Assembly (NCBI GenBank): GCA_016184005.1
Contig: JACPDL010000003.1
Coordinates: 171,632-235,631 of the forward strand
Direction of reading: 5' to 3'
Length of the DNA: 64,000 nucleotides
From: Candidatus Aenigmatarchaeota archaeon
GTDB taxonomy: Archaea > Aenigmatarchaeota > Aenigmatarchaeia > GW2011-AR5
A program made the translations under genes and the position numbers. The notes beneath the pieces are model-generated. The model did no database searches. It was not told the origin of the DNA and saw only the letters and a list, made by a program, of their open reading frames with translations. Positions 1 through 64,000 of the stretch are shown here, piece by piece. The stretch's first letter is position 1. Each line of letters begins with the position of its first letter.

Positions 1-1
1 A

Positions 2-589
2 TTGCTTAGGAAAGAAGACGCAAAGAAATCAAAAGAATCCTACAGGGCAATAATATTCCAGTCGGCTCTTATTCTTGCCTGCGTAGGCCTCATTGAAGGC
101 GTTGTAGGAACGTTACTTGAATCAAAGATTGATGTTCTCACTACACTGCCCATACTGCTTGTTCTCTTTCCTGTATTCCTCGAGGAAGGCGGAAACATAG
201 GCAACACACTGGCTTCAAGGATATCGACAAAGCTTCATCTCGGTACTCTGGATACAGACCTGCGCATCGGAGGCGAGATAAAGAAGGAGTTCTTCATTTC
301 CTACTTCCTTTCCCTCGTTGTCTTTCCGCTTACAGGACTGCTTGTCTATGTCTTCAGCTTCGCTTTTGGTATACAGCTGATACCGATAGGCGAGCTGGTA
401 GTCATAACATCGATGGCAGGACTGGTGCTCACGACTGTAATAATAATAGCAACATTCCTGATAGCGCTGCTCTCTTACAAATTCGGCTTCGACCCCGATA
501 ACACAACCATACCTGTTGTAACGGCTGTCGCGGACATACTCGGCGTGCTGTCCCTGCTGGTTGTACTGGGAGCATTCCATATACTGTAG
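2..589 (+). CDS. Polytopic membrane protein, 5'-truncated by window edge; possibly MgtE-like divalent cation transporter membrane domain
   Basis: ORF runs from window edge; multiple hydrophobic helices; GNIGNTLASR-type motif; low-confidence family call. Confidence 0.35.
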   Translation: MLRKEDAKKSKESYRAIIFQSALILACVGLIEGVVGTLLESKIDVLTTLPILLVLFPVFLEEGGNIGNTLASRISTKLHLGTLDTDLRIGGEIKKEFFISYFLSLVVFPLTGLLVYVFSFAFGIQLIPIGELVVITSMAGLVLTTVIIIATFLIALLSYKFGFDPDNTTIPVVTAVADILGVLSLLVVLGAFHIL

Positions 590-805
590 TCAGAAATTCT
601 TGCTGATACATGACATAGCTCTTATTACGTCCTTATCTAATGGGCTTTTCATGTGATAAACTAAGAAGTCACCTGTGATTCTAGTATCAGTGAATATTCC
701 GTCATAGCTCCTAGCTAATTTAACAAATGGAACATTCCAACCTTCAAAGACTAGAACGCCATTAACATATACTTGCCTAGGAATATCTAAATCTATCTGA
801 TACAT
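590..805 (-). CDS. Small hypothetical protein (~72 aa from internal Met MYQIDLD...)
   Basis: Track ORF 590..949; its N-terminal part overlaps hairpin-rich repeat sequence at 850-950, so the real start is likely the Met at ~805. Confidence 0.25.
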   Translation of the reverse strand: MYQIDLDIPRQVYVNGVLVFEGWNVPFVKLARSYDGIFTDTRITGDFLVYHMKSPLDKDVIRAMSCISKNF

Positions 806-1070
806 CTCGGCTTTTCCTGGAGACATCCAAATATTGACAAACCAAAACCTTAAAAAAGTAAATGCGCCCGTCGGGAATTTCGTAGCCTTTGCTTGCTTTT
901 TCCGCAAGCGCTTTTGCGTGAGCAAAAGGGCTTTTCGAACCCGAATCATTAGCTGCCTTCATTTTCCGCCGGCGCTTTTCTGAAAAGGGCCGTTGGAAGG
1001 CTAAGGTCCTACCGTTAGACTACAGGCGCGATTTGTATAATCTGATCTGGACGGTTTTAAATCCCTGTTT

Positions 1071-1571
1071 TTGTCTATCTATATAATGACAACGCCTTTA
1101 CAGAGAAGCCAGCAGATAATGAGAGAAAATCTTTACATGGTCATAGCTACCGCAAGCAAGACCGGAATGCCTTGGATTTCACCTGTATATTTTGCATCCG
1201 ACACGAAACTCGATTTCTATTGGTCCTCGTCAAATGATTCGCTGCATTCAAGGCTGATAAAGAAAAACAATAATGTGGCTGTCGTCATCTTCAATTCAGC
1301 AGCAGCTGAAGGAACGGGCAACGCTGTTTACATGACAGGAAAAGCTTCAGAGGTCCGAGGTAAAGAAATTGAACATAGTCTGAATCTTTTGTACGAGAGA
1401 ACAGGCAAAACTAGTAAATACTTCAAGAACATGAAACCTTCTGATTATACAGGAAGCTCACCTGTGCGCATTTACAAATTTGTCCCGTGCAAATTCTGGA
1501 TGCTTGGAGAAACTGTAAGGATAAAAGGAAAGCTGGTGGACAGGAAAAAAGAAATATTGTTTAAGAAATAA
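1071..1571 (+). CDS. Pyridoxamine 5'-phosphate oxidase-like FMN-binding split-barrel protein
   Basis: ASKTGMPWISPVYF...VAVVIF pattern typical of the PNPOx/general stress protein 26 family; ATG at ~1086 is an alternative start. Confidence 0.5.
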   Translation: MSIYIMTTPLQRSQQIMRENLYMVIATASKTGMPWISPVYFASDTKLDFYWSSSNDSLHSRLIKKNNNVAVVIFNSAAAEGTGNAVYMTGKASEVRGKEIEHSLNLLYERTGKTSKYFKNMKPSDYTGSSPVRIYKFVPCKFWMLGETVRIKGKLVDRKKEILFKK

Positions 1572-1773
1572 TTATTTCTTATGCTAGTGTTATTTTGTTT
1601 GATCGTTAAGCTTTTTCTGAAGCGTTTACTATGTTCTTTGCAGCAAGAATAACAGCGACAACTATCAGTATTTTAACTGCTAGCTTGTATTTGGACTTCA
1701 TTTCATATTTCCGATTCTTTTTTCCTTATAGGAAAGAGGGTTAGAAGGGAGAAAAACCTAGGTTTTCTCCCTC

Positions 1774-3288
1774 TTACTTGAAGAACTTTCTGAGTGCGGG
1801 ATGCATGTCTTCTGCGTAGCGCATCGCGATCTGTTCGTACATGTTGTGGATGATCGATACTGTCAGCAGGATGCCTGTTCCGGTGCCTACGGCGCTCGTG
1901 AAATCAGCAATGGCTGCGATAAGGCCGATTATGAGGCCGCTGAGTACTGTAAGTATTGGTATGTATCTGTCAAGCACCTGCCCCACGATGCGCGGGTCGC
2001 GGCGGAAGCCGGGCACTGACATGCCCATGTCATTTATCTGCTCGGCAACGGCACGGGAGTCCATGCCGCTTGTTGACACCCAGAAAATCGAAAATACTAC
2101 AGAACCAACAACGAACGCAGTCAGGTAGACAAGGGCGTTAAGCGACGCTGCCGCTGTAGGCAGCCCGATGGAAAGGTTTGTTACAAGAACTGCAAGAACA
2201 AACCCCACGATAATGGAAGCAAGCAGAACCTTAAGCGCATTCTGGTATTTCAGGTAGAATGCAAGGAAGCCTGCCGCGAACACAACAGCAAGAAGTATCA
2301 TGAAGAAAATCTGCGTCTGCAGGTCACCCGGCGGGTTCAGGAACGAAATAATTCCGCTTACGGGTAAGCCGTTCGTATCTATGCAGCCCAGGAAGCCGCA
2401 ACGCAACCCGCTTTCGGTAACCCTTGAAGAGAGTGTTGCCATGAACTGGAGGTTTGCTATCAGCGCGCCGACAAGTATGACGGGTATGTTGCTTGTGTAC
2501 ATCAGGTTCAGCGGCCATCTTCTGGAATAACCCCTGACCGACGCGAACGCTATTGGTATCTCAACGCGTATTGCCTGGATATACACAACAATGAGAAACA
2601 CGATTATTGTCGCAATGATAGGCAGCAGCGCAATGAAAGCCTGGAAGACCTCGCCCAATGTCATAAATGTGAAAAACTGCAGCAACAAACCGGCAGGAAC
2701 AGTCTGGCCTTCGGGAGTAATCGGGTTGAAAATCCTGACAAATATCTGCTTTGATACGCCGGCTGCTATGAACAGCGATACGCCCGAGCCTATGCCCCAT
2801 TTCGACACTATCTCGTCCATGTAAAGTACAAGCACGCCGCCAAACGCAATCTGTGCTACTAATAAAAGGAACATATCAGGCGACGCAGGCGGCAATGCAC
2901 CAAAAGCTACGAAAGCGTAAGCTTCAAAGATCGAAAAGAATATTGCAAGGAGTTTTTGCGTTCCCTGGAATCTCTTTTTGCCCTCCTTGGATTTTGTGTC
3001 CCATGACAGGATCTTTGAACCAACCAGCAACTGCAATATTATAGACGATGTTACTATCGGGCCTATGCTGAGCGTCATCAAAGTGCCAAGCGATGCGCCC
3101 AGTATGAGCTCAAAGAACTGCAGGCGCGGCAGCGCTCCTGCTGAAAGCCCGTAAAGCGTTATCTGCCCCAGGAGAAGGAATATCAGAAGTACAAGCGCAG
3201 TCCACTTGAGGCGGGTGATGAAATTGAGATGTGTCTTAGGCTCCTCAATTCCGGGCAGGCCTGAAACAAACTTGTCGTAAAAGGACAT
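1774..3288 (-). CDS. secY: Preprotein translocase subunit SecY/Sec61-alpha
   Basis: 504 aa, 10 TM helices, conserved SecY motifs; sits at the distal end of the r-protein cluster as in archaea. Confidence 0.9.
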   Translation of the reverse strand: MSFYDKFVSGLPGIEEPKTHLNFITRLKWTALVLLIFLLLGQITLYGLSAGALPRLQFFELILGASLGTLMTLSIGPIVTSSIILQLLVGSKILSWDTKSKEGKKRFQGTQKLLAIFFSIFEAYAFVAFGALPPASPDMFLLLVAQIAFGGVLVLYMDEIVSKWGIGSGVSLFIAAGVSKQIFVRIFNPITPEGQTVPAGLLLQFFTFMTLGEVFQAFIALLPIIATIIVFLIVVYIQAIRVEIPIAFASVRGYSRRWPLNLMYTSNIPVILVGALIANLQFMATLSSRVTESGLRCGFLGCIDTNGLPVSGIISFLNPPGDLQTQIFFMILLAVVFAAGFLAFYLKYQNALKVLLASIIVGFVLAVLVTNLSIGLPTAAASLNALVYLTAFVVGSVVFSIFWVSTSGMDSRAVAEQINDMGMSVPGFRRDPRIVGQVLDRYIPILTVLSGLIIGLIAAIADFTSAVGTGTGILLTVSIIHNMYEQIAMRYAEDMHPALRKFFK

Positions 3289-3301
3289 TTTGTACCCTCA
3301 T

Positions 3302-3562
3302 CTAACATTTAGGAATAAGAGGTATAACGTAATCAATATCTCTTGTTTGTATTGGTACCACATCTCGCGGTTTTTGATTTTCATCTAAACAATGATAAAA
3401 CTCGACAAATGCTGGAGCCACTTCTACAACTCTTCCTAAATATCCAGCTATAGTCTCAAACTTTCCCTCTTTGTTTCTATGTCTAACTTCTACTAATCCA
3501 GCCGTCTGCACTACTCTTTGAATGTCTCTAAGTCTGCTCAATTCCATATTTACACTGACCAT
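3302..3562 (-). CDS. Hypothetical 86-aa protein inserted between L15 and SecY
   Basis: Intact ORF in the operon orientation, tight spacing; no recognisable family. Confidence 0.35.
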   Translation of the reverse strand: MVSVNMELSRLRDIQRVVQTAGLVEVRHRNKEGKFETIAGYLGRVVEVAPAFVEFYHCLDENQKPRDVVPIQTRDIDYVIPLIPKC

Positions 3563-3564
3563 TT

Positions 3565-3969
3565 CTATTCTACTATGACTCCGCCGGCCTGCTCTATCTT
3601 TTCTTTGGCCTTCTTTGAACAGCTGGGAATTCTCACTTTGACGGCAACGTTGATGGAACCTTTTGAAAGAAGTTTCTGGTAACCCATTGAAGACAGGTCA
3701 ATAACTTCCGCATGTTCCTGCACTGAAAGAATCTTTTCCACGTCACCGACATTGATTATTTTCATGGATTTCTTGTTGTGCCTTACAAAACCTTTGTATC
3801 CGTAGTGCTCCGGCTCGTAGTTTACAATATACGAATACTTGTGCTTGTGCGAGCCGCCGTAACCGCGCCCGCCCTTGCTGCCTTTTCCGCGGTGTTTCTT
3901 CTTCGAGCCCCAGCCGTGGGTATGCGTACCTCTCTGTCTTGTATCCTTTTTCCTGAAGCGTAGTGTCAT
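3565..3969 (-). CDS. rpl15: 50S ribosomal protein L15 (uL15)
   Basis: Gly/Lys/Arg-rich N-terminus (GSKGGRGYGGSHKHK), position before SecY. Confidence 0.8.
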   Translation of the reverse strand: MTLRFRKKDTRQRGTHTHGWGSKKKHRGKGSKGGRGYGGSHKHKYSYIVNYEPEHYGYKGFVRHNKKSMKIINVGDVEKILSVQEHAEVIDLSSMGYQKLLSKGSINVAVKVRIPSCSKKAKEKIEQAGGVIVE

Positions 3970-4337
3970 TCTTTAACCCTCATCTTTGCATATCTCTTCC
4001 ATTCCATGAGCCTCAGGCCGCCGTTATATCGCTCCTCCAGCAGTCTTGCTGTCGCTTCCGGCATCTTCAGGTCCTTCCGGCCCAGGCCGCCCTTTGCGCC
4101 TTTCTTCCTTGCAAACCTGTATACCTCTCTCGGATTCAGGGCAGAAAAATGATGGGTTCTTTCATCAACAAAAGATTCAGTCGGTTTCTTCTCGTATCTC
4201 AGGACGAGTTTCTCATGACCGTTCATGTCAACAAAGACAGTCCTTTTTTCATCTGCTCGTGTTTCCGTGGTGAAATAACCGAGAAAGCCAAAATCACTGG
4301 CAGGCTTCAGGAAAACCTTGTACTCGGGCATTTTCAC
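3966..4337 (-). CDS. Hypothetical 123-aa protein inserted between L30 and L15
   Basis: ORF overlapping neighbours by 4 bp on both sides (translational coupling); no family recognised. Confidence 0.4.
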   Translation of the reverse strand: MKMPEYKVFLKPASDFGFLGYFTTETRADEKRTVFVDMNGHEKLVLRYEKKPTESFVDERTHHFSALNPREVYRFARKKGAKGGLGRKDLKMPEATARLLEERYNGGLRLMEWKRYAKMRVKE

Positions 4338-4669
4338 AGCATCCTCTTTATGAGATCATTTATGTTGTTTCCGCGATAACCGAGATCGCCTTTTGGCCAG
4401 CGTTTCTTCAGTGTCTTGAACCCGCCCCTTGGCGGAGCAAGCCGGTACACGTTGCCTTTACCTTTTTCTTTCAGCATCTCAAGCAGATCCCCGCTTGCTT
4501 CTCCCCACGTAACGTAGTCTTCTGATTTCTTTATCATGCCCACAATTTCCGATGATTTTGGCACGAGTGCGAGCGCGTGTTTCGTATGCAGGCCAAGCAT
4601 GCGCATCGTGCGCTCTACGTCTTCCCTTACGCCAATCCTTCCACGCACGCGCAAAACAGCCAATTCCAT
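4334..4669 (-). CDS. rpl30: 50S ribosomal protein L30 (uL30)
   Basis: LAVLRVRGRIGV...TMRMLGL motif of uL30; follows S5. Confidence 0.8.
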   Translation of the reverse strand: MELAVLRVRGRIGVREDVERTMRMLGLHTKHALALVPKSSEIVGMIKKSEDYVTWGEASGDLLEMLKEKGKGNVYRLAPPRGGFKTLKKRWPKGDLGYRGNNINDLIKRML

Positions 4670-5386
4670 CTATCGCACCTCTTCATTTATTTCTTCAGGC
4701 TCTTCAGCAGCTTCAACGACACGCTTGGCTTCATTCTCGCTGTGAATCTTCATCTTGTTTATCTTCTTGAACGCATCAAAAACTGCAAGAGTATAATTCA
4801 TCCGGGTTCGCGGATCGCCGAAAGTCTTTGACCATATGTCCCTGATGCCAGCAAGACGCATTATCTTCTTGCCTTCATCATAAACTGCAAGGCCTATTCC
4901 TTTTGGCGCAGGCATCAGCGTAACCTTAACGGATCCCGACTTGCCCTGGATCTCTACAGGTATTGAATGCTTTCCGCCGCAGGAGCACTCCCATGAGCCG
5001 CAGCCGCGCTTTACTGGTATGATATTGAGCTTCGCAGCTTCGGATGCTTTCTCTGTTGCAACCCTGTGTTCCTGGGCTTCTGATTTTCCAACGCCAAAAT
5101 ATCCATCTCCGTTGCCAACCACCACCAGGGCTGAAATCTTGAACCGTCTTCCTGACCTGTGCATTCTTGCTGTTCTCCTTGTAGATGTTCTTTTTATGCC
5201 GCCGCCTTTTCCCGGTGTTCCGCCTATGAAAATTATATCGCTTTGCAGGTTTGGCAGCAGCTTGTCAACGATCTGCGGCTCTTTTATCTTCCTGCCGCTT
5301 GCAAAAACCTCGTCAAGCGTGGCTACCTTGCCATCAAGCACCAGTTTTCCAAGCTCTGTTTTGGGTTTCCAGTTTTCAGTTGACAT
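4670..5386 (-). CDS. rps5: 30S ribosomal protein S5 (uS5)
   Basis: dsRBD plus S5 C-terminal domain motifs (GRRFKISALVVVGNGDGYFGVGKSEA). Confidence 0.9.
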   Translation of the reverse strand: MSTENWKPKTELGKLVLDGKVATLDEVFASGRKIKEPQIVDKLLPNLQSDIIFIGGTPGKGGGIKRTSTRRTARMHRSGRRFKISALVVVGNGDGYFGVGKSEAQEHRVATEKASEAAKLNIIPVKRGCGSWECSCGGKHSIPVEIQGKSGSVKVTLMPAPKGIGLAVYDEGKKIMRLAGIRDIWSKTFGDPRTRMNYTLAVFDAFKKINKMKIHSENEAKRVVEAAEEPEEINEEVR

Positions 5387-5390
5387 GAAT

Positions 5391-5966
5391 TCACCTCAAG
5401 ACCTCAGATATCTTTTCTTTTGTCTGATTGAAAATGCCCGGCAGATCTTCCGGATCGCTGCCGGCCTTGATATACGCAGCAAAATGCTTTCTGAATTTGT
5501 CCTGGCTTTCTGATTTCATCTTTTTTGCATATTCGGCAATATGCATGCCTTTCGTCCTGTTGTCATCAGGAAGTATTTCTTCAGCAACATTTATGCCAAC
5601 ACCGGCGTCTTTGCAGCCTTTCACTGCGGCAAATATGCGTGAGCCTTTCACTGCCCTGTTCAATCCAATATCAACGTTACATTCCCTGACGCCAGCTTTG
5701 AGGCAGAGTTTTCCAAAGAGGAAACCAGTCAGGTAAGCTGCCGGGATGTTTCCAAGATGTCCTTTCCAGCCGTATTTCAAAAGCATCTTGGAGAAAACCT
5801 CGACGGATGTCTTGTCGCTTGAACCCATGAACTCGACTGCCTGTATTCTTACACCATTCAGAGACCTTCTGATAACTACCCTGTGCTTGCTTGATTTCAG
5901 CAGGGCTAAACGGTTCTTATAATCCGTTTTCAGTTCTCTCCTGCGTTTTAATGCTAACATAGTCAT
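5391..5966 (-). CDS. rpl18: 50S ribosomal protein L18 (uL18)
   Basis: LKRRRE...RLALLKSSKH N-terminus and order after L19e. Confidence 0.85.
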   Translation of the reverse strand: MTMLALKRRRELKTDYKNRLALLKSSKHRVVIRRSLNGVRIQAVEFMGSSDKTSVEVFSKMLLKYGWKGHLGNIPAAYLTGFLFGKLCLKAGVRECNVDIGLNRAVKGSRIFAAVKGCKDAGVGINVAEEILPDDNRTKGMHIAEYAKKMKSESQDKFRKHFAAYIKAGSDPEDLPGIFNQTKEKISEVLR

Positions 5967-6020
5967 CGTCCCGACTTTTTCTGCAAATCTTTCATCATCA
6001 TTCTATCACAGTTCTTTTTT

Positions 6021-6125
6021 CTTTTGGGGTTTATCTGCAAAAGCCTGAAAGGCTTTTGAGACACCAGAGAAGCTTTGCTTCTCTGAGTGCAAAGACCTTT
6101 TCTTTCCTAAAGAAAAGGTCTTTGT
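6021..6125. repeat. Family-B palindromic repeat element (three consecutive hairpins); copy 1
   Basis: gcaaaagcctgaaaggcttttg, agagaagctttgcttctct and aaagaccttttctttcctaaagaaaaggtcttt hairpins; near-identical inverted copy at 29001-29090. Confidence 0.7.
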
Positions 6126-6433
6126 CACGCAATCTTGCCGTGCTTGTAAGGCCTCGTCTTGTTGTACTCCATCTTCTGAAGCACTTCCTTTTCAATGTCA
6201 ATCCCGAAGCCTTCTGCGAGGTCTATTGTCCTGATTATGATGTCCGCCAGCTCCTCAGCCATCTTTCCTTTCTCCTGTTTCCTGTACGCTTCACAGCACT
6301 CCCCTGCCTCGCTGACTATAAGCATCAGGGCCTCGAGGAAATTCCTGTCGCCGCCCTCCCAGAAACCCTTTTCCCTTGCTGTGCTGTGAATTTCCCTTGC
6401 CATTTCCTTCATGGTTTTTGTATTGTTATTCAT
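6125..6433 (-). CDS. MazG-like nucleoside triphosphate pyrophosphohydrolase, inserted between L19e and L18
   Basis: EALMLIVSEAGE...EELADIIIRTIDLA acidic helix motifs typical of the MazG/NTP-PPase fold. Confidence 0.55.
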   Translation of the reverse strand: MNNNTKTMKEMAREIHSTAREKGFWEGGDRNFLEALMLIVSEAGECCEAYRKQEKGKMAEELADIIIRTIDLAEGFGIDIEKEVLQKMEYNKTRPYKHGKIA

Positions 6434-6436
6434 TTT

Positions 6437-6889
6437 TCACAACTCATTCTTCTTCAGCATGTTGTTTCGTTCAATATAAGTCATAAGGTGCGCACGGCTT
6501 CTGAAGAAACCGCTCTTGGATTTCATGTAAAGTTTCCTGTACGTGATTTTCTCTATCTTTTGCTCGCTGCGAAGCTGCCTAAGCTGGCTTCTTATGGCAC
6601 GTATGGTCCGCATCCAGTGCCGCTTGCTTTCCCCGGCGTGATGGCCTTTCCTTGACCCCGGGCCACGCCTTCGTCCCTTCCTTTTCTGCAGCGCTATCTT
6701 CTTCTTCCTCGCGTTGCTGAGGCCTTGTTTTGGAAGCGCTTCTATCAGGCCGTCTTTGACCAGCCTTCTTACGTCCTGGGCAGTTATTGCCTCCTCTATG
6801 TCATGTATCCTTTCTGGATCAAGCCAGACGCGGGATTTACCGCATTTCAGCAATCTTGCTGCAATAGTTTTCTGCGTTTTCAATGTCAT
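6437..6889 (-). CDS. rpl19e: 50S ribosomal protein L19e
   Basis: LKTQKTIAARLLKCGKSRVWLDP N-terminus characteristic of eL19. Confidence 0.85.
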   Translation of the reverse strand: MTLKTQKTIAARLLKCGKSRVWLDPERIHDIEEAITAQDVRRLVKDGLIEALPKQGLSNARKKKIALQKRKGRRRGPGSRKGHHAGESKRHWMRTIRAIRSQLRQLRSEQKIEKITYRKLYMKSKSGFFRSRAHLMTYIERNNMLKKNEL

Positions 6890-6953
6890 AACAAATCCCT
6901 TTTCTTTAAGAAAGAAAAGGTCTTTGTATGTCCCAAAAGAAACTTACAAAAAC
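6890..6953. repeat. Family-A start-codon-abutting palindromic element, copy upstream of L19e
   Basis: Reverse complement reads ttttgtaagtttcttttgggacatacaaagaccttttctttcttaaagaaaagggatttgtt immediately followed by the ATG of L19e. Confidence 0.7.
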
Positions 6954-7156
6954 CATTTCTTTACTCTTTCTTTTCAATTTCATCTCCACTTAAGTCCAGA
7001 ATTTTGTCTGGGGTTCTTTCTGCCTGCCTAGTACTGACACATAATATTTGTTGAAAGCGATGTCGCACCTGTTGCAATGATATGTTTCCTTCGAGAGCTG
7101 TTTACTGGCGTCTCCGCAAAACGGACATTTCCCATCGCCAAATGCAACAAACATTT

Positions 7157-7558
7157 TCACACCTGTTTTTCTTCCTTCTTTGCAGATTCTGCAATCTTTT
7201 TCAATACATTCTCCCTTCTGAGCAGGCTTTTCACCCGCCTCATGTTCAGGACAGTAAAGCCCCTTTCACTGGCTGCTTTGTATATCTCAACGGCCTTCTT
7301 CGAGCCAACTGAGCCTGAAATAAATATGCCTGAATTCTCCGGAAGACTTCCCAGCTGCGAAGCGGTGCGAATGTTGAAAGCCCTGAAACCTCTGATCATG
7401 TGCATCTTTGTCTTTTCTGTTCCGTAACCGACTGAAGGCTTTTGACCGGAGCCGCCCTTGCCTAGGCGGAGTTTGCTCTGCCTGCCTCTAGGCTTTCGCC
7501 ATTTAATTCCAAGTTTTTTATAACGGAAATAATCCTGTTGCTTGAAATTCTTGCTCAT
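7157..7558 (-). CDS. rpl32e: 50S ribosomal protein L32e
   Basis: KKLGIKWRKPRGRQSKLR signature of eL32. Confidence 0.8.
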   Translation of the reverse strand: MSKNFKQQDYFRYKKLGIKWRKPRGRQSKLRLGKGGSGQKPSVGYGTEKTKMHMIRGFRAFNIRTASQLGSLPENSGIFISGSVGSKKAVEIYKAASERGFTVLNMRRVKSLLRRENVLKKIAESAKKEEKQV

Positions 7559-7938
7559 ACACCAGCACCCTCCAGCAACCTAATAAGTCTTTCTGATCGA
7601 CCTTCAAAATATATCTTATCAAAAAACGCATCAAATCCGGCTGGTTTCCATTTATCTTCTCGGACATAACTCTGACTCATCAGAACCATATAACGCCTTG
7701 GCAGCGATCCTTCTTTTTCAAGTCTTCTAATTTCTGAACCAATTTGCAATCCGGTTTCATCTTTGTGGTCAATGAACCGAAGGTCGCATAAGACTGCATC
7801 AGGATTATCTCTCAAATATGCTGCGATTGCTTGGTCTCTAGTGGTTGCTGTTGTTGTCTCATAGCCGGCCTTCTCCAATGGAACTGTACATCTAACTAAC
7901 CAATGGTCTTTGTCATCAGCTACTAAGACTTTTTTCAT
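7555..7938 (-). CDS. Stand-alone CheY-like response-regulator receiver domain, inserted between L6 and L32e
   Basis: MKKVLVADD start, conserved Asp (LCDLRF), 127 aa, single domain. Confidence 0.6.
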   Translation of the reverse strand: MKKVLVADDKDHWLVRCTVPLEKAGYETTTATTRDQAIAAYLRDNPDAVLCDLRFIDHKDETGLQIGSEIRRLEKEGSLPRRYMVLMSQSYVREDKWKPAGFDAFFDKIYFEGRSERLIRLLEGAGV

Positions 7939-7941
7939 ACC

Positions 7942-8523
7942 TTATCCCTTTATTCTCTCGCCTGTTTCCAGATACTTGCCAGTGAGATAGACCCCATCCT
8001 GGAATATGCGCCTGTCCCGTTTCGTGATCTTGCATGCTTGCTCTATATTTGCAGCGGTCTGGCCAACATCCTCAATGCTCACGCCAACAATTTCAAGCTC
8101 ATCTTTCCCGACACTGACTTCAGCATTACCGATTATTCTTGCGGTTCGCGCGCCTTTCTCGCCTACGAAATTTCTTATCTGCACTTCCCTGTCCTTCACG
8201 CTTATTGTAATCGGGAAGTGCGTATAGAAAACCTTCATTTTATACTTGTAACCGCTTGTCGCGCCGCCGATCATGTTGCGGGCATGTGCGGCTATGGTGC
8301 CGCAAAGGCTTCTTATTTTCTTTTCATTGGAATCCGAGACTATTGATATTTCATTGCCGGATCTTTCAATGGAAATTCTTTTTGAAAATCTTGGATCATT
8401 GAAATCCTTGCTTATCTGGCCCCTTGGTCCTTTCATGATGATTCTCTTGCCGTCTATCTGGACATCCAGGTTATCAGGAACCATTATTCTCTTTTCTATT
8501 TTCTTGTTGTCCATGATCATCAT
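7942..8523 (-). CDS. rpl6: 50S ribosomal protein L6 (uL6)
   Basis: Two uL6 repeats; the track ORF extends to 8655 but overlaps S8, so the start is placed at the internal MIMDNKK. Confidence 0.85.
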   Translation of the reverse strand: MMIMDNKKIEKRIMVPDNLDVQIDGKRIIMKGPRGQISKDFNDPRFSKRISIERSGNEISIVSDSNEKKIRSLCGTIAAHARNMIGGATSGYKYKMKVFYTHFPITISVKDREVQIRNFVGEKGARTARIIGNAEVSVGKDELEIVGVSIEDVGQTAANIEQACKITKRDRRIFQDGVYLTGKYLETGERIKG

Positions 8524-8525
8524 CT

Positions 8526-8912
8526 TCAATATACGTAAGCAAGCAGCCTGCCGCCCAGGCCGGCTTTGACAGCTTCCTTCTGCGTCATTACGCCCTTCGA
8601 TGTCGATATTATCAGAAGCCCGAAGTCCTTTGCCGGAAGATATCTTGTCTCCCATTTCTCGTATTCATTCCTCTTTACAGGCAACCGCGGCTTTACAGCC
8701 CTCGACTTGTTTATTTTGCCAACCAGCTGTATCTCGAGTCTTCCTGATTTTCCGTCATCTATGAACTCGAATTTGCCTATGTAAAGCTCTTTCTGAAGGA
8801 CCTTGAGGACGTCCTTGACCAGGGATGACGCAGGCACTACGCATGCCCTTTTCCCTGTCTTTTCAGCGTTAGATATCACGTGCAAAACGTCAACAAGCAA
8901 GTCATGTCTCAT
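8526..8912 (-). CDS. rps8: 30S ribosomal protein S8 (uS8)
   Basis: MRHDLLVDVLHVISNAEKTGK uS8 N-terminus. Confidence 0.9.
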   Translation of the reverse strand: MRHDLLVDVLHVISNAEKTGKRACVVPASSLVKDVLKVLQKELYIGKFEFIDDGKSGRLEIQLVGKINKSRAVKPRLPVKRNEYEKWETRYLPAKDFGLLIISTSKGVMTQKEAVKAGLGGRLLAYVY

Positions 8913-8917
8913 TCTTT

Positions 8918-9079
8918 CACCCGAATTTCCTGAAGCCCAAATCCTGCGCCACTTCCCTGAAGCAGCGGCGGCAGTACATCAAGCCGTATTTTCTTATTAT
9001 TCCATCCATTGAACCGCATCTGATGCATTTCCTGGAGCCTTTGCCGAATTTCCTTTTAATAATTTTTCTGCGAACCATA
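8918..9079 (-). CDS. rps14: 30S ribosomal protein S14 (uS14, zinc-binding type Z), 53 aa
   Basis: Not in ORF track (short). Minus-strand translation gives [53 protein letters not shown] with C-x2-C...C-x2-C. Coordinates +/-2. Confidence 0.8.
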
Positions 9080-9083
9080 AGTA

Positions 9084-9605
9084 TCATTCTTCAATTTTAA
9101 CATTGAAACGCTCAGCAACAAAGTCCATTGCTTCTTCTTTACTTATCATGTGTGACTTGCCGAGTTTCTTTGGCAATTTCCTTCTTTTTACCCTGTATCC
9201 TGGCCTTTCCAGCGTGACAGCAACATCAAAGCCTACCATCCCGATCTTTGGATCATAGTCAGTTCCGGGAACATCTATGTACTCCTTTATGCCGAAGGAG
9301 AAATTCCCGCTTGAGTCAAAGCTGGTTTTTCGAAGCATGTTCTCTTTAGCTTCAAGAAGCCTCTTGAGCGTATCCTCCGCATCTTTTCTAAGGGTCACTT
9401 TGCATCCGATAGGCTTGTTTTTTGGAACGCCGAAAGTTGAGCGTTTTTTTGAATGTGTTATGACAGCTTTTTTTTCAGTGATCATCTCTAATATGATCTT
9501 GGCGTTTTCAGGGTTCATGGTTGATCCGCATCCGATATTCAGGGTTATTTTTTCTATCCGTATCTTTTTCATGGGATTCATGGGAGTCATTTCAAACACC
9601 AACAT
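9084..9605 (-). CDS. rpl5: 50S ribosomal protein L5 (uL5)
   Basis: [13 protein letters not shown] and C-terminal uL5 motifs. Confidence 0.9.
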
Positions 9606-10281
9606 TTATCACGGGTTTTTCTTTGCCTACGACAAACACAAAATCCCTTGGGAGGCTGACGCTTCTGTTCCCAAGTGCCACGACTGCCTGATTGGGCTTG
9701 GCGCTTCTCGTGACTATTATTTCCTTGATTTTTCCGACGTCGCCGCTGTTGTTGCCGGCTGTTACAAGCACCACGGAATTCTTTTCGAGTTTCAGCACTT
9801 CCTTCACATTCATTTCGGGCAAGCCAATAACAAGAACGTCTCCTGTGGAGCACTTCACGCTTGAAATCATATTTGTCCCGTCGTGCAGGTTAAGCTGCAG
9901 CTTTCCGCCAATCCAGTGCTTGTCCTCCACCCTGCAAAGCCTCACGCCAGTTTCTTTTCCTTCGATCTTCTGCAGGTACAAGCCGTTCTTTGACACAAGC
10001 ATGCGGTATTCCTGGCCGCCGACAGACAGTATATCCATCAGGCCCACGGGGAAATTCTGTCTGGACCTCTTGACGCCGTTGACTTTCACGAATCCACTGA
10101 GCAATATCTCCCTTGCTTCTTTCATGTTATCTGCTACTTTCATGACGTCGCGCAGTATTACGCCCAGCGGCGTGCATTTCTCTTTCGAGTGCGGCCCAGG
10201 GCTTGGGCTTACGCTGTATTTCTTTGTTTTCCTTTCAATCGGCCAGAACTTTGGCGCTGCGTGTCTTTTCAATTTTGACAT
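9592..10281 (-). CDS. rps4e: 30S ribosomal protein S4e
   Basis: LKRHAAPKFWPI N-terminus, S4 and KOW domains; archaeal/eukaryal-specific protein. Confidence 0.9.
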   Translation of the reverse strand: MSKLKRHAAPKFWPIERKTKKYSVSPSPGPHSKEKCTPLGVILRDVMKVADNMKEAREILLSGFVKVNGVKRSRQNFPVGLMDILSVGGQEYRMLVSKNGLYLQKIEGKETGVRLCRVEDKHWIGGKLQLNLHDGTNMISSVKCSTGDVLVIGLPEMNVKEVLKLEKNSVVLVTAGNNSGDVGKIKEIIVTRSAKPNQAVVALGNRSVSLPRDFVFVVGKEKPVINVGV

Positions 10282-10287
10282 ATATCA

Positions 10288-10686
10288 TCACTGTTTGGTT
10301 TCAGGGGTTTTCCTTGAAATTATCTTTTTTCTTTTCTTGTCTTCCAGATTGACTTTGACTATGACGACATTGCTTGGATCTATCGGGACCTGGATGTCCT
10401 GCCCGGAGACCTTTTTCCTTTTGATGCCTTCTATGAGAATCTTCAGGCGCTTCATGTCGACCGCTGAAACTGCGCCGCGCCTTCCGCGGAATTCCCCGCG
10501 CCTGATTTCTACTTCATCGCCTTTTTTCAAGGCCATGGATCTCCTGCCCAGTTCTTTCCTCAAGCCTTTCTGAAGATGAGCGGACAGCATGGAGTGCCTG
10601 ATGTGTGATGGCGCATTATACCTGTATTTCCTCTGCTTTCTTGGCTGCTTGCTCGCCACCCAAAACTTTGAAAACGTTTTTCTCAT
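10288..10686 (-). CDS. rpl24: 50S ribosomal protein L24 (uL24)
   Basis: KOW motif KKGDEVEIRRGEFRGRRGAV. Confidence 0.85.
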   Translation of the reverse strand: MRKTFSKFWVASKQPRKQRKYRYNAPSHIRHSMLSAHLQKGLRKELGRRSMALKKGDEVEIRRGEFRGRRGAVSAVDMKRLKILIEGIKRKKVSGQDIQVPIDPSNVVIVKVNLEDKKRKKIISRKTPETKQ

Positions 10687-10776
10687 TTTTTCACCTGATA
10701 ACCCTTAATACATAACAGAAGCCATATCTTTCACACATATCACCGGCAGCTGCTGATTTGACGCCTGACATAAACA

Positions 10777-11178
10777 TCACAACACTATGCTTGCTATCTT
10801 CCCGATAGCTGAAAACCGTTCTATGACTTCTTTTGCTATCACAGTCCTGATTTCTGTTCCCAGAGGCTCAAATGTCTTTGGATTCACCAGGACACCCGCG
10901 TTGTCAGAGAACTTGACGCGAGTACCGTCGGTGCGCATGTACTCCTTTGCCTGCCTGACAACGACAGCGTGAACAACAGTGCCGCGCACCTTTTCTTTTC
11001 CCTTTTTCACGGAACAAATGACAACATCGCCTATGCCGGCCTTCGGCAATCTCCTCAGCCTTCCCTTGTACGTCTTTACAGATATCACTTCCAGCTCTTT
11101 GGCGCCTGAATTGTCTACACAAACGAGCCGGGTTTTCAGCTGTATGGACTTTGTTATGTTTGCAGACAAGCCTTTCAT
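10777..11178 (-). CDS. rpl14: 50S ribosomal protein L14 (uL14)
   Basis: LVCVDNSGAKELEVISV uL14 signature. Confidence 0.9.
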   Translation of the reverse strand: MKGLSANITKSIQLKTRLVCVDNSGAKELEVISVKTYKGRLRRLPKAGIGDVVICSVKKGKEKVRGTVVHAVVVRQAKEYMRTDGTRVKFSDNAGVLVNPKTFEPLGTEIRTVIAKEVIERFSAIGKIASIVL

Positions 11179-11534
11179 TTTAACGCCTCGGTTATTTTCT
11201 CAATCACGACAAAACGCTTTGATTTTGACAGCGGCCTGCATTCTGCTATCACTACGGTCTCGCCTTCCGCAGCAGCTATGCATGCCGGGTTGAAAGCCGC
11301 AACCCTTGAATGCCTTCTTTCGTATCTTTCGTATTTGGGCGAAAAATGATAATAGTCCCACTCAACGATTGCAGTGTTCAGGGCTTTTGCCGTTGCAACC
11401 CTTCCCCTGAAGAGCCTGCCGCGTATTCCAAGCTTTCCATGCCAGGGGCATTTGCCGTTATCGCATGTTTTTCCCGGAGGCTTTGCTTCAACGCCTATAT
11501 CCCTGTGTTTTACCTGTGTCTTCGTTTTCGCCAC
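11175..11534 (-). CDS. rps17: 30S ribosomal protein S17 (uS17)
   Basis: OB-fold uS17 motifs, 4-bp overlap with L14. Confidence 0.85.
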   Translation of the reverse strand: MAKTKTQVKHRDIGVEAKPPGKTCDNGKCPWHGKLGIRGRLFRGRVATAKALNTAIVEWDYYHFSPKYERYERRHSRVAAFNPACIAAAEGETVVIAECRPLSKSKRFVVIEKITEALK

Positions 11535-11544
11535 ACTATCACCA

Positions 11545-11820
11545 TTACCATTTGCTGAATTTCTTTTTGATGCGGTCTTCAGGCCTCGAGACGATATATT
11601 TTCCTTCTATGTCAACCATGTGCGAATCGAGTTTCAGCCTGAACACGCAACCATCCTTCTGGATGCGTTTTTCTTTTTTGCCTGATTCTATTATCAAAGT
11701 CTTCATCGTTTCGTCAACAATCTTTCCTTTTGTCCCTATCTGGCTTTTGTTTTTTGACGCGACAACTTCGCATTCCATGCCTATGAGTTCATGCCTGAGT
11801 ATATTGTTGGGAATCCTCAT
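11545..11820 (-). CDS. RNase P protein component 1 (Rpp29/Pop4)
   Basis: ELIGMECEVVASKNKSQIGTKGKIVDET pattern and canonical archaeal position between SUI1 and S17. Confidence 0.7.
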   Translation of the reverse strand: MRIPNNILRHELIGMECEVVASKNKSQIGTKGKIVDETMKTLIIESGKKEKRIQKDGCVFRLKLDSHMVDIEGKYIVSRPEDRIKKKFSKW

Positions 11821-11831
11821 ACTTCAGGCAC

Positions 11832-12134
11832 CTAGCTGATCTCAATTATATCTGCCGGGAATCCTTCCTTCACGAGTATCGCCTTTGCTCTTTGCCTGTG
11901 GTCTCCCTGTATCTCGAGCTCGCCGTTTTTATACGTGCCGCCACACGCAAGCCTGGACTTCAAGGTTTTCAAAAGATCCCTGATGTTGATCTTTGACGAA
12001 TCTATTCCGCGTATGACAGTTGTATGCTTGCCGTACCGCTTCTGGACTAGCCTGATTGTTATTCTTTGCGCTTCCTTTGCTATAGTCTCGCATATGCACA
12101 ATTCCTTTGGAAGACCACACTTCTGGCAATTCAC
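11832..12134 (-). CDS. Translation initiation factor SUI1 (aSUI1/eIF1 homolog)
   Basis: Cys-rich N-terminus plus RITIRLVQKRYGKHTTVIRGI...ACGGT SUI1 fold motifs. Confidence 0.8.
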   Translation of the reverse strand: MNCQKCGLPKELCICETIAKEAQRITIRLVQKRYGKHTTVIRGIDSSKINIRDLLKTLKSRLACGGTYKNGELEIQGDHRQRAKAILVKEGFPADIIEIS

Positions 12135-12340
12135 TTCTTCAACACCCCTCCTATTTCAGCCTTTACAGTCAGTATCCTTGCTATTGTTTTTTTTATGTGC
12201 CCGATTCTGCCAGGATTCTTTACAGTCCCTATCTCGCTTGCGGCCAGTTCTTTAGCAAGTTCCAGCCGTAACTCCTGCAGTTTCGTTTCAATATCCTTCT
12301 CGCTCATCTGGCGAATCTTTTTTGTCTTTAGTTCGGCCAT
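12131..12340 (-). CDS. rpl29: 50S ribosomal protein L29 (uL29)
   Basis: ELRQMSEKDIETKLQELRLEL coiled-coil uL29 motif. Confidence 0.8.
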   Translation of the reverse strand: MAELKTKKIRQMSEKDIETKLQELRLELAKELAASEIGTVKNPGRIGHIKKTIARILTVKAEIGGVLKK

Positions 12341-12342
12341 TC

Positions 12343-12975
12343 TTACTCGCCTGCCTTTGCGGCTTCTGGAGCAGCGTCAATGTTCTTTTCTTCAATCTTC
12401 CTCATCGTGATGAGCTCGGGCTGATTTATCATTATTTTCACCGTTATGCCGATGCTTCCGAGCTTGGGCGATGCCACAGCAAAGCCGGTCATAACATCTT
12501 TCAGTGCCGGGTCTCCGGCTTTCTTCAAGTAACCGGCACTGAATCTCTGCGTCCTGCTTCTCTGTCCGGAAACCTTGCCTGAAAATACTATCTCGCAACC
12601 TATGGCACCCGATTCCATTATTCTCTGCAGATACTGGTTTCCCAGCCGCTTGTAGTTCACTCCCGATTCTATTGCGGCTGTAATTGCCTGCGCGACAACT
12701 GCCGGATTCATGTCCGGATCCATTATTTTCTGGACATCTATTTGCGGGTTTTCTATCTTGAACTTCTGTTTGAGCAATTCTGCGGTTTCCCTTATCTTTT
12801 CCCCGCCCGTGCCGATAACCAGTCCCGGCGTTGTCGTATGAATAACAATACGCGTTACTATCGGAGTGTGCTGTATTTCTATCTCGCCGCACTTTGCCTG
12901 AGTAAACTGACTCCTGATAAACTCCTGCAGATTGACCAGCTCCTTCGCTTTCTGTATGAAAATTCTTTCCTTCAT
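12343..12975 (-). CDS. rps3: 30S ribosomal protein S3 (uS3)
   Basis: KH domain plus uS3 C-terminal domain. Confidence 0.9.
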   Translation of the reverse strand: MKERIFIQKAKELVNLQEFIRSQFTQAKCGEIEIQHTPIVTRIVIHTTTPGLVIGTGGEKIRETAELLKQKFKIENPQIDVQKIMDPDMNPAVVAQAITAAIESGVNYKRLGNQYLQRIMESGAIGCEIVFSGKVSGQRSRTQRFSAGYLKKAGDPALKDVMTGFAVASPKLGSIGITVKIMINQPELITMRKIEEKNIDAAPEAAKAGE

Positions 12976-13034
12976 AACAAATCCCTTTTCTTGAAAGAAA
13001 AGGTCTTTGTAAACCCCAAAAGAACTTACAAAAC
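12976..13034. repeat. Family-A start-codon-abutting palindromic element, copy in the L22-S3 intergenic region
   Basis: Reverse complement ...ttttgtaagttcttttggggtttacaaagaccttttctttcaagaaaagggatttgtt-ATG(S3). Confidence 0.7.
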
Positions 13035-13052
13035 CTTTTCTTTAGTTAATTA

Positions 13053-13673
13053 TTATTGATCCTCCTTGGCTTCTTCCTTAGCTGGTTGTTTCTTTGCCGC
13101 AGCCTTTCTTTTGTCGGCGCTTGTCGGGATGTCTTTGCCGACTATCTCCTCGACCTGCTTCTCTAATATCTCTGCCTGGTCCCTGATTCTTTCCGTTTGT
13201 TCCTGCATCTCCCGGATTTCCTTCGGCTTTTCTGTTGTTTCTTCCTTTTTCTCCATCTGCTTCTTTATGGCTTCTTTCTTTACTACGTCGTGCCGCACCT
13301 TTTCCAGCAGCATTATCTCTACGTTCGCTGACTTCATTCTGTATCCGAAGTTCTGCTTCCTTCTCCTTCTTCTCAGGTTTGTTCCCTTGTGGGCCGATGC
13401 ATGGACCATCAGGTGGCCTGCGTCAAGCCCAAGCGCGTCTGCGTTTTTTTCACAGGAGTTAAGCAGCATGAGCATTTCCTTTGCAGTCTTTGTATAGTAT
13501 TTCCCGTCAAGATTCCTGCGCTCTTCTGCAAGATCCTCGAGCAGCCTCTTTGCTCTTGTGAGCGGCTTTTTCTTTATCACCCTGCACAAGAATGCAGCGT
13601 GCTTTGCAGATATCCTGAGGTTTCTGCCGTAAGCCTTCGCGTGTTTCTCTTTTGGAACAAACGTATAATGCAT
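13053..13673 (-). CDS. rpl22: 50S ribosomal protein L22 (uL22) with K/E-rich C-terminal extension
   Basis: HAKAYGRNLRISAKHAAFLCRVIKKK uL22 N-terminus. Confidence 0.8.
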   Translation of the reverse strand: MHYTFVPKEKHAKAYGRNLRISAKHAAFLCRVIKKKPLTRAKRLLEDLAEERRNLDGKYYTKTAKEMLMLLNSCEKNADALGLDAGHLMVHASAHKGTNLRRRRRKQNFGYRMKSANVEIMLLEKVRHDVVKKEAIKKQMEKKEETTEKPKEIREMQEQTERIRDQAEILEKQVEEIVGKDIPTSADKRKAAAKKQPAKEEAKEDQ

Positions 13674-13682
13674 ATGAACACC

Positions 13683-14072
13683 TTATTTCAGCGGAACGAA
13701 CTTGGATGAGCGTGTTGCCCCCAGCCCGGGCGCCGAGTGTTTTACCCTTTTTCTGGTGAGCGCAAATTCACCCGTATAATGGCCGACCATGCTTTCTTCT
13801 ATGATTATCGGTATGAACTCCTTGCCGTTGTAGATGCCGACCTTGGATCCGATCATCTCAGGCAGTATTACCATGTCCCTGACATGCGTGCGGACAAGCT
13901 TGTCTTTCCCTTTTGAGCGCCTTATGTCCTCAAGCAGCTCCTTTTGCTGCTTATTGAGGCCTTTCTTCAGCGAGCGCCTTTGCCTTGAAGGAAGAAGCAT
14001 CGAAAAGTCTTCGAGCGTCATTGCCTGAAGCTCTTCAGCCGCTTTTCCCCTGTATGAAAATTTCTTGGCCAT
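13683..14072 (-). CDS. rps19: 30S ribosomal protein S19 (uS19)
   Basis: VGIYNGKEFIPIIIEESMVGHYTGEFALTRK uS19 signature. Confidence 0.9.
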   Translation of the reverse strand: MAKKFSYRGKAAEELQAMTLEDFSMLLPSRQRRSLKKGLNKQQKELLEDIRRSKGKDKLVRTHVRDMVILPEMIGSKVGIYNGKEFIPIIIEESMVGHYTGEFALTRKRVKHSAPGLGATRSSKFVPLK

Positions 14073-14074
14073 GA

Positions 14075-14638
14075 TTAACTCCTCTGGAAGACTAATACAA
14101 ACTTCATTGCTTCAGGGTGATAGTAAGTTTTTAGTTCTGATGGAATATCCATATGAAATTCTTCTTTAAAATTTAAACCACAATTTCCTGCAAGCTCAAC
14201 AAATGTTTCTGTATCTTCTGGCAGAGAAGCCCAAGAAAATACATAGATGCCACTTGAATTCAGCATATGGGAAAAGCGTGAAAGTCTTCGTCTTACAATG
14301 TCTTTAGCAGGACCTAGCTGATCATGTGCTTCATAATATGGAATTTCACTTTCATCTACAAGGCTTCCAATAGTACAAACCATGTCCATCGCATATGGCG
14401 GCTGGAAATCATCATGTCCTGAAACTGAAAAACTTGCATTTCCAATTCCGTGCCCTTTCTTGTAGCCTTCTGCTTTCGCTATTTGATCTGGAGATATATC
14501 ATAACCATGCACTGTTGAATACGGATTTTGTTTTGCTAGATGTAAAGCTAAAACACCAGAACCGCATCCAGCATCGAGTATTAAATTTCTATTTTTTGCT
14601 AGGTCTCTTACCACTCTTGCTGATGATATTGTTGTCAT
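14075..14638 (-). CDS. Class I SAM-dependent methyltransferase (~188 aa), inserted between L2 and S19
   Basis: ILDAGCGSGVLALHLA glycine-rich motif I. The track ORF extends to 15007 in another frame over L2, so it was trimmed to Met MTTISSARV. Confidence 0.6.
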   Translation of the reverse strand: MTTISSARVVRDLAKNRNLILDAGCGSGVLALHLAKQNPYSTVHGYDISPDQIAKAEGYKKGHGIGNASFSVSGHDDFQPPYAMDMVCTIGSLVDESEIPYYEAHDQLGPAKDIVRRRLSRFSHMLNSSGIYVFSWASLPEDTETFVELAGNCGLNFKEEFHMDIPSELKTYYHPEAMKFVLVFQRS

Positions 14639-14643
14639 AACTA

Positions 14644-15357
14644 TCACTTCTTCCTCCTTCTCTTGCCGACGCGCTTGGGCGAGACAGATCCTACTTTCTT
14701 TCCCGGCGGCATGTCGCGCGAAACGGTCTTGTGCTTCCCCGGTTTTGTCTGGCCGCCGAACGGATGATCGACTGCGTTCTTTGCCACGCCTCTTGTCTTC
14801 GGCCAATACCTGTTGGACGCAGTCATTGCGTAGAACTTGGTTCCGGCTTTCATGAAAGGCTTCTCGATGCGCCCTGATGCCGCAACACTGCCCAAAGCCG
14901 CCTTGCAGCGCGATGAAAGCGTTTTCTTCTCGTTCGACGGTAAAAGCACGACACATCTCCCTGAGTCCTTCGAAAGCACCGTTCCAAACGTCCCGGAAGT
15001 CCTGCATAATTTCCCGCCGTCCCCCGGGTGGAGCTCAATATCATAGACCCTGCTTCCTTCCGGTATCCTGCCCAGTTCAACAATGCTTCCTTCTGTCGGT
15101 TCTTCCAGGCTGATCCGCTGGCCGACAAACATGCCGTCGCATGCCAAATGAAGGAACCTGCTGCCTGAAAATCCAACAACAGCAACGGGAGAAAATCTCC
15201 CCGGCGCATCGACTATGTCCACTACGGTTCCGGATTTTTCGCCGGCGGGAAGATAAGTATAACTAACCTTTCCAAGATACCTGTGGCCAGGTGCACGATA
15301 CCTCGGACTTCCTCTTCCTCTTCTCTGCTGCCTGAGATTTTTACCCATGATTATCAC
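14644..15357 (-). CDS. rpl2: 50S ribosomal protein L2 (uL2)
   Basis: uL2 motifs (GRNxxGRITxRHRGGGHK-like, GxxxAxxxxG) and expected position. Confidence 0.9.
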   Translation of the reverse strand: MIIMGKNLRQQRRGRGSPRYRAPGHRYLGKVSYTYLPAGEKSGTVVDIVDAPGRFSPVAVVGFSGSRFLHLACDGMFVGQRISLEEPTEGSIVELGRIPEGSRVYDIELHPGDGGKLCRTSGTFGTVLSKDSGRCVVLLPSNEKKTLSSRCKAALGSVAASGRIEKPFMKAGTKFYAMTASNRYWPKTRGVAKNAVDHPFGGQTKPGKHKTVSRDMPPGKKVGSVSPKRVGKRRRKK

Positions 15358-15638
15358 CGAACCGACAGTCTTGATTGCCAGTTTAATTCTTTTTCGTATT
15401 TCTCTAGCTGTCCTGCTTTTTTTTCATCCCCATCGAAACTAACCTTCAGTCTCCCTCCAGTTTTAGTGATTGCAGTGGCACCATCGTAGAATGAAGCTCT
15501 ATAGCTTCTGCCACAAAAATCATCCCTAACGTCTGCCGGTATATCTGTGTGTTTCTCGCCATAAATGATTCTCAATACCCTGAGAAAAGCCAAACCAGTA
15601 TGTGGAACATCTATCTCTGTGTGCGTCATGTCAACCAA
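15354..15638 (-). CDS. Hypothetical 94-aa protein (insertion between L23 and L2)
   Basis: Intact ORF in operon orientation, 4-bp overlap with L2 start; no family. Confidence 0.3.
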   Translation of the reverse strand: MVDMTHTEIDVPHTGLAFLRVLRIIYGEKHTDIPADVRDDFCGRSYRASFYDGATAITKTGGRLKVSFDGDEKKAGQLEKYEKELNWQSRLSVR

Positions 15639-15891
15639 CCAATATTTTCCTTAAAGCCTGATACCTCGCTTCTGCCGTCAATCCGTCGTCTATCATGGCT
15701 CCTTGTGCAAGTTCTACATCAACAGGAACACCGAATTCATCAACCAGCATATTTGCCACTGATGGAATCTGTCTTTGCAGCACTTCATCTTTCGGCCTCT
15801 CGTATACAGTTATATGTGGTCTGCCGTCTTCATCCCTTGCAATTCTTACCCTGTCAAGATCCTCTTCAGTGAGATAGTTTGTCTGAATCAT
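15631..15891 (-). CDS. Hypothetical 86-aa protein (insertion between L23 and L2)
   Basis: Intact ORF, 8-bp overlap with downstream ORF; acidic; no family. Confidence 0.3.
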   Translation of the reverse strand: MIQTNYLTEEDLDRVRIARDEDGRPHITVYERPKDEVLQRQIPSVANMLVDEFGVPVDVELAQGAMIDDGLTAEARYQALRKILVG

Positions 15892-15895
15892 TTCA

Positions 15896-16120
15896 TCACT
15901 TTGCCAAGTATTTTTTTAGCAGATCTGCTACCCTATCACTGAAAGCTTCTATTCTGACCTTGTCCCCGTCTTTTTTGGCTGTTGCGCCCGGTATTGCAAC
16001 TGGTTGGCCGCCATCCAGCTGCATCCTGTACCAAGCCCTATCACTATCAAACTCAGAATAGGTAAGACTGAGCAGCCTGTCAACTGTTCTTCTTTCATAC
16101 GGAAGTTCTATTGTTGGCAT
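15896..16120 (-). CDS. Hypothetical 74-aa protein (insertion between L23 and L2)
   Basis: Intact ORF, tight spacing; no family. Confidence 0.3.
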   Translation of the reverse strand: MPTIELPYERRTVDRLLSLTYSEFDSDRAWYRMQLDGGQPVAIPGATAKKDGDKVRIEAFSDRVADLLKKYLAK

Positions 16121-16130
16121 TTCATCACCG

Positions 16131-16574
16131 TCAGATTATTCCCAGCCGGATTGCGATTTCTCCGGCCTGTCCGGGCTCCCTGAATTTCACGAAGGCCTTT
16201 TTCCTGCCAGACTCATCAATCATTGTATTCACGTGCTTCACGCTGCTCTGGAAGGCCTGCTCTATTGCACGTTTGATTTCTTCCTTGTCGCTGCGCCTGT
16301 TAACAATAAACACAAGCTTGTTCTGCGCCTCAATCATCTGCACTGCTTTTTCCGTCATAAGCACAAAACGAAGGGTTCCAAAGGGATCCATCGCACTCTT
16401 TTCTTTCGCGGCCGGCGCGGCGGCGATTTGTTTCTCTTTCTTCGAAGGCTTTGGCTCTGCCTTCTGCTGCTTGGCCGGGGCCTTTGGCTCTTTTCTTTTT
16501 TCTATCTTCTTGAGTATTTCTTCTGCCTCTTTTTTCACGTCTTTTTTTTCAGGCTTCTCTGCTGCAGGCGTCAT
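16131..16574 (-). CDS. rpl23: 50S ribosomal protein L23 (uL23) with Lys/Ala/Pro-rich N-terminal extension
   Basis: C-terminal uL23 core (LRFVLMTEKA...); low-complexity KEPKAPAKQ N-terminus. Confidence 0.8.
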   Translation of the reverse strand: MTPAAEKPEKKDVKKEAEEILKKIEKRKEPKAPAKQQKAEPKPSKKEKQIAAAPAAKEKSAMDPFGTLRFVLMTEKAVQMIEAQNKLVFIVNRRSDKEEIKRAIEQAFQSSVKHVNTMIDESGRKKAFVKFREPGQAGEIAIRLGII

Positions 16575-17365
16575 GCTGTTTCACCATATATCTCGTCAAT
16601 CTTCTGGATAGCGGGCTTTGTTATGATCATCAGGCGGCCTGCATGGGTTCCGGGAGCCAGCGCTTCTACCGTCATGGAGCCTGCAGTTGAAACGTCCACG
16701 CCTGTTATGTTTCTCGCAGCCCTGGAAAGGCTGCATTCCTTGGAAACGATTACCAGGGGCCCTTTCTTCTTCCTGTACTGCCTGCCGCGCATTTTGCCTT
16801 TGCCTGCACGGACTTTTTTCACTGCGCACCTTTCGAGTTCGTTCGGTATGAGCTTTGCAAGTATTTTCAGCACGTCTTTTGTCTTCCCTATGTCTTCCAT
16901 GCCGCCGGTAAAAATTATCGGCGATATCTGCGTTTTGTGTCCCCTTCCCGTCACAATATCAAGGCTTGCAGCAGCCGCCAGCGCTGACCTGATAGCAAGC
17001 GACCTTTCCTTGTTGTTGACCTTCTCAAGCCATATCTTTTCAGCCTTCGGCGGGTGCGCCTGCCTGCCTTTGACCGCTTGCGGCGCAAAGCGCGCAGTAA
17101 AATGAAGGCTGCCCACTTTGCCGTGTATGCGGGGCATTCTGGACATCTCCTTGTTCATCATGGCCCATCTGTACTTTCTTTTTCCGTGATAATGGGCGCT
17201 GGTACGCTTTCCAGAAAGCGGATCCGCGCCATAAGGCTGCCTTTTTGCGCTGCGTTCAGATAATACTGCACGTTTAATCACGTCAGGCCTGTACGGGGTG
17301 CTGAATAAAGGCGGCAGCTGTATATCCTCAACTTCATTGCACTCGGAATCATAAACTTTTGTCAT
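16571..17365 (-). CDS. rpl4: 50S ribosomal protein L4 (uL4)
   Basis: uL4 fold motifs; 4-bp overlap with L23. Confidence 0.9.
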   Translation of the reverse strand: MTKVYDSECNEVEDIQLPPLFSTPYRPDVIKRAVLSERSAKRQPYGADPLSGKRTSAHYHGKRKYRWAMMNKEMSRMPRIHGKVGSLHFTARFAPQAVKGRQAHPPKAEKIWLEKVNNKERSLAIRSALAAAASLDIVTGRGHKTQISPIIFTGGMEDIGKTKDVLKILAKLIPNELERCAVKKVRAGKGKMRGRQYRKKKGPLVIVSKECSLSRAARNITGVDVSTAGSMTVEALAPGTHAGRLMIITKPAIQKIDEIYGETA

Positions 17366-17367
17366 AA

Positions 17368-17748
17368 CTATCTGACCGCTTTTCTGCTGCCTTTATTGCC
17401 CTTTCTTCTTGGTATCTTGGGAGAAGCTTCGCTTCTCCGAGATTCCAAAAAGCTGCGCTTTTTGAGAATGTTGAATTCTGTCATCATCATGCCTCTTATA
17501 AAATTTGGATCAAAAGAAATTATATCAGCAAACTTATCTGCTATTTTATCTGCACTCAAATTCATCAGCCAATACTGCGTTGCCAAATATTCTGGCAAAG
17601 ATTGTGCAAGCCCATCATCCCTGACTTGCATTTCTAATGCGGCATATGTGCCTATATATCTCGATCTCTTAATTCCAGGATCATCTAGCGTTCTTGTTCC
17701 AACTATTATTTCCTCGAAATCTATGGCGCCTGTTGTCTGGTATGTCAT
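17368..17748 (-). CDS. Hypothetical 126-aa protein between L3 and L4; its 3' end overlaps a MITE-like repeat
   Basis: Intact ORF in operon orientation; C-terminal codons run into repeat copy M3 (17416-17468). Confidence 0.35.
   Translation of the reverse strand: MTYQTTGAIDFEEIIVGTRTLDDPGIKRSRYIGTYAALEMQVRDDGLAQSLPEYLATQYWLMNLSADKIADKFADIISFDPNFIRGMMMTEFNILKKRSFLESRRSEASPKIPRRKGNKGSRKAVR
17416..17468. repeat. Family-M MITE-like element, truncated copy (hairpins 1 and 4 only)
   Basis: cttgggagaagcttcgcttctccgagat tccaaaaagctgcgctttttgagaa matches the ends of the copies at 36970-37076 and 20469-20575. Confidence 0.7.
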
Positions 17749-17750
17749 AA

Positions 17751-18719
17751 TTATTTCCCCTGCTTGCTTTCAACAGAAACATAACGTATGTCAGCAGGCA
17801 CAACCTTCTGCGTGCGCACTGATTTCCTGATTCTTACAAGCCTTTTCCTCGGCCCGGGAACGCTGCCTTCAATGAGCAGGAAAGTCTTCAGGTCCCCGTA
17901 GCCGACGAAACCGCCTGCAGGAGTCACTTTCTTGCTGTCATCGCCGATCATCAGGACCCTCTTGCTGAATTCGGTGCGCGTGAAGAATCCGTATTGCCCT
18001 GCGGCCGGCACGCGCCAGTCGACTTTCCTCGGGACAGTAGAGCCTATGCTGCCGACGTGGCGGTGCATCTGCTTGTCTTTCCTGAACTGTATCCTTATTC
18101 CGAAACGCTTTACAGGACCGGTGAAACCGCTGCCCTTTGTCACAGCACTTGCATCAATATACTCGCCAATTCTGAAGACATCAACGGCCTTGATCTCCTT
18201 CCCAAGCACGCTGCTGGCATATTCGAGCTTCTTGTTCAAGTCGCCGCCAACGGCAATCTCGAAGATTTCCGGCTTGAACTTCCTCATCCCGCTCTTCAAA
18301 GGCTGCGTGCAGACAACCAGCCGCACATCATCCACGCCGCTTGTATCGCAGTCCTTGCTGCCCGGATTCGCGGCTCCAGTCTTGCGCTTGATGTCTATCT
18401 CCTTCGGGACCTTTGCCCATTTTTCACCGGCTGTTGAAAGGCCTGAAGGCGTCTTTTTGTAGTAGCGCACAGCCGCAACAAAAAGCGCGGGCGCGTCAAG
18501 TATTGTCACGGGAGAAAATATTATTTTGCCGTATGCAGGGGATTTAGGATTGTTGTCTATGTGCTGCACGTGCGTCATCCCTGCCTTCCAGCCTGCAAAA
18601 CCAAGCGGCTTTGCGTCATTTGATGGCTGCCAATGGGATACCCTTGGGTAAATACGCTTTGCCCTTTTTCTGGGCCAGAACTGTAGCGATCCGTGTCTTG
18701 GTCTTGTTCTCTTCGGCAT
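17751..18719 (-). CDS. rpl3: 50S ribosomal protein L3 (uL3)
   Basis: uL3 motifs (FxxGxxVDVxGxxKGKGFxG); first gene of the cluster. Confidence 0.9.
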   Translation of the reverse strand: MPKRTRPRHGSLQFWPRKRAKRIYPRVSHWQPSNDAKPLGFAGWKAGMTHVQHIDNNPKSPAYGKIIFSPVTILDAPALFVAAVRYYKKTPSGLSTAGEKWAKVPKEIDIKRKTGAANPGSKDCDTSGVDDVRLVVCTQPLKSGMRKFKPEIFEIAVGGDLNKKLEYASSVLGKEIKAVDVFRIGEYIDASAVTKGSGFTGPVKRFGIRIQFRKDKQMHRHVGSIGSTVPRKVDWRVPAAGQYGFFTRTEFSKRVLMIGDDSKKVTPAGGFVGYGDLKTFLLIEGSVPGPRKRLVRIRKSVRTQKVVPADIRYVSVESKQGK

Positions 18720-18864
18720 TCATACCACTTATCCAATTCTTAGTCTAAGCACTAGAGCCTATCCACACGTAGAAAACGTCAACCAGACTGCCTGGTCATG
18801 AGAGCAATAGATAAAATGACGAAATAAGTATTTAAGCGTTGATTTAAACCCAGTAGTTCCGAGA

Positions 18865-19347
18865 TTATCTGTGATCATCAAGACTTTTCATTAAATCTCT
18901 TACATCGGGAGGGTTTTGCATGTATGATTTTAAGTCCGGCGCTTTTCTTCTCGCTTCCTCTTCCCTGCCAAGAACTATCAGCGTATCCGCGCAGCATATT
19001 TGCCTTTGTTCTCTTTGGTAAATGCCGTCGCTAAACACCCAGGAATTGACTTCAGGGTTCCCCGGCCACGGGTTGGTTCCAAAATAACCAAAGACTTCAG
19101 CTATCTGTTTCCCATCGTTGCCCCACAAAGCCATTATCAAGAAATCATCCGGTTCAAATAACTCGGTGTATTGTTCAAAAATCTTTCCAATAAAATCAGG
19201 CTTATTTAGGTCTATATAAGTCTGTGGAAGGTTGACGGAGCTGTCGTAGGCGTCTGTGAAAAGAGTTTCATGGACATAAACCCTTGTTGGCTTCACTGCA
19301 TGCTGCATCGAAAATCTTCTTGAGAAAGGCATAGTAGTCACATTCAA
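18865..19347 (-). CDS. Hypothetical protein, member of a tandem paralog pair (shared PWPGNPEV-SWVF-DGIYQR-QR...LIVLGREEEAR...NPPDVRDLM core)
   Basis: ~50% identity over the C-terminal 110 aa with ORF 19611..20081. Confidence 0.45.
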   Translation of the reverse strand: MNVTTMPFSRRFSMQHAVKPTRVYVHETLFTDAYDSSVNLPQTYIDLNKPDFIGKIFEQYTELFEPDDFLIMALWGNDGKQIAEVFGYFGTNPWPGNPEVNSWVFSDGIYQREQRQICCADTLIVLGREEEARRKAPDLKSYMQNPPDVRDLMKSLDDHR

Positions 19348-19363
19348 AATTTTTCGGCCATGA

Positions 19364-19597
19364 TTAATCTATGTATGGAAATCTTCTCGGTTTTTGAAAA
19401 GAATCAAAATCTTGCCTGACTCTTTCTACCGCTAAGTAGATTGGTGTATTTGTTTTATAATCAACACCAATTGGGTAGCCTATTCTTCTTTGAAGTTTTT
19501 CTGCACCATCTCTTAGAGACATAACTAATAGTTCTGACTCATACTCTGAAGTTGGTGGTCCTGACAAAGGCGGCGCGCAAAATACTCTGGATGTCAT
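19364..19597 (-). CDS. Small hypothetical protein between the paralogs
   Basis: 77-aa ORF, same strand. Confidence 0.3.
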   Translation of the reverse strand: MTSRVFCAPPLSGPPTSEYESELLVMSLRDGAEKLQRRIGYPIGVDYKTNTPIYLAVERVRQDFDSFQKPRRFPYID

Positions 19598-19610
19598 ACA
19601 TTATTCACCA

Positions 19611-20081
19611 TTAACTTCTCATTAAATCTCTTACATCTGGAGGATTATCCATGTAGTGTTGTAAATTTGGTGATTTTATTCTTGCTTCTTCTTCTCGCCC
19701 AAGGACAATCAATGTTTCTCCGCAAGCTATAGGTCTTTGTCTTCTTTGATAAATTCCGTCCCTAAAGACCCAAGAACGCACTTCAGGATTTCCAGGCCAT
19801 GGATCAGTTCCAGAATAACCAAAAACTTCAGTAATTATATCTCCATCGTCACCCCACAAAGCAGCGATCAAAAAATCTGTAAGTTTGAAGATTTTTCTAT
19901 CCGTTGCAAAAATGTCCAAAACGTGACTTAAGCCACTATCACTATGATAGTGAATTAGAGTCTCCTTTTTCGGTAGGCGACCGAAGGCGTCAACATAGCC
20001 AGCTTCATGAAAATAAACCCTTAACGGTTGTCTCACATGCGTTGAAACCCTGTCTAGGAACGGCATAGTATTCAAACTCAC
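19611..20081 (-). CDS. Hypothetical protein, paralog of 18865..19347
   Basis: Shared conserved core; abuts the start of the PKD-repeat protein gene. Confidence 0.45.
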   Translation of the reverse strand: MSLNTMPFLDRVSTHVRQPLRVYFHEAGYVDAFGRLPKKETLIHYHSDSGLSHVLDIFATDRKIFKLTDFLIAALWGDDGDIITEVFGYSGTDPWPGNPEVRSWVFRDGIYQRRQRPIACGETLIVLGREEEARIKSPNLQHYMDNPPDVRDLMRS

Positions 20082-22141
20082 TAAACATCTTCGTAAACAA
20101 TCTCGATGCCGACCTTGCCGGAGACTGTCGTGTCAGAAGCTGCCGAGAATTCTATCGTGTTCAGCTGCCTGAAGTATTCCTTTGGTATGGCTTCGCCTAT
20201 GATCTTGTTGTCGTTCAATATTACAGCAGCGCCGCGGGGCAGCACAGTGATCCTCGCGGACTTGAAGCCCTGCAGCTCGTTGTCCAGCGTGAAATCAAAC
20301 CTGTCCTGCGTGGCTTTCTCCACGTCAGCGATAACAGAAGCCCTGATCTCGTAAACAGCCGGCGTCCAGAATATGAATCCAGACGATGTGGCCCTGATCT
20401 TGAGCAGGCCCTCCGCATCTGCATTAACCGGTATTATTAATCTGCCTTTTTCATACCTGGCGGCAAAATTCTCAAAAAGCGCAGCTTTTTGGAATTCTCG
20501 AAATCCAAAGGATTTCGGAATCTCGGAGAGACGGAGTTTCTCCGAAGATCTCGGAGAAGCTTCGCTTCTCCCAAGATTAGCAGTCTTCAATGCTGCATTG
20601 TCAGGCACAGGCTCAGGTTTTCCCCTGAATAATTCCTCATCATCAAGCGTAACGACAAGCTCCCCGAGCCTGTTTGTTTCCTTGACTTCTATAACAACCT
20701 CCTTGACAAAGGATTTCGGCACGTCAAGCCTTATCTCATTGCTGCCGAACAAGAGGCCGTTGAACAGCCTTTTAGCCGACACGAATGAATCCTCTTCCTT
20801 GAAATTGGCGATGTCTATGCCGAACTCCAGAAGCCTTTTCTTCTCGCCCGGTGTCTTTCCGTCTTCATCAACAATCCCAAGGGCACCAACCGTTATTGTG
20901 ACACTGGAAGGCGCCAGATCAATCAGCCCTTCAGCATCACGCGCATTGAGGGTGGCTATGTATCTGCCATCCCTCTGGTAAATATGGGTAAGTGTCTGTA
21001 TTGATTCTACTGTCGGCAGGGATTGTGCCTGGCCGTCACCAAAATCCAATACGCACGAGACAAGCCGCCTCTGCAGGTCCCTGCAGCGTGCGGCAAATGT
21101 TACCTGCAGCGGAGCAGGGCCGCTTGTCGGCGTTGCCTGCAAGTCCGTAGTAGGCGCATTGCCTATATCCGATTCAACCACGATTGTGACTTCAGCAGGC
21201 GTAGCGTCTATTCTGCCCCTCTCATCAGAGGCCCGGACCTTTGCTATCCTTCGCAGGTCGCTAACCTCCGGGTTGACGTAAACATGGCTGATCTGCTGCG
21301 GCGTTTCTATATTGAGCAGGTTTTGCTGCTCCCCGTCGCCGAATTCTATGACGCATGAGCTGATATCGAAGTTAGCAGAAAAACACAGGACATCAAAGTT
21401 TACCAGTAAAGGCGATTTTCCTCTCACCGGGAAGGCGCTGATGAAAGTCTCAGGCTTGTCGCTAAAGCCGGGCAATACCTGTATCATGATTCCGGCGGGC
21501 GTCTGGTCCCCTGCGCCGGAGTCGTCTCTCGCGCTAAGTATAGCCGGGCGGAAAATGATTCTTTCCCTTTCGTTCTCGTAAGTATGAAGAACAGTCTGCG
21601 GCGTTTCAGCGTTTGTAAGCGCCTGCTTAGCCCCGTCGCCGAAATCCAGTTCGCATGAAGAAATCAACCCATCGTCGTCCTTGCATGTCGCTATGAATGT
21701 GACTTCCAATGGCGATTCGCCTGTCGTCGGAAATGCCTGCAAAAATGTCTGGGGCTCAATGTTTGGCCTCACAACGCTGATTGTTATCAAAGAGGGCGTC
21801 TGGTCGCTGTTGCCGAAGCTGTCTGTTGCTGTAAGCGTGACAACAAAGTTGCCTGTCGTGGAATAGGTGTGGGTTATTGTCTGAGGCAGCTGTATCCTCT
21901 GGAGAATCTGGTTCGTGCCGTCGCCGAAGCTGATTATGCACGAAGCGATCTCAATGTCGTCCTTGCACAATGCCGTAAATATGACTGTCATCGGCGCGTT
22001 GCCAGAAATCTGCGATGCCGTCAATGTAGTTTCAGGAGACGTCGCATCCTGTATTGAAATAAGAACAATCTGGGCGCTAACAGTGCTGACTAGAATCATG
22101 AGCGCCATCAACGCCGATAAAAGTCCTGTTACTCTTGCCAA
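20081..22141 (-). CDS. Secreted surface protein with four PKD-like repeats and a C-terminal domain containing an in-frame MITE-like insertion
   Basis: N-terminal signal peptide MARVTGLLSALMALMILVSTVSAQ; four ~95-aa repeats each with an FGDG motif; segment LGRSEASPRSSEKLRLSEIPKSFGFREFQKAALFE is encoded by repeat copy M2. Confidence 0.6.
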   Translation of the reverse strand: MARVTGLLSALMALMILVSTVSAQIVLISIQDATSPETTLTASQISGNAPMTVIFTALCKDDIEIASCIISFGDGTNQILQRIQLPQTITHTYSTTGNFVVTLTATDSFGNSDQTPSLITISVVRPNIEPQTFLQAFPTTGESPLEVTFIATCKDDDGLISSCELDFGDGAKQALTNAETPQTVLHTYENERERIIFRPAILSARDDSGAGDQTPAGIMIQVLPGFSDKPETFISAFPVRGKSPLLVNFDVLCFSANFDISSCVIEFGDGEQQNLLNIETPQQISHVYVNPEVSDLRRIAKVRASDERGRIDATPAEVTIVVESDIGNAPTTDLQATPTSGPAPLQVTFAARCRDLQRRLVSCVLDFGDGQAQSLPTVESIQTLTHIYQRDGRYIATLNARDAEGLIDLAPSSVTITVGALGIVDEDGKTPGEKKRLLEFGIDIANFKEEDSFVSAKRLFNGLLFGSNEIRLDVPKSFVKEVVIEVKETNRLGELVVTLDDEELFRGKPEPVPDNAALKTANLGRSEASPRSSEKLRLSEIPKSFGFREFQKAALFENFAARYEKGRLIIPVNADAEGLLKIRATSSGFIFWTPAVYEIRASVIADVEKATQDRFDFTLDNELQGFKSARITVLPRGAAVILNDNKIIGEAIPKEYFRQLNTIEFSAASDTTVSGKVGIEIVYEDV
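20469..20575. repeat. Family-M MITE-like element (four consecutive hairpins), full copy lying in frame inside a CDS
   Basis: ~95% identical to the reverse complement of 36970-37076. Confidence 0.75.
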
Positions 22142-22223
22142 GTAAATACACCTTTATCATCTTACAGGGAAAAAGAATTAAAAGCTGAACCAGTAATGCC
22201 CCTGTAATTCAAATGTAATGATA

Positions 22224-23855
22224 CTACTTCACTTCTATTCCAAAGTCACGAAGCATTCTATCATGTAGCGGGAGAAGTTTTCCGTCGCCATGTAAACCCA
22301 TACATAATAGTAATCCCACTTCCTCAGGATCGTCAGTAGCCGGTTGAAATTCCCAGCCATGTTTCGTTGATAGCCGAGCCAAGTCAGATGAACTCTCTCT
22401 TTCTATTTCTACAAGGCCGAGCTTTGCATTTTTAGGCAGCGCAAGGTTTCTTGATTTAGTCTTTTCTCTTCTCCCCGTTATGATGATCTCTGGTTTCTCC
22501 GGTGGCTTGTATAAACTTGCATATTCTTTCAAAGTACGAGAAGGATCAGCTGCAAAACGTTCTTTAAAGAAATCAAACATGTAGAAAGTAATATGTTCCC
22601 ATAGATAAGGTAAATCTTCCTTATATTTCCTCTTTGGCGAAAATCCATGCGATTTAAGGAATTTCAAGCCTCTTAAATGTAAGCTTGCGATATCGAGATC
22701 CTTCATAAACTGTTCGCCAAATTGCATTTCCATTAATGAATAAAGTATTGAAAGCCTTGTATCATGACCAAAACTTTCCATTTTTTGATCGGCTGATCCT
22801 GGCACGGCCTTATATGCAGCTTCAAGAAATTTTATTTCCTCTTCAACTAGAAGCCTTGCCTGTTGTTCATTTACAGGCGAATGTCCATAAGTTAAAGGCG
22901 GTTTAAGATCTTCTAGAAGCTGAACCGCTAATTTCACGTCAGCCAAACGTTTAGCCGTATTAAACATGTCGTATAAACCGTACATTCCTGAAAGTTCTGT
23001 GACTCTTGTCCAGGCATTTACATCTGTTAATGATTTACCCAGTACGTTTTCATATACTTCTACGCTAGTGTATGGTATTATATAGGAAATTTCAGGTTCA
23101 TTTCCAAATGATTTTGCGACAACAGAATCTATTATCCCATCCAACCCGCCTTTAGGTTGAAGCAATTTTTTGAAACTCCAAGCTAGAAGTCTGTGACCAG
23201 TTCTTTGGTAGTGTTCTACAAATCTTTCTGCATCTGCTTTACTAAGCCTAACTCTAGCATGAGTTGGTTTCAAAGCTTCTGAGATTGTCCTGTATCTTTC
23301 AAAATAGTAACCAGCGAGAGAAAGACTCCAACCGCTTCTTTGGAACTTTGCATCTGCATGATGTTCCTGTCCATCTATTTCTCTTCCCGCCTCAGTTCCT
23401 TTTCTATATTTTTTTGACTCAGTTCTTGGTTTTATTTCTGGATTGAAAGTATTGGCTCTTATCCTTACAACACCAGATCCCAATCCGTTAAGACTTCTCT
23501 CGCCTTTTATACCATCCGTATCCCAATAAACCTGAAAAGTCACTTGTCCGGGAGGTTTAGTTTGATTTAGATAATCAAATGTTCCTTTTAGAAGGGCATG
23601 AGGATCCTCTACTTTTCTGACTGCTTCGACTGTCATATTGTAGGCTGCAATATCTCTTTCATGATCAGATCTTCGAGTATCATATGTAATATCCAATTCT
23701 CTCAAATAAATGTCGCTTGCAGGATGCAGTCTAGTTGAAAATTCTTTTTCCATTTCCCTAATAGTGTTCCAACGATCGCCGTTACTATGTCTAAGCAACA
23801 CCGGATCAGAATCTATTCTAGCCATAATTTCTTGTCGAAGATGCGAAATTCCCAT
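22224..23855 (-). CDS. Hypothetical 543-aa protein
   Basis: Long intact ORF with protein-like composition; no family recognised. Confidence 0.5.
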   Translation of the reverse strand: MGISHLRQEIMARIDSDPVLLRHSNGDRWNTIREMEKEFSTRLHPASDIYLRELDITYDTRRSDHERDIAAYNMTVEAVRKVEDPHALLKGTFDYLNQTKPPGQVTFQVYWDTDGIKGERSLNGLGSGVVRIRANTFNPEIKPRTESKKYRKGTEAGREIDGQEHHADAKFQRSGWSLSLAGYYFERYRTISEALKPTHARVRLSKADAERFVEHYQRTGHRLLAWSFKKLLQPKGGLDGIIDSVVAKSFGNEPEISYIIPYTSVEVYENVLGKSLTDVNAWTRVTELSGMYGLYDMFNTAKRLADVKLAVQLLEDLKPPLTYGHSPVNEQQARLLVEEEIKFLEAAYKAVPGSADQKMESFGHDTRLSILYSLMEMQFGEQFMKDLDIASLHLRGLKFLKSHGFSPKRKYKEDLPYLWEHITFYMFDFFKERFAADPSRTLKEYASLYKPPEKPEIIITGRREKTKSRNLALPKNAKLGLVEIERESSSDLARLSTKHGWEFQPATDDPEEVGLLLCMGLHGDGKLLPLHDRMLRDFGIEVK

Positions 23856-23906
23856 ATACAGCCTAATGAGTAAAGACTTAAAAAGCTGTCATGAAAATGA
23901 TGTTTC

Positions 23907-24098
23907 ATGGAATGCCCTGTTTGCGAATCGCGTTTGAAGCACGAGAAGATAGAGGAAGTCTGGGTTGACATATGCCAAGAACACGGCGTGTGGCTTGACA
24001 AAGGCGAGCTTGACAGGATAATGGAATCATCCAAATACAGGGGCCAATCAGAGGGCCTTGTGCGCGGCTTGTGGTCCCACACCCACTCGCAGTTCTGA
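23907..24098 (+). CDS. Small zinc-ribbon protein (zf-TFIIB-like: CPVC...CQEHGVWLDKGELD)
   Basis: C-P-x-C ... C-x2-H-G-x-W-L-D-x-G-E-L pattern typical of the TFIIB-type zinc-ribbon family. Confidence 0.5.
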   Translation: MECPVCESRLKHEKIEEVWVDICQEHGVWLDKGELDRIMESSKYRGQSEGLVRGLWSHTHSQF

Positions 24099-24144
24099 GT
24101 CAGGCGCTGGATTTTTTTATTAATTAGACTTAACACAATAGTGT

Positions 24145-25848
24145 ATGGCTAAATGGCTGAATAGAAAACTACTATTTGCCCTAACTATTGTTGTTTTGCT
24201 TATTTCTGTAGTTCTTGTTATTTCTTCGCAAAATGAAACAGAACTTCCTGCAGAAAAAGCTTATGTGACCGTCAAAGCGGACAAAACAGTAAAGTCACTG
24301 AATAAACAAATTTTCGGAACTGCGATGCCTGGTGAAGGAAGAGGAAATCGCAGCGCATTCACGGACGCACCACTCAAAGAATACATGAATGAATTGCAGA
24401 ACGGGTTCATGACATTACAAGGCACATCAGCAGGCTTTCCTTTCTACCCGGAAATGACAGGTGAACATTCCAAACGCATGACAATAGCGCAGATACTTGA
24501 CAGAATGAAATTCAGGGATGATCCTGACGGGGCTGTGATTTATGAAACAGTCAAAGATGAACCGGCACTGAACAAACCAATGGACCATAACTATGATGAT
24601 ATTCTTCAGTATCTAGAGTCACTCAAAGCCAAACCAAAAATTGCTATCCGAGTTCCTACATACTTCACCGGCCTTGGAGATTCTATTGTAGCGAAGATGA
24701 AGCTCAAATTAGATCCCAAAACTGGCTCGGATCTTGTTCACTATCTCAACGATCCGCCTGTCACTGAGCTGGGAAGACTGCGAGCGCGAAATGGCCACCC
24801 AGAGCCTTACAACGTAAAGTATTTTGTGCTCGGCAACGAGATGTGGAACAACTATGTAATTTATGGCCTAAGTTTAGAAGACATGGCTGCACAACATATC
24901 GCTTTCGCAACCGCCATGAAAGCTGCAGACCCTACGGTTAAGATTGGATTCAGCTTTGCAGATGATGGATATCCCCATGAATTCTTCAAGCCTGAATTCC
25001 TGCAAAGGGTTGAAAAACAGCTTGATTTCAACGATCGCATGCTCTCACTGATAAACGGATATTTCGATTTCGGGACATATCATGTATATTCTGACGGCTG
25101 GATTGCTACAGAAGGTAAAGAAGTATTAGATTTGGGTCCTCAGGATTGGAAGTTCTTGATGGGCCAGGCATATATGAAGGAGAAATACGGGAGCTATCAA
25201 AGGCACAGAGAAATAGTTCAAAGGTATAATCCGAGTGCTGAGGTAATAAACGACGAATACAGCGGCCCGCTTGCCGATCTTGGTGGGGCATTATTTGCAG
25301 CTGATCATGTAATGTATCTGATCAGAACAAACTATGACAGCTATGCAGGCTATTGGGACAGCGGATTATTCGAGCCACTCTCATTTTTTGGCATGATCCA
25401 TATTCCGGACGAGAAGTCGCCTGATTACTTTAAGCGGCCTGCTTTTTACGCGCTTAAAATGTTCAATTATTATACTGGAGATTTTATAGTTGAATCTATT
25501 GTAAAATCTCCAACATACCATATTGATCAATTTGCATCCCAAAATCTTATTTGGCCTGCAGAAGATGTGCCAAGCGTTGCTGTAATGGCAACAAAGAAAG
25601 ACAACAAGCTTTACATAATGCTGCTCAACAGGGAGACGAATCGCGACATGGAAGTAGAAATCACGCTGGAAAGCTTTGTTCCTAAAGGAAGTGCAAAAAT
25701 CTATACACTAACTGGACAAAATATGAACTCAAACAATGAAAATAATCATAACAATGTTGTAATTCAAGAATCCTCAATTCAAACTTCCACTCTAGTCAAA
25801 ATACTCCTGAAAAAGCATTCGCTTGTCGCTATAGTGCTAGAGCAGTAA
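24145..25848 (+). CDS. Membrane-anchored putative glycoside hydrolase (TIM-barrel, clan GH-A-like)
   Basis: N-terminal TM anchor; VLGNEMWN (G-N-E acid/base-type motif). Family not resolved. Confidence 0.45.
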   Translation: MAKWLNRKLLFALTIVVLLISVVLVISSQNETELPAEKAYVTVKADKTVKSLNKQIFGTAMPGEGRGNRSAFTDAPLKEYMNELQNGFMTLQGTSAGFPFYPEMTGEHSKRMTIAQILDRMKFRDDPDGAVIYETVKDEPALNKPMDHNYDDILQYLESLKAKPKIAIRVPTYFTGLGDSIVAKMKLKLDPKTGSDLVHYLNDPPVTELGRLRARNGHPEPYNVKYFVLGNEMWNNYVIYGLSLEDMAAQHIAFATAMKAADPTVKIGFSFADDGYPHEFFKPEFLQRVEKQLDFNDRMLSLINGYFDFGTYHVYSDGWIATEGKEVLDLGPQDWKFLMGQAYMKEKYGSYQRHREIVQRYNPSAEVINDEYSGPLADLGGALFAADHVMYLIRTNYDSYAGYWDSGLFEPLSFFGMIHIPDEKSPDYFKRPAFYALKMFNYYTGDFIVESIVKSPTYHIDQFASQNLIWPAEDVPSVAVMATKKDNKLYIMLLNRETNRDMEVEITLESFVPKGSAKIYTLTGQNMNSNNENNHNNVVIQESSIQTSTLVKILLKKHSLVAIVLEQ

Positions 25849-25879
25849 TCATGGGCTGATCAGATTTGGACTTAATGCT

Positions 25880-25991
25880 TGCTCATTCGGGTGCTCCAAC
25901 CAGGCTAAGCTACCAGCCCGGGCAGACCGAAGTTTCGAAGAAACTTCAATCTCCTATGGGCTGGATCAGATTTGAACTGATGGCCTCCCGA
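25880..25991 (-). tRNA. Candidate circularly permuted tRNA gene: 3' half (25957-25991) encoded upstream of 5' half (25880-25919), separated by a 37-nt hairpin spacer
   Basis: Minus-strand 5' half GGGCTGG-TA-GCTTAGCCTGGTTGGAGC-A-CCCGA-ATGAGCA; 3' half TCGGG-AGGCC-ATCAGTTCAAATCTGAT-CCAGCCC-A. Perfect 7-bp acceptor and 5-bp anticodon stems, canonical D- and T-arms, 75 nt in total. Anticodon GAG or GAU depending on the junction. Confidence 0.45.
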
Positions 25992-26043
25992 TTATCAGTT
26001 TCACCAACAAGCAAGTATTTCTAATAATCATATGCGCAGAGCA

Positions 26044-26051
26044 TTTATAGG
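26044..26051 (-). promoter_or_regulatory. TATA-like box (minus strand CTATAAAT) ~50 nt upstream of the permuted tRNA 3' half
   Basis: AT-rich octamer resembling the archaeal TATA consensus; overlaps the 3' end of the NAD kinase gene. Confidence 0.3.
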
Positions 26052-26061
26052 CTAAATATCT

Positions 26062-26922
26062 TTATCGCAAGAATTCGTTCCTGTATTTTTCGTAAAAGTT
26101 CTTATGAACGAGATGCACGACCTTGAGCGGCGGGCCTTTCTCTATAATGAATTTTGTGTTCTCCCTGACATAATCGCCCCCGTGGCCGTCTATTATGAGG
26201 GCGCACTCGCCTTCACGAACAAGCACTTCTATCTTCTTGCTTGAAGGCACAACCTTCGGCTTGATTCTCGAGAAGAAAGGGTTCAGGGCCACTATGCTCA
26301 TGGCATCTATATCGGGATCAATTACAGGACCGCCTACCGACGCATTGTAAGCTGTGGAGCCTGTAGGCGTGGAAACCAGCAACCCGTCGCCTGAAAAGTC
26401 CATTATTGTGCCGTCTATATTAAATTCCATTTTCAGTATTTTTGACGGCCTCTTCCTCCCGAAAACTATCTCGTTAAAAGCAGGGGGATAAGGCTTGTGC
26501 AGTATTTTGTGGAAGATGCTTCTGGTTTCTTTGTAGCACTGCAGCCGCATCTTCTCGACTATCTGATAATCTCCCCTGAGCAGGCGCTGCAGGTTTTCTG
26601 TCAGTTCTTTGAAAGTGCAGGTGCAGAGGAACCCATGGCCTTCTATCTTGACCGGCAGAATAGGCAGGTGTGTCTGGTGCGCTGTCCAGAGCAATGTGCC
26701 GTCCCCGCCAACAGTTATTACAAGGTCACCGTCAAATCTTCTTACGGACAAGCCGCGCTGCCTCAAGCGAAGAGCAGTTGACCTGTCAAAATGTATTGAC
26801 TGCACGTGCGGCTTCAGCATTCTTTCCAGCTTTCTGGCCATGCGTATGCCGGCCTTGTTCTGCTTCGCAATTATCAGCACGTCATTCAATGCCGGCTTTG
26901 CCTTCCTCTTTTTTTTAGCCAT
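26062..26922 (-). CDS. nadK: NAD kinase
   Basis: GGDGT motif (VITVGGDGTLLWTA) and NAD-kinase C-terminal domain. Confidence 0.8.
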   Translation of the reverse strand: MAKKKRKAKPALNDVLIIAKQNKAGIRMARKLERMLKPHVQSIHFDRSTALRLRQRGLSVRRFDGDLVITVGGDGTLLWTAHQTHLPILPVKIEGHGFLCTCTFKELTENLQRLLRGDYQIVEKMRLQCYKETRSIFHKILHKPYPPAFNEIVFGRKRPSKILKMEFNIDGTIMDFSGDGLLVSTPTGSTAYNASVGGPVIDPDIDAMSIVALNPFFSRIKPKVVPSSKKIEVLVREGECALIIDGHGGDYVRENTKFIIEKGPPLKVVHLVHKNFYEKYRNEFLR

Positions 26923-26971
26923 GTAAGGGCTAATGTCTGCTGGAAGCTTTTAATAGAAATTTGCAAACAAA

Positions 26972-28174
26972 TCAGGCGAGAGACCGGCACTTTCCAGGAC
27001 CTCGGTAAGGTATTTCATGGGCCGCATAAAATTCTTCTGATGTCTTGTAGCCAAGCGACTTGATTCTGGAATATATGCAAGGACGGGTTATACCGAGTTT
27101 TACTGCAGCGGCAGTCATATTTCCATCAGCCGCTTTAAGCGCCTCAGCCACTGCTTTCTCCGGTCGTTTGGTTCGGGATCTTTCTATCCCATAGGCTCTG
27201 CGAAAGTCTTCAGGAGACGGATAACCTAATTTCGTGATATTATATCTCAGTTGCCTGTCGCTTAACCGGAGGTCGCGTGCGGCGGCAGTCATGTTTCCTC
27301 TGCTTGCTCTAAGCGCCTCAGCTATAAGCTGTCCGCTGAATGCCCGCATCGCGGATGCGTAATCGCCGGGTTGCGCGTACACGGCTCCCGGCTGTTCTTC
27401 GCTTTTCTGTGATTTGCCCGTTTTTCCGCGCAGTATGCTGGGACAGATTTCATCGCCTTCGGACATCACGAAACCGTACAGCAGGATATTGCCGAGTTCC
27501 CTCACGTTTCCCGGAAAATCGTATTCCAGCAGCGCAGACACCGCTTCCGGCGTTAATGTTTTTCTGGCGCTGTTTTGCCTGCACAGCCGGTCCATATAAA
27601 ACCGCGCAATCGGTTCTATATCTTCCCTGCGCTCGCGGAGGGGCGGCATGCAGATCTCCAGGGCGCACAGCCTCTGGTAAAGTTCCTGCCTGAATCCGCC
27701 TTTGTCAGAAAGGTCCCTGCTGGTGGCGGATATTATCCTCACATCGGTATCAGACTGCTTGGTGCCGCCGACAGGTATGAATTCGCCGGTTTCGAGCGCC
27801 CTGAGAAATTTCGGCTGCACATCCATCGGAAGCTCGCCTATTTCATCAAGAAAGAGGGTGCCGCCGTCTGCGCTTTTTAGAACACCCGTGTTGCGGCGAT
27901 ACGCCCCCGTGAACGAGCCCTTTTCATGCCCGAAAAGAATTGACTCTGCAAGTTCGCGCGGTATGCTTGCGCAATCCAGCGGATAGAATAAGGCGGAACT
28001 GCGCCCTGAATTGCGGTGAAGCTGGCGTGCCACAAGCTCTTTTCCGGTCCCTGTTTCGCCTGTTATGAGGACAGGATAATCATAAGCCGCAAACTTCTTT
28101 ATTTTCTGCCGCACGCCTTCTATTTGTACGGACGTTCCTACTATTTCGCATTGTGGATTAAGGCCGCGCATCAT
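26972..28174 (-). CDS. Sigma-54-interaction-domain AAA+ transcriptional activator (bacterial enhancer-binding-protein type), no receiver domain, two tandem Fis-type HTH at the C-terminus
   Basis: Walker A GETGTGKE, ESILFGHEKGSFTGA (GAFTGA-type loop), Walker B GGTLFLDEIGEL, duplicated HTH (NMTAAARDLRLSDRQLRYNITKLGY / NMTAAAVKLGITRPCIYSRIKSLGY). Confidence 0.8.
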   Translation of the reverse strand: MMRGLNPQCEIVGTSVQIEGVRQKIKKFAAYDYPVLITGETGTGKELVARQLHRNSGRSSALFYPLDCASIPRELAESILFGHEKGSFTGAYRRNTGVLKSADGGTLFLDEIGELPMDVQPKFLRALETGEFIPVGGTKQSDTDVRIISATSRDLSDKGGFRQELYQRLCALEICMPPLRERREDIEPIARFYMDRLCRQNSARKTLTPEAVSALLEYDFPGNVRELGNILLYGFVMSEGDEICPSILRGKTGKSQKSEEQPGAVYAQPGDYASAMRAFSGQLIAEALRASRGNMTAAARDLRLSDRQLRYNITKLGYPSPEDFRRAYGIERSRTKRPEKAVAEALKAADGNMTAAAVKLGITRPCIYSRIKSLGYKTSEEFYAAHEIPYRGPGKCRSLA

Positions 28175-28244
28175 TTGAATCGGTTTGTATTGACTATCCG
28201 TTCACCCTTATAAGAATGCCGGCGTTTCTTGCGCGCCGCTAACC

Positions 28245-28928
28245 TTAAGAGGATGCAGATTGCAGCTGACGGTTCAGTTTCTTCAACAAGGAACCAAGTT
28301 TTGTAATGTCGGGAATTACATAGTCCGCTTTCATTTTTTCCGCCGTTTTCCTGTCCAGCACGCCCGTGAGGACCACAACAGCTTTTATCCCCGCCCTTTT
28401 TGCAGCAAGCACGTCGTTAGGCGCGTCGCAGACATAAACTGCTTCCCTTTTCTTCACTTTCAGTTTTTTCATCGCCTTCAGCAGTATTTCCGGATGCGGT
28501 TTCCCGTGCCTTACATCGTTGGCGCTCAGGGTTACAGGAAAGTATCTTTTCACGCCTGTGTGCTTCATCACCTTCAGCAACGATGGCTTTATTGCGCCAC
28601 TGGCCACAGAGACCTTGTACATTTTCTTGAGGTTTACAATGGCCTGTTTCGCGCCCTTTACAGGCTTCACCTTCTTGACGTAACTGTCGCTCGTCATTAT
28701 TCTTGTGTACTCTTTCATTATTCTTTCCACATGGCTGCGATGAAGCATTTCTTGGAGTATCTGCTTGGGCGGCTCGCCAAAATGAGGGAACAGGTCCTTC
28801 ACGGATTTCTTTATGCCGTTGTCAGCAAGCAGCTTCTCAAGCACGTAAGCCCCGGGAAAATTAGACTTGACAATAACACCGTCGAAATCAAATATTATGG
28901 CTTTGATCATTCTCAGCACCTGTATCAC
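28245..28928 (-). CDS. HAD-superfamily hydrolase (beta-phosphoglucomutase-like subfamily IA)
   Basis: IIFDFDGVIV motif I, plus K and DD motifs. Confidence 0.75.
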   Translation of the reverse strand: MIQVLRMIKAIIFDFDGVIVKSNFPGAYVLEKLLADNGIKKSVKDLFPHFGEPPKQILQEMLHRSHVERIMKEYTRIMTSDSYVKKVKPVKGAKQAIVNLKKMYKVSVASGAIKPSLLKVMKHTGVKRYFPVTLSANDVRHGKPHPEILLKAMKKLKVKKREAVYVCDAPNDVLAAKRAGIKAVVVLTGVLDRKTAEKMKADYVIPDITKLGSLLKKLNRQLQSASS

Positions 28929-29000
28929 TCAATCTATAAATCCTGCTTAATAAAGTTTCTGCACAAATTCATCAGAAAGGGCCGATAGATCAATACAGAT

Positions 29001-29090
29001 CCCTTCTTTGTAAAGAAGGTCTTTGTGCACCGAAAGCAAAGCTTTCTGGCATCTCAAAAGCCTTTCAGGCTTTTGCAGACAAACCCCAAG
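29001..29090. repeat. Family-B palindromic repeat element, inverted copy 2
   Basis: Reverse complement ttggggtttgtctgcaaaagcctgaaaggcttttgagatgccagaaagctttgc... matches 6021-6125. Confidence 0.7.
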
Positions 29091-29154
29091 AAACAGAGGA
29101 CTTCGCAAATATTAAGGGATTGTGAGAATGGAAGATCGCTTGCATGGCAAGAGG

Positions 29155-29241
29155 AGAAACTACGTATCTCCCTCTACCCTCTCCCTTCTGAAGGAAACGA
29201 GGTTAGAAGGAGAGAAACCATGGGTTTCTTCTCCTCTTATG
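29155..29241. repeat. Family-D structured repeat (gaggagaaactacgtatctccctctaccctctccctt...) flanked by a 7-bp direct repeat caagagg
   Basis: Shares ~38 bp with the inverted copy at 32999-33036; internal hairpins; 7-bp flank duplication at 29148-29154 and 29242-29248. Confidence 0.5.
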
Positions 29242-29276
29242 CAAGAGGCTTCGGGTTCGAGTCCCGATCGGTCCAT

Positions 29277-29327
29277 CATCCAATCCCTTTCTTAAAAAGA
29301 AAGGTCTTGGAGAACCCCAAAGAATAA
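29277..29327. repeat. Family-C repeat atccaatccctttcttaaaaagaaaggtcttggagaaccccaaagaataa, copy 1
   Basis: Near-identical copy at 36851-36900. Confidence 0.7.
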
Positions 29328-29397
29328 TAGTCTGCAAAGCAGCCTATTAGGAGAGAAGGATGATATCTGAAAAGAGCGTCGGTTCTCGACTTATCAT

Positions 29398-29508
29398 GGG
29401 CTCGTGGTCTAGTGGAATGACGCGACGTTCGCAAAGAGGAGAAATATGTATCTCTCTCAAAAATATTGAAATACGTCGAGGCCGGGGGTTCGAATCCCCC
29501 CGAGTCCA
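29398..29508 (+). tRNA. tRNA-Ala (anticodon CGC) with a ~39-nt intron at/near position 37/38
   Basis: Acceptor GGGCTCG/CGAGTCC with G3:U70 Ala identity pair; anticodon stem CGACG/CGTCG; loop TTCGCAA; T-arm GGGGGTTCGAATCCCCC; discriminator A; CCA not encoded. Confidence 0.8.
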
Positions 29509-29577
29509 TCAGTTTTTGGGGTTATAGGTATCTGTTAGTTTTTGAACGCTTTTGAAGATTAAAGTTATAAGATTTTT

Positions 29578-29931
29578 ATGGTGGATAAAGCAGAATCATA
29601 TTTTCATTTGGCACAATTGCTCGCAACTATAGCTGGATTCTTTATCTTAGGTGCTACAATTTTTTATGCATCATCAGGGCAACTTTTAGCTTCAAGCATG
29701 CAAACTAGCAATGATGTCACAAAATCTCTATTATCAATAAATCTCAGTAATGTTGACCAATCCATTCTGAGTATAGTTGAATCCGACATAAAAGTGGCAA
29801 ATGCAGCAAAGGAAGGAAGTATCAAGAAAGAAGAGATTGGTATGAGGTTACTTATTTTTGGTGTAATTTTTATTATAGCATCCTTAGTAGTTTGGTGTTA
29901 TGGAGATTCGAAATGTAAACATATAACTTAG
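29578..29931 (+). CDS. Small membrane protein (2 predicted TM helices), first gene of the AT-rich island
   Basis: 117 aa, two hydrophobic helices; very AT-rich codons. Confidence 0.4.
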   Translation: MVDKAESYFHLAQLLATIAGFFILGATIFYASSGQLLASSMQTSNDVTKSLLSINLSNVDQSILSIVESDIKVANAAKEGSIKKEEIGMRLLIFGVIFIIASLVVWCYGDSKCKHIT

Positions 29932-30011
29932 AGGTCTTGGGTTAATATTCAACACTATAAAGAGACTCTCAATTTTTGAACGCTTAAATTTATACTGGAG
30001 ACTACACATTC

Positions 30012-30596
30012 ATGTTCAATCTAACGCTAGATACATCTTGTTTTTCTCTAAGAAAAGAGGAAAATTCTTTGTTGAACGAGCTTTTAGAATTACAAGCAGA
30101 TTCAAAAATATTGTTGTACTACGCACCACGAACTTTACAAGAACTTATGATGTCCATTGCAAAGAAAAAAGAATTACCGAAAGTAATTGAAATGAAGATA
30201 AAATATAGGTTTCGAGATGTGTTCAGAGATTATTTAGAAAATATGGACGAGATTGACCCAGAACTCGAATGGGAAGACGAGTTCCACGAAATAGGACTAT
30301 TTGTTACAAGAGTATGTCTCGAAATTACTGACAAAAACGTAATAGAAAAGTTAGAAGTGTCAGAAGAAAACTTACGTAGATATTTGGATAGCCAGAAGAA
30401 CCATAACAGTCATACAGATATTGATATATTCACATTTCATGTTATGAACAAAGGTAATATATTCCTGACTAAAGATGTACCGTTGTTTGTAAGTAATCAA
30501 AAAACAAGAGAAACACTGGAAAATAAATATAACACAAAAATTAGACTCCTAAATAAAGATTTTATTGAAGAATTAAAAAATATGATAGAGGCTTGA
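30012..30596 (+). CDS. Hypothetical protein, possibly a PIN-like nuclease
   Basis: N-terminal LTLDTSCF (PIN motif-I-like Asp), downstream acidic residues, C-terminal IFLTKDVPLF (PIN motif-IV-like T-x-D). Weak assignment. Confidence 0.35.
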   Translation: MFNLTLDTSCFSLRKEENSLLNELLELQADSKILLYYAPRTLQELMMSIAKKKELPKVIEMKIKYRFRDVFRDYLENMDEIDPELEWEDEFHEIGLFVTRVCLEITDKNVIEKLEVSEENLRRYLDSQKNHNSHTDIDIFTFHVMNKGNIFLTKDVPLFVSNQKTRETLENKYNTKIRLLNKDFIEELKNMIEA

Positions 30597-31777
30597 TGCT
30601 TATGGAGTCTATGAATTATAAAAGTCCAATTAAGGTCAGAAATATAGAAATAGTAAATCAGTTAAAAGAGTTCTATTCTCTCTCTTCAAATATTGATTTA
30701 CCAAAAGACATAGAAACTCAAGTAATTGACATTGCCGTCAAGAAGATTGATCAAGATAAAAAAGTTGTAGAAAAAAGATTATTGGGATTAAATAAAGAAG
30801 ATGAATTTGTACTGACTTCTCTTCTGTTAGGAAATGCCCTTCAAGTTACAAGGCTTTCACAACAAAAGATTACACAAGATTTAGATTATCAAATACCAGA
30901 TTTTTTAGTATGCACTAGGGTTCCAAAAATTGTAGATAAAGATGGGGATAAAATAAACAGGTTTTTTGTAGAAGTCAAAAAATTATCAGAGAATGAAAGT
31001 GATTTTAAAATAACGCAGGATTATTTTAATAAACTTAAGAAATATTGCAAAACTTACTCTTTGCCACTTTACTTTGCAATTAAGTTAGAGCTTGGAGGTG
31101 TTGGTTTTTCTCAATGGGCTTTAATTTTCTCTGATACCGTAGAAAACTCTGGACAAATTAAAAAGCTAAAAATAAGAAAAGATAGCAAAGAAGAAGATTG
31201 TTATTTATTTACATTGAAAGACTTATTATCGAAAGACTTCTCAGGTTTATGGATGGACAATCATCTATTATTTTTGTCGGAGGGTTCGGTCTATAGAAAG
31301 GTTTATGATATTAATAAAGAATCCCCAATTCATATTACATCTGAAACAGGCGAAGATTTGGGAGGACTTGTAGAAGTAGAATTAAAAAACGGTAGTATTT
31401 CTGAAAAAGTAACGTTCGAAAAAGATAAACATGATGTCAGAGATATAATTTTCTATAATATTGCAATGAGAATAGCCAGAGGTAAAGAAACAATACAGAC
31501 TACAAATACGACAACTGAGAAAATTATAGAAGCTGATAAAAACTATTCAATCCCGCTTTATCATTTAGTTTTAGAAATTTACCTTCACTTACGTTCAAGA
31601 TTTGGAGAAAGCTGGAAGGAACCCAGATCAGATATAAGTTTTTACTTATCCCACTTAACAGACTTTGATTATAAAATATCTTATTTTATAAGAGATATAA
31701 TAATTAATTTACACAAGAATAATATAATTAAATTAATTAGAATGGTACCAGATTTTTTAATGGAAAATGATGACTAA
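30593..31777 (+). CDS. Hypothetical protein with a PD-(D/E)xK nuclease-like core
   Basis: IPDFLVCTRVPKIVDKDGDKINRFFVEVKK = PD ... E-V-K spacing typical of the restriction-endonuclease-like fold; start overlaps the upstream stop (ATGA). Confidence 0.45.
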   Translation: MMLMESMNYKSPIKVRNIEIVNQLKEFYSLSSNIDLPKDIETQVIDIAVKKIDQDKKVVEKRLLGLNKEDEFVLTSLLLGNALQVTRLSQQKITQDLDYQIPDFLVCTRVPKIVDKDGDKINRFFVEVKKLSENESDFKITQDYFNKLKKYCKTYSLPLYFAIKLELGGVGFSQWALIFSDTVENSGQIKKLKIRKDSKEEDCYLFTLKDLLSKDFSGLWMDNHLLFLSEGSVYRKVYDINKESPIHITSETGEDLGGLVEVELKNGSISEKVTFEKDKHDVRDIIFYNIAMRIARGKETIQTTNTTTEKIIEADKNYSIPLYHLVLEIYLHLRSRFGESWKEPRSDISFYLSHLTDFDYKISYFIRDIIINLHKNNIIKLIRMVPDFLMENDD

Positions 31778-31989
31778 TTTAATTTCTCCTTAACTTTCCC
31801 ATAAACCTTGAATGGCTTGTCAGACCTAGCATGTTTTCTCAAATAATGCAAAGAACTCTTGTTTATGCCAATTTTCTTTGCTTCTGACTGGGATAAGCTT
31901 AATATTTTTTGCCTCAACTTAAAGTCATCCTCTCTTTTCAATACTAGTGAAGGCTCTGAAAAGTCGATGCTAGGCTTCTTACCTATCAA
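31774..31989 (-). CDS. Small hypothetical ORF (71 aa) at the distal edge of the island
   Basis: Intact ORF; no family recognised. Confidence 0.2.
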   Translation of the reverse strand: MIGKKPSIDFSEPSLVLKREDDFKLRQKILSLSQSEAKKIGINKSSLHYLRKHARSDKPFKVYGKVKEKLN

Positions 31990-32135
31990 GTAATGAGCCA
32001 GTTCTTGAGCTTTAAATAAAGTGATTTTCAGTTTTCAAATCCTTATGTCCTCGAGTCCATTGAACCTCAGGTATAAGCCACGATGCTATCCAAATCTTTA
32101 ATAGTATTCTTCACTATTAATTATAGGCGAATTGT

Positions 32136-32336
32136 ATGAACGGAACATTCGAGAAAGAAGTCATGAGAGAATTGAAGTCGTTAAAGGGCGAGATTGATTA
32201 CATAAAGGAATTTCTTGAGGATACACACCTTACCCCTGTTGAGAAGAGATTTGTTGATTCTAAAATCAAAAAGATAAAATCGGGCGATACATCGGACTTT
32301 ATCCCTTGGAAAAAAGCCAAGAAAAAGCTGGGCTAA
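32136..32336 (+). CDS. Putative antitoxin partner of the RelE/ParE-like toxin
   Basis: 66-aa ORF immediately upstream of the toxin gene. Confidence 0.4.
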   Translation: MNGTFEKEVMRELKSLKGEIDYIKEFLEDTHLTPVEKRFVDSKIKKIKSGDTSDFIPWKKAKKKLG

Positions 32337-32341
32337 TTCTT

Positions 32342-32602
32342 ATGTTCAGTGCGCTTATCGAAGGTCAGGCATTGAAGTTCTTGGAGAAACTAAAAGACGC
32401 ACAATTGAAGAAAAGACTTATGAATAAGATAGACGAACTTGAACAAGACCCTTTTCCAAGAAACTGCAAGACGATTGAAGGATACGATCAGAAAGTTTTT
32501 CGGGTAAGGGTGGGCGGATATAGAATTCTTTATTATGTGGTTTTCGAGACCAGTATAGTCTATGTCTTTATCATTGACAAAAGAGGCGTAGTTTACGGCT
32601 AG
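32342..32602 (+). CDS. Type II toxin, RelE/ParE family
   Basis: FSALIEGQALKFLEKL...KRLMNKIDELEQDPFPRN...FRVRVGGYRILYYV...VYVFIIDKRG matches the RelE/ParE fold consensus. Track ORF starts at 32306; Met at 32342 preferred. Confidence 0.7.
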   Translation: MFSALIEGQALKFLEKLKDAQLKKRLMNKIDELEQDPFPRNCKTIEGYDQKVFRVRVGGYRILYYVVFETSIVYVFIIDKRGVVYG

Positions 32603-32647
32603 TCTGGGAACTTAACCGTTGGGTCTGTATACCTCCGTGTCCAGTGA

Positions 32648-32950
32648 TTAAAAACTGAACCTGTTCCTGTATTCCCTTCTTCCGTTTTTCCTTGCAGCTT
32701 CAGATTTCGACATTATCTTTTCTTTGACGGCTTCGGGGCTTGTTTTCATTCTATGCGCGACCGCCGCCACAACCCTTTCGCTCCTGCACCAGTATGATAC
32801 AGCACGACTAGGAACTTCATAGGCCAGTCCGATTTGCAAGTGGGTCCTTTTAGGACAAGTAACATACTCAATCACGGCTTCGACTCTGGTTTTCATGGGG
32901 TAGGCTTGCATCCCAGGAATTTCGATAGAAAACCTTATATTCGTTCCCAT
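32648..32950 (-). CDS. Hypothetical 100-aa protein
   Basis: Intact ORF; no confident family. Confidence 0.3.
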   Translation of the reverse strand: MGTNIRFSIEIPGMQAYPMKTRVEAVIEYVTCPKRTHLQIGLAYEVPSRAVSYWCRSERVVAAVAHRMKTSPEAVKEKIMSKSEAARKNGRREYRNRFSF

Positions 32951-32998
32951 TTTCAGCCGCGATGCCGATAGGCGGTAATCTTCTATGAAAAAATATTA

Positions 32999-33036
32999 AA
33001 GGGAGAGGGTAGAAGGAGATACGCAGTTTCTCCTCT
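32999..33036. repeat. Family-D repeat, inverted partial copy
   Basis: Reverse complement gaggagaaactgcgtatctccttctaccctctccctt matches 29150-29187. Confidence 0.5.
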
Positions 33037-33072
33037 TTTAAGCTTGTCTGCGACTCATAAGGCTGTGATTCC

Positions 33073-34371
33073 ATGTCAGCCAAGCCGAAGCCGATAACAG
33101 CAGTTGTGCCTCTGGGTGGGAGCGGCACGAGGCTGTACCCTCTCACGCTTGATACCCCGAAGCATCTTATACCTATTGCAAACAGGACGCTTCTTTACGC
33201 GGCCGCCGGAGAGTGGGCAAGGCAGGGGGTCGGGGATTTCATTCTCGGCGCTACCGGTTACAGCAACAGGGTCGCGTCGTACAGGTTTTTCGGCCACGGC
33301 GGCAGATTCAAGGCCGACCTGCCGGGCAACACAAGGGTTTATTATGCCAACTATGACGACAGGGAATTCAGCAGGAAAGGCAGCGGAGACGTCCTTTGCT
33401 GGATCCTGAGGCAATACAAAAGCATTATTGATGATAATGATGTCTTGCTGATAAACGGGGATAATCTGTCAAACGTGGATCTTGCAGAATTTTACGGGAT
33501 GCATAAAGACAGGAAAGCCCTGCTTACAATCGCTGTAAAGGGCTTTGAGCACGAGGATCCGGGGCTTCAGGGATTCGGCACCGTGACATTCGACCCCGTC
33601 ACCGCGAGGGTCAGCAAATTCCTGGAGAAATCGCCAAAACCTGAATCAAGGTATGCAAATACGGCGATCTGCCTTTTTTCCCCGGAAATATACAAGATTG
33701 CCGGTTCAGCAAGCATGAAAAAATTGCTGAACGAGCTTGATGAAGAAGGGACGCCGCTGGATGTAGGCGGCGGCCTGATACCGTTTCTGGTCAGGGAGGG
33801 GCACGGCATTTTTGCTTATCCCATAACAAGCGAGTGGAGCGATGTAGGAACGCCGGGCAGCTACAGGGCTGCAACCAGGGATGTCCTTCACGGCCAGTAT
33901 GAATTCAGGTTTGGGGACTACCAGCGCAGGGGAAATCACCTGATACATGAGGATACAATCAGGCTGCTGGGTGAGGGCATGGAGCGCATCAAGCTGGACG
34001 GCAGATGCATTGTAGGCGCGGGCGCAATCATACAGGAAGGCGCCGAAATAGAAAATTCCGTGATAGGCGACAATTCTTACATAGGAAGAGATGCCGAGAT
34101 AAGGGGCGTAACAACGCTGCTGCCTTTCGCGCAGGTTGAAAAGAACTGCGTGCTTACGGACTGCATCGTAGGCCACAACACGGTTATCGGGAAAGGATCC
34201 GTCATATCCTCCGGCTCGGTGATTGGTGATGACCTGCACATACCGGAGGGCACAACGGTCGGCATAGGCCAGAGGGTTGCGCATGCAAGGCACGCAGACG
34301 CCGTCAAAAAGGCGAAATACCATATAAAAGGGGAAATAAAGGGCGCAAGCGCCATTGTTTTTACGGAGTAG
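33073..34371 (+). CDS. Sugar-phosphate nucleotidyltransferase with C-terminal left-handed beta-helix domain
   Basis: N-terminal AVVPLGGSGTRLYPLT nucleotidyltransferase motif; hexapeptide repeats at the C-terminus. Confidence 0.75.
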   Translation: MSAKPKPITAVVPLGGSGTRLYPLTLDTPKHLIPIANRTLLYAAAGEWARQGVGDFILGATGYSNRVASYRFFGHGGRFKADLPGNTRVYYANYDDREFSRKGSGDVLCWILRQYKSIIDDNDVLLINGDNLSNVDLAEFYGMHKDRKALLTIAVKGFEHEDPGLQGFGTVTFDPVTARVSKFLEKSPKPESRYANTAICLFSPEIYKIAGSASMKKLLNELDEEGTPLDVGGGLIPFLVREGHGIFAYPITSEWSDVGTPGSYRAATRDVLHGQYEFRFGDYQRRGNHLIHEDTIRLLGEGMERIKLDGRCIVGAGAIIQEGAEIENSVIGDNSYIGRDAEIRGVTTLLPFAQVEKNCVLTDCIVGHNTVIGKGSVISSGSVIGDDLHIPEGTTVGIGQRVAHARHADAVKKAKYHIKGEIKGASAIVFTE

Positions 34372-34405
34372 CTTTGCCGCGCTTCTGCTGGCAACAAAAA
34401 GAATT

Positions 34406-36286
34406 TCATTCCCATTCTGTCGTGGCCGCGGGCTTTGTGGAAACGTCCCTGAAGACAGCTTTCACGTCTTTCAAATATGGACTATTGAGTATTTTTCTTG
34501 CCGTCTCGTCAAAAACCTGCTCGGGGGCCTCGTCAGGAACCCTCAAAGGTCTGACGCTTCTGAAGTCTTGCGTATGAACGTCTCTCATCGCAATTCCGAC
34601 GCCGTCAAAAAGCGGGAAGGCTATTACAGGCAGCTGGGCCGGTTTCACTCCGTACTCGTCGAACGTCTTTTCGGCTATTTCTGTCGCTTCCTGTACCAGC
34701 CTGATGTTCCGCTTGTTTATTTCAAGGCCGCCTTCAATGCCAAGATTTTCGTATTCGCCGAAACCGTCTCTTGCCCATTCCCTGTGAAGAAATATTGTCC
34801 TGTTTATCGGCAGCTCTTCTGCCAGTTCTTTCTGCGCTCTGGCAGCTGACCCCCAGTCCCTGTCGCCTACAATAAGTGCCAGATGCTCAAAGCTTCTTCC
34901 GTCCCCTTTCAAACCCACGGTCTTTATCGGCAATGCATAGCCTTCAAACCCATGGCGCCTTGCTATGTAATAGACCCTCTTGTCTGTTTCATCGTCAACC
35001 GGATATGTGCCCGAGACAATCCTCAGCGACAGCCCGGGCCCAGGAAAAGGTTTTCTATGGGCAACATAATCAGGAATTCCCAGTTTCTCTGCAAGTTTCC
35101 TGGCCTGGTCCTTGCTGAGATATCTCAGCGGCTCTACAGTATGCAGCCTGTGTTTTTTGTCTACATTATGATGCGTTTTTATTGTGGCTACCGTGCCTTT
35201 GTCGCCGCTTGTTTTTCTTGAAGCTTCTTTCCCGCTTTCCCTCCTGTCCGTTGCAAGAGTCCCGTCTACGAATACAACATCGCTTTCTGCCAGCCCGAAT
35301 GAATCCAAGACATCATCTGTTGTCCTGTTATAGACTTCTCTGAAAGCCTTCCTTTTGTCCTCCGGATCCGCGAGGCCCCGAAAAGCAGCGATCGTCTGGT
35401 CGCCATAATCCAGCACCGTTATTTTTTTGCCTGATATTTCTTCGAGATATTTCTTTACAGTTCCGGCTTCATCCTTTCTTTGAACGCCCATATCGAGGTG
35501 GATACCTATAACGTCTACTCCGGCCATTATTGCAAGCATGTACGCTACTGTTGAATCCACGCCGCCGCTCAGGTATACAAGGGCTTTTCTTTTTCCCACA
35601 TTATCCTTTATCTCATCCACTGCCCGCTTAGCGTATCTTTCTACATCGCTGCGTACAATTCCATATTTTTCTGCAGATTGCCTTAGCGTCCGCCAAGCTT
35701 CTGACAGCCAACTTGATAGCCATCTTCTTCGTGTCGTGGTTCCGCACATTATTTCAGCGAAATTCCTCAGCATCTGCGTTCCATACGCGGTATGCGCCAG
35801 CTCGGGGTGAAACTGGACGCCTATCTTGTTCCCGTGCGCCATGGCCGCTACCAGGTATTTGTCTGAATATGCAATAACATCAAAATCACCGGGCTCCGAG
35901 ACAGCGTCTCCATGGTTGTTCCAGACTATGGACTCCCTGGGAACATGCTCGAAAAGCGGATGGTCTTTCACGATTGCTATCCTGGATTCTCCGTATTCCC
36001 TTCCTGTCGTGATTGCCGCCCCGAAATGCTGGCCCATAAGCTGGCTGCCGTAGCAGATGAGAAGAGCGGGCGTTTCAGACTCAAATATTCCGGGGTCGTA
36101 CGGATACCTGTCCCTGTCGCAGACGCTTTTGGGGCCGCCGGAAACAATGAATCCGTCAAAGGCCCGCAACGCTTCCGCTTTTGTGTCGCTGGACAGATAA
36201 GCCGCCTTGTGCCCGAGAAATTCAAGCCTGTTGCCTATCAGGTCCGTATGCTGCCCGCCGAATTCAAGTATGCAGAAAACGCCCAT
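34406..36286 (-). CDS. guaA: GMP synthase (glutamine-hydrolysing), fused GATase plus ATP-pyrophosphatase
   Basis: Class I GATase (Cys-His), PP-loop SGGVDS, GMP-synthase C-terminal domain. Confidence 0.85.
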   Translation of the reverse strand: MGVFCILEFGGQHTDLIGNRLEFLGHKAAYLSSDTKAEALRAFDGFIVSGGPKSVCDRDRYPYDPGIFESETPALLICYGSQLMGQHFGAAITTGREYGESRIAIVKDHPLFEHVPRESIVWNNHGDAVSEPGDFDVIAYSDKYLVAAMAHGNKIGVQFHPELAHTAYGTQMLRNFAEIMCGTTTRRRWLSSWLSEAWRTLRQSAEKYGIVRSDVERYAKRAVDEIKDNVGKRKALVYLSGGVDSTVAYMLAIMAGVDVIGIHLDMGVQRKDEAGTVKKYLEEISGKKITVLDYGDQTIAAFRGLADPEDKRKAFREVYNRTTDDVLDSFGLAESDVVFVDGTLATDRRESGKEASRKTSGDKGTVATIKTHHNVDKKHRLHTVEPLRYLSKDQARKLAEKLGIPDYVAHRKPFPGPGLSLRIVSGTYPVDDETDKRVYYIARRHGFEGYALPIKTVGLKGDGRSFEHLALIVGDRDWGSAARAQKELAEELPINRTIFLHREWARDGFGEYENLGIEGGLEINKRNIRLVQEATEIAEKTFDEYGVKPAQLPVIAFPLFDGVGIAMRDVHTQDFRSVRPLRVPDEAPEQVFDETARKILNSPYLKDVKAVFRDVSTKPAATTEWE

Positions 36287-36287
36287 C

Positions 36288-36824
36288 TTATTCCTGTTCT
36301 TTCAGTCTTTTTATGATTAAATTTACTATCATTCCGGGCTTTTTCTTCGCGGTGTCTACAACAATGTCAGCTTCGTTTTTCTGGTCAAAATAGTCGAAAC
36401 CGTATATGCGAAGCCAATTGCTCCTTTCCAATCTTTCTTTTTTAACCAGCTTTTTTGCAGCTACTGTAGTTGGAATGTTATCTCTTTTTGCATAGCGTTG
36501 TGCCCTGACATTTCTAGGTGCTTTGAGCCATACAGACAAGTCATCAAATCCTTTGAGCATTCTTACAGCTAGCTTGCCATCAATTACAATATTTCCTTTT
36601 TTTGCATAAGTTTTTGCCAGTTCATCAGAATTTATGTGGAATTTTTTCAGGCCTTTTATTTTCCACATGGCTATGCTCTTGTCGGTTTCTTTTGCTTTGG
36701 CACCGGCATGGCTTTTGTTGTAGTCGCCAACGGAAAAATGCTTCAATCTCAGCTTCTTGGCAAGCAGCTTCGCTGTGGTTGAGGAGCCGCAGCCGGGCTG
36801 CCCGGAAATAACTATTACTGCCAT
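36288..36824 (-). CDS. cmk: Cytidylate kinase (archaeal type)
   Basis: P-loop VIVISGQPGCGSST, ~178 aa, archaeal CMP-kinase-like. Confidence 0.65.
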   Translation of the reverse strand: MAVIVISGQPGCGSSTTAKLLAKKLRLKHFSVGDYNKSHAGAKAKETDKSIAMWKIKGLKKFHINSDELAKTYAKKGNIVIDGKLAVRMLKGFDDLSVWLKAPRNVRAQRYAKRDNIPTTVAAKKLVKKERLERSNWLRIYGFDYFDQKNEADIVVDTAKKKPGMIVNLIIKRLKEQE

Positions 36825-36850
36825 CTGCTAATCTTTGTTTCTCAGCTTAA

Positions 36851-36900
36851 AATCCAATCCCTTTCTTAAAAGAAAGGTCTTGGAGAACCCCAAAGAATAA
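36851..36900. repeat. Family-C repeat, copy 2
   Basis: aatccaatccctttcttaaaagaaaggtcttggagaaccccaaagaataa. Confidence 0.7.
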
Positions 36901-36969
36901 ATATGGCTGCTTTGTGTCTTGCTATCGGAACTACAAACCAAAGGCTTTCTGCTTGGAGAACCCCAAAGT

Positions 36970-37076
36970 CTTGGGAGAAGCGAAGCTTCTCCGAGATCTT
37001 CAGAGAAACCTCGTTTCTCTGAGATTCCGAAATCCTATGGATTTCGAGAATTCCAAAAAGCTGCGCTTTTTGAGAA
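36970..37076. repeat. Family-M MITE-like element, full copy: four consecutive perfect hairpins
   Basis: gagaagc-gaa-gcttctc; cagagaaac-ctc-gtttctctg; cgaaatcc-tat-ggatttcg; caaaaagc-tgc-gctttttg. Flanked by the 19-bp direct repeat aataaatatggctgctttg (36896-36914 and 37077-37095). Confidence 0.75.
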
Positions 37077-37083
37077 AATAAAT

Positions 37084-38256
37084 ATGGCTGCTTTGCAGCC
37101 TATTAAATCTTCGGTTAGAACGATAGTTATGCTTGAAAAATACAAGGAAATGCTGGAGGACAGGACGGCGATGGGCGGGCTCGCGACATTCGTGCCGAAC
37201 AAGAAGCTTCCAGTATATAACTGGCTGTATTTTAAGGAGGGCTTCTCGAAAGAACTGGTTAATTTTCTGGCAGAACAATTCAGGCTGCAGCCCGGCATGA
37301 CTGTTCTGGATCCTTTTTGCGGCTCGGGCACGACACTGGTTGCGTGCAGAGAGCTCGGCGTCGACAGCATAGGCTTTGACGTCCTGCCGCTGTCTGTTTT
37401 TGCCGCGCACGTGAAGACAAGAGGCTACGATACTGCAAAACTGAAAGAAGCGTCCGCACAGCTGTTTTCCCAGAGGTTCATGAAAATAAAAGAAGAATTT
37501 CCGCCTATAATGAAAAAAGCATTCTCAAAATACGCCCTTGAAGACATATCTTTCTTTCGCAGAAACATCGCGCAGATAGAAGACGGCACCATGAGGAATT
37601 TCTTTTTGCTGGCCCTGATAAGCGCTGCCATAAGGGTCAGCTACGCCTGGAAAGACGGTGCGGTGATAAAAATAAGGAAATCCCACAGGCCGCCTTTACG
37701 ATTCATGCTGAAAAGAACGATACAAAGAATGGTAAAAGACGCGGGTAAAATGAAAGGCCGGGCACAATGCACTGTTCAGCAGCGCGATGCAAGGACAATG
37801 AAGCTTGATGATGAAACCATAGATGCAATCATAACCTCCCCGCCTTACCTCAACCAGATAGATTACACAAAGGTCTACGAGATCGAGAACCTTTTCATCA
37901 GGGGCTTATATGAAAAACCGCCAATGAGGTCTTACATAGGGCTTGAAAGCGACACAGAGTTCCTGCCTGAACTGGATCTGCCAAAAGCAGCCAACGCCTA
38001 TTTCCATGATATACATGAAGTCCTGGAAGAAATGCACCGTGTGTGCAAACCGGGAGCACCGGTCGCTGTTGTCGTCGGCAACGCCTATTTTCCAGGCAGG
38101 ATAGTAGACAGCGACCTGATTATATGCCATCTGGCCGATTCAGCAGGATTTAAGATTGACAGAATATCTGTATTGAACGCGCGCTATGCACTGGAAGACC
38201 GCACAACAAAGAAAGGCGTGCTCCGGGAAAGCATGATAATAATGCACAAATCATAA
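37084..38256 (+). CDS. DNA methyltransferase (N6-adenine/N4-cytosine type, SPPY motif), apparently solitary
   Basis: Motif I LDPFCGSGTT and motif IV ITSPPY. Track ORF begins at 36919 by reading through the repeat; start placed at the ATG inside the duplicated 19-mer. Confidence 0.65.
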   Translation: MAALQPIKSSVRTIVMLEKYKEMLEDRTAMGGLATFVPNKKLPVYNWLYFKEGFSKELVNFLAEQFRLQPGMTVLDPFCGSGTTLVACRELGVDSIGFDVLPLSVFAAHVKTRGYDTAKLKEASAQLFSQRFMKIKEEFPPIMKKAFSKYALEDISFFRRNIAQIEDGTMRNFFLLALISAAIRVSYAWKDGAVIKIRKSHRPPLRFMLKRTIQRMVKDAGKMKGRAQCTVQQRDARTMKLDDETIDAIITSPPYLNQIDYTKVYEIENLFIRGLYEKPPMRSYIGLESDTEFLPELDLPKAANAYFHDIHEVLEEMHRVCKPGAPVAVVVGNAYFPGRIVDSDLIICHLADSAGFKIDRISVLNARYALEDRTTKKGVLRESMIIMHKS

Positions 38257-38381
38257 AAAATAAATTGTAAGTTTAAAAATTCAACGCTTAATCAAGGAAT
38301 GGTTAAAAATGAACTATAGCAAAGAACTGTCTTTGAATATATTTCTTTGGGACATCTGCAGGAATTCTCAATTCCTGCGAT

Positions 38382-38445
38382 GCAAGAGAAGCCTTGCTTC
38401 TCTTCGCATACAAAGACCTTTCTTTGCTAAAGAAAGGGATTTGTT
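38382..38445. repeat. Family-A start-codon-abutting palindromic element
   Basis: gcaagagaagccttgcttctcttcgcatacaaagacctttctttgctaaagaaagggatttgtt-ATG. Confidence 0.7.
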
Positions 38446-39273
38446 ATGAATAGAATAGTTTTTGTCGGGACGGGCGGCGGACGCCATGCTGTTTCTTCGC
38501 AGGTGCGGAAAACAGGCGGAATATTTGTAGAGCTTGACGGCCTGAAATTCATCATAGACCCGGGTCCCGGATCTCTGGTTTTTTCAAGATTCCTGGGATT
38601 AGAGCCTGAAAAATGGGACGGCATGCTCCTTTCACATTATCACATCGACCAATCAAGCGACGCAAACGCGCTGATAGACGGAATGAAGGACCCCGCACCC
38701 GTAGGTGAAGAGGCTGCAAAAGAAATATTCCTGATTGCAGAAGAACACTGCGTCAACATGAAAAAAGACCATGACGAATATCCAAGAATAAGCAAATTCC
38801 ATCAAAGGCTGGTCAAGAACCTGCATGCAGCGAAGCCTGGGCAGGATATTTCCCTGGGAAAAATAAAGGTAAAAACAACCGGAACGGAACACGGCGTGCC
38901 GAACGTGGGCTTTGTGATTTCAGGATCGCTAAGAATAGGCTATCCTTCTGACGGGATATATTATTCAGGGCAGGAAAAAAAATTTGATAACTGCGACATA
39001 CTAATCTTGAATGTCCCTATCCCTAAAGGCGGCGAATCGAAGCACAAGGTTTACATGAGCGTGGACGACGCAATAAAGCTTGTGAAAAGCATAAACAGCA
39101 AGCCCAGAATTGTAATTCTGACTCATTTCACCCCGTGGATGCTGCGCTCTAACCTGTTCAAGCAGGCAAAAATAATGCAGGATGCAACCGGCGTCAAAAC
39201 GATCTTTGCGCAAGACTTCATGGAAATGGACATGAAAAACTTCCAGACAAAAGTATTGCAATTGAAACTCTAA
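38446..39273 (+). CDS. Metallo-beta-lactamase-fold hydrolase
   Basis: LLSHYHIDQSSD (HxHxD-type motif) plus downstream His/Asp ligands. Confidence 0.65.
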   Translation: MNRIVFVGTGGGRHAVSSQVRKTGGIFVELDGLKFIIDPGPGSLVFSRFLGLEPEKWDGMLLSHYHIDQSSDANALIDGMKDPAPVGEEAAKEIFLIAEEHCVNMKKDHDEYPRISKFHQRLVKNLHAAKPGQDISLGKIKVKTTGTEHGVPNVGFVISGSLRIGYPSDGIYYSGQEKKFDNCDILILNVPIPKGGESKHKVYMSVDDAIKLVKSINSKPRIVILTHFTPWMLRSNLFKQAKIMQDATGVKTIFAQDFMEMDMKNFQTKVLQLKL

Positions 39274-39375
39274 AGCTTAGGTATTGCGAACAAAAATAAG
39301 TTGTTCAATGGGCTTGGCTATAAAGCCTGTGAGAGAGCTTGTTAATAATTAAAATGCATTACCTAAGAGAATACT

Positions 39376-41760
39376 ATGCTCGAGCCGAAACTGAAGGAAA
39401 AATCCTGGAAGAAGGAATTCGAACAAGGAATATGCGAGAAGTGGAAAAAAGATGAAGCATACGCTTTTGTTGATGATGATAAAAAACTGTTCAGCATAGA
39501 CACGCCGCCGCCGTACGTCAACACTCCTATACATATCGGGCATGCGACCACATATTCTTTGATGGACATGTTTGCCCGCTTCAGACGGATGAAAGGCTTC
39601 AAGGTTTTATTTCCTCTGGGGCTGGACAGGAACGGCCTGCCTATCGAGATGGCTGCAGAGAAGAAATTTAACGTATCGCTGAAAGATGTTTCACGGGAAC
39701 GCTTCATCGATCTCTGCAAGCAGATTCTTGAGGAATCCAGCACAGCTACTATGGACTCCTTCTTGCGCCTTGGGATAAGCTTCAACTCCTGGGAAACAGG
39801 AGGCAAGACAGGCGACGTTTATCTTACCGATTCGGATGAGTACAGGGCTCTTACACAAGCAACTTTCATAGACATGTGGCAAAAAGGCCTGATATACGAA
39901 GACGAAAGGGTGAATAATTATTGTCCTGGCTGCAAAACAACCATAGCAGATGCAGAAATAGAGTATGCAGACCTCCCATCGTCTTTAGTTTCCATCAATT
40001 TCAGGGTAAAACATTCACACGAGAGCATAGTCATTGCGACTACCAGACCTGAACTTGTTTGCAGCTGCAGCATGATAATATTCCACCCGGACGATGAACG
40101 ATACAAGCATCTTGAAAGCAAGACAGCAGTCACACCATTGTACGGGAAAGAAGTTCCTATAAGATCACATCCTTATGCTGATCCAGCAAAAGGAACAGGC
40201 CTGATGATGATGTGCTCTTTCGGCGACCAGGCAGACATAAGATTTTTCCGCGAGCAGAAAATGCAACCAGTCATTTCCATTAACCAGGACGGCAGGATGA
40301 ACAGGAGCGCGGGCTTTCTCGAAGGGCTTCTGGTGAAAGAAGCCAGGGATAAGATGAAGGAGAAGCTAAAGGAAAAGGGCTTTGTTGTTGATGAGAAGAA
40401 GCTGATACACAGAACACCAATATGTGAAAGGAGCAAGCACCCGATAGAATTCATACACATGAAAGAGTTCTACTTGAAACAGCTGGATTTTATTGGCAAC
40501 ATAAGAGACATTTCAAAGGAGATAAATTTCTTCTCCTCCCATAGCAGGCAAATACTCCTTGACTGGCTAGACTCTGTGACCCTGGACTGGGCTGTCTCAC
40601 GCAGGCGCTACTATGCAACTGAAATTCCCTTATGGTACTGCAATTCGTGCAAGGAGACGATAGTCCCGCAGAAAGGAAACTATTATAAACCATGGAAGGA
40701 AAAGCCGCCGGTTGAAAAATGCAAATGCGGCTCTTCTGATTTTCGCGGAGAAGACCGAGTGCTCGACACGTGGTTCGACTCCTCAATATCGCCGCTGTAC
40801 ATAATGAAATACGGCACAAAATTTTTCGAAAACAACACTCCCTGCTCCTTGAGACCGCAAGGAAAAGAAATAATCAGAACATGGCTTTATTACACACTGC
40901 TTAGATGCTATCTGCTGAAAGGAAGCAACATTTTCAAGGATGTCTGGATAAATTACCATATTCTTGACGACAAGGGCAAGAAGATGAGCAAAAGTTTAGG
41001 AAATGTCATCGATCCGCATAAAATACTTGAACGCTATGGTGCTGAGCCTTTCCGTTTGTGGTGCGCTGTCGAAGGCAATCTTGCAGATTCTGACTTGAAA
41101 TGCTCGTTCGAGCGCATAGAAGGCGCTGCAAAGACGATAACCAAACTGTGGAATGTCGCGCGCTTCATCTCAATGTTTGAGATGCCAGATCTGGGGCTGC
41201 AGGATGTCATTTGTGAGACCGACAAAGCAATAATAAACGAGCTGGCAGAAATAACCGACCTTGCAGACGACTATTACATGAAATATGATTTCCATTCGCC
41301 TGCGGCAAGAATAAAGAACTTCCTGTGGGAAGCCTTTGCTTCGCACTACATGGAAATCGTCAAACCCAGGACATACAACCAGGACAAGGAATTCACAAAA
41401 GAAGAACAGCTTTCTGCGCTGTTCACATTGCATTATTGCCTGAAGACGCTGCTGAAATTACTGGCTCCGATAATCCCAATGGCAACATACAGGATATACA
41501 GCGACCTCTACGGAGGCGATATCCATGCAGAAGAATTTCCGAAAGCCGGCAAGAAGTTTCTTGCGTCTTTCACGATCTCAGACTTGTCCGAGCTGAACGG
41601 CATGATATGGAAAGCCAAGAAAGACAAGCAACTATCATTGAAATCGCCAATCAAGTCACTGACTGTCTCAAAGAAATTCTTCCAGGCAGAAAAAGACATG
41701 ATAGCTGCGCATAATACGGAAAAAATAGAGTACGGCGACAGGACCGAAGTAGAGCTCTAG
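39376..41760 (+). CDS. valS: Class I aminoacyl-tRNA synthetase, most likely valyl-tRNA synthetase
   Basis: HIGH (PIHIGHA) and KMSKS (KMSKSLGN) motifs; FARFRRMKGFKVLFPLGLDRNGLPIE resembles ValRS; 794 aa. Confidence 0.65.
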   Translation: MLEPKLKEKSWKKEFEQGICEKWKKDEAYAFVDDDKKLFSIDTPPPYVNTPIHIGHATTYSLMDMFARFRRMKGFKVLFPLGLDRNGLPIEMAAEKKFNVSLKDVSRERFIDLCKQILEESSTATMDSFLRLGISFNSWETGGKTGDVYLTDSDEYRALTQATFIDMWQKGLIYEDERVNNYCPGCKTTIADAEIEYADLPSSLVSINFRVKHSHESIVIATTRPELVCSCSMIIFHPDDERYKHLESKTAVTPLYGKEVPIRSHPYADPAKGTGLMMMCSFGDQADIRFFREQKMQPVISINQDGRMNRSAGFLEGLLVKEARDKMKEKLKEKGFVVDEKKLIHRTPICERSKHPIEFIHMKEFYLKQLDFIGNIRDISKEINFFSSHSRQILLDWLDSVTLDWAVSRRRYYATEIPLWYCNSCKETIVPQKGNYYKPWKEKPPVEKCKCGSSDFRGEDRVLDTWFDSSISPLYIMKYGTKFFENNTPCSLRPQGKEIIRTWLYYTLLRCYLLKGSNIFKDVWINYHILDDKGKKMSKSLGNVIDPHKILERYGAEPFRLWCAVEGNLADSDLKCSFERIEGAAKTITKLWNVARFISMFEMPDLGLQDVICETDKAIINELAEITDLADDYYMKYDFHSPAARIKNFLWEAFASHYMEIVKPRTYNQDKEFTKEEQLSALFTLHYCLKTLLKLLAPIIPMATYRIYSDLYGGDIHAEEFPKAGKKFLASFTISDLSELNGMIWKAKKDKQLSLKSPIKSLTVSKKFFQAEKDMIAAHNTEKIEYGDRTEVEL

Positions 41761-41779
41761 CAGAACCTGAGGCGATGAA

Positions 41780-42556
41780 ATGATACAACTTCATGGCATT
41801 AAAACAGGGAAACAGACAGAAAATTTCCGCCTTGTGGAATGCATACTCTCTTCGCTGAAAAAGAATAAAACAAGACTTGAAAACAATGACGTGCTTGCCA
41901 TATCCTCTAAATTTGTAGCGCTTGCTGAAGGCAGGATCGTGAAGCTAAGCGGCATAAAGGCCGGCAGGAAAGCAAAAGAAATTTCCAGGAAACTGGGAAT
42001 GAAGCCGGAAATGGCACAGCTTGTTCTGGACGAGGCAGAAAAGATATTTTCCGGGGTAGAGAACTTCCTTCTCGCAATAAAAGACGGCATGATAGCGCCT
42101 AACGCGGGCATAGACAGGTCAAATATCTATCCCGGCTATGCGATCCTTTACCCTGAAAATTCATTCAAAGCAGCTGAAAACATCAGGAAGGAAATCCGCA
42201 GGAAGACTGGAAAAAATATAGGCGTAGTCATTACTGACAGCAGGCTGATGCCGACAAGGATAGGAACAACGGGAATAGCAATTGCTGTTTCCGGGCTCGA
42301 ACCTGTCCAGAACTGCATAGGAAAGAAAGACCTTTTCGGCAATATACTTAAGTATACAAAACGCGCGCTTGCGGACGACATGGCATCTGCCGCGCAGATG
42401 CTGATGGGCGAGACGAATGAAGCAGTGCCGATTGTTTTGCTGAGAGCTAAAGACCCGCCATGGAAGTATACCAATAGAAAGATCAAAAAAACCGAGATGG
42501 CAATAGACTGGAGAAAAGATATCTACATCTGCGGTCTCCAGAGTACAGATATATAG
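41780..42556 (+). CDS. CofE-like protein (F420-0:gamma-glutamyl ligase family fold)
   Basis: VLAISSKFVALAEGRIV resembles the conserved SxKxVSKAEGR motif of the CofE/FbiB N-terminal domain. Confidence 0.5.
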   Translation: MIQLHGIKTGKQTENFRLVECILSSLKKNKTRLENNDVLAISSKFVALAEGRIVKLSGIKAGRKAKEISRKLGMKPEMAQLVLDEAEKIFSGVENFLLAIKDGMIAPNAGIDRSNIYPGYAILYPENSFKAAENIRKEIRRKTGKNIGVVITDSRLMPTRIGTTGIAIAVSGLEPVQNCIGKKDLFGNILKYTKRALADDMASAAQMLMGETNEAVPIVLLRAKDPPWKYTNRKIKKTEMAIDWRKDIYICGLQSTDI

Positions 42557-42599
42557 TAATTTAGTTTTATTATATACAAAATAGTTGTTGTGAGGCTCT

Positions 42600-45227
42600 A
42601 TGGAAACGGAAGAGAAGATAAAATCAAAATTCAGGCTGAAGAAGCTTGTGAACATGCTGCAGGCGATCAAAGGCAGGCATACAGAGCTTGTAACGGTCTA
42701 TGTGCCCGTGAACTACTTGCTCAGCGAGATTATCAGCCAGCTCCGGACAGAACAAAGCACCGCGGAGAACATAAAATCAAAACCAGTAAGGAAGAACGTG
42801 ACAACGGCACTGGAGAAGATAATCAGGCACCTGCAGCTCTACAAACACACGCCGCAGAACGGCATTGCGCTTTTCTGCGGCAACGTGAGCGATAAAGAAG
42901 GCGCGACGAATATAGAGATCTGGGCAGTAGAGCCGCCCGAAGAGATAAAGGTCAAGATGTACTGGTGCGACCAGAGGTTCGTAATGGATCCCCTGCTCGA
43001 CATGGTAGAAGAGAAAGAGATATACGGTGTCATCTGCCTTGACAAGAGCGAAGCAGACATCGCTTTGCTGAAAGGCAAGAAGCTTGAACTGCTTTACCGC
43101 AAGGAATCCATAGTCCCTGGTAAAACGCGCGCCGGGGGACAATGCCTGGCACCGGATACCCTCATACAGATGGGTGATGGAACTTTATTGGAAATATGTA
43201 AAGTCAGCAATCCCCATATAGTCAAATCTGTAAATTTCCCAGAAACAACCCTGAGCAACAGGCCGGTAATAAACAAATGGGAAACAAAAAAGAATACAAA
43301 ATACATAATAACAACCAAATGTCCTGCCACACAAATCGAATCTTCAAAAGATCACCTATTCTTCAGGTGGGGAAACAGTATAGAAGAGATTCCGGCAGAA
43401 AAGCTGAAGAATGGCGACTTTCTATTGCTGCCTGAAAAAATAGATGTAGAAGGCGAAATACAAAGTTTGAATAGCTCAGGCTTTTACAATTCATACAGGA
43501 TAAGTGAAAAAGGAAGAGAATATATTAAAAACAGAAGAATTTCATTAAAATTATTGCAGAAAGAATTGGCCAAAAAATCAGGTGTAACACAGACAGCAAT
43601 ATCAGTGATAGAGCTTGGAAAAAGGGATATAAAAATTGGATTTCTGAAAGTCTTGTGCAAACATCTTGGTACAGAAACAGGCTCTTTCATACGCCAGTTC
43701 TGCGTGCCAGTCAAAGATCTTAAACTGCCTGAAGTTCTGAACGAAAATCTGGCAAGTTTTCTAGGCTACTTTGCCGGAGACGGCTCTATAGAGAATGAAA
43801 GATTGTCGCTATTTGATGCTGACAAGCAGACGATTGAATATTACAACAACTTGGCAGAAATCACATTCAACTGCAACTCGAAAATCACGCATAGAGAAAA
43901 CAAGGGACATTATGTTGCCAGAATATATGGCAAACCTATTGTAAAACTGATAAAAAATGAATTTCCGGAACTAAAATACGCACTGGATACTGAAATGCCG
44001 GCTAAAATACTCAAATCACCTGATAGCGTACTTGCTGCATTCTTGAGGGGGTTTTTTGATGCCGAAGGCTACGTAAACAGGGAAAGGGGGATAGGTCTGG
44101 GGATAAATAACAAAAAAATGGCCAGGCAAACGCAGCTGGCTTTGCTCAGATTCGGGATATTAGCATCGCTTGCAGAATACGACAACAGGAGAAATCCTCA
44201 CAGCAAAAAACACAGGTTTACGGTAGGAATAACAGAAAGAACGTCACTAGAAATATTTCTGAACTCAATAGGATTTAATGCGGCTTATAAAAACAAAAAG
44301 CTGGCAGAAGTCATCCAAAATAAGTCAGTAACAAGCTATACAAGACAAATATTTCTGACGGGAGAAAATATAAGAAAAATACTTGAGTCAGAAGGCTACA
44401 AGGTGTCGGACTTTCCAAAAGTTACCAATTTCTTCAGAAATGAAAGGCTGATGAGTAAAGACGTATTCAGAAATTCCATAATAAATGAGGTTAGAAACAA
44501 CGAAAGCCTGAGGAAAAAACTCGAAATAGTATTAAATTATAACCTAGTACCTGCAAAAATAAGCTCCATAAAGAAAATAGAAGAGGAAAACAGGTTCGTT
44601 GATATAGAAGTTAAGAATTCCAATTTCATTGCAAACGGTATTGTAGTCCACAATAGTTCAGCACGTTTCTCACGCGTGCGCGAGGGCATGCTCAACGACT
44701 GGCTGAAAGAAGTGGGCGAAGCCGCGAACAAGATCTTTGAGGAGCACAAAGAGGTCAAGGGCATACTTCTGGGAGGGCCTGGACCAATAAAGGAATTCTT
44801 TCTGAAGGAAGAGTACGTTCATGCAGACGTGAGGAGCAAAATACTTGGAACTGTTGATACGGGCTATACAGGAGAACATGGACTTGAAGAAACACTGATA
44901 CGGGGGGAAGATTTGATAAAAGAACTGGCAGTCACGAAAGAAAAGAATCTTCTGCAGAAATTTCTCACAGAGCTTCAGAAACCGCATGGAATTGCAGTTT
45001 ACGGCGCCAAGGAAGTGATACGCGTGCTTGAGCTGGGCGCGGCAGAAACTATAATCATAAGCGAGAGCATCAGCGAAAAAATAGAAGGGGAAGACGCCAT
45101 AGAATATTTCGAGGAGAAAGCGCAAAACTACGGCACCGCGCTTATTGTTGTTTCATCAGACACGCGCGAAGGCCAGCAGTTTAAAGCCCTAGGCGGCATC
45201 GGGGCGCTGTTGAGGTATCATGTGTAG
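42600..45227 (+). CDS. prf1: Peptide chain release factor aRF1, interrupted by a 504-aa intein
   Basis: NIKS motif, GGQ motif, aRF1 domain 3 after the intein; exteins total 371 aa. Confidence 0.8.
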   Translation: METEEKIKSKFRLKKLVNMLQAIKGRHTELVTVYVPVNYLLSEIISQLRTEQSTAENIKSKPVRKNVTTALEKIIRHLQLYKHTPQNGIALFCGNVSDKEGATNIEIWAVEPPEEIKVKMYWCDQRFVMDPLLDMVEEKEIYGVICLDKSEADIALLKGKKLELLYRKESIVPGKTRAGGQCLAPDTLIQMGDGTLLEICKVSNPHIVKSVNFPETTLSNRPVINKWETKKNTKYIITTKCPATQIESSKDHLFFRWGNSIEEIPAEKLKNGDFLLLPEKIDVEGEIQSLNSSGFYNSYRISEKGREYIKNRRISLKLLQKELAKKSGVTQTAISVIELGKRDIKIGFLKVLCKHLGTETGSFIRQFCVPVKDLKLPEVLNENLASFLGYFAGDGSIENERLSLFDADKQTIEYYNNLAEITFNCNSKITHRENKGHYVARIYGKPIVKLIKNEFPELKYALDTEMPAKILKSPDSVLAAFLRGFFDAEGYVNRERGIGLGINNKKMARQTQLALLRFGILASLAEYDNRRNPHSKKHRFTVGITERTSLEIFLNSIGFNAAYKNKKLAEVIQNKSVTSYTRQIFLTGENIRKILESEGYKVSDFPKVTNFFRNERLMSKDVFRNSIINEVRNNESLRKKLEIVLNYNLVPAKISSIKKIEEENRFVDIEVKNSNFIANGIVVHNSSARFSRVREGMLNDWLKEVGEAANKIFEEHKEVKGILLGGPGPIKEFFLKEEYVHADVRSKILGTVDTGYTGEHGLEETLIRGEDLIKELAVTKEKNLLQKFLTELQKPHGIAVYGAKEVIRVLELGAAETIIISESISEKIEGEDAIEYFEEKAQNYGTALIVVSSDTREGQQFKALGGIGALLRYHV
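43143..44654 (+). mobile_element. Intein with LAGLIDADG homing-endonuclease domain inserted between Q and S of ...RAGGQ|SSARF...
   Basis: Begins with Cys (CLAPDT), ends with HN followed by Ser; LAGLIDADG blocks LGYFAGDGSI and LRGFFDAEGYV; embedded HTH. Confidence 0.75.
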
Positions 45228-45247
45228 AACAATGATAAACTAGCTTC

Positions 45248-46267
45248 TCATCGCCGCATATGTCTACTCGCCCAGCCCTGTTCCAGTTCTCTAAAAACCT
45301 CTTCCGCGACTTCTCTGCTGTAGCCTGCTACAAATCCAAGCGGCTTGTTTGCAGGGCTGAAATGATAAGGCTGCATTCTGTCTGTTTTTCTTACATCAAA
45401 ATCAGCATCAATTCCCATCTCTCTGAGTTTCTTTCCGACTTCATACATGAGCATGTGGCCACCAGCCCTCTCGACAAGAAGCTTGCCTGCCGCCCAGTCC
45501 CATACGCGATGCTCTGGCTGGTAAAAGACATGAGAGTCACCGGTTGACACAAGCGCAAGCCCTAAAGCACATGAGCCGTATGTGTTGCTTGCCCAGTTTT
45601 TACCAGCATATGATCTCATAAATTCTGAAGGGGCCAGGAAAGGTGTGTCAACTCCATAATGAGCAAAGAATCTTTTCCTGGCGTCAGGGGCAACAGCAAC
45701 CCTTGCTTGTTCCATTCCGTTGTTCGTTATCATGTAAGCAGGCGTGTCTTCAGCGGCCATGACCAGAAGGCCCGATCCGGTTTCGCGAAAATTACATCTT
45801 GGACCATAAACAGCAGCGGCAGTTGCCTGCATCTTATTCCAGACGCCAACAGAATTACTCCACTGGCCGGTTTTCATCGCGTATTGTGCAGTACCGTCCA
45901 AAGAATCTGATATAACGACTTTTCCTTTAGGTATAACCTCGAGATAGTCTGCTTCCGAAATTATTCTATCAGCAAACTTTTGGAATCTTTCCTTTTCTTT
46001 GTCTGCTTCCTCACCAATATGCCGGACTCCAGGCAGATATTTTTCTGCTTCGTTAAATATAATTTCTTGTGAAAGCTCATCAGCTTCCGTAATAGCTGCG
46101 TGATAACTTACATGCTGGTCAGGCTTTTCTATTACTTCCTGCGAGAAATCGCGCTTTGCTATCCTTTCACCGGCTTCGTAAGCCGACATGGCAGCAGTCA
46201 TCAGGTCGTCTTCATGGCGGCTTCCAAGGCTTCTGATATGATCTTCAATATATCTTTTTGTAATCAT
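45248..46267 (-). CDS. Inositol-monophosphatase-family phosphatase (IMPase/FBPase fold) with N-terminal extension
   Basis: Metal-binding GEE, DSLDGT (DPxDGT-like) and WDWAAG (WDxAAG) motifs. Confidence 0.6.
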   Translation of the reverse strand: MITKRYIEDHIRSLGSRHEDDLMTAAMSAYEAGERIAKRDFSQEVIEKPDQHVSYHAAITEADELSQEIIFNEAEKYLPGVRHIGEEADKEKERFQKFADRIISEADYLEVIPKGKVVISDSLDGTAQYAMKTGQWSNSVGVWNKMQATAAAVYGPRCNFRETGSGLLVMAAEDTPAYMITNNGMEQARVAVAPDARKRFFAHYGVDTPFLAPSEFMRSYAGKNWASNTYGSCALGLALVSTGDSHVFYQPEHRVWDWAAGKLLVERAGGHMLMYEVGKKLREMGIDADFDVRKTDRMQPYHFSPANKPLGFVAGYSREVAEEVFRELEQGWASRHMRR

Positions 46268-47274
46268 TTACTTCCGCCTTTCAGTTTTTCCAGCTGTTTC
46301 CTTTCCTCTTCAATCTCGTGGTCGAGCCATCTGCCCTTCCAGTTGCCGGCAGCGCCATAGCTGGAAAGAGCCCTTCTCAGGCCGTCATCCGGCTTGAAAA
46401 TATAAGGCGCTTCGGGTTCGCCTGTCTGGAGTTCCGGCCTTCTTGTAGACCTGTTAAGGCGATAAACCACGGGATTCCTCATGACATCCCCGGATCTCAT
46501 TGTTGCAAGCCGGGACGGCAACAATTCAAACACCTCCCTGTTGAGGTGCACCAAACCGTCTTTACCCATGAATGTTTCGCCGTCCGTGGCGCATACGTTT
46601 TCCGGATCAACATATTTCCAGTATCTTGCATTCGCTATCGCAAGGTTTTTTTCCTGTTCCCATGAAAGATAGATAAGTCCGTGAAATGTGCTTATGACAC
46701 TGCCGCCTTCGCGAATTTCAAGCACGTCAGGCCCTCCCCAATAGTCAACTTCTGTCTCTGCGACTGGGGCATCTATTTCAAGTTCCCTCAGTTTAGCCAG
46801 CGTAACGGCCTTGCCAACCTCATCATTCGGGACATAAACCCAGGGGTTCCTGTCGCGCGTCCAGAGGATGCTTTCTTCGGCGCCTTCTTTTCGCTGGAGC
46901 ATCCTGATGTCCCTGAAATGTTCTTTTGTAGAAGGAAACCCGGAAGGTATCCCGTGGTACCACGGATGAACCTTCGCGCCGCCGTCTCTCCTGTGGGAAA
47001 ATATTTTTCCGTTCCGGAGATAGTCCACGATTGCCCCTGAAGCGGGTCTCAAGGGGAATTCACAAGTCCCTATTTCCGCGTAGCCTCCAGACCGCAGCCG
47101 CTGGAGCGCATTTATCCCGAATTCCACAACAGCTGCATCGCTAAGATCGCGCCCGGTCATGTATTCCCTGTCTTTTTCAGGCCGATAAAAAAGCGTGACT
47201 TTGATCCCGGATTTTTCGCGCACAGCGTATGCCTGCGGTATCTTGAACTTGAATATTTCCGGCATAAAAACCAA
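46264..47274 (-). CDS. Hypothetical 336-aa protein, 4-bp overlap with the downstream IMPase-like gene
   Basis: Intact ORF; no family recognised. Confidence 0.4.
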   Translation of the reverse strand: MVFMPEIFKFKIPQAYAVREKSGIKVTLFYRPEKDREYMTGRDLSDAAVVEFGINALQRLRSGGYAEIGTCEFPLRPASGAIVDYLRNGKIFSHRRDGGAKVHPWYHGIPSGFPSTKEHFRDIRMLQRKEGAEESILWTRDRNPWVYVPNDEVGKAVTLAKLRELEIDAPVAETEVDYWGGPDVLEIREGGSVISTFHGLIYLSWEQEKNLAIANARYWKYVDPENVCATDGETFMGKDGLVHLNREVFELLPSRLATMRSGDVMRNPVVYRLNRSTRRPELQTGEPEAPYIFKPDDGLRRALSSYGAAGNWKGRWLDHEIEEERKQLEKLKGGSK

Positions 47275-47376
47275 AGGCTACTATCAAGGCAAACTTCTTA
47301 ACGTTATTTTTTACATTACAAAAGAATTACGCAGAAACCGCATTTTCCATTCTTTTATATTTTTCTGTGTTTTGAT

Positions 47377-47775
47377 TTGTTTATGGCATTAATAGTGAAT
47401 CCCTGCGAAGTTTGCATGGCATACAAAGCCAGGCTTGATGAATCTAGAAGGAGATACTTGGAAGGAGACAGCGATGCAGTGTCGGGGCTGCTGACAGTAG
47501 CGGATAATATGCTGCGTGAACCGTTGAATCCTGAGATCGCTGGTTTGCTGAAGAAATATCCGGGAGCATGCGCTACAGAAAGAACCCCTTGCATATATAG
47601 AGAAGCAGACAGGGAGTATTTGTCGAGGCTTAAAGGATCTGCAGAGGCTGTATACGATCATCCGCACACCCGCCATGCCAGGAAAGAAGACAGAGATGCA
47701 GCTGTCAAAGATGTTGTGAAAATTGTGAAAAAGTTCAGGGATATGTTCCCAGGCTTATCGCAGAATGATCCTTAA
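47377..47775 (+). CDS. Hypothetical 132-aa protein
   Basis: ORF preceded by an AT-rich TATA-like stretch (ttttatattttt). Confidence 0.3.
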   Translation: MFMALIVNPCEVCMAYKARLDESRRRYLEGDSDAVSGLLTVADNMLREPLNPEIAGLLKKYPGACATERTPCIYREADREYLSRLKGSAEAVYDHPHTRHARKEDRDAAVKDVVKIVKKFRDMFPGLSQNDP

Positions 47776-48575
47776 TCAATTCTAAAAATCCTCTTCGCGT
47801 TTTCTTCCGTTATGTTCAGAACTTCATCCATTGACAACTGCTTTATTTCCGCGATGAGCTGCGCAGACTGGCGGATCTTCCATGGCCTGTTCTTGAGCTC
47901 AGGAACAGCTTGACGCACTCCGTGCGTCGGTTCGTCTGGGTCAAGCCACGGCGAGTCTGTCTCGAGCAGCATGCTGCCAAGGTCGCATATGCCTGCCAGC
48001 CTTTGGTGCTTTCTGCTCCTGCAAATGATAGTCGCAAAAGAGATGTAGTAGCCGTTCTCAATGGCATATTTCATCTCATCCTCGCTGCCGGAGAAGCAGT
48101 GCATGACAACGTCTTTTGCATCCTCGTCAGTCAGAATCTTAAGTGTGTCATGAATGGCTGTTTTCTGCTTGTCGCCGTTGCGCGAATGTATCTCCAGCGG
48201 CAGTCCCAGCTCCTTTGCGAGTCCGATCATCTGGATGAATATTTCTTTTGACCTTTCCTGCTCATCACTTTTTGTTATCCAGCTGTAGTCAAGCCCGACT
48301 TCGCCTATGGCGCAGACGTCTTTCCTGCTATGCCTGATTAATTCCATGTAACTGGCTATTTCCCTGCCTGAATATTTCATGCAGTACTCCGGGTGAAGGC
48401 CCAGTGAAACAAAAACAAAATCCGGGAACTTGCTTCTCAGTTCCAATGCCTGTTCAGCATGGCTGATTTCAGCTGTTACTGTCACAACGGCTGATAATTT
48501 CTGCATAGCTTCTCTTACAACACTTTCAGGGTTTTCCATATGTGTAATGTGACAATGAACGTCTATGCCTGGCAT
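47772..48575 (-). CDS. tatD: TatD-family metal-dependent DNase/hydrolase
   Basis: GIDVHCH start and TatD metal-ligand motifs. Confidence 0.8.
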   Translation of the reverse strand: MPGIDVHCHITHMENPESVVREAMQKLSAVVTVTAEISHAEQALELRSKFPDFVFVSLGLHPEYCMKYSGREIASYMELIRHSRKDVCAIGEVGLDYSWITKSDEQERSKEIFIQMIGLAKELGLPLEIHSRNGDKQKTAIHDTLKILTDEDAKDVVMHCFSGSEDEMKYAIENGYYISFATIICRSRKHQRLAGICDLGSMLLETDSPWLDPDEPTHGVRQAVPELKNRPWKIRQSAQLIAEIKQLSMDEVLNITEENAKRIFRID

Positions 48576-48587
48576 AATATCACAAAA

Positions 48588-48992
48588 TTACAATTCAGCA
48601 AGAAATTGTTTTGCAGTTACTATTTTTATGCCCCTGAATCTTTTCAGATTCAATAAATGCTGATCTCCGGAAACAATATAATCAACGCTTCCAGCTACAG
48701 CGCATTCCAAAATCATGTTATCATCTGGATCGTCTTTAACAGCATCAATCTTTTCTACAGGCTTGACAAACGTTGCCACCTCTAAAATCAGCGCCTTGAA
48801 TCTATCTTTTTGCTCTTCTGTAAATTCTAATTTCGCGTAATCCAGCACTTCTGACAGTTCGCTAAACTGCTCATCAGAAATAACCATCTCAACTTCTCCA
48901 GAGATTATTTTACTGAACGCCTTATGCGGAGGGCCTTTCCAACCCAGTGAAGAAACAAGAATATTTGTGTCTAGCGTCGCTTTCTTGCCCAT
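48588..48992 (-). CDS. PIN-domain protein (VapC-like toxin candidate)
   Basis: LDTNILVSS N-terminal Asp; conserved acidic residues; 134 aa. Confidence 0.6.
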   Translation of the reverse strand: MGKKATLDTNILVSSLGWKGPPHKAFSKIISGEVEMVISDEQFSELSEVLDYAKLEFTEEQKDRFKALILEVATFVKPVEKIDAVKDDPDDNMILECAVAGSVDYIVSGDQHLLNLKRFRGIKIVTAKQFLAEL

Positions 48993-49234
48993 TTGATGGC
49001 CTCTTCAGCGTCTTTTCGTTTTACCTTTCTTTCCTTAAACTGCTTAGCTATCTCTCTGGATAAAGACTCAAACTCTGCTTTTACGTGTGGTATGTTTACT
49101 CTTTTGAAGAGAACGCCGCTTTTCACCTCGAAAGCAACAAACCTGTCGCTTGAGCTGAATCTCTGTCTTTCTCTTATTTCCTTTGGGACAACAAGCTGCC
49201 CTTTCTCAGACATTTTTACAAGCTCTTCCATCAT
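48971..49234 (-). CDS. AbrB/SpoVT/MazE-fold antitoxin candidate, overlaps the PIN gene
   Basis: KGQLVVPKEIRE swapped-hairpin motif; basic C-terminus; overlaps the toxin start. Confidence 0.55.
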   Translation of the reverse strand: MMEELVKMSEKGQLVVPKEIRERQRFSSSDRFVAFEVKSGVLFKRVNIPHVKAEFESLSREIAKQFKERKVKRKDAEEAIKWARKRR

Positions 49235-49271
49235 ATCACCCTTAGTAGTTGAACTGTTAAACTATTTAACT

Positions 49272-49913
49272 CTATCCTTTATGGCCATATTTGCCTATGA
49301 GCGGAACAAAGACGTAGTAGCCAAGGAACGTTTTCGTGAATTCCTTAGCGCTGACTTTCTCAATCAAAAACAGCTCATCCTTTATTGGTATAACAAGCTT
49401 TCCTCCAACCTTGAGCTGTTTTGCAAGCGGCTGCGGCATCTTGGACGCGCTTGCAGTCACAATAATCCTGTCGTAAGGCGCTATCTTCTCATACCCTTGC
49501 GAGCCGTCGCAATTAACAGCAACTATATTCGCGAAGCCGCACATGCCAAGGGTTCTTTTTGCAATCTCGTGAAGCGCCTTGATCCTTTCAGTTGTAATGA
49601 CGCTGCCTTTCCTGCCGACAAGAACAGAAAGTATGGCAGCCTGATAGCCGGAACCTGTCCCGACTTCCAGCACTTTCTGGCCTAACCTTACATCAAGCGC
49701 TTCTGTCATTGCGGCAACAGTAAGCGGCTGTGATATTGTTTGCCCCTCCATGATAGGCAAAGCGTCGTTTGCGTATGCATAATCCCTGTGACCAGGCAGC
49801 ACAAACTCTTCTCTAGGCACTTTCCGGAACGCATTTATCACAGCTTCAGTTTTGAGATAGCCCAGATCAATTAGTTCATTGATAAGCCGCTCCTTCTGCG
49901 CTTTCAGGTCCAT
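49272..49913 (-). CDS. pcm: Protein-L-isoaspartate O-methyltransferase
   Basis: VLEVGTGSGYQAAIL SAM motif and PCMT family pattern. Confidence 0.85.
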   Translation of the reverse strand: MDLKAQKERLINELIDLGYLKTEAVINAFRKVPREEFVLPGHRDYAYANDALPIMEGQTISQPLTVAAMTEALDVRLGQKVLEVGTGSGYQAAILSVLVGRKGSVITTERIKALHEIAKRTLGMCGFANIVAVNCDGSQGYEKIAPYDRIIVTASASKMPQPLAKQLKVGGKLVIPIKDELFLIEKVSAKEFTKTFLGYYVFVPLIGKYGHKG

Positions 49914-49978
49914 GCGAAAATTATGGATGCGCTTCTTAAAAGAGATTTGTTTAAGAAGTTTGTGCTTAGGATTTATTT

Positions 49979-50371
49979 ATGGCGGATGAAAATTTTGTAT
50001 TCAGGGGACATTTTCCAGTGTCTTTTAGGGATGGGAAGGCGAGGTTACCAAAAAAGTGGCTCCAAGCTTTTCCTGAAGGAAAAGCGTACGCCCTCATTAC
50101 TTCCATTGGAGAAGACGGAGCAGAGTATTTAGATATCTATCCTCAAAGAAATCCGGATGCAAAGGTAGAATTGCCTGTTCGTAACCATGTTTTGCACATA
50201 GACCAAGAAGCCAGAAGATCTTTGGGAATTGCTTATATTGATGGGAGCCTTACTGCTGTCGGAATGATTGATCATGCCGAATTTTGGGATACTGGGCGCC
50301 TGAAAGCTTATATGAAAAGTGCACCTTTTCCTTATGAGCTATGGGAAAGATTTCATCCTGAAACTAGTTAA
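49979..50371 (+). CDS. MraZ-like / AbrB-fold protein with two D-x3-R repeats
   Basis: SFRDGKARLP and HIDQEARRSLGI resemble the duplicated MraZ motif. Confidence 0.4.
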   Translation: MADENFVFRGHFPVSFRDGKARLPKKWLQAFPEGKAYALITSIGEDGAEYLDIYPQRNPDAKVELPVRNHVLHIDQEARRSLGIAYIDGSLTAVGMIDHAEFWDTGRLKAYMKSAPFPYELWERFHPETS

Positions 50372-50421
50372 AAGTTAATTTATTTCTTGCAATTGCTGTC
50401 CAGAAAGTGATTGTCCCTGAA

Positions 50422-50625
50422 TTAGCCCAGCTTCTTGTCGATGTCCGTCAGGATGGATGAAACATCTTCAATGTTCTGCGAGATGTTTGTTACGGCCTCT
50501 CCGACCTGCTGCTCATTCTTTATTGAGGTCTTTGACTGCTCGACGCATCCGCTGGCAAACACCATGGAAAAAAGAAGCAACGCTATCACTATCAGGCAGA
50601 TATTTTTTTTATTTTCATTCGTCAT
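50422..50625 (-). CDS. Small secreted/lipoprotein-like protein
   Basis: Signal-like N-terminus followed by Cys (MVFASGC). Confidence 0.35.
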   Translation of the reverse strand: MTNENKKNICLIVIALLLFSMVFASGCVEQSKTSIKNEQQVGEAVTNISQNIEDVSSILTDIDKKLG

Positions 50626-50629
50626 ATTC

Positions 50630-53404
50630 TCATCCTCTCAGGCAGTCTGCGCATTCGCTGCACTCTCCGGGATCGCAGACGCCGTTGTTCAGACACCCTG
50701 AGCATGCTTGTTGCGTGGCTGGCTGCGATAATGGCACGCGTTGCACGGCTGCTATGGGCTGCCGCGGCGCAATGCCTGCCGGCACGCTTGCAGCACTGCC
50801 TTGGCAGTCCTGCGGGCACGCATCAGGGTTGCGCTGCTCAAAATCATCGCAAATCCTGTCGCCGCACGGCTGCGTGGCTGATTGTGATCGTGGTCCTTCA
50901 AACCCCTCCACGGTCTCCCGTGGCGGCCCCTGAAATCCTCCGAATCCGGGCTGCTCGCCTCTTGCAAGCTGTTCAAGGCCCTGCTTCGCTTCAGGCGGGA
51001 GATAAGGGCCGAGTTCCTCCAGACATTCTTTTGCTTCTTCCGGCCCGCGGCCGCAGTAGTCGCGGCACTCGTCGCCGCTGCATTTTCCCGGGACACCCGG
51101 CGGGCCTTGTCCACCGGACCCGCCGAATTTCTTCATAAGCTCAACCATCGAGCCTTCGCAGTAAGGGAATATGTCTTCCTCAGGGTTTCTCACGCCCAAT
51201 GTATATTTTTCTATCTTGCATGTCATGTCGTAGGGCGGGCTGATTCCCGGCAATGTTCCTGCTGGCGGGCCCTCGCCTTCCGGCAGCACCACGTACATGA
51301 TGCACGCATTTCCCGAAAGTCCCTGCACCTCAACCTTTGGCCCTTTGCTGCCTTCGGGGTAAAATATCAGTTTCTTGCATAACCTGAATCCCCTGTCAAA
51401 GCAGGAACCGTCAGAGCCGCAGTTGGTGTCATCAGTCGCTTTCACCGCCTCGAACCTGTCGCCGCTTTTTGTGGCGCGCGATTCCTTGATGTTCTTCACA
51501 TCGTCGCTGGAGCTGAGCATGAGATACAGGATATCCTTCATCATGACGTCCTTGATATATTTCACGTCACGCTTCACTTCTATCAGGTCGTCTTCCATGA
51601 CATCGCCTCTCTGGACGGCATCACGCAGTTTTTCCTTTATTTCGTCGACCTTGTCCTTCGCCGCATCAAACATGTCGGAGACCCGCCTGTAGCGCCCTTC
51701 GTCCGGTGAGCCCGTTGATGCATAATAGCCTGCTATATCGTCTGTTTTTTTTGCAAGCTTGTCCAGCTCAATCTTCAGCTCCTCCATCCTAAACGCCATT
51801 GAAAGGAGCTCCGAAGGTTCAGGTATCCTTTCTATCGGGTCCACATCCGCTTCATGCGAATCCCCCTGAACAATACATTGGGACAGCGTGATGCATCCCT
51901 GGTTATCCCTTCTTACAACCAGTTCGCCGCCCTGATTCCCGCATTTCTGGTAAGCCTCCGGAGGCACATCGCGCGGACACTGTGAAGGCTCTCCGCATTT
52001 GATTAGAGGACAGCCGTTCTCGTCAAAACCATTAACGACGTTCAAACCCTGCCGCCTGCAGACATCTTCCTTTCCCTGCCTTTCCTCGAACGGCAGCGGT
52101 TCGCATCCGAGCTTCTGTGATTTCTGGGAGCATTTGGAAACCTTGCAGCCGCCCTGGACAGAAATCGCAAAATGAAGCCCCAGTTTCTCGCAGCTTTGCC
52201 TTGTCGCTTCGCGCTGTTCGTTTGTCTCAGCGGGGCATTTCTTTTCCTCCTGGAGCGGATTGAAAACAGGCACAACCGACGATGAAACGCCGCCGAACGT
52301 GCAGTCAGGGAATTCACACCCGTCAGGAGACTTCCTTAAAGAGAATATACCTTTGTTTTGCTCGCACCTGTTTTTGACATCTTCAATATCCGGAGTCGGC
52401 GGGCAGGCAGATCTTGATTCACATACAACACCGACAAAGCCCTTTTCCTTATCCACCACCTGTCTGCAGCCCTGCGGTATGCTTTCTATGGGACACGTTT
52501 CGCAGAAGCAGCTGCCATCCTCATTCTGCCTGCACATGACGCGGGAGCCGTCTGCGCATGTCCGGGTTACAGGGCATGCCTCCCTTGCGCTTATGCAGTC
52601 CCGCCTGCAGAAATTTTCTTCACCCGACTCGCAGATATTGTTCCCACAAGCAGCGCTGCGGTCAGGGCATCTGTCAACCCTGTGCCAGCCGGGCGGCAAA
52701 CAAGAATCAGGGAATTCTTTGCAGTTTCCTGCTGCATCCGTTCCTCGTGTCAATCCAGGAATACAAACAGTTCCTCCACCTCCGCCGCCTTCACCGCCGG
52801 AGGGCTCGCACCTGTAGTCTGTGATGCAGCCTTTGCTGTCGTAATTGGGCTTCGGATAAGCATCAGCGGGGCAAGAAGGTTTTGCAGGCGGTGTGGGGCA
52901 TGCTGTGATAGACGGCGGTATGCATTCGTATCCTGTTACGCAACCGTTAGCATCATATTTTTCTTTGGCTGTTCCATCATGGCAATAATCAGCAGAAGGC
53001 GGAGAAATAGGCGGGCATGTTATTGTCACGTTCGCAGCTGGCGGCGCGTCGTGTCCTGCACAGGAAGGCGTGCATGTTGAGCATGTCCCGCCAGAGCATG
53101 TGTTCGAACAGGAAGCAACATAGCTGTCAGGGCATGTAGCCGTTTTCGGGCTGCACGTTATTCCGGTACACGGGTCTGGCGGCGCCTCATGACCGCTGCA
53201 CGAAGGCACACATGCAGAGCATACGCCGCCGGAACAGGTATTCGTGCAGGAAGCAACATAGCTGTCAGGGCACGTGGTTGTTGCCGGATCGCATGTCACG
53301 CCTGCGCATAAATCAGTTGTAACATTTTCTTGTGCAAAAACGAGCATTCCAGAAAAGAGCAAAGAAAATGCTATGGCAATTACAATAAGCCTACACCAAT
53401 GCAT
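50630..53404 (-). CDS. Large secreted cysteine-rich surface protein with tandem Cys-pattern repeats
   Basis: Signal peptide; duplicated ~45-aa module ...CPDSYVASC(T/S)NTCSGG(V/T)CS...; >80 Cys; Gly-rich linker. Confidence 0.6.
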   Translation of the reverse strand: MHWCRLIVIAIAFSLLFSGMLVFAQENVTTDLCAGVTCDPATTTCPDSYVASCTNTCSGGVCSACVPSCSGHEAPPDPCTGITCSPKTATCPDSYVASCSNTCSGGTCSTCTPSCAGHDAPPAANVTITCPPISPPSADYCHDGTAKEKYDANGCVTGYECIPPSITACPTPPAKPSCPADAYPKPNYDSKGCITDYRCEPSGGEGGGGGGTVCIPGLTRGTDAAGNCKEFPDSCLPPGWHRVDRCPDRSAACGNNICESGEENFCRRDCISAREACPVTRTCADGSRVMCRQNEDGSCFCETCPIESIPQGCRQVVDKEKGFVGVVCESRSACPPTPDIEDVKNRCEQNKGIFSLRKSPDGCEFPDCTFGGVSSSVVPVFNPLQEEKKCPAETNEQREATRQSCEKLGLHFAISVQGGCKVSKCSQKSQKLGCEPLPFEERQGKEDVCRRQGLNVVNGFDENGCPLIKCGEPSQCPRDVPPEAYQKCGNQGGELVVRRDNQGCITLSQCIVQGDSHEADVDPIERIPEPSELLSMAFRMEELKIELDKLAKKTDDIAGYYASTGSPDEGRYRRVSDMFDAAKDKVDEIKEKLRDAVQRGDVMEDDLIEVKRDVKYIKDVMMKDILYLMLSSSDDVKNIKESRATKSGDRFEAVKATDDTNCGSDGSCFDRGFRLCKKLIFYPEGSKGPKVEVQGLSGNACIMYVVLPEGEGPPAGTLPGISPPYDMTCKIEKYTLGVRNPEEDIFPYCEGSMVELMKKFGGSGGQGPPGVPGKCSGDECRDYCGRGPEEAKECLEELGPYLPPEAKQGLEQLARGEQPGFGGFQGPPRETVEGFEGPRSQSATQPCGDRICDDFEQRNPDACPQDCQGSAASVPAGIAPRQPIAAVQRVPLSQPATQQACSGCLNNGVCDPGECSECADCLRG

Positions 53405-53440
53405 ACTACAACATGGTCCGGGCCACTATATAAAAATACC

Positions 53441-53950
53441 TCATCCTTGGCGAGGTTGCGGCTTTTTGAGCAAGTTCATGTCGTCTTCTTCTATTTTCCC
53501 TTGCATTTCAATAATATCCCTGACTAATCTGGCCCTCAGTTCTTTGTCACTCATTGAAAATATCTTCGCAGCAGCCAGTGCTGCATTTTCTGGATCCTGA
53601 ACATACATAGGTGCTGACATGCTTGGCGTATAAACTGTTGACAGTACAGGCAATCCAGCAAATTTGTCGCTGTAAGGAGGACATGCTATAACTGGATTAA
53701 CGGTATTAGCAGCTACCGTTCCAGACAAACCATCGCTTCTGCCGGCTATAGTGATGTAAACTACAGAAAGGCCGGTTCTTGCATCAGTTTCTGCAATCAT
53801 TTGAGCTAAATAGCTGGGATGTTTATGGGCAGAAGCCACCCGCGGTTCAAAAGGCAGGCCATATCTGTCAAGTGCAGCATAAAGTTTCTTGTTGTGCTCA
53901 GTGTTGTGATCGCTTCTGGAGCCCATTATAACAGGAACAAGTTTTGTCAT
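53441..53950 (-). CDS. purE: N5-carboxyaminoimidazole ribonucleotide mutase (PurE)
   Basis: VPVIMGSRSD...ASAHKHP...ITIAG motifs. Confidence 0.85.
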   Translation of the reverse strand: MTKLVPVIMGSRSDHNTEHNKKLYAALDRYGLPFEPRVASAHKHPSYLAQMIAETDARTGLSVVYITIAGRSDGLSGTVAANTVNPVIACPPYSDKFAGLPVLSTVYTPSMSAPMYVQDPENAALAAAKIFSMSDKELRARLVRDIIEMQGKIEEDDMNLLKKPQPRQG

Positions 53951-53967
53951 CCCACATCCAACCTCTT

Positions 53968-54954
53968 TTACTTAAGGAAACCGGTCTTTGCGAGATTTCC
54001 AGCAATCCTTTCATTTGTTGGCGGATCTGCTGCAGGCAAAGGTTTTCCTGTTACCATCTCATAGCTTCCCACAGCCCTGTTTGAAGCGCCAGCGATTACT
54101 TCATCGGGTATTGCCGGCATTTTGCCTTCGCCCCTGAAACCATTTTCCGACAGCCATGTTCTTACATATTCCTTGTCAACCCAAGCTTCAGCCCATGCCT
54201 TTGGCGGAGCATTCGCTTCCATCAGGCGCCCATAATCAGCAAATCTCAGAAATCTTGATGAATCATGCGTCCACGCTTCATCAATCAGCCCAATATATCC
54301 GTCCCCGCCCCTTCTGCCGTACTCAAACTTGGTGTCAACAAGTAATCCGCCGTGCCGTCTTGTTTCAAGATCGCCTGCGGCATATAAATCAAGTGTATAC
54401 TGTCTGATTTTTCCTGCTTCGGCTTCAGATCCTACGAGATCAGCAAAATCTTGCCACGTGTTCAAATCAACATCATGACCCGCATCAGCTTTAGTACTAG
54501 GAGTAAATAATGGACTGTCAAATCCTTGACCATGTATCAATCCTTCACGAAGCTTTGTTCCGAAAAATTCTCTTCTGCCTTTTTCATACTGTCTCCACGC
54601 AGAACCAACCAAATATCCTCTTGCTATAGCCTCGACTTTTACGGGCGTATAGGCTTCAGCAACAGTCACGTTCGGGTCAGGGACTGAAATAAAATGATTT
54701 GGAACAATTCCTTTCGTTTTCTCGAAACCAAAAGCGGAAGCCCGGTTAAGCGCGCATCCTTTGTACGGCACGCCCTGCTCAGAGACAACATCAAACGCAG
54801 ATATTCTGTCTGTTGTAACAAGATAAACGTATCTCCCATCTGCATATACGTCTCTTACTTTGCCGCGTTTTACAAGCCTTAATGGCAGAGGTAAATCAGA
54901 TTCTTTTAAAATCTGAAGGGATGAAACCATCCCGGGCGTGACCGTCATTTTCAT
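53968..54954 (-). CDS. purC: SAICAR synthetase (PurC), long form
   Basis: RGKVRDVY...LVTTDRISAFD motifs. Confidence 0.8.
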   Translation of the reverse strand: MKMTVTPGMVSSLQILKESDLPLPLRLVKRGKVRDVYADGRYVYLVTTDRISAFDVVSEQGVPYKGCALNRASAFGFEKTKGIVPNHFISVPDPNVTVAEAYTPVKVEAIARGYLVGSAWRQYEKGRREFFGTKLREGLIHGQGFDSPLFTPSTKADAGHDVDLNTWQDFADLVGSEAEAGKIRQYTLDLYAAGDLETRRHGGLLVDTKFEYGRRGGDGYIGLIDEAWTHDSSRFLRFADYGRLMEANAPPKAWAEAWVDKEYVRTWLSENGFRGEGKMPAIPDEVIAGASNRAVGSYEMVTGKPLPAADPPTNERIAGNLAKTGFLK

Positions 54955-55032
54955 CTTATTATCTGTGCGCCTAAATCTTATAAATGCAAGCGCTGTTGTA
55001 ATCGTAATTTCCCTGTAATTGTTTCAGAAGTT

Positions 55033-55581
55033 TCACATGTACCTGTACTGGATGTAACGTCTTGCAACACCATAGAGCTTGCGCTTGACAAGAACATATC
55101 CAACAATCTCTTTCATGTTTTCTGCTGAAACATACTCATTTTTGTATTTCTTGCCGATTATTGAAAGAATATCCTGCATTGCCTTTTGCAGCTTCAACCC
55201 GTCCTGCGTTCCAGCCAATTTGAATGTCTTCTGCACTGATTTGAAAAGTTTTTCCGGCGAGAATTTCTCTTTTCTGCCGTCTCTTTTTATGACGCCTTTG
55301 ATCCTGACAGGCTTTGCGTGCAGCCACACAAGCTCGTAATAATCGCAGACCCTGTGGTGATTATCCTTTCTGAGTGCATAGCAGACAGTTTTTCTTATGT
55401 CTTCTGTGTCAACGAGTTTTTTCTTTTTCAATCTATTCATTACATCACCGGCAATCCTTTCTTCAAGGGCGATGTCCGATATTCCTGCCATGTGCATTGC
55501 ATGATGTATCGAATGAAGCAGCTTGTGCCTGCTGAATTTCTCTCTCTTGCCGCTGCGCTTTTTCACTTTTTCCGCCATCAT
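55033..55581 (-). CDS. Tandem ATP-cone domain protein
   Basis: Two repeats of V(K/I)KRxG(K/R)xEKFSxxKL. Confidence 0.6.
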   Translation of the reverse strand: MMAEKVKKRSGKREKFSRHKLLHSIHHAMHMAGISDIALEERIAGDVMNRLKKKKLVDTEDIRKTVCYALRKDNHHRVCDYYELVWLHAKPVRIKGVIKRDGRKEKFSPEKLFKSVQKTFKLAGTQDGLKLQKAMQDILSIIGKKYKNEYVSAENMKEIVGYVLVKRKLYGVARRYIQYRYM

Positions 55582-55586
55582 CTCAC

Positions 55587-57479
55587 CTAAGTCTTTCTCT
55601 TTTTGTGGTTAGTATGCTTGTGCTTTTGACCAAGCGTCTTGATAATGTACATTATCCCTATAGCAAGGATGCTTGCTACTACAAGCGGAATAAGCGCCCA
55701 TTCAAGCACCGTCGTGATTATCCAAGCGCTTATGCCAAGGAGCATGAGGCCGACTGCAAGCCTCATCTTGCCTTTGTGTTCGCGTCTCCAGCCTTCCATC
55801 TTTTTGTAACCTATGCCTTTGTATGCCATATAAATTATTACTATCAGGGGCAATACGAAAACCAAGTTGTAGAGCAGCAACAATAGAAGTGCATTATAGA
55901 ATTGTACACCTGACTGCGACATCAGCGTTATTATGGCAAGATATGGGGCGCCTGTGCATGGCAGTTCTATAAGGGTGACTATTGAACCAAACAAGAATGC
56001 GCTAAACAGGCTTGTATGGGATTTCTTTGCGCTGCTCTCGACAACGCCGACAAACCTTTTTGGGATTGCCAAGCTGAAACCCCGGCCGTACCAGAAATAA
56101 TCTTTTATCTCCAGGAAAGCTGCAAACAACACGAAAAATCCAATGATAACATAAAAGAGCTGGCTTAGCAATTGTATATCACGCACGGCGTTGAATACAG
56201 AAAGCAGCGTGACCCCGCCAACGAGGTATGTGGCATAGACTCCAAGTGTGTAGACAGAACCATTAACCAGAACAGCTCTTTTCTTTCTTGTTTTGAGAAG
56301 CACTGTGATCAAAAGCAGAAGTACGCCTATCACGCAGGGATTTATTGAGTCGATAAGTGCAAAGCCTACAATTATTGGAAGCGTGAGTTCCGGCGTGAGC
56401 TCTGCCGTAGCAGATTGTTTTTCAGGAGCCGTTTGAGGTGCAGCTTTTTCATCAAATATTATTGTTATTACGTCCCCGTCTTTCCATATGTAATCACGGA
56501 AATTTCCTGCAGGCTTCCCAAGTTCGTCCCTGTTCCAGTTCCTGCTCACGTACATCTTGACGCTGCCAGGCTGGCCGTTGCATGAATCACCTGCTTGCTT
56601 GTCAAGTATTCTACTGGAATCAAAATTTACTTCCATATTGTCAAAGAATGCTCCCAGCGTCAGCGGTGTTGTATCAAATATTTCTTTTGTTACCGGGTCA
56701 TATCTCAATCTTTCGTGGAAATGGATAAGGTTCTTTTCTTCATGCGTATGCGGCCCGTCTAACGGGCCTTCTTCTACAGGAAATCTGTAGCTTTCATCCC
56801 CGCAGACATCTATGTTCACCTCTGTGTGTATGTGGGCGCTCCAGTAGCATTCATCGGGTGTAATGCAGACCGTGACGCCTCTTTCCGCAGCGCCGCTTGT
56901 ATAAACAAAATACAGAGAATAAGAGATTGCAACAGCTGCGATCAAAACAGCAGCTACAATAAATGCTTTCTTTATTTTCTTTGTGTGATAAGCATAGTAT
57001 GCTGCAAGTATTACAGCCAGAATCGCAACAAGCTGGAAGTATTGTTCAACTTCAGGCGAAGATCCTTCCACGCTAACATCGAACGTCTGCCTTATTTCCC
57101 GGCCATCGCGGTTAAACTCAACATGGATTTCGTTCATGCCGGAGTACTTGAAAGCGTGCTTGATGAAATAATGCCCCGCGGTGCGTTCCTTGGCTTCTAT
57201 GCGCTCCGAGTATCCTTTATCATGCTTGTCTACGACAAAATAAACAGAAATCCCTGTAACAGCAGTATTGTTTTCCTGTATCTCTGCCTCTATAGCACTA
57301 GCATCTCCTTGGAATGCCTGAAGCGGCGTCAAATCAATATCGAATCCATCAGAACTTATTTCTCCTTCGTGCGCTATTGCAACCGGGAGCAGTAACAGGA
57401 TTATGAACAAGAGACTTGTTTTTCCCATGAAAGTTACCTGATTATCTATCTTAAAACCCGCTATAAATATGTTTTTCAC
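55587..57479 (-). CDS. DsbD/CcdA-like thiol:disulfide transporter membrane domain with a large N-terminal extracytoplasmic domain
   Basis: TM segments with conserved Cys (IDSINPCVIG and ELPCTGAPYL); N-terminal signal and ~300-aa soluble domain. Confidence 0.5.
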   Translation of the reverse strand: MKNIFIAGFKIDNQVTFMGKTSLLFIILLLLPVAIAHEGEISSDGFDIDLTPLQAFQGDASAIEAEIQENNTAVTGISVYFVVDKHDKGYSERIEAKERTAGHYFIKHAFKYSGMNEIHVEFNRDGREIRQTFDVSVEGSSPEVEQYFQLVAILAVILAAYYAYHTKKIKKAFIVAAVLIAAVAISYSLYFVYTSGAAERGVTVCITPDECYWSAHIHTEVNIDVCGDESYRFPVEEGPLDGPHTHEEKNLIHFHERLRYDPVTKEIFDTTPLTLGAFFDNMEVNFDSSRILDKQAGDSCNGQPGSVKMYVSRNWNRDELGKPAGNFRDYIWKDGDVITIIFDEKAAPQTAPEKQSATAELTPELTLPIIVGFALIDSINPCVIGVLLLLITVLLKTRKKRAVLVNGSVYTLGVYATYLVGGVTLLSVFNAVRDIQLLSQLFYVIIGFFVLFAAFLEIKDYFWYGRGFSLAIPKRFVGVVESSAKKSHTSLFSAFLFGSIVTLIELPCTGAPYLAIITLMSQSGVQFYNALLLLLLYNLVFVLPLIVIIYMAYKGIGYKKMEGWRREHKGKMRLAVGLMLLGISAWIITTVLEWALIPLVVASILAIGIMYIIKTLGQKHKHTNHKKRKT

Positions 57480-57506
57480 AGGAATCCTTGCACAAATGGC
57501 TTTGAA

Positions 57507-59282
57507 TCACTTGAACAAGCCTGCTAGCCATCCAAGAATGCCCGCAAAGAAATCAACAATCGCATCAAGAAAGCCTTTTTTCCCGGCCTGTTGCACATCT
57601 ATATATGTTGTGTAGCTCGCAGCAGAGTCAGACAATACGAGCACCACGACGCTTCTTTTGCCTGTCTCTGCAGACAGGTTAAATCTTAATGCCCTGGTCT
57701 CACCGGGCTGAAAAGCAACACTTTGCTCCGATTTATCGTCGAGTTCGGCGCTTACCGCTGCCTGCTTGATTTTATTTTCAAGGTTTCTCACTGTAACGTT
57801 TACGATAAACGTACTGCCCATAGAGACGCCCTCTGGCAGGGCTACTGAGATATCGAATTCTTTCTTCTCAATCACCGACACGCTTTTCTGAGCCAATGCT
57901 CCATTTGAGTAAAGGTAGAATTTGTACACGCCCGGCTTGGCCAGGGAAAGCTGCCATGTCTTATCGTTGTGCCTGGTCAGGTTCGGCGAATAGAAAATGA
58001 AGTCATTGCCGGATTCCGCAGACAACGTGAACATTTCGTTCAATGACACGACATCAGGGCCTGATATCGAAACACCTGAAGGGCTCGACTGGCCTTTTAT
58101 TCGTACTACAGACCGGCTGCTTGCGCCTAACTGGTCAAAAACAGTCATTGGGCACGAATAAATGAAATGATCGTCAAGTTCATGCGGCGGGAAAAACCAG
58201 TAAATATCTTCAGCACCGCACTGCCACAGCTGCCTTTTGCTGTCGTAAACATTGACAAGGGACTTGTTATCGCTTCCTGCGCACGAGAGAGCCTCTATTT
58301 CTGTTATGGTGCAGCTCTGGGTGCCAACAGACGCCCTGATGAAACCTGACTCGTCAAGAGTCACGCCAGGCGTTTCCATGGATATTGTTGTTATATTTCC
58401 CAGCCTGTAATCGATTATTTCCACGTTGTCTTCATTTCTTTGCCATGATACAGATCCCGGGCCAAAATAAGTCAGCAGTTCTGTCTGGTTTGCGTCTATT
58501 CCATTGGCAGTTTTTATGTGGGTCGCGTCTACATAGCCGCCCTGAAGCCATGTGGGATCGAAAGGTATCCATGTGCCATCAGCAGCAAGCACTTCCACCC
58601 ATGTGTGGCCGATAAGCTTGTTCTGGACGCTGGAATAAGCATAGCCCACAATATACCTGTTAGGGATGCCTGATATCTTCAGCAAAGATGAAAGCAGGTT
58701 TGCATATTCTACACATACTCCCCTGCGGTTTGCAAGCACCCAGTCGCTTGGTTTCAATTGCCCGGCCAGATCAAGGTCGTAATCCACGTAATTGTTCACA
58801 AAAATAGTGAGCTCAGCGGCCTTTCTCAATGAATTCTCATATGGAAAAGCAATCTTTCGCATATCATCAGTGAATATAATTTGCTTGTTTTCCTTCAGAT
58901 ATTCAGGATTGCTTGACAGTTTTTTTTCAGATGCAACACCCTTTGCATTGCTGACAACGGTTGTTTCAACAATGTAATCCGCCTTTCCTGAAGGGTTTGT
59001 CCATTCCAGGCTAATCTGGTCATTGCCAGATTTATCCTTAACGGCCTTCCATGAGAATCCGTTTGCGCTTGAGGCAACGTTCCTTGATTCCACTCCTTCC
59101 TGGGGCGTGGACAGTATAACAGATGCAGATTTTACAGCACCTGAAGCCGAGATGTAGCCTGACTGGATTATCTTTACCTTCATGTAGCCTATCTGCTTCG
59201 GGTTAATATCCAGCCGACTGTCTTGTGCAAAAACCGGCACGCAAAGAAGCAAAATCAAAGCAACGAAAATCAATTTTTTCAT
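57507..59282 (-). CDS. Secreted transglutaminase-like cysteine protease superfamily protein with C-terminal TM anchor
   Basis: Signal peptide; core GVCVEYANLL...GHTWVEV...D (Cys-His-Asp triad pattern). Confidence 0.65.
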   Translation of the reverse strand: MKKLIFVALILLLCVPVFAQDSRLDINPKQIGYMKVKIIQSGYISASGAVKSASVILSTPQEGVESRNVASSANGFSWKAVKDKSGNDQISLEWTNPSGKADYIVETTVVSNAKGVASEKKLSSNPEYLKENKQIIFTDDMRKIAFPYENSLRKAAELTIFVNNYVDYDLDLAGQLKPSDWVLANRRGVCVEYANLLSSLLKISGIPNRYIVGYAYSSVQNKLIGHTWVEVLAADGTWIPFDPTWLQGGYVDATHIKTANGIDANQTELLTYFGPGSVSWQRNEDNVEIIDYRLGNITTISMETPGVTLDESGFIRASVGTQSCTITEIEALSCAGSDNKSLVNVYDSKRQLWQCGAEDIYWFFPPHELDDHFIYSCPMTVFDQLGASSRSVVRIKGQSSPSGVSISGPDVVSLNEMFTLSAESGNDFIFYSPNLTRHNDKTWQLSLAKPGVYKFYLYSNGALAQKSVSVIEKKEFDISVALPEGVSMGSTFIVNVTVRNLENKIKQAAVSAELDDKSEQSVAFQPGETRALRFNLSAETGKRSVVVLVLSDSAASYTTYIDVQQAGKKGFLDAIVDFFAGILGWLAGLFK

Positions 59283-59360
59283 CTTATTCTATTTATGAGT
59301 TATATAAATAAAACACTGACTGAATAAAACTTATAAGGTTTCAAATGTTTATGGCTCTCG

Positions 59361-60227
59361 ATGCCAAGGATATTTGATGGAACAAGGCCTGCGAATGTTG
59401 TTGTCTTTTTCTCAGGCGGAGCAAGCTCAATGAGAGCGATGTTAGAAGATGAAAATCACGGCAGAACTTACACTGTAGTAGGAGCTTACACAGACAAAGA
59501 ACATGCAGAAGGCAGAAAACTTTGTGATGATGCTGGAATACCCCACGTTTATCGCGGCAGAAAAAAATTCTATGCAGAACGCGGGCTAGATCCTAAGCAA
59601 TGGGATTCCAGAAGGCGTTTCTACGATTATCTTTGCGGTGAACTTGCACAATTCAAGCCTGATATTATCTGCCTTTCAGGCTACATGCATATAGTTACAG
59701 ACCCGTTGCTGAATGAATATAGGCATAGTGTTCTCAATGTCCATCCTTCTGACCTGACAATACTAACAGGCGAACACCGTGAAAGAGTGAATGCCGCCTG
59801 CATGGATCAGGAAACTGCAGCAAGGCTCGCATGCGTCTATGGTGTCAAAAGAAAATTTACAGGAGCAAACGCTGTATATGATGCAGTGAACGCGGGAGAA
59901 CCTGAGACCAGGTCGACTGTACATATAGTTACTGAGGAACCTGACGGCGGCCCTATAGTCACACAATCAAGAGCTTTCAGGATACGGCCGAGCTGGAAAA
60001 CGCCGCTTATCGACCAGGAACAAGTCCAGAAATACGCAAATGGGTTGCAAAAACAGATGAAAGCAGGAGGAGACGGACCTGCTTATCTCAAAGCTTTGGA
60101 TCTTGTAGCAACAGGCAGGCTGTCTGTGATCGATACTTTTACGTTTATTGCTCACGAAGAGCTGAAAGTCAGAAAACTTTTAGATGGTGAAAAGGAGCTT
60201 CCTTATTCCGGCCTGAGACTAAGCTAA
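59361..60227 (+). CDS. Formyltransferase-family protein (PurN/Fmt catalytic core)
   Basis: SVLNVHPSDL (N-x-H) and VHIVTEEPDGGPIV (Asp) motifs typical of N10-formyl-THF-dependent formyltransferases; near purE/purC. Confidence 0.55.
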   Translation: MPRIFDGTRPANVVVFFSGGASSMRAMLEDENHGRTYTVVGAYTDKEHAEGRKLCDDAGIPHVYRGRKKFYAERGLDPKQWDSRRRFYDYLCGELAQFKPDIICLSGYMHIVTDPLLNEYRHSVLNVHPSDLTILTGEHRERVNAACMDQETAARLACVYGVKRKFTGANAVYDAVNAGEPETRSTVHIVTEEPDGGPIVTQSRAFRIRPSWKTPLIDQEQVQKYANGLQKQMKAGGDGPAYLKALDLVATGRLSVIDTFTFIAHEELKVRKLLDGEKELPYSGLRLS

Positions 60228-60279
60228 TCAATTCTCGCTTCTTTTAAAAAACTTCCCTCTATACTATGCAAAGTTCAAT

Positions 60280-60351
60280 GAAAAAGAAAGGTCTTTGTCA
60301 GTTTCTTTGGGGTTTACAAAGACCTTTCTTTTGTAAAGAAAGGGATTTGTT
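60280..60351. repeat. Family-A start-codon-abutting palindromic element
   Basis: aaagaaaggtctttgt-cagtttctttggggttt-acaaagacctttctttt-gtaaagaaagggatttgtt-ATG(RFC). Confidence 0.7.
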
Positions 60352-61302
60352 ATGGAAGAGATATGGACAGAAAAGTACAGGCCCAGATACCTCAAGGATC
60401 TTGCTGGCCAGCAGCATGTTGTGAAGCGGCTGGAGTCCTTTGTGAAGAACAAATCACTGCCTCACTGCCTCTTTGCCGGGCCCGCAGGCGTTGGAAAAAC
60501 CACTTGTGCATTATGCATTGCGCAGGAGTTCTTTGGCAATTCATGGAAGAGCAATTTTCTCGAGCTTAATGCATCAGATGAGCGCGGAATAGACACAATC
60601 AGAGTCAAGGTGAAGGATTTCGCAAGAACAATGCCAATAGGCGGCTCCTTCAAGATAATTTACCTGGACGAAGCAGATTCCCTGACAAAGGATGCCCAGC
60701 ATGCGCTGCGCAGGACCATGGAAAGTTATGCGGCCACGTGCAGGTTCATACTCGCCTGCAATTACAGCAGCAAAATAATACCGCCGATCCAAAGCAGGAC
60801 GGTTATTTTTCGCTTCCATCCTCTTGGCAAAGAGGACATGGAAAACTGCCTGAAAAAAATAGCAAAAGAAGAAAAGCTGAAAGCAGACGATGGCTCTTAC
60901 AAAGCTATACTGCATGTAGCTGAAGGCGACATGAGGAAGGCAATTAATATACTGCAGACATCCGCAGCACTGGACGGAAAGATAACGGAGAAGGAAGTCT
61001 TTGCAGCAACAAGCCATGCAGATCCGGAAAGGGTAAAGAGGATGCTTTCCCTTGCAATTGAAGGCAAATTCAAGGAAGCCAGAAAAGAGCTTACGTCACT
61101 GCTCTTCGAGGAAAGCCTTGCGGGCGAGGACGTGATCAAGGAGATATATTCACAAACAGTCAAGCTCGATATCGATGACAAGAAAAAACTCCAGCTTATT
61201 GAAAAGATCGGCGAATATGAATTTCGCCTGACAGAAGGCAGCAATGCCCAGATCCAGCTTGAGGCGCTGCTCGCGCAGATGGCGCTAGCGGGGAAGAACT
61301 AG
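60352..61302 (+). CDS. rfcS: Replication factor C small subunit
   Basis: Walker A GPAGVGKTT, DEAD box DEADSLT, SRC motif, clamp-loader C-terminal domain; no intein. Confidence 0.9.
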   Translation: MEEIWTEKYRPRYLKDLAGQQHVVKRLESFVKNKSLPHCLFAGPAGVGKTTCALCIAQEFFGNSWKSNFLELNASDERGIDTIRVKVKDFARTMPIGGSFKIIYLDEADSLTKDAQHALRRTMESYAATCRFILACNYSSKIIPPIQSRTVIFRFHPLGKEDMENCLKKIAKEEKLKADDGSYKAILHVAEGDMRKAINILQTSAALDGKITEKEVFAATSHADPERVKRMLSLAIEGKFKEARKELTSLLFEESLAGEDVIKEIYSQTVKLDIDDKKKLQLIEKIGEYEFRLTEGSNAQIQLEALLAQMALAGKN

Positions 61303-61376
61303 TTCTTAATCAGTATTTTAATATTTTAATTAGAAGGGAGGGTTAATAAGGAAGGGAAACTAGTTTCCCACCTTAT

Positions 61377-61561
61377 GCCGAGGTAGTTCAGCGGTAGAAC
61401 GCCACGCTCATAAAGGCTTTTCTTTTAAAAAAGAAAACCCTGGAAAAGAAACAGAAATAAAAATTGGAAAGAAAACTTTCAAGAATTATGAGCTTTGAGA
61501 TGCTTTGCATCAGTGATAATGAGAAACGTGGAGGTCGTGAGTTCGAACCTCATCCTCGGCA
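61377..61561 (+). tRNA. tRNA-Met (anticodon CAT, elongator-type) with a ~113-nt intron (61414-61526)
   Basis: Acceptor GCCGAGG/CCTCGGC; D-arm GTTC-AGCGGTA-GAAC; anticodon stem CCACG/CGTGG; loop CTCATAA; T-arm GTGAG-TTCGAAC-CTCAT; discriminator A. Confidence 0.7.
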
Positions 61562-61635
61562 TTCTGATTGATAGAATTATCAGACAATCCTGCCGGACGC
61601 AGGATTGCCTTGATTATAAAAAGACATTAAAAAAC

Positions 61636-61845
61636 TTACTTTTCCGCCCCGACTACAATCTTCTCTTTTTCCAAAGGCACAGTTTTCTGGAGTTTTGTAG
61701 GCAGCACCCAATACATGCGCGAGAAGTCATAAATGAGGTTCTCGCCGTCAGTTGTTACTTCGCACATATCGAGAATTATTATCTTCATTCCAATGTCTAG
61801 CACTTCTTTCTCGAAGACCTTTTTCTTTATCTTCAGCATTCGCAT
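61636..61845 (-). CDS. Small hypothetical protein (69 aa)
   Basis: Intact ORF downstream of FtsZ direction; no family. Confidence 0.3.
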   Translation of the reverse strand: MRMLKIKKKVFEKEVLDIGMKIIILDMCEVTTDGENLIYDFSRMYWVLPTKLQKTVPLEKEKIVVGAEK

Positions 61846-61880
61846 CTTTCAGCACCTTTCAGGATCTTTCAGGAGGTATC

Positions 61881-62135
61881 GGAACCTTGGTTCTGATTAT
61901 TAAAGGAAATTGGCGGACGCGTAATACAGGCGAGAATCGCCTGTGGCCAAACTTGTTGACCTTCGTGAAACACAAAATTTGGACGTTGACGCTTTTCTCC
62001 TGTGCATCTTTTCGTCGTGCATTTGTGTTTTTCACCCGTCCGCCAATCCATTTTGGAACACAAATAAAAAATTCGTGCCCATGTGAAGCCCGAGTTCGCT
62101 GGCGATCACTATAAAGAGGAAGAAACCAAGGTTTC
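61881..62135. ncRNA. Candidate ~255-nt structured non-coding RNA (identity unknown; SRP RNA is one possibility)
   Basis: Nested long-range complementarity: ggaaccttggttc (61881-93) with gaaaccaaggtttc (62122-35); ttggcggacg (61910-19) with cgtccgccaa (62037-46). Internal hairpin acaggcga-gaat-cgcctgt. Overlapping ORFs have non-protein-like (Arg-rich) composition. Confidence 0.3.
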
Positions 62136-62262
62136 TTCCCTCTACCCTTCTTCCTTCCCAGTGGATCTGCTTTTTTTCTGCCTGATGATGTTACCCTTTC
62201 CGTTAAGAAAGGGGAATTGATGATATGATGACAATAAATGAGGGAGTTTCCTCCCAAATTTC

Positions 62263-63291
62263 CTAAACAATGATCTCTATTCCAAGATCGTCTTTCTTGC
62301 TCTTTGGCACAGCGTAGTGTGGTACTGTTTTCCCAAGGATGTATGGCGATTTTACACCAGTTATGATGGTTATCACCTGTATCTTTCCTGAGAACTCAGG
62401 CACAACCCTTGCGCCCCACATGACGAGCGCCTCAGGGTCCATATGCTGTGATACCGCTTCCCCTATTGTGTTAATTTCTTCCAGCTTCATGTCTTCGCCG
62501 CCGATGATCTGTATCATGGCGCCTGTTGCACCGGAGTAATCAACGTCCAACAGCGGATGGTTCAGGGCTTTCTGAACAGCCTCCTTTGCACGGTACTGTG
62601 AGTCGCTCTCACCTACGCCTATCGTAGCAACGCCGCCGGATCGCATTATCGTTCTCACGTCTGCGTAATCCAGGTTTACCAGCGATGGCTGTGATATGGT
62701 TTCGGTTATGCCCTTAATCATCGTCGCAATCAAGCCGTCTGAGACGCCAAAGGCCTCTTTTAGTGGCCTGTTGCCAGCAAGTTCTACGAGCTTCTGGTTC
62801 TCTATTACGATAACCGTGTCGCAGACCTCACGAAGCTTTGCAAGGCCTTCTTCAGCCTTGATTATCCTTGCGCCTTCTATCTTGAACGGAAGCGTCACTG
62901 CAGCTATTACAATGGCTCCCATTTCCTTAGCAAGGTAAGCAACCACAGGCGCAGCGCCTGTGCCTGTACCGCCGCCGAGACCGCACGTAATGAACAACAG
63001 ATCGACTCCCTGAAGAACCTGTCTGATGTCATTCTTGCTCTCCTCCGCAGCTTTCTTGCCAACGTCCGGATAGCCGCCCGCGCCAAGACCGCGCGTGAGT
63101 TCTCTGCCGAGAAGAATCTGCTTGCCGGCTTTTGTCACCGAAAGGTGCTTTGCATCCGTGTTTGCAGCAACCGTAGCTGCACCGGTAATTCCCATTTCTG
63201 TGAGGCGATTAACAGTATTGCAGCCGCCTCCGCCGCAGCCCATCACTACAATGTGGGCCTGTTCCACCTGAAAGTTGTCTAAATCCTGCAT
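62263..63291 (-). CDS. ftsZ: Cell division GTPase FtsZ
   Basis: Tubulin signature GGGTGTG and FtsZ N/C domains; GGAGGG Shine-Dalgarno-like motif 8 nt upstream of the ATG. Confidence 0.9.
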   Translation of the reverse strand: MQDLDNFQVEQAHIVVMGCGGGGCNTVNRLTEMGITGAATVAANTDAKHLSVTKAGKQILLGRELTRGLGAGGYPDVGKKAAEESKNDIRQVLQGVDLLFITCGLGGGTGTGAAPVVAYLAKEMGAIVIAAVTLPFKIEGARIIKAEEGLAKLREVCDTVIVIENQKLVELAGNRPLKEAFGVSDGLIATMIKGITETISQPSLVNLDYADVRTIMRSGGVATIGVGESDSQYRAKEAVQKALNHPLLDVDYSGATGAMIQIIGGEDMKLEEINTIGEAVSQHMDPEALVMWGARVVPEFSGKIQVITIITGVKSPYILGKTVPHYAVPKSKKDDLGIEIIV

Positions 63292-64000
63292 TTATTATCC
63301 CTCCAAATTTTTTTCGCGAAATTTTGTTGCGCATTATTTTCTTCGTTTTTTACAATCTATACGATGCCCAATAGAAAACCTTAATATAGAGGTTCCCTAT
63401 ACAACATCTACTTCAGAAAAAGACCAACCAACTGAGTGTAACTCCGAGTTCGTGAAGAACTCGGTGCTTTACTCTTTTTACAGTCCCTTAAATACTTTTT
63501 TATAAGCGGGTATATGTGTTCAAAAAATTACACGACAACCCACATTTCTCAAAAAACAACAGCTGGTTGTGTTCCGCCATCAAAAGGATACAACTTATAT
63601 GGAACCTGTGGGTATTTTTGGCTTACACCGGGGGTTTCAGTCGCTATTTTCCTTCCCAAGAACCACATCCACAACTTCACGATACTTCTTGCTGTTGTGT
63701 TTTTTCATCTTTCTTGCTCGGGAGATTTTATCCGCAACATTGCTTAAAACTGCTGTCTTTTCTGCAAAGGATTTCTTCAAAATCCTTTGAGAAATCCAAA
63801 TCAAGCTTTGCTTGATTTAGGATTAGACAGCAGATACAAGGAAGAACAGAGTTCTTCCTGTACAGGTGAAACTTGTTTCACCATGTATTACATAAACAAT
63901 GTTGGGATGACATGCTCTCAGAAACCCACGACTTTTCTGCAAAGGACTTCAGAAAAGTCCTTTTGCATAGAAAATCTGTAGGATTTTCTAATGAATTTAG

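Follow-up and report, generated by a model that had tools for sequence, protein, structure and literature searches.

The gene for the class-I release factor aRF1 in this member of the Aenigmatarchaeota is interrupted directly behind its catalytic GGQ motif, and the interruption is, with a probability of about 0.9, a genuine and probably still mobile class-1 intein that sits in the housekeeping aRF1 gene and is removed by splicing. One uninterrupted open reading frame on the forward strand (positions 42,600-45,227 of the window, i.e., of the whole 64-kb stretch of DNA that was analysed) encodes an aRF1 precursor of 875 aa, of which residues 182-685 form the insert, 504 aa long and in frame from Cys1 (TGC...) to Asn504 (43,143-44,654, forward strand). 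The initial annotation had read the insert in this way, with a Cys following KTRAGGQ and VVHN preceding SSARFSRVRE, and the translation shows these boundaries to be exact to the base.

The host gene encodes a class-I release factor

The N-extein (residues 1-181; 42,600-43,142, forward strand) comprises domain 1 and the beginning of domain 2, and carries the NIKS motif (residues 57-60, nt 42,768-42,779) and the YxCxxxF motif of domain 1 (here YWCDQRF) before it ends on the GGQ codons GGG GGA CAA (nt 43,134-43,142), which close the stretch KTRAGGQ at residues 175-181. The C-extein (residues 686-875 plus stop; 44,655-45,227, forward strand) opens with Ser+1 (AGT), completes domain 2 and supplies domain 3, its N-terminal residues SSARFSRVRE following directly on the VVHN that ends the insert. 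The open reading frame matches eRF1_1, eRF1_2 and eRF1_3 of Pfam, all above their curated cut-offs (E-values from 1e-13 to 1e-27), and scores 382 bits against the NCBIfam aRF1 equivalog TIGR03676, for which the cut-off is 234.7. With the three eRF1 domains and the NIKS, YxCxxxF and GGQ motifs all present, the host protein is a class-I release factor, as had been proposed initially from NIKS and GGQ. Without the 504 aa the exteins amount to 371 aa and align without a gap across GGQ/S (the slash marks the junction) with the aRF1 of Halobacterium (4af1) and Aeropyrum (3agk) and with eukaryotic eRF1, which supports the junctions; an intein-free orthologue (P0268) equals the predicted spliced protein in length, at 371 aa.

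The order ValRS-aRF1 is common to the window and to intein-free relatives, and this synteny marks the intein-bearing aRF1 as the likely housekeeping copy. Neither a second aRF1 gene nor a pelota gene was found within the 64-kb window, to which this search applied. As a separate observation, the GGQ motif is replaced by GGW, GGM or GGF in a large sister clade of aRF1.

A complete splicing domain

The insertion point lies between GGQ and Ser of aRF1, with the codon of Cys182 starting at nt 43,143 and the VVHN end reaching residue 685 at nt 44,654. The N-terminal half of the HINT domain (intein residues 1-110; 43,143-43,472, forward strand) contains block A, CLAPDTLIQMGDG, and block B, IESSKDHLFF, in which S68-K-D-H71 forms an SxxH where TxxH is usual. 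Ser68 and His71 are both invariant in the family, and the block B Ser is a conservative variant that implies no loss; Ser-for-Thr variants of block B are present in other inteins. The C-terminal half (intein residues 466-504; 44,538-44,654, forward strand) contains block F, RFVDIEV, with an invariant Asp487, and block G, NFIANGIVVHN, with an invariant His503-Asn504, and is matched above cut-off by the NCBIfam model intein_Cterm (TIGR01443). The Pfam model Intein_splicing is likewise matched above its curated cut-off (E 5e-16). Cys1, the SxxH, Asp487, His503-Asn504 and Ser+1 are thus all in place, and in a set of 48 homologues with identities as low as 41% the residues C1, S68, H71, G212-D213-G214, D487, H503 and N504 are invariant. 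An AlphaFold model of the intein (pLDDT 93.6, pTM 0.92) has the HINT fold and is aligned by Foldseek with solved inteins over their full length. The family profile, run against all six-frame open reading frames of the window, returned this one copy only. NCBIfam includes exception models of the "intein-containing" kind for GyrA, RtcB and a radical-SAM protein; no such model for aRF1 was among the matches.

The initial annotation would have been refuted if the insert proved to be a lineage-specific aRF1 domain lacking splicing blocks, and one may add to this a non-splicing origin of a more trivial kind, a chimera of sequencing or assembly. We regard both as highly improbable. The splicing blocks, including the terminal HN and Ser+1, are complete and invariant and the fold is that of HINT plus LAGLIDADG; given the known structure of eRF1, 58 kDa of protein left permanently in the GGQ loop would moreover obstruct access to the peptidyl-transferase centre. 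As to a chimera, an identical protein is encoded on seven public contigs, among them Logan assemblies that stem from three or more separate sequencing runs (the identical gene is present in SRR12113425, SRR12113428 and SRR12113432), and the interrupted aRF1 is therefore not an assembly artefact of the window.

From the sequence and the modelled fold we infer splicing, DNA cleavage and a role for the helix-turn-helix (HTH) domain described below. A single 875-aa precursor would be translated with the GGQ loop of domain 2 interrupted, and HINT would excise the intein in four steps, namely an N-S acyl shift at Cys1, transesterification to Ser+1, cyclisation of Asn504 and an O-N shift, whereby Gln181 would be ligated to Ser686 and the ...GGQS... 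loop of peptidyl-tRNA hydrolysis restored. Since this loop would be restored only through excision of the intein, release-factor activity would depend on splicing.

Endonuclease and accessory domains

Both LAGLIDADG motifs and the HTH that had been noticed at the outset are recovered by Pfam (LAGLIDADG_3 and HTH_3). The LAGLIDADG homing-endonuclease domain occupies intein residues 191-395 (43,713-44,327, forward strand) and is supported by Pfam, by PDB sequence matches and by Foldseek. LAGLIDADG_3 is matched in two stretches (E 3e-24, above the curated cut-off); motif 1, LASFLGYFAGDGS, ends in ...GYFAGDG with an invariant Asp213, and motif 2, LAAFLRGFFDAEGY, ends in ...GFFDAEG, with Asp306 and Glu308 conserved in at least 90% of the 48 homologues. 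In the PDB sequence search the domain matches the endonuclease of the TliVMA intein (E 5e-18), and the secondary structure of the intein model fits a twofold alpha-beta-beta-alpha-beta-beta-alpha core; the Foldseek matches of the model include I-DmoI, I-Tsp061I and intein endonucleases.

Between the N-terminal HINT half and the endonuclease lies a five-helix HTH_3 domain of Xre/Cro type (intein residues 121-186; 43,503-43,700, forward strand). It is found at residues 309-360 of the full protein (Pfam, E 1.4e-10; E 7e-12 when scanned alone), with 41.5-45.6 bits against a cut-off of 23 for PF01381, and the model places five helices at intein residues 122-186. Its PDB sequence matches include 434 Cro/repressor and controller proteins of restriction-modification systems, which suggests that HTH_3 is probably a DNA-binding accessory domain. 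It is widely retained in the family and absent from one homologue (P0062) and from inteins of 421-434 aa at the same site. A second, helical accessory domain (intein residues 396-465; 44,328-44,537, forward strand) separates the endonuclease from the C-terminal HINT half and contains the conserved stretch FPKVTNFFRNERxMSK; it matches no Pfam family, even at E-values up to 10. The accessory domains of TliVMA and PI-TkoII occupy the same place, between endonuclease and C-terminal HINT half (PMC8966425). Sites for an internal promoter or terminator that could serve a free-standing endonuclease gene did not exceed those in shuffled sequence, which is a weak indication for an archaeal host, as the consensus used is of bacterial type.

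The freed intein would act as a monomeric two-motif LAGLIDADG homing endonuclease, the additional DNA contacts coming most likely from the Xre-type HTH and the second helical accessory domain. It would cut intein-less aRF1 alleles around the GGQ/S codons, which in one such allele (L076) read GTTCCTGGAAAAACACGTGCTGGCGGGCAA/TCCTCAGCCAGATTTGCCCGCGTGCGCGAG, and repair from the occupied allele would copy the intein in.

Comparison with known inteins

The closest counterparts, both in structure (Foldseek E-values from 6e-25 to 7e-20) and in sequence (endonuclease, E 5e-18), are the archaeal class-1 inteins TliVMA/PhoVMA (7qss, 7qsu, 7qst), PI-PfuI and PI-TkoII, in which a LAGLIDADG endonuclease and accessory domains are nested; the top Foldseek matches were TliVMA 7qss (E 6e-25, TM 0.75), PI-PfuI 1dq3 and PI-TkoII 2cw7. 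TliVMA, PI-PfuI and PI-TkoII share with the aRF1 intein the HINT domain, the two-motif LAGLIDADG and a helical accessory domain before the C-terminal HINT half, and accessory domains of the TliVMA/PhoVMA type have been described as HTH-like DNA-binding modules (PMC8966425). Yet sequence identity to this group is just 14-20%, the hosts and sites differ (V-ATPase P-loop, RNR and DNA polymerase versus the GGQ loop of aRF1), and the aRF1 intein has an extra Xre-type HTH_3 N-terminal to the endonuclease, a position that in the VMA inteins is taken by an unstructured linker of 28-32 residues (PMC8966425). PI-SceI, the intein of yeast VMA1, similarly combines splicing with a homing endonuclease and possesses an extra DNA-binding region at the N-terminal side of HINT that lengthens its recognition site (PMC8966425); this region, however, is inserted in the HINT fold and is no HTH of Cro/C1 type, and the structural match is weak (TM ~0.4).

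Inteins of other host proteins show 23-32% identity over all 504 aa. They comprise HTH-bearing LAGLIDADG inteins in Top6A (L024), a beta-CASP/MBL nuclease (L040) and RadA (L028), as well as inteins in GlmS (L027, L031) and Cdc48 (L043) that have no Pfam HTH match and an HTH-like stretch recognisable by eye only. All share the order HINT-N, HTH, LAGLIDADG, helical domain, HINT-C (except that in L040 the HTH follows the endonuclease) and the ending NFIANG..HN/S, but differ in their host genes and come from other taxa, namely Asgard and DPANN archaea or, in the case of GlmS, Omnitrophota and CPR bacteria. Another core translation factor interrupted at a conserved functional site is aIF2/IF-2, a different host, whose intein is listed by Novikova et al. 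(2016, PMC4760082); the intein part gives a weak local match to the intein-containing IF-2 model PRK14845 (NCBIfam). The bacterial transcription factor WhiA (structural matches 3hyi, 8dy9) also unites a LAGLIDADG domain with an HTH, but it is a free-standing protein, and its degenerate LAGLIDADG domain has lost the catalytic acidic residues that the aRF1 intein keeps.

Distribution of the GGQ insertion site

A GGQ/C...HN/S junction is present in 116 of the 120 best full-length homologues, all 116 with Ser+1; of the other four, one did not fit the search pattern and three fitted it falsely. An intein at GGQ/S is carried by more than 100 public aRF1 proteins, public databases contain hundreds of them (roughly 500 occupied alleles), and the junction occurs in GTDB genomes of Woesearchaeota, Nanoarchaeota, Aenigmatarchaeota, Micrarchaeota, Forterrea and Nitrososphaerales. 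Predicted aRF1 GGQ inteins are common among uncultured DPANN archaea. In NCBI many of these proteins are named "helix-turn-helix domain-containing protein" or "LAGLIDADG family homing endonuclease", and some bear the JGI pipeline label [quoted passage not shown]. The initial suspicion that the site is not a catalogued one holds for the literature, in so far as the available full text goes, and for the NCBIfam matches without an aRF1 exception model, but the site is neither rare nor unseen in the databases. No description of a release-factor intein was found in accessible PMC and bioRxiv full text, including PMC10710043, PMC6514570 and the main text of PMC4760082; PMC5871332, on the genome of the giant virus BsV, deals with inteins and eRF1 separately. 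According to Novikova et al. (2016, PMC4760082), few inteins are found in components of transcription and translation. The aRF1 GGQ insertion site hence appears to be undescribed, and its mechanism ordinary.

Endonuclease-free mini-inteins (beginning with CF...) are found at GGQ/S in related Aenigmarchaeota. By BLAST they are no closer to the 504-aa intein than to the inteins of GlmS or Cdc48, and they are therefore not decay products of the 504-aa intein.

Recent transfer and selection

The closest copy of the intein (GCA_053529655.1) is 95.2% identical in DNA, with an intein dS of 0.16, whereas the exteins of the same two genes are 66% identical and saturated in dS. The nearest extein relative (P0268, 89% aa identity) is intein-free, and base composition differs between intein and extein (GC 37.4% versus 49.5%; GC3 38% versus 59%). 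Because of the intein identity of 95% against 66% for the exteins, the empty closest extein relative and the GC contrast, the comparison indicates that the intein moved recently and horizontally between diverged hosts. The first 17 nt of the C-extein, AGTTCAGCACGTTTCTC, are the same in the allele with the 95%-identical intein, and the codon of Ser+1 is AGT in both occupied alleles versus TCN in three empty ones; based on these two occupied and three empty alleles, the shared flank is likely a co-conversion tract. The dN/dS, estimated from one pair of inteins that show 73 differences, is 0.14 for the whole intein and ranges from 0.04 to 0.22 among the five domains (0.07 in the N-terminal HINT half, 0.19 in the HTH, 0.22 in the endonuclease and 0.13 in the helical accessory domain), and purifying selection acts on every domain.

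These data bear on whether the element still moves. It could splice normally and carry an inactive endonuclease, as a passenger that is inherited vertically, has reached a late stage of the homing cycle and no longer moves; inactive enzymes are frequent among endonuclease-bearing inteins, for instance PhoVMA (PMC8966425), and the endonuclease-free mini-inteins at GGQ/S in related Aenigmarchaeota would fit such a course. We consider this unlikely, as both LAGLIDADG acidic residues are kept, the endonuclease dN/dS is low, a near-identical intein occurs in a host of saturated extein divergence while the closest extein relative is empty, and the mini-inteins do not derive from the 504-aa intein.

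It could also be imagined that the host has turned the intein into a conditional switch, by which redox, temperature or another cue gates the supply of release factor, and that the intein, once excised, might use its HTH to regulate through DNA binding. Such a layer would be compatible with a mobile intein. The integrity of the GGQ loop requires splicing, and because the intein lies inside the GGQ loop of a seemingly single, syntenic aRF1 in a genome-reduced archaeon, the amount of active release factor would depend on how fast the intein splices. A regulatory role of splicing has been suggested elsewhere among archaeal inteins, as for that of RadA (PMC11409957), and HTH_3 is conserved across the family under purifying selection. 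However, the patchy distribution with empty closest relatives favours a selfish element over a selected regulator, the HTH is dispensable, as its absence from P0062 and the shorter inteins at this site attests, and the accessory domains of PI-SceI and TliVMA serve the recognition and cleavage of DNA (PMC8966425). A switch is accordingly a long shot, and the full proposal of a post-translational gate on translation termination together with a DNA-binding regulatory role of the excised intein through its Xre-type HTH is somewhat more doubtful still.

Implications

The mobile, self-splicing intein that we favour extends the known intein sites to the catalytic motif of a factor that terminates translation, among translation components that carry few inteins (PMC4760082). 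Since the NCBI names of many of these essential, intein-bearing aRF1 proteins mention an HTH or an endonuclease, aRF1 can seem to be missing from reconstructions of DPANN genomes. That two hosts with exteins saturated in divergence share a near-identical intein, with closer relatives empty, provides a clean natural case of recent transfer among uncultured archaea. The natural variants at one fixed site, with HTH, without HTH and as mini-inteins, offer material on how accessory domains relate to the recognition of homing sites, and the aRF1 intein family may yield new splicing or meganuclease scaffolds.

An intein-bearing aRF1 gene at a housekeeping locus

The aRF1 precursor is encoded by one uninterrupted frame of 875 aa in the ORF listing (42600..45227, + strand). 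Its translation places the NIKS motif at aa 57-60 and VPGKTRAGGQ at aa 172-181, followed by an insert of exactly 504 aa that starts with Cys182 (nt 43143) and ends with NGIVVHN at aa 685 (nt 44654), before SSARFSRVRE. The initial annotation, which had put an intein at 43143-44654, with its Cys directly after KTRAGGQ and its terminal VVHN before SSARFSRVRE, is therefore exact by translation. All Pfam matches lie above curated thresholds: eRF1 domains 1, 2 and 3, domain 2 being split by the insert, Intein_splicing (E 5e-16), LAGLIDADG_3 in two stretches (E 3e-24), and HTH_3 (aa 309-360, E 1.4e-10), in agreement with the two LAGLIDADG blocks and the HTH noticed earlier inside the insert. Among NCBIfam models, the aRF1 equivalog TIGR03676 scores 382 bits (cut-off 234.7), and an intein C-terminal model matches as well. 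Just upstream, and separated from it by a small F420-ligase-family ORF, is the ValRS gene; since aRF1 is also found directly downstream of ValRS in intein-free relatives, this is the housekeeping copy and not a stray paralogue. The identical protein is encoded on seven public contigs, among them Logan assemblies of at least three different sequencing runs (SRR12113425, SRR12113428, SRR12113432), and the intein-bearing aRF1 is thus not an artefact of the window.

Elsewhere in the window, Rfam detected two tRNA genes by full-length matches of 52 bits each, at 29398-29508 (+ strand, 111 nt) and 61377-61561 (+ strand, 185 nt). As the Rfam tRNA model has 71 positions, these spans imply insertions of ~40 and ~110 nt, which presumably are tRNA introns of the archaeal kind. 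ARAGORN found no tRNA at all in the window, missing both genes.

Splicing junctions, conserved motifs and fold

Removal of the 504 aa leaves a 371-aa product that aligns gaplessly across vpgktraggq/ssarfsrvre with the aRF1 of Halobacterium (4af1) and Aeropyrum (3agk) and with eukaryotic eRF1, which settles the junctions; the natural intein-free orthologue P0268, the closest extein relative, is exactly 371 aa long and 89% identical. The intein is flanked by the catalytic Gln at -1 and, at +1, by the conserved Ser of GGQS, so the insertion does sit at the peptidyl-tRNA hydrolysis motif. With the Gln of GGQ at position -1, any post-translational modification of it by an Mtq2-type methyltransferase would presumably take place after splicing.

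Aligned with 47 full-length homologues (41-95% identical), the intein displays invariant residues in all four splicing blocks: Cys1 in block A, the Ser and His of SxxH (Ser68, His71) in block B, Asp487 in block F and His503-Asn504 in block G. The opposing case of a lineage-specific domain devoid of splicing blocks thus did not hold. Gly212-Asp213-Gly214, at the end of the first LAGLIDADG helix, is likewise invariant, and Asp306 and Glu308 of the second LAGLIDADG motif (FFDAEG) are at least 90% conserved.

An AlphaFold2 model built from the homologue alignment (pLDDT 93.6, pTM 0.92) consists of a beta-rich N-terminal HINT half (intein residues 1-110), the HTH_3 domain as a five-helix bundle (122-186), an endonuclease core of duplicated alpha-beta-beta-alpha-beta-beta-alpha topology (191-395), a second helical domain, lacking any Pfam match, in which FPKVTNFFRNERxMSK is strongly conserved (396-465), and the C-terminal HINT strands (466-504). 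Scanned alone, the HTH_3 domain reaches a Pfam E-value of 7e-12, and its PDB sequence matches include 434 Cro/repressor and restriction-modification controller proteins. The best Foldseek match in the PDB is TliVMA (7qss, E 6e-25, TM 0.75 on target), followed by PI-PfuI (1dq3), PI-TkoII (2cw7) and PhoVMA (7qst), then PI-SceI, I-DmoI and WhiA. The architecture is thus the known one of endonuclease-bearing archaeal inteins. For these, Beyer and Iwai (PMC8966425) describe accessory domains that follow the endonuclease and precede the C-terminal HINT half; those of TliVMA and PI-TkoII are noted to resemble HTH DNA-binding proteins and to modulate cleavage. Yet, where VMA inteins connect HINT to endonuclease by an unstructured loop of 28-32 residues (PMC8966425), the aRF1 intein has an extra, clearly Xre-type HTH. 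Neither a non-splicing insertion nor an assembly chimera is compatible with the conserved blocks, the fold, and the identical protein on contigs of independent sequencing runs.

Evidence for mobility and selection

The GC content of the intein is 37.4% (GC3 38%), versus 49.5% (GC3 59%) for the exteins and 45.5% for the window. No intein interrupts aRF1 in the closest extein relatives (89%, 82% and 73-74% aa identity), and the most similar intein (95% aa) is found in P0002, an aRF1 from GCA_053529655.1 with an extein identity of only 67%. DNA identity is 95.2% between the two inteins (dS 0.16) and 66% between the flanking exteins, where dS is saturated. Both alleles start their C-extein with the same 17 nt and use AGT for Ser+1, versus TCC, TCC and TCA in three empty alleles of closer relatives. 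In this small sample of two occupied and three empty alleles, the shared flank and codon form the pattern expected of a co-conversion tract. Since the two copies split, the intein dN/dS is 0.14 overall, and 0.07 for the N-terminal HINT half, 0.19 for the HTH, 0.22 for the endonuclease, 0.13 for the accessory domain and 0.04 for the C-terminal HINT half. Purifying selection has acted on all modules, endonuclease and HTH included. The endonuclease is unlikely to be dead, given its conserved acidic residues, the dN/dS values and the transfer signature. Judging from these sequence comparisons, the aRF1 intein probably is, or recently was, mobile.

Distribution and relatives of the intein

A whole-protein search retrieved 481 proteins at E<=1e-10 among scored candidates. 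The best 120 are all 800-917 aa long and combine eRF1, intein and LAGLIDADG, with HTH_3 in nearly all; their named sources are Aenigmarchaeota, Woesearchaeota or Nanoarchaeota. The arrangement GGQ/C...HN/S was seen directly in 116 of these 120, the others being three false matches of the search pattern and one protein that did not match it. With the intein alone, an exhaustive HMMER scan yielded, at E<=1e-30, 78 representatives of clusters built at 50% identity. GTDB species genomes with the GGQ/S intein junction belong to Woese-, Nano-, Aenigmat- and Micrarchaeota, Candidatus Forterrea, Fermentimicrarchaeum and Nitrososphaerales. One contig labelled 'uncultured Methanosarcinales archaeon' (L013) carries a Woesearchaeota-type extein, SEVPGKFKAGGQ before and SAQRFHRLIEGA after the intein, a stretch identical in locus L006; by sequence, its label may be a binning error.

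In Nitrososphaerales/Thaumarchaeota MAGs (L022:1-3999, L025:916-5283), the aRF1 genes hold, besides the intein at GGQ/S, a second one directly ahead of the Cys in YxCxxxF, the motif of stop-codon recognition (YLYR/C...VHN/CDDHF). At least two positions of aRF1, both in functional motifs, therefore host inteins. Mini-inteins of 137-144 aa, without endonuclease, occupy GGQ/S in Aenigmarchaeota-like aRF1 of 504-540 aa (P0282, P0287, P0335, P0339, P0344, P0354, P0358, P0368, P0384); they start with CF and finish with NFIANxLLVHN. BLAST places them no nearer to the window intein than to inteins of other host proteins, so more than one intein lineage seems to have settled at GGQ/S.

Distant relatives (23-32% identity, full length, same domain order) reside in GlmS, RadA, Top6A, aCPSF/beta-CASP nucleases and Cdc48, several with an HTH and some in bacterial Omnitrophota and CPR hosts. 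GlmS genes of Omnitrophota and of a CPR Kerfeldbacteria MAG (L027, L029, L031, L033, L034) carry inteins ~25% identical to that of aRF1 and of the same domain order, the identity spanning the full 504 aa in L027, L031 and L034. They are inserted at GIGH/C...SHN/SRW, where an intein is already known in Methanocaldococcus. The presence of related inteins in bacterial GlmS indicates that the family spans ultrasmall archaea and ultrasmall bacteria.

The best-supported explanation, given the anatomy, conservation, fold, selection and transfer, is standard class-1 splicing and homing. aRF1 would be translated as a precursor with an interrupted GGQ loop, autocatalytic class-1 splicing would restore GGQ-S, and the excised intein would serve as a LAGLIDADG homing endonuclease that targets empty aRF1 alleles; the HTH and the second helical domain are putative accessory DNA-binding modules. 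An unsupported and unlikely alternative is a regulatory role, through conditional splicing or DNA binding: a selfish element accords better with the patchy distribution and with variants at GGQ/S that lack the HTH or are mini-inteins.

A GGW clade of aRF1

In some intein-bearing aRF1 outside the window (L019, L030:2458-5013, L058 and ten cluster representatives), the Q at position -1 is replaced by W, M or F. Among the 120 closest homologues of the L030 extein (P0388-P0507), 119 replace GGQ (GGW in 107, GGM in 11, GGF in 1) and one did not match the motif pattern. These 119 are all intein-free and ~400 aa long (e.g., P0390, L083:6001-7215; P0404, L085:6001-7218), many being labelled aRF-1 of Aenigmarchaeota. 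The clade keeps NIKS, YxCxxxF and GRHTE intact, P0390 matches TIGR03676 strongly, TGG encodes the Trp, and Gln is found at +2 in 85/119. The GGW gene of GCA_016180965.1 sits where the window has its GGQ gene, in the order ValRS, aRF1, ... TatD, and thus looks like the orthologue. We found no mention of GGW-type aRF1 in the literature; as the Gln of GGQ is regarded as universal in class-I release factors, this clade is noteworthy in its own right.

Novelty and consequences for annotation

Mechanism and architecture are already known, and the GGQ/S insertion site in aRF1 appears undescribed. Searches of 7.7 million PMC articles and 0.34 million bioRxiv preprints yielded no paper linking inteins with aRF1/eRF1 in the sense of insertion. 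The main text of an intein survey lists aIF2 and no release factor, and reports few inteins in translation components (PMC4760082); a release-factor survey does not mention inteins (PMC6514570). In NCBIfam, GyrA, RtcB and a radical-SAM protein have 'intein-containing' exception models; the matches of the window protein include no such model for aRF1. The initial suggestion that GGQ of aRF1 is not a catalogued intein site thus stands for published descriptions in PMC and bioRxiv, but not for the sequences, which are abundant in public data and partly auto-annotated. JGI names some of them 'peptide subunit release factor 1 (eRF1)/intein/homing endonuclease', and NCBI gives many (P0006, P0011, P0013, P0021, P0031, P0034, among others) no other name than 'helix-turn-helix domain-containing protein' or 'LAGLIDADG family homing endonuclease'. 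Such intein-derived names hide an essential release factor, and aRF1 could therefore look absent in surveys of DPANN genomes.

Follow-up and report, generated by a model that had tools for sequence, protein, structure and literature searches.

A short modular hairpin repeat in tRNA genes and at gene boundaries of Aenigmarchaeota genomes

Short multi-copy intergenic hairpins that are gained and lost between strains are familiar from the Correia/NEMIS elements of Neisseria and the REP/BIME elements of enterobacteria, which are co-transcribed with neighbouring genes and can affect mRNA processing or stability. The element family described here is likewise short, multi-copy, hairpin-forming, intergenic and gained and lost, but it has an archaeal host and a predicted second life as a spliceable tRNA intron, lies flush (0-1 nt) with start and stop codons, and showed neither a target-site duplication nor a common target. 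Transposing bulge-helix-bulge (BHB) tRNA introns have been described in the Thermoproteales (Fujishima et al. 2010, summarised in PMC4090602). As in that summary, spread is internal to a lineage and the splice motif forms at the exon-intron junctions; here, by contrast, a defined hairpin-plus-tail module would supply the inner helix, the host is a DPANN lineage, and the module is also found, inverted, at start codons and behind stop codons, which is undescribed for tRNA introns in the papers searchable. The BHB intron in the 5' UTR of Haloferax HVO_1309 (PMC7714728) is another structured insertion in an archaeal mRNA leader tied to tRNA-intron biology, whereas our leader copies lack BHB geometry on the mRNA strand, run in reverse orientation to the tRNA copies and are multi-copy. 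In Aeropyrum pernix, an adjacent 'recently split' tRNA-Asp has a promoter inside its intron (PMC3218864); there too a long tRNA-gene insertion carries extra signals, but here no canonical promoter was found in the terminal hairpin and the fragments are more simply read as cis-spliced exons.

We analyzed a window of 64,000 nt from contig JACPDL010000003.1, whose S3 homologues place the lineage in Aenigmarchaeota. On balance, we favor the view that its repeats belong to an Aenigmarchaeota-specific family of short modular hairpins, mobile, that form the core of tRNA introns and, at genes, a predicted transcribed leader or intercistronic hairpin rather than a promoter. Such an element would survive only at the few permissive sites of compact genomes, its hairpin end always touching functional sequence.

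A hairpin-and-tail module with a covarying stem

In the element unit, 3 nt separate an 11-nt tail (TTTCTTTGGGG) from the 35-40-nt hairpin (H1) behind it, and extra arms of identical sequence are frequent. H1 is built from a 5-bp outer stem, a tandem G.A/A.G mismatch and a T/A-rich inner stem of 8-10 bp. The window holds eight confident copies and one degenerate copy, every one in non-coding DNA (Table 1), and the identities of the genes at these copies were confirmed with Pfam. A first-pass annotation had described a conserved palindromic module, and the repeat is well beyond chance: the 16-mer ACAAAGACCTTTCTTT (up to 3 mismatches) occurs 19 times against 1.25 expected and AAAGAAAGGGATTTGTT 10 times against 0.55, while a covariance model of the element recovers the eight copies at E values of 4e-14 to 1e-5. 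That annotation had placed the same repeat before the ATG of the RFC small subunit, the MBL-fold hydrolase, L19e and S3, and all four copies are where it put them. Each ends ...AAAGAAA(A)GGGATTTGT-T-ATG, with one T, not the zero spacer described, between the last paired base and the ATG. Two details of the description had to be redrawn: cttttgggg, taken for a loop motif, is the conserved tail, which exactly 3 nt separate from the terminal hairpin downstream, and the MBL copy does not carry the full module, having no first arm and only the tail and terminal hairpin in common with the other copies. Five copies beyond those four were located (the last five rows of Table 1; at the MazG-like ORF the palindromic copy itself spans 6074-6125).

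Table 1. Location and parts of the element copies in the window
Copy	Coordinates	Strand	Parts and adjoining features
RFC small-subunit gene	60283..60351	+	arm A 60283-60298; tail TTTCTTTGGGG 60302-60312; H1 60316-60350 (arm A' 60316-60331; loop 60332-60334; arm A'' 60335-60350); T 60351; ATG 60352
MBL-fold hydrolase, composite	38342..38445	+	tail TTTCTTTGGG 38342-38351; H1 38410-38444; ATG 38446
S3, L22-to-S3 junction of ribosomal-protein operon	12976..13043	-	arm A 13043-13028; tail 13024-13014; H1 13010-12977; ATG 12975
L19e	6890..6962	-	arm A 6962-6946; tail 6942-6932; H1 6927-6891; ATG 6889
Cytidylate-kinase-like gene	36853..36899	-	variant outer stem TCCAA:TTGGA; ends directly at TATA box ATTTTAAG; ATG 36824
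D-loop intron of multi-intron tRNA gene 28980-29276	28995..29041	+	tRNA-strand reading; 5' core of intron
Post-tRNA	29279..29326	+	tRNA-strand reading; begins 3 nt past discriminator base of tRNA 28980-29276
MazG-like ORF, opposite orientation in operon	6014..6125	-	perfect-palindrome H1 6125-6090; tail AAACCCCAAAAGAAAAAAG 6032-6014, upstream of L18
Degenerate copy AAGGCTTTTCTTTTaaaAAAGAAAACCCTGGAAAAGAAAC	~61412..61451	+	5' end of 113-nt canonical intron of tRNA-Met 61377-61561; weak nhmmer match

The copies differ in how the unit is embedded. At the RFC gene, H1 folds as RNA at -14.8 kcal/mol (z -2.75) and scores 73.4 bits in the covariance model (E 4e-14). In the MBL copy, two unrelated hairpins (38356-38379 and ~38382-38407) separate the tail from H1, and the whole folds at -52 kcal/mol (z -6.2). 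The L19e copy, together with 27 nt of flanking spacer, makes up the entire 100-nt gap behind a small zinc-ribbon ORF (stop 6990-6992), and the same site is occupied in L171 and AR5/L169. At the MazG-like ORF, H1 begins on the last base of the TGA stop codon, and two other hairpins lie between it and the tail.

In an alignment of 30 H1 sequences, 97.6% of cells are paired and 9 of 14 pairs show two-sided change; compensatory cells number 47, against 11.2 +/- 2.6 after shuffling, and 0 of 500 shuffles reached the observed number. GA stands opposite GA in 52 of 59 hairpins. Between the window and its relative L171, whose S3 is 98% identical, the L19e copy itself carries a compensatory C:G -> T:A double change. 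Judged from these comparisons, the pairing of the hairpin is preserved through compensatory changes, and among the options first raised for the module an RNA hairpin fits the data best.

The inner stem is conserved in sequence as well, beyond pairing, as might be expected of a site read in the DNA: an operator through which a regulator coordinates translation genes with tRNAs, or else an oligo-T terminator or insulator that works in both directions where genes meet. The copies do lie at the boundaries of translation-apparatus genes and tRNAs, with T-rich arms on both strands directly behind stop codons and tRNA 3' ends. We nevertheless regard such a site as very improbable: the covarying outer stem points to nucleic-acid pairing rather than half-site recognition, the T-runs are mostly T3CT3-4, below typical archaeal terminator length, and the same sequence lies within tRNA genes and before essential genes inside operons, where a terminator would do harm.

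Other identities were considered and set aside. A kink-turn or L7Ae site is not formed, the tandem G.A/A.G making a symmetric 2x2 internal loop without the required 3-nt bulge. In some copies the second arm is followed, in tRNA-strand reading, by an 'ATG'; this does not mark a mini-ORF, as the position varies (ATG/ATT/AAA/ATA) and is non-coding. Pairing of the tail to purine-rich first codons appears in the RFC and S3 folds; it is not general across copies and was judged a low-complexity coincidence. A search of Rfam with the element returned no family, only generic hairpins below threshold, and the module is undescribed in the literature searchable.

Copies in tRNA genes and the predicted splice motif

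What the first-pass annotation missed is the module's role as the conserved 5' core of tRNA introns. When the copies inside tRNA genes are read in tRNA sense, their first arm (ACAAAUCCC...) finds its pairing partner in a third arm (...GGGAUUUGU) on the far side of the insertion, and the two give the inner helix of a BHB splice motif, through which the tRNA-splicing endonuclease would remove the insertion as an intron. Such introns were found at D-loop, anticodon-loop and T-loop positions, and the interrupted genes regain a cloverleaf when they are removed: in-silico splicing gave junction-spanning tRNAs for 12 copies and for 0 of the ATG-class copies. The eight T-loop introns with unambiguous 3' exons, in which the T-stem and acceptor 3' strands match, have a common geometry of T-stem, 2-3-nt bulge, a covarying pairing of exon TTCR with intron YGAA, AAA bulge and the a1:a3 helix. 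This is the BHB junction in a relaxed form, judged by hand (L153, L148, L131, L132) rather than with a dedicated BHB model. We read the copies inside tRNA genes as BHB-type introns, with splicing predicted.

Within the window, two more hairpins and the tail CCCCAAGAAAC come after the D-loop copy of tRNA 28980-29276, then a third arm (GGGATTGTG) close to the 3' splice site; homologous introns are present in L127, L142 and L169. The copy behind this tRNA occupies the spacer ahead of tRNA-Ala (29398-29510), an arrangement also seen in L160, whose tRNA-Ala equals that of the window plus a 79-nt D-loop insertion. ARAGORN reported 0 tRNAs in the window in default mode and 3 in intron mode. Because its intron mode was too permissive on spliced candidates and gave inconsistent isotypes for tRNA 28980-29276, we relied on a stricter junction-spanning filter and searched directly for sequences complementary to the T-stem and acceptor. 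If these assignments hold, a recognisable sequence module would explain the multiplication of tRNA introns in a DPANN lineage and their movement from one position to another, and 'intron transposition' would become traceable, copy by copy.

Gain, loss and ordered placement among relatives

The full module, nearly invariant, is present in at least 6 archaeal MAG contigs and in 41 metagenome contigs, its hosts including several Aenigmarchaeota MAGs; most of the metagenome copies were found via an exact 24-base pattern, which inflates their apparent sequence conservation. A scan of a 596-Gb genome collection used the bare 16-mer, which is too short and gave mostly chance single matches; at least six true relatives were recognised by inspecting the flanks. 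Relatives have copies at different ribosomal-protein genes, among them L2, L22, S17, S4e and L6.

Occupied and empty sites can be compared directly. The gap between L22 and S3 measures 77 nt in the window and 5-9 nt in L167 and L169, where the element is absent, and the junction between L19e and MazG differs from that of L171 by an insertion or deletion of about 200 nt of these modules. Modules are also nested inside one another's loops, and Logan unitigs break within the element. The family is thus multi-copy and differs in presence between close relatives, as MITEs do; as far as these genome comparisons reach, it is gained and lost and mobile on an evolutionary time scale. Neither the filled and empty tRNA-Ala D-loop nor the S3 junction showed a target-site duplication, and the insertions have no target sequence in common. 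Partial duplications of tRNA 5' portions, of a different kind from target-site duplications, occur in L130 and L150. IS200/IS605-derived palindromic elements insert 3' of one fixed tetra- or pentanucleotide, whereas the hairpin-side flanks here vary (CAT(A), TTCAAAA, CAGT, CAAC, CCA, TGA).

Random placement relative to genes had been named at the outset as the mark of a plain MITE; the mobility is MITE-like, but the placement is highly ordered. The element occurs in two contexts of mutually opposite orientation, in or after tRNA genes and beside coding sequences, and the latter copies are separated from start codons by 0-1 nt or, when inverted, come immediately behind stop codons. An unbiased census of 180 kb from 8 genomes, chosen without using the element's own sequence, gave 27 matches: 14 lie at 0-1 nt from an ATG, 7 directly behind stop codons in the other orientation, 5 in or after tRNAs, and 1 at a TATA box. 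On the start-codon side it is the hairpin end that abuts the gene in 14/14 cases and never the tail end. Placement is ordered and orientation strict, and we know of no insertion mechanism that explains why the hairpin end, not the tail end, always abuts the gene.

These data bear on whether the repeat could be purely selfish, with no host function on mRNAs, seen only where its removal or decay is lethal or its insertion harmless, its flushness reflecting tiny gaps and survivorship. Gain and loss among close relatives, the different genes occupied in different genomes and the nesting all agree with this, as does the size of the empty operon gaps, which at only 3-9 nt would make any insertion nearly flush on both sides. 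We still consider it unlikely: the compensatory change maintains pairing at a fixed orthologous L19e site (window, L171, AR5), the arms of the S6e copy are identical in two genomes despite saturated synonymous sites, and survivorship has to contend with the 14/14 polarity at start codons.

Start-codon copies as probable leader hairpins

By the account that we favor, the element would also persist directly behind tRNA 3' ends and stop codons and also, in the inverse orientation, in the exact interval that separates the start codon from the transcription start or the upstream cistron, as at the four copies reported first. Co-transcribed in the mRNA, it would form a stem-loop, either 5'-terminal or intercistronic, with its 3' base in contact with the AUG, and this hairpin would take the place of the native Shine-Dalgarno sequence or zero-length leader.

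Native promoters in this genome read TTTATATA, CTTATAAG or CTTTTAAG, with the TATA box ending ~20-23 nt before the ATG. The first-pass annotation had offered the module as a promoter for leaderless mRNAs, an option that the sequence disfavors: the -30 to -21 segment (CCTTTCTTT) contains no TpA-bearing TATA box of native type. A pooled promoter position matrix from 123 putative first genes, at no more than 0.24 bit per position, was too weak to score the module. TATA-like octamers lie upstream instead, ending 16-27 nt before the tail in 9/11 ATG-class copies vs 6/20 of the tRNA class, a modest contrast given that it involves some 15 vs 28 copies and a crude octamer rule. At first-gene copies this spacing suggests that transcription would start at the left edge of the element. 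Two genomes with saturated synonymous sites have both kept the TATA box that precedes the S6e copy; at operon-internal copies an upstream TATA box is entirely absent.

A portable promoter, in which arm A' (ACAAAGA-CCTTTCTTT) serves as a BRE/TATA surrogate ~20 nt upstream of the ATG, yields leaderless mRNAs and provides S3 and L19e with internal promoters, seems to us distinctly unlikely. It does have attractions: leaderless mRNAs are clearly in use in this organism, the distance between the T-rich arm and the ATG is 16-21 nt, essential genes (S3, L19e, S2, S6e, L18) tolerate the insertion although their native Shine-Dalgarno sequence or promoter is displaced, and the A. pernix tRNA 'intron' that contains a promoter (PMC3218864) offers a precedent. 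Against these, the segment lacks both a TpA step and an A/T octamer of the native TATA type, canonical TATA boxes are located ~21 nt before the tail of the element, and it is the hairpin-to-ATG distance that is fixed (0-1 nt), while that from arm to ATG changes with the length of the loop. In unchanged polarity, moreover, the identical hairpin faces tRNA exons and the 3' ends of upstream genes in more than 35 cases, so that a promoter within it would fire antisense into ~30 tRNA exons and 7 upstream gene ends.

A leader hairpin, the reading we prefer, would probably act at the RNA level, by end protection or processing or by presentation of the AUG, which would account for the preservation of pairing at fixed sites. 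RNA folds of the four ATG copies put the AUG immediately behind H1 and show no BHB geometry in mRNA sense; removal of the leader is accordingly not linked to any known enzyme. A splice motif on the mRNA strand was rejected, because a central helix and bulge placed after the inner helix would put the cut within the coding sequence. The GGGAU found 5 nt from the AUG gives a predicted duplex of -5.4 kcal/mol with an assumed 16S 3' end, not taken from this genome (native median ~-6.2, shuffles -4.5). To our knowledge, a 16-bp hairpin flush with the AUG and without a clear Shine-Dalgarno sequence matches no archaeal initiation signal. If the leader reading is right, the module that builds tRNA introns has also colonised the 5' edge of essential protein genes, displacing native initiation signals, and these genomes would provide a natural test bed for archaeal initiation on mRNAs that lack both a Shine-Dalgarno sequence and a 5'-terminal AUG.

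The opposite orientation of the two classes raises a further idea, which we think improbable: that excised introns and trailers, which carry the element in tRNA sense, act in trans on the leaders of mRNAs for ribosomal proteins, aEF-1beta, RFC and others, to which they are exactly antisense. The single-stranded tail (CCCCAAAGAAA vs UUUCUUUGGGG) might provide a toehold, and the conserved mismatches (U.C/C.U vs G.A/A.G), which weaken the hairpins in cis, would become Watson-Crick pairs in trans, coupling tRNA transcription and splicing to how translation-apparatus mRNAs are expressed or processed. Such a pair would explain the opposite orientation, the conservation of arm and tail sequence in both classes, and the conserved mismatch. 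The predicted free-energy gain of the trans duplexes, -17 to -52 kcal/mol vs -3 to -9 for shuffled partners, follows from reverse complementarity and is no evidence that pairing occurs. Were it to take place, complementarity between intron-borne and leader-borne copies could make for intron-derived regulators in archaea.

If this reading is right, the repeat also matters for annotation: gene callers carry S3 on across the element, interrupted tRNAs escape tRNA finders, and assemblies break at the repeat.

Anatomy and pairing of the hairpin repeat

The four copies that the first-pass annotation described at the RFC small subunit, the MBL-fold hydrolase, L19e and S3 are all present at these genes, whose identities we confirmed with Pfam, and each ends 3' in ...AAAGAAA(A)GGGATTTGT, one T and the ATG. 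The repeat is far more frequent than expected by chance: in the window, the 16-mer ACAAAGACCTTTCTTT has 19 matches at ≤3 mismatches (1.25 expected) and the terminal 17-mer of the element has 10 (0.55 expected). With an nhmmer profile and a covariance model we identified eight confident window copies and one degenerate copy, all in non-coding DNA. The unit comprises, in order, a tail (TTTCTTTGGGG), a spacer of exactly 3 nt and a hairpin, H1, in which arm A' (ACAAAGACCTTTCTTT) and arm A'' (AAAGAAAGGGATTTGT) flank a loop of 1-6 nt and form an outer stem of 5 bp and an inner stem of 8-10 bp, separated by a 2x2 internal loop in which GA faces GA. Three window copies have an extra upstream arm A, the perfect complement of A'; the MBL copy instead shows two unrelated hairpins separating its tail from H1, and in L171, a relative's contig, the H1 loop houses two further small nested hairpins. 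Several additional short hairpins are also repeated in intergenic DNA, many of them chained beside the main element (table), of the types GAGAAGC-N3-GCTTCTC, CAAAAGCC-TTTC-GGCTTTTG, CAAAAAGCTGCGCTTTTTG and AATAAATATGGCTGCTTTG.

The pairing covaries, which supports the hairpin structure in the RNA-hairpin option initially proposed and argues for selection on pairing. Among 30 diverse copies, 97.6% of cells are paired, both sides change at 9/14 pairs, and compensatory cells number 47 versus 11.2 ± 2.6 in shuffles (observed value reached in 0/500); slid controls give a paired fraction of only 41-75%. Outer stems vary, ACAAA:TTTGT giving way to GCAAA:TTTGC, TCCAA:TTGGA, ACCAA:TTGGT or GCCAA:TTGGC, and across these changes GA opposite GA is kept in 52/59 hairpins. 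The L19e copies of the window and of L171, two genomes with 98% identical S3, are separated by one compensatory C:G to T:A change. The S6e copy has identical arm bases (32/32) and a different loop and spacer in two genomes whose synonymous sites are saturated (codons for identical residues agree at 41% of third positions), a comparison partly biased by the ascertainment of both loci through exact arm sequence.

By S3 homology the window is assigned to Aenigmarchaeota, its nearest named relatives being 'Candidatus Aenigmarchaeota archaeon' and archaeon GW2011_AR5 (AR5). Every Logan unitig with the RFC gene ends 49 nt upstream of the ATG, within the element, a signature of a multi-copy repeat. 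A genome-collection scan with the bare 16-mer, a poorly chosen query, found the complete module in at least six archaeal MAG contigs, and a specific scan of metagenome contigs found 41 loci with tail, spacer and H1 in 41/41, most metagenome copies being ascertained through exact sequence. No Rfam family matches the element.

Placement at protein-coding genes

We collected ribosomal-protein operons by S3 homology, independently of the element sequence, and the covariance model gave 27 matches in 180 kb from 8 genomes. Placement flush with start codons, first noted at four loci, is seen for 14 of them, at 0-1 nt from the ATG: RFC, MBL, S3 and L19e in the window; S3, L19e and a MazG-like gene in L171; L22 in the relative L172; L2, S4e, L6 and L19e in AR5; and L2 and S17 in L168, a related Aenigmarchaeota genome. 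The other 13 lie elsewhere. Seven directly follow a stop codon in opposite orientation (MazG-like in the window, RNase P p29 in the relatives L170 and L167, and L5, S8, a zinc-ribbon ORF and S19 in AR5), three are tRNA D-loop introns (window, L169, L167), two follow a tRNA 3' end (window, L170) and one, in the window, abuts a TATA box. Beyond the window, Pfam-confirmed start-codon examples at other loci are S2 (L156), S6e (L112, L157), L18 (L166), S3Ae (L100), aEF-1beta (L144) and an aminotransferase (L097).

Gain and loss of the element are seen among relatives. The L22-to-S3 junction spans 5-9 nt with a Shine-Dalgarno when empty (L167, L169) and 77 nt in the window; L172, with an S3 82% identical, has only a remnant arm at S3 and a full copy at L22; and an insertion or deletion of ~200 nt, built of these modules, distinguishes the L19e-to-MazG junctions of the window and L171. 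Comparing filled and empty tRNA and S3 sites and copy flanks, we found no target-site duplication or constant flanking sequence.

Public gene calls run the window S3 N-terminally through the element (table). Many database S3 homologues are 225-285 aa long, probably from the same cause. L168 carries a different start-codon-flush hairpin module with a canonical Shine-Dalgarno (...TGAGGTGTYTGCAAR|ATG) before S3, L19e and L18.

Interrupted tRNA genes

The sequence abutting the A'' end sorts into recurrent classes, and in the tRNA class it is a tRNA exon read in antisense. The tRNA strand reads exon, ACAAATCCCTTTCTTT, loop, AAAGAAAGGTCTTTGT, then AWKYCCCAAAGAAA, located in the T-loop (13), D-loop (about 11) or anticodon-loop (2), or directly after the tRNA 3' end (5). 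These genes are genuine interrupted tRNAs: in-silico splicing and then ARAGORN recover junction-spanning tRNAs from 12 copies and from none of the start-codon copies, and for eight T-loop introns the 3' strands of T-stem and acceptor, the latter fully complementary, lie 72-202 nt downstream. At another locus, L160, tRNA-Ala(CGC) matches the window tRNA-Ala with a D-loop insertion of 79 nt added. ARAGORN in default mode finds no tRNA in the window, and Rfam only two.

The exon-intron junction geometry common to these eight T-loop introns, judged by hand, is a relaxed bulge-helix-bulge motif: T-stem, 2-3-nt bulge, central helix, AAA bulge and inner helix. The central helix pairs exon TTCR with intron YGAA and covaries (TTCA:UGAA in L132, TTCG:CGAA in L131, both loci outside the window), the 5' splice site is placed in the AAA bulge, and the inner helix joins the first arm a1 (ACAAAUCCC) to a3 (GGGAUUUGU), the third arm, which lies close to the 3' splice site. 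On the tRNA strand a1:a3 pairing is perfect and a1:a2 (H1) contains U.C/C.U mismatches, so the splicing-competent fold should be favoured.

The window tRNA with an element-type D-loop intron is probably tRNA-Lys(CUU) and has another intron near position 31/32; a further copy of the element begins 3 nt past its discriminator base, and a degenerate copy lies at the start of the tRNA-Met intron. The 22-nt module GTATCTCCYTCTACCCTCTCCC occurs twice in the window (0.01 expected), and similar sequence is found in L127 and L044 tRNA introns. In L044, which binning assigned to Thermoplasmata WOFA06, an element-like hairpin opens the T-loop intron of a tRNA; the family reaches past Aenigmarchaeota, or this contig is mis-binned. 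Two metagenome contigs (L130, L150) have a decayed duplicate of a tRNA's first 10-16 nt, then the element, directly upstream of the intact same tRNA, which looks like a footprint of intron gain/loss or recombination.

Coordinates of features in the window and in L168
Feature	Position	Description
Short hairpin modules	6041-6089, 17415-17468, 20548-20576, 29053-29076, 36896-37095	intergenic
S3 call (P0001)	12976-13047	234 aa called, true 210 aa
Adjacent ORFs (160 and 156 aa)	18883-19146, 19614-19877	264 nt shared at 75% identity
Direct repeats	21024-21943	four, 300-nt period, within 686-aa ORF 20081-22141
Multi-intron tRNA	28980-29276	D-loop intron and 90-nt intron
22-nt module	29164-29185 (+), 33001-33022 (-)	second intron of tRNA 28980-29276; intergenic
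tRNA-Ala	29398-29510	
Low-GC island	30001-32000	GC 0.30 vs about 0.45 elsewhere; spans ORFs 30012-31777
Copy abutting TATA box	36853-36899	
tRNA-Met	61377-61561	very long (113-nt) intron
L168 Shine-Dalgarno-bearing module	9847-10000, 17688-17886, 18352-18410	L168 coordinates

Promoter, leader and antisense readings

First genes have a TATA box (TTTATATA, CTTATAAG or CTTTTAAG) whose end lies 20-23 nt upstream of the ATG, and the organism appears to use leaderless mRNAs for them; operon-internal genes have a GGTGA-type Shine-Dalgarno. The element supplies neither such a TATA box nor a Shine-Dalgarno of the GGTGA type. A promoter was among the options of the first-pass annotation, and several observations argue against H1 in that role: the -29 to -21 segment (CCTTTCTTT) lacks a TpA step, the T-rich arm lies 16-21 nt from the ATG depending on the loop length while the hairpin base keeps a constant distance, and the same hairpin points, in the same polarity, at about 30 tRNA exons and at 7 upstream stop codons, where a promoter would drive antisense transcription. 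TATA spacing upstream of the tail favours a transcribed leader: in 9/11 start-codon copies that have a TATA-like octamer, the best one ends 16-27 nt before the tail (median 21), compared with 6/20 tRNA-class copies, and the S6e copy keeps its upstream TATA box in both diverged genomes.

In the simplest reading, the element would be transcribed with its gene, occupying precisely the stretch from the old transcription start to the ATG, or the space separating two cistrons. RNA folding predicts H1 as the dominant structure, at -14.8 kcal/mol for the mRNA strand and -12.5 for the tRNA strand, and places the AUG right after its 3' end. On the mRNA, the hairpin may protect RNA ends after intercistronic processing, be removed to regenerate a leaderless mRNA, or present the AUG; a candidate cryptic Shine-Dalgarno, GGGAU, lies at 5 nt from that codon. 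A bulge-helix-bulge on the mRNA strand was ruled out by the geometry of the RNA folds.

Bacteria are known to carry co-transcribed hairpin repeats, for example the Correia and REP elements. In Thermoproteales, tRNA introns at many positions are known to be near-identical in sequence ('intron transposition'; PMC4090602), one 5'-UTR bulge-helix-bulge intron is known, in Haloferax (PMC7714728), and a promoter within a tRNA intron has been proposed in A. pernix (PMC3218864). In the literature searched, we found neither a report of the Aenigmarchaeota element nor a single module described both as the core of tRNA introns and, in inverted orientation, as a 5' flank of protein-coding genes.

Copies in introns and trailers are the exact antisense of those in leaders, and in trans the U.C/C.U mismatches of one RNA and the G.A/A.G mismatches of the other would turn into Watson-Crick pairs. 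The large predicted free-energy gains of this duplex are trivially expected given reverse complementarity, and we consider it very improbable that the two kinds of copies act as a trans antisense pair with the tail as toehold.

Elsewhere in the window (table), the direct repeats suggest a protein with roughly 100-residue repeat domains, the two adjacent ORFs look like a tandem paralogue pair, and the low-GC island may be foreign DNA.
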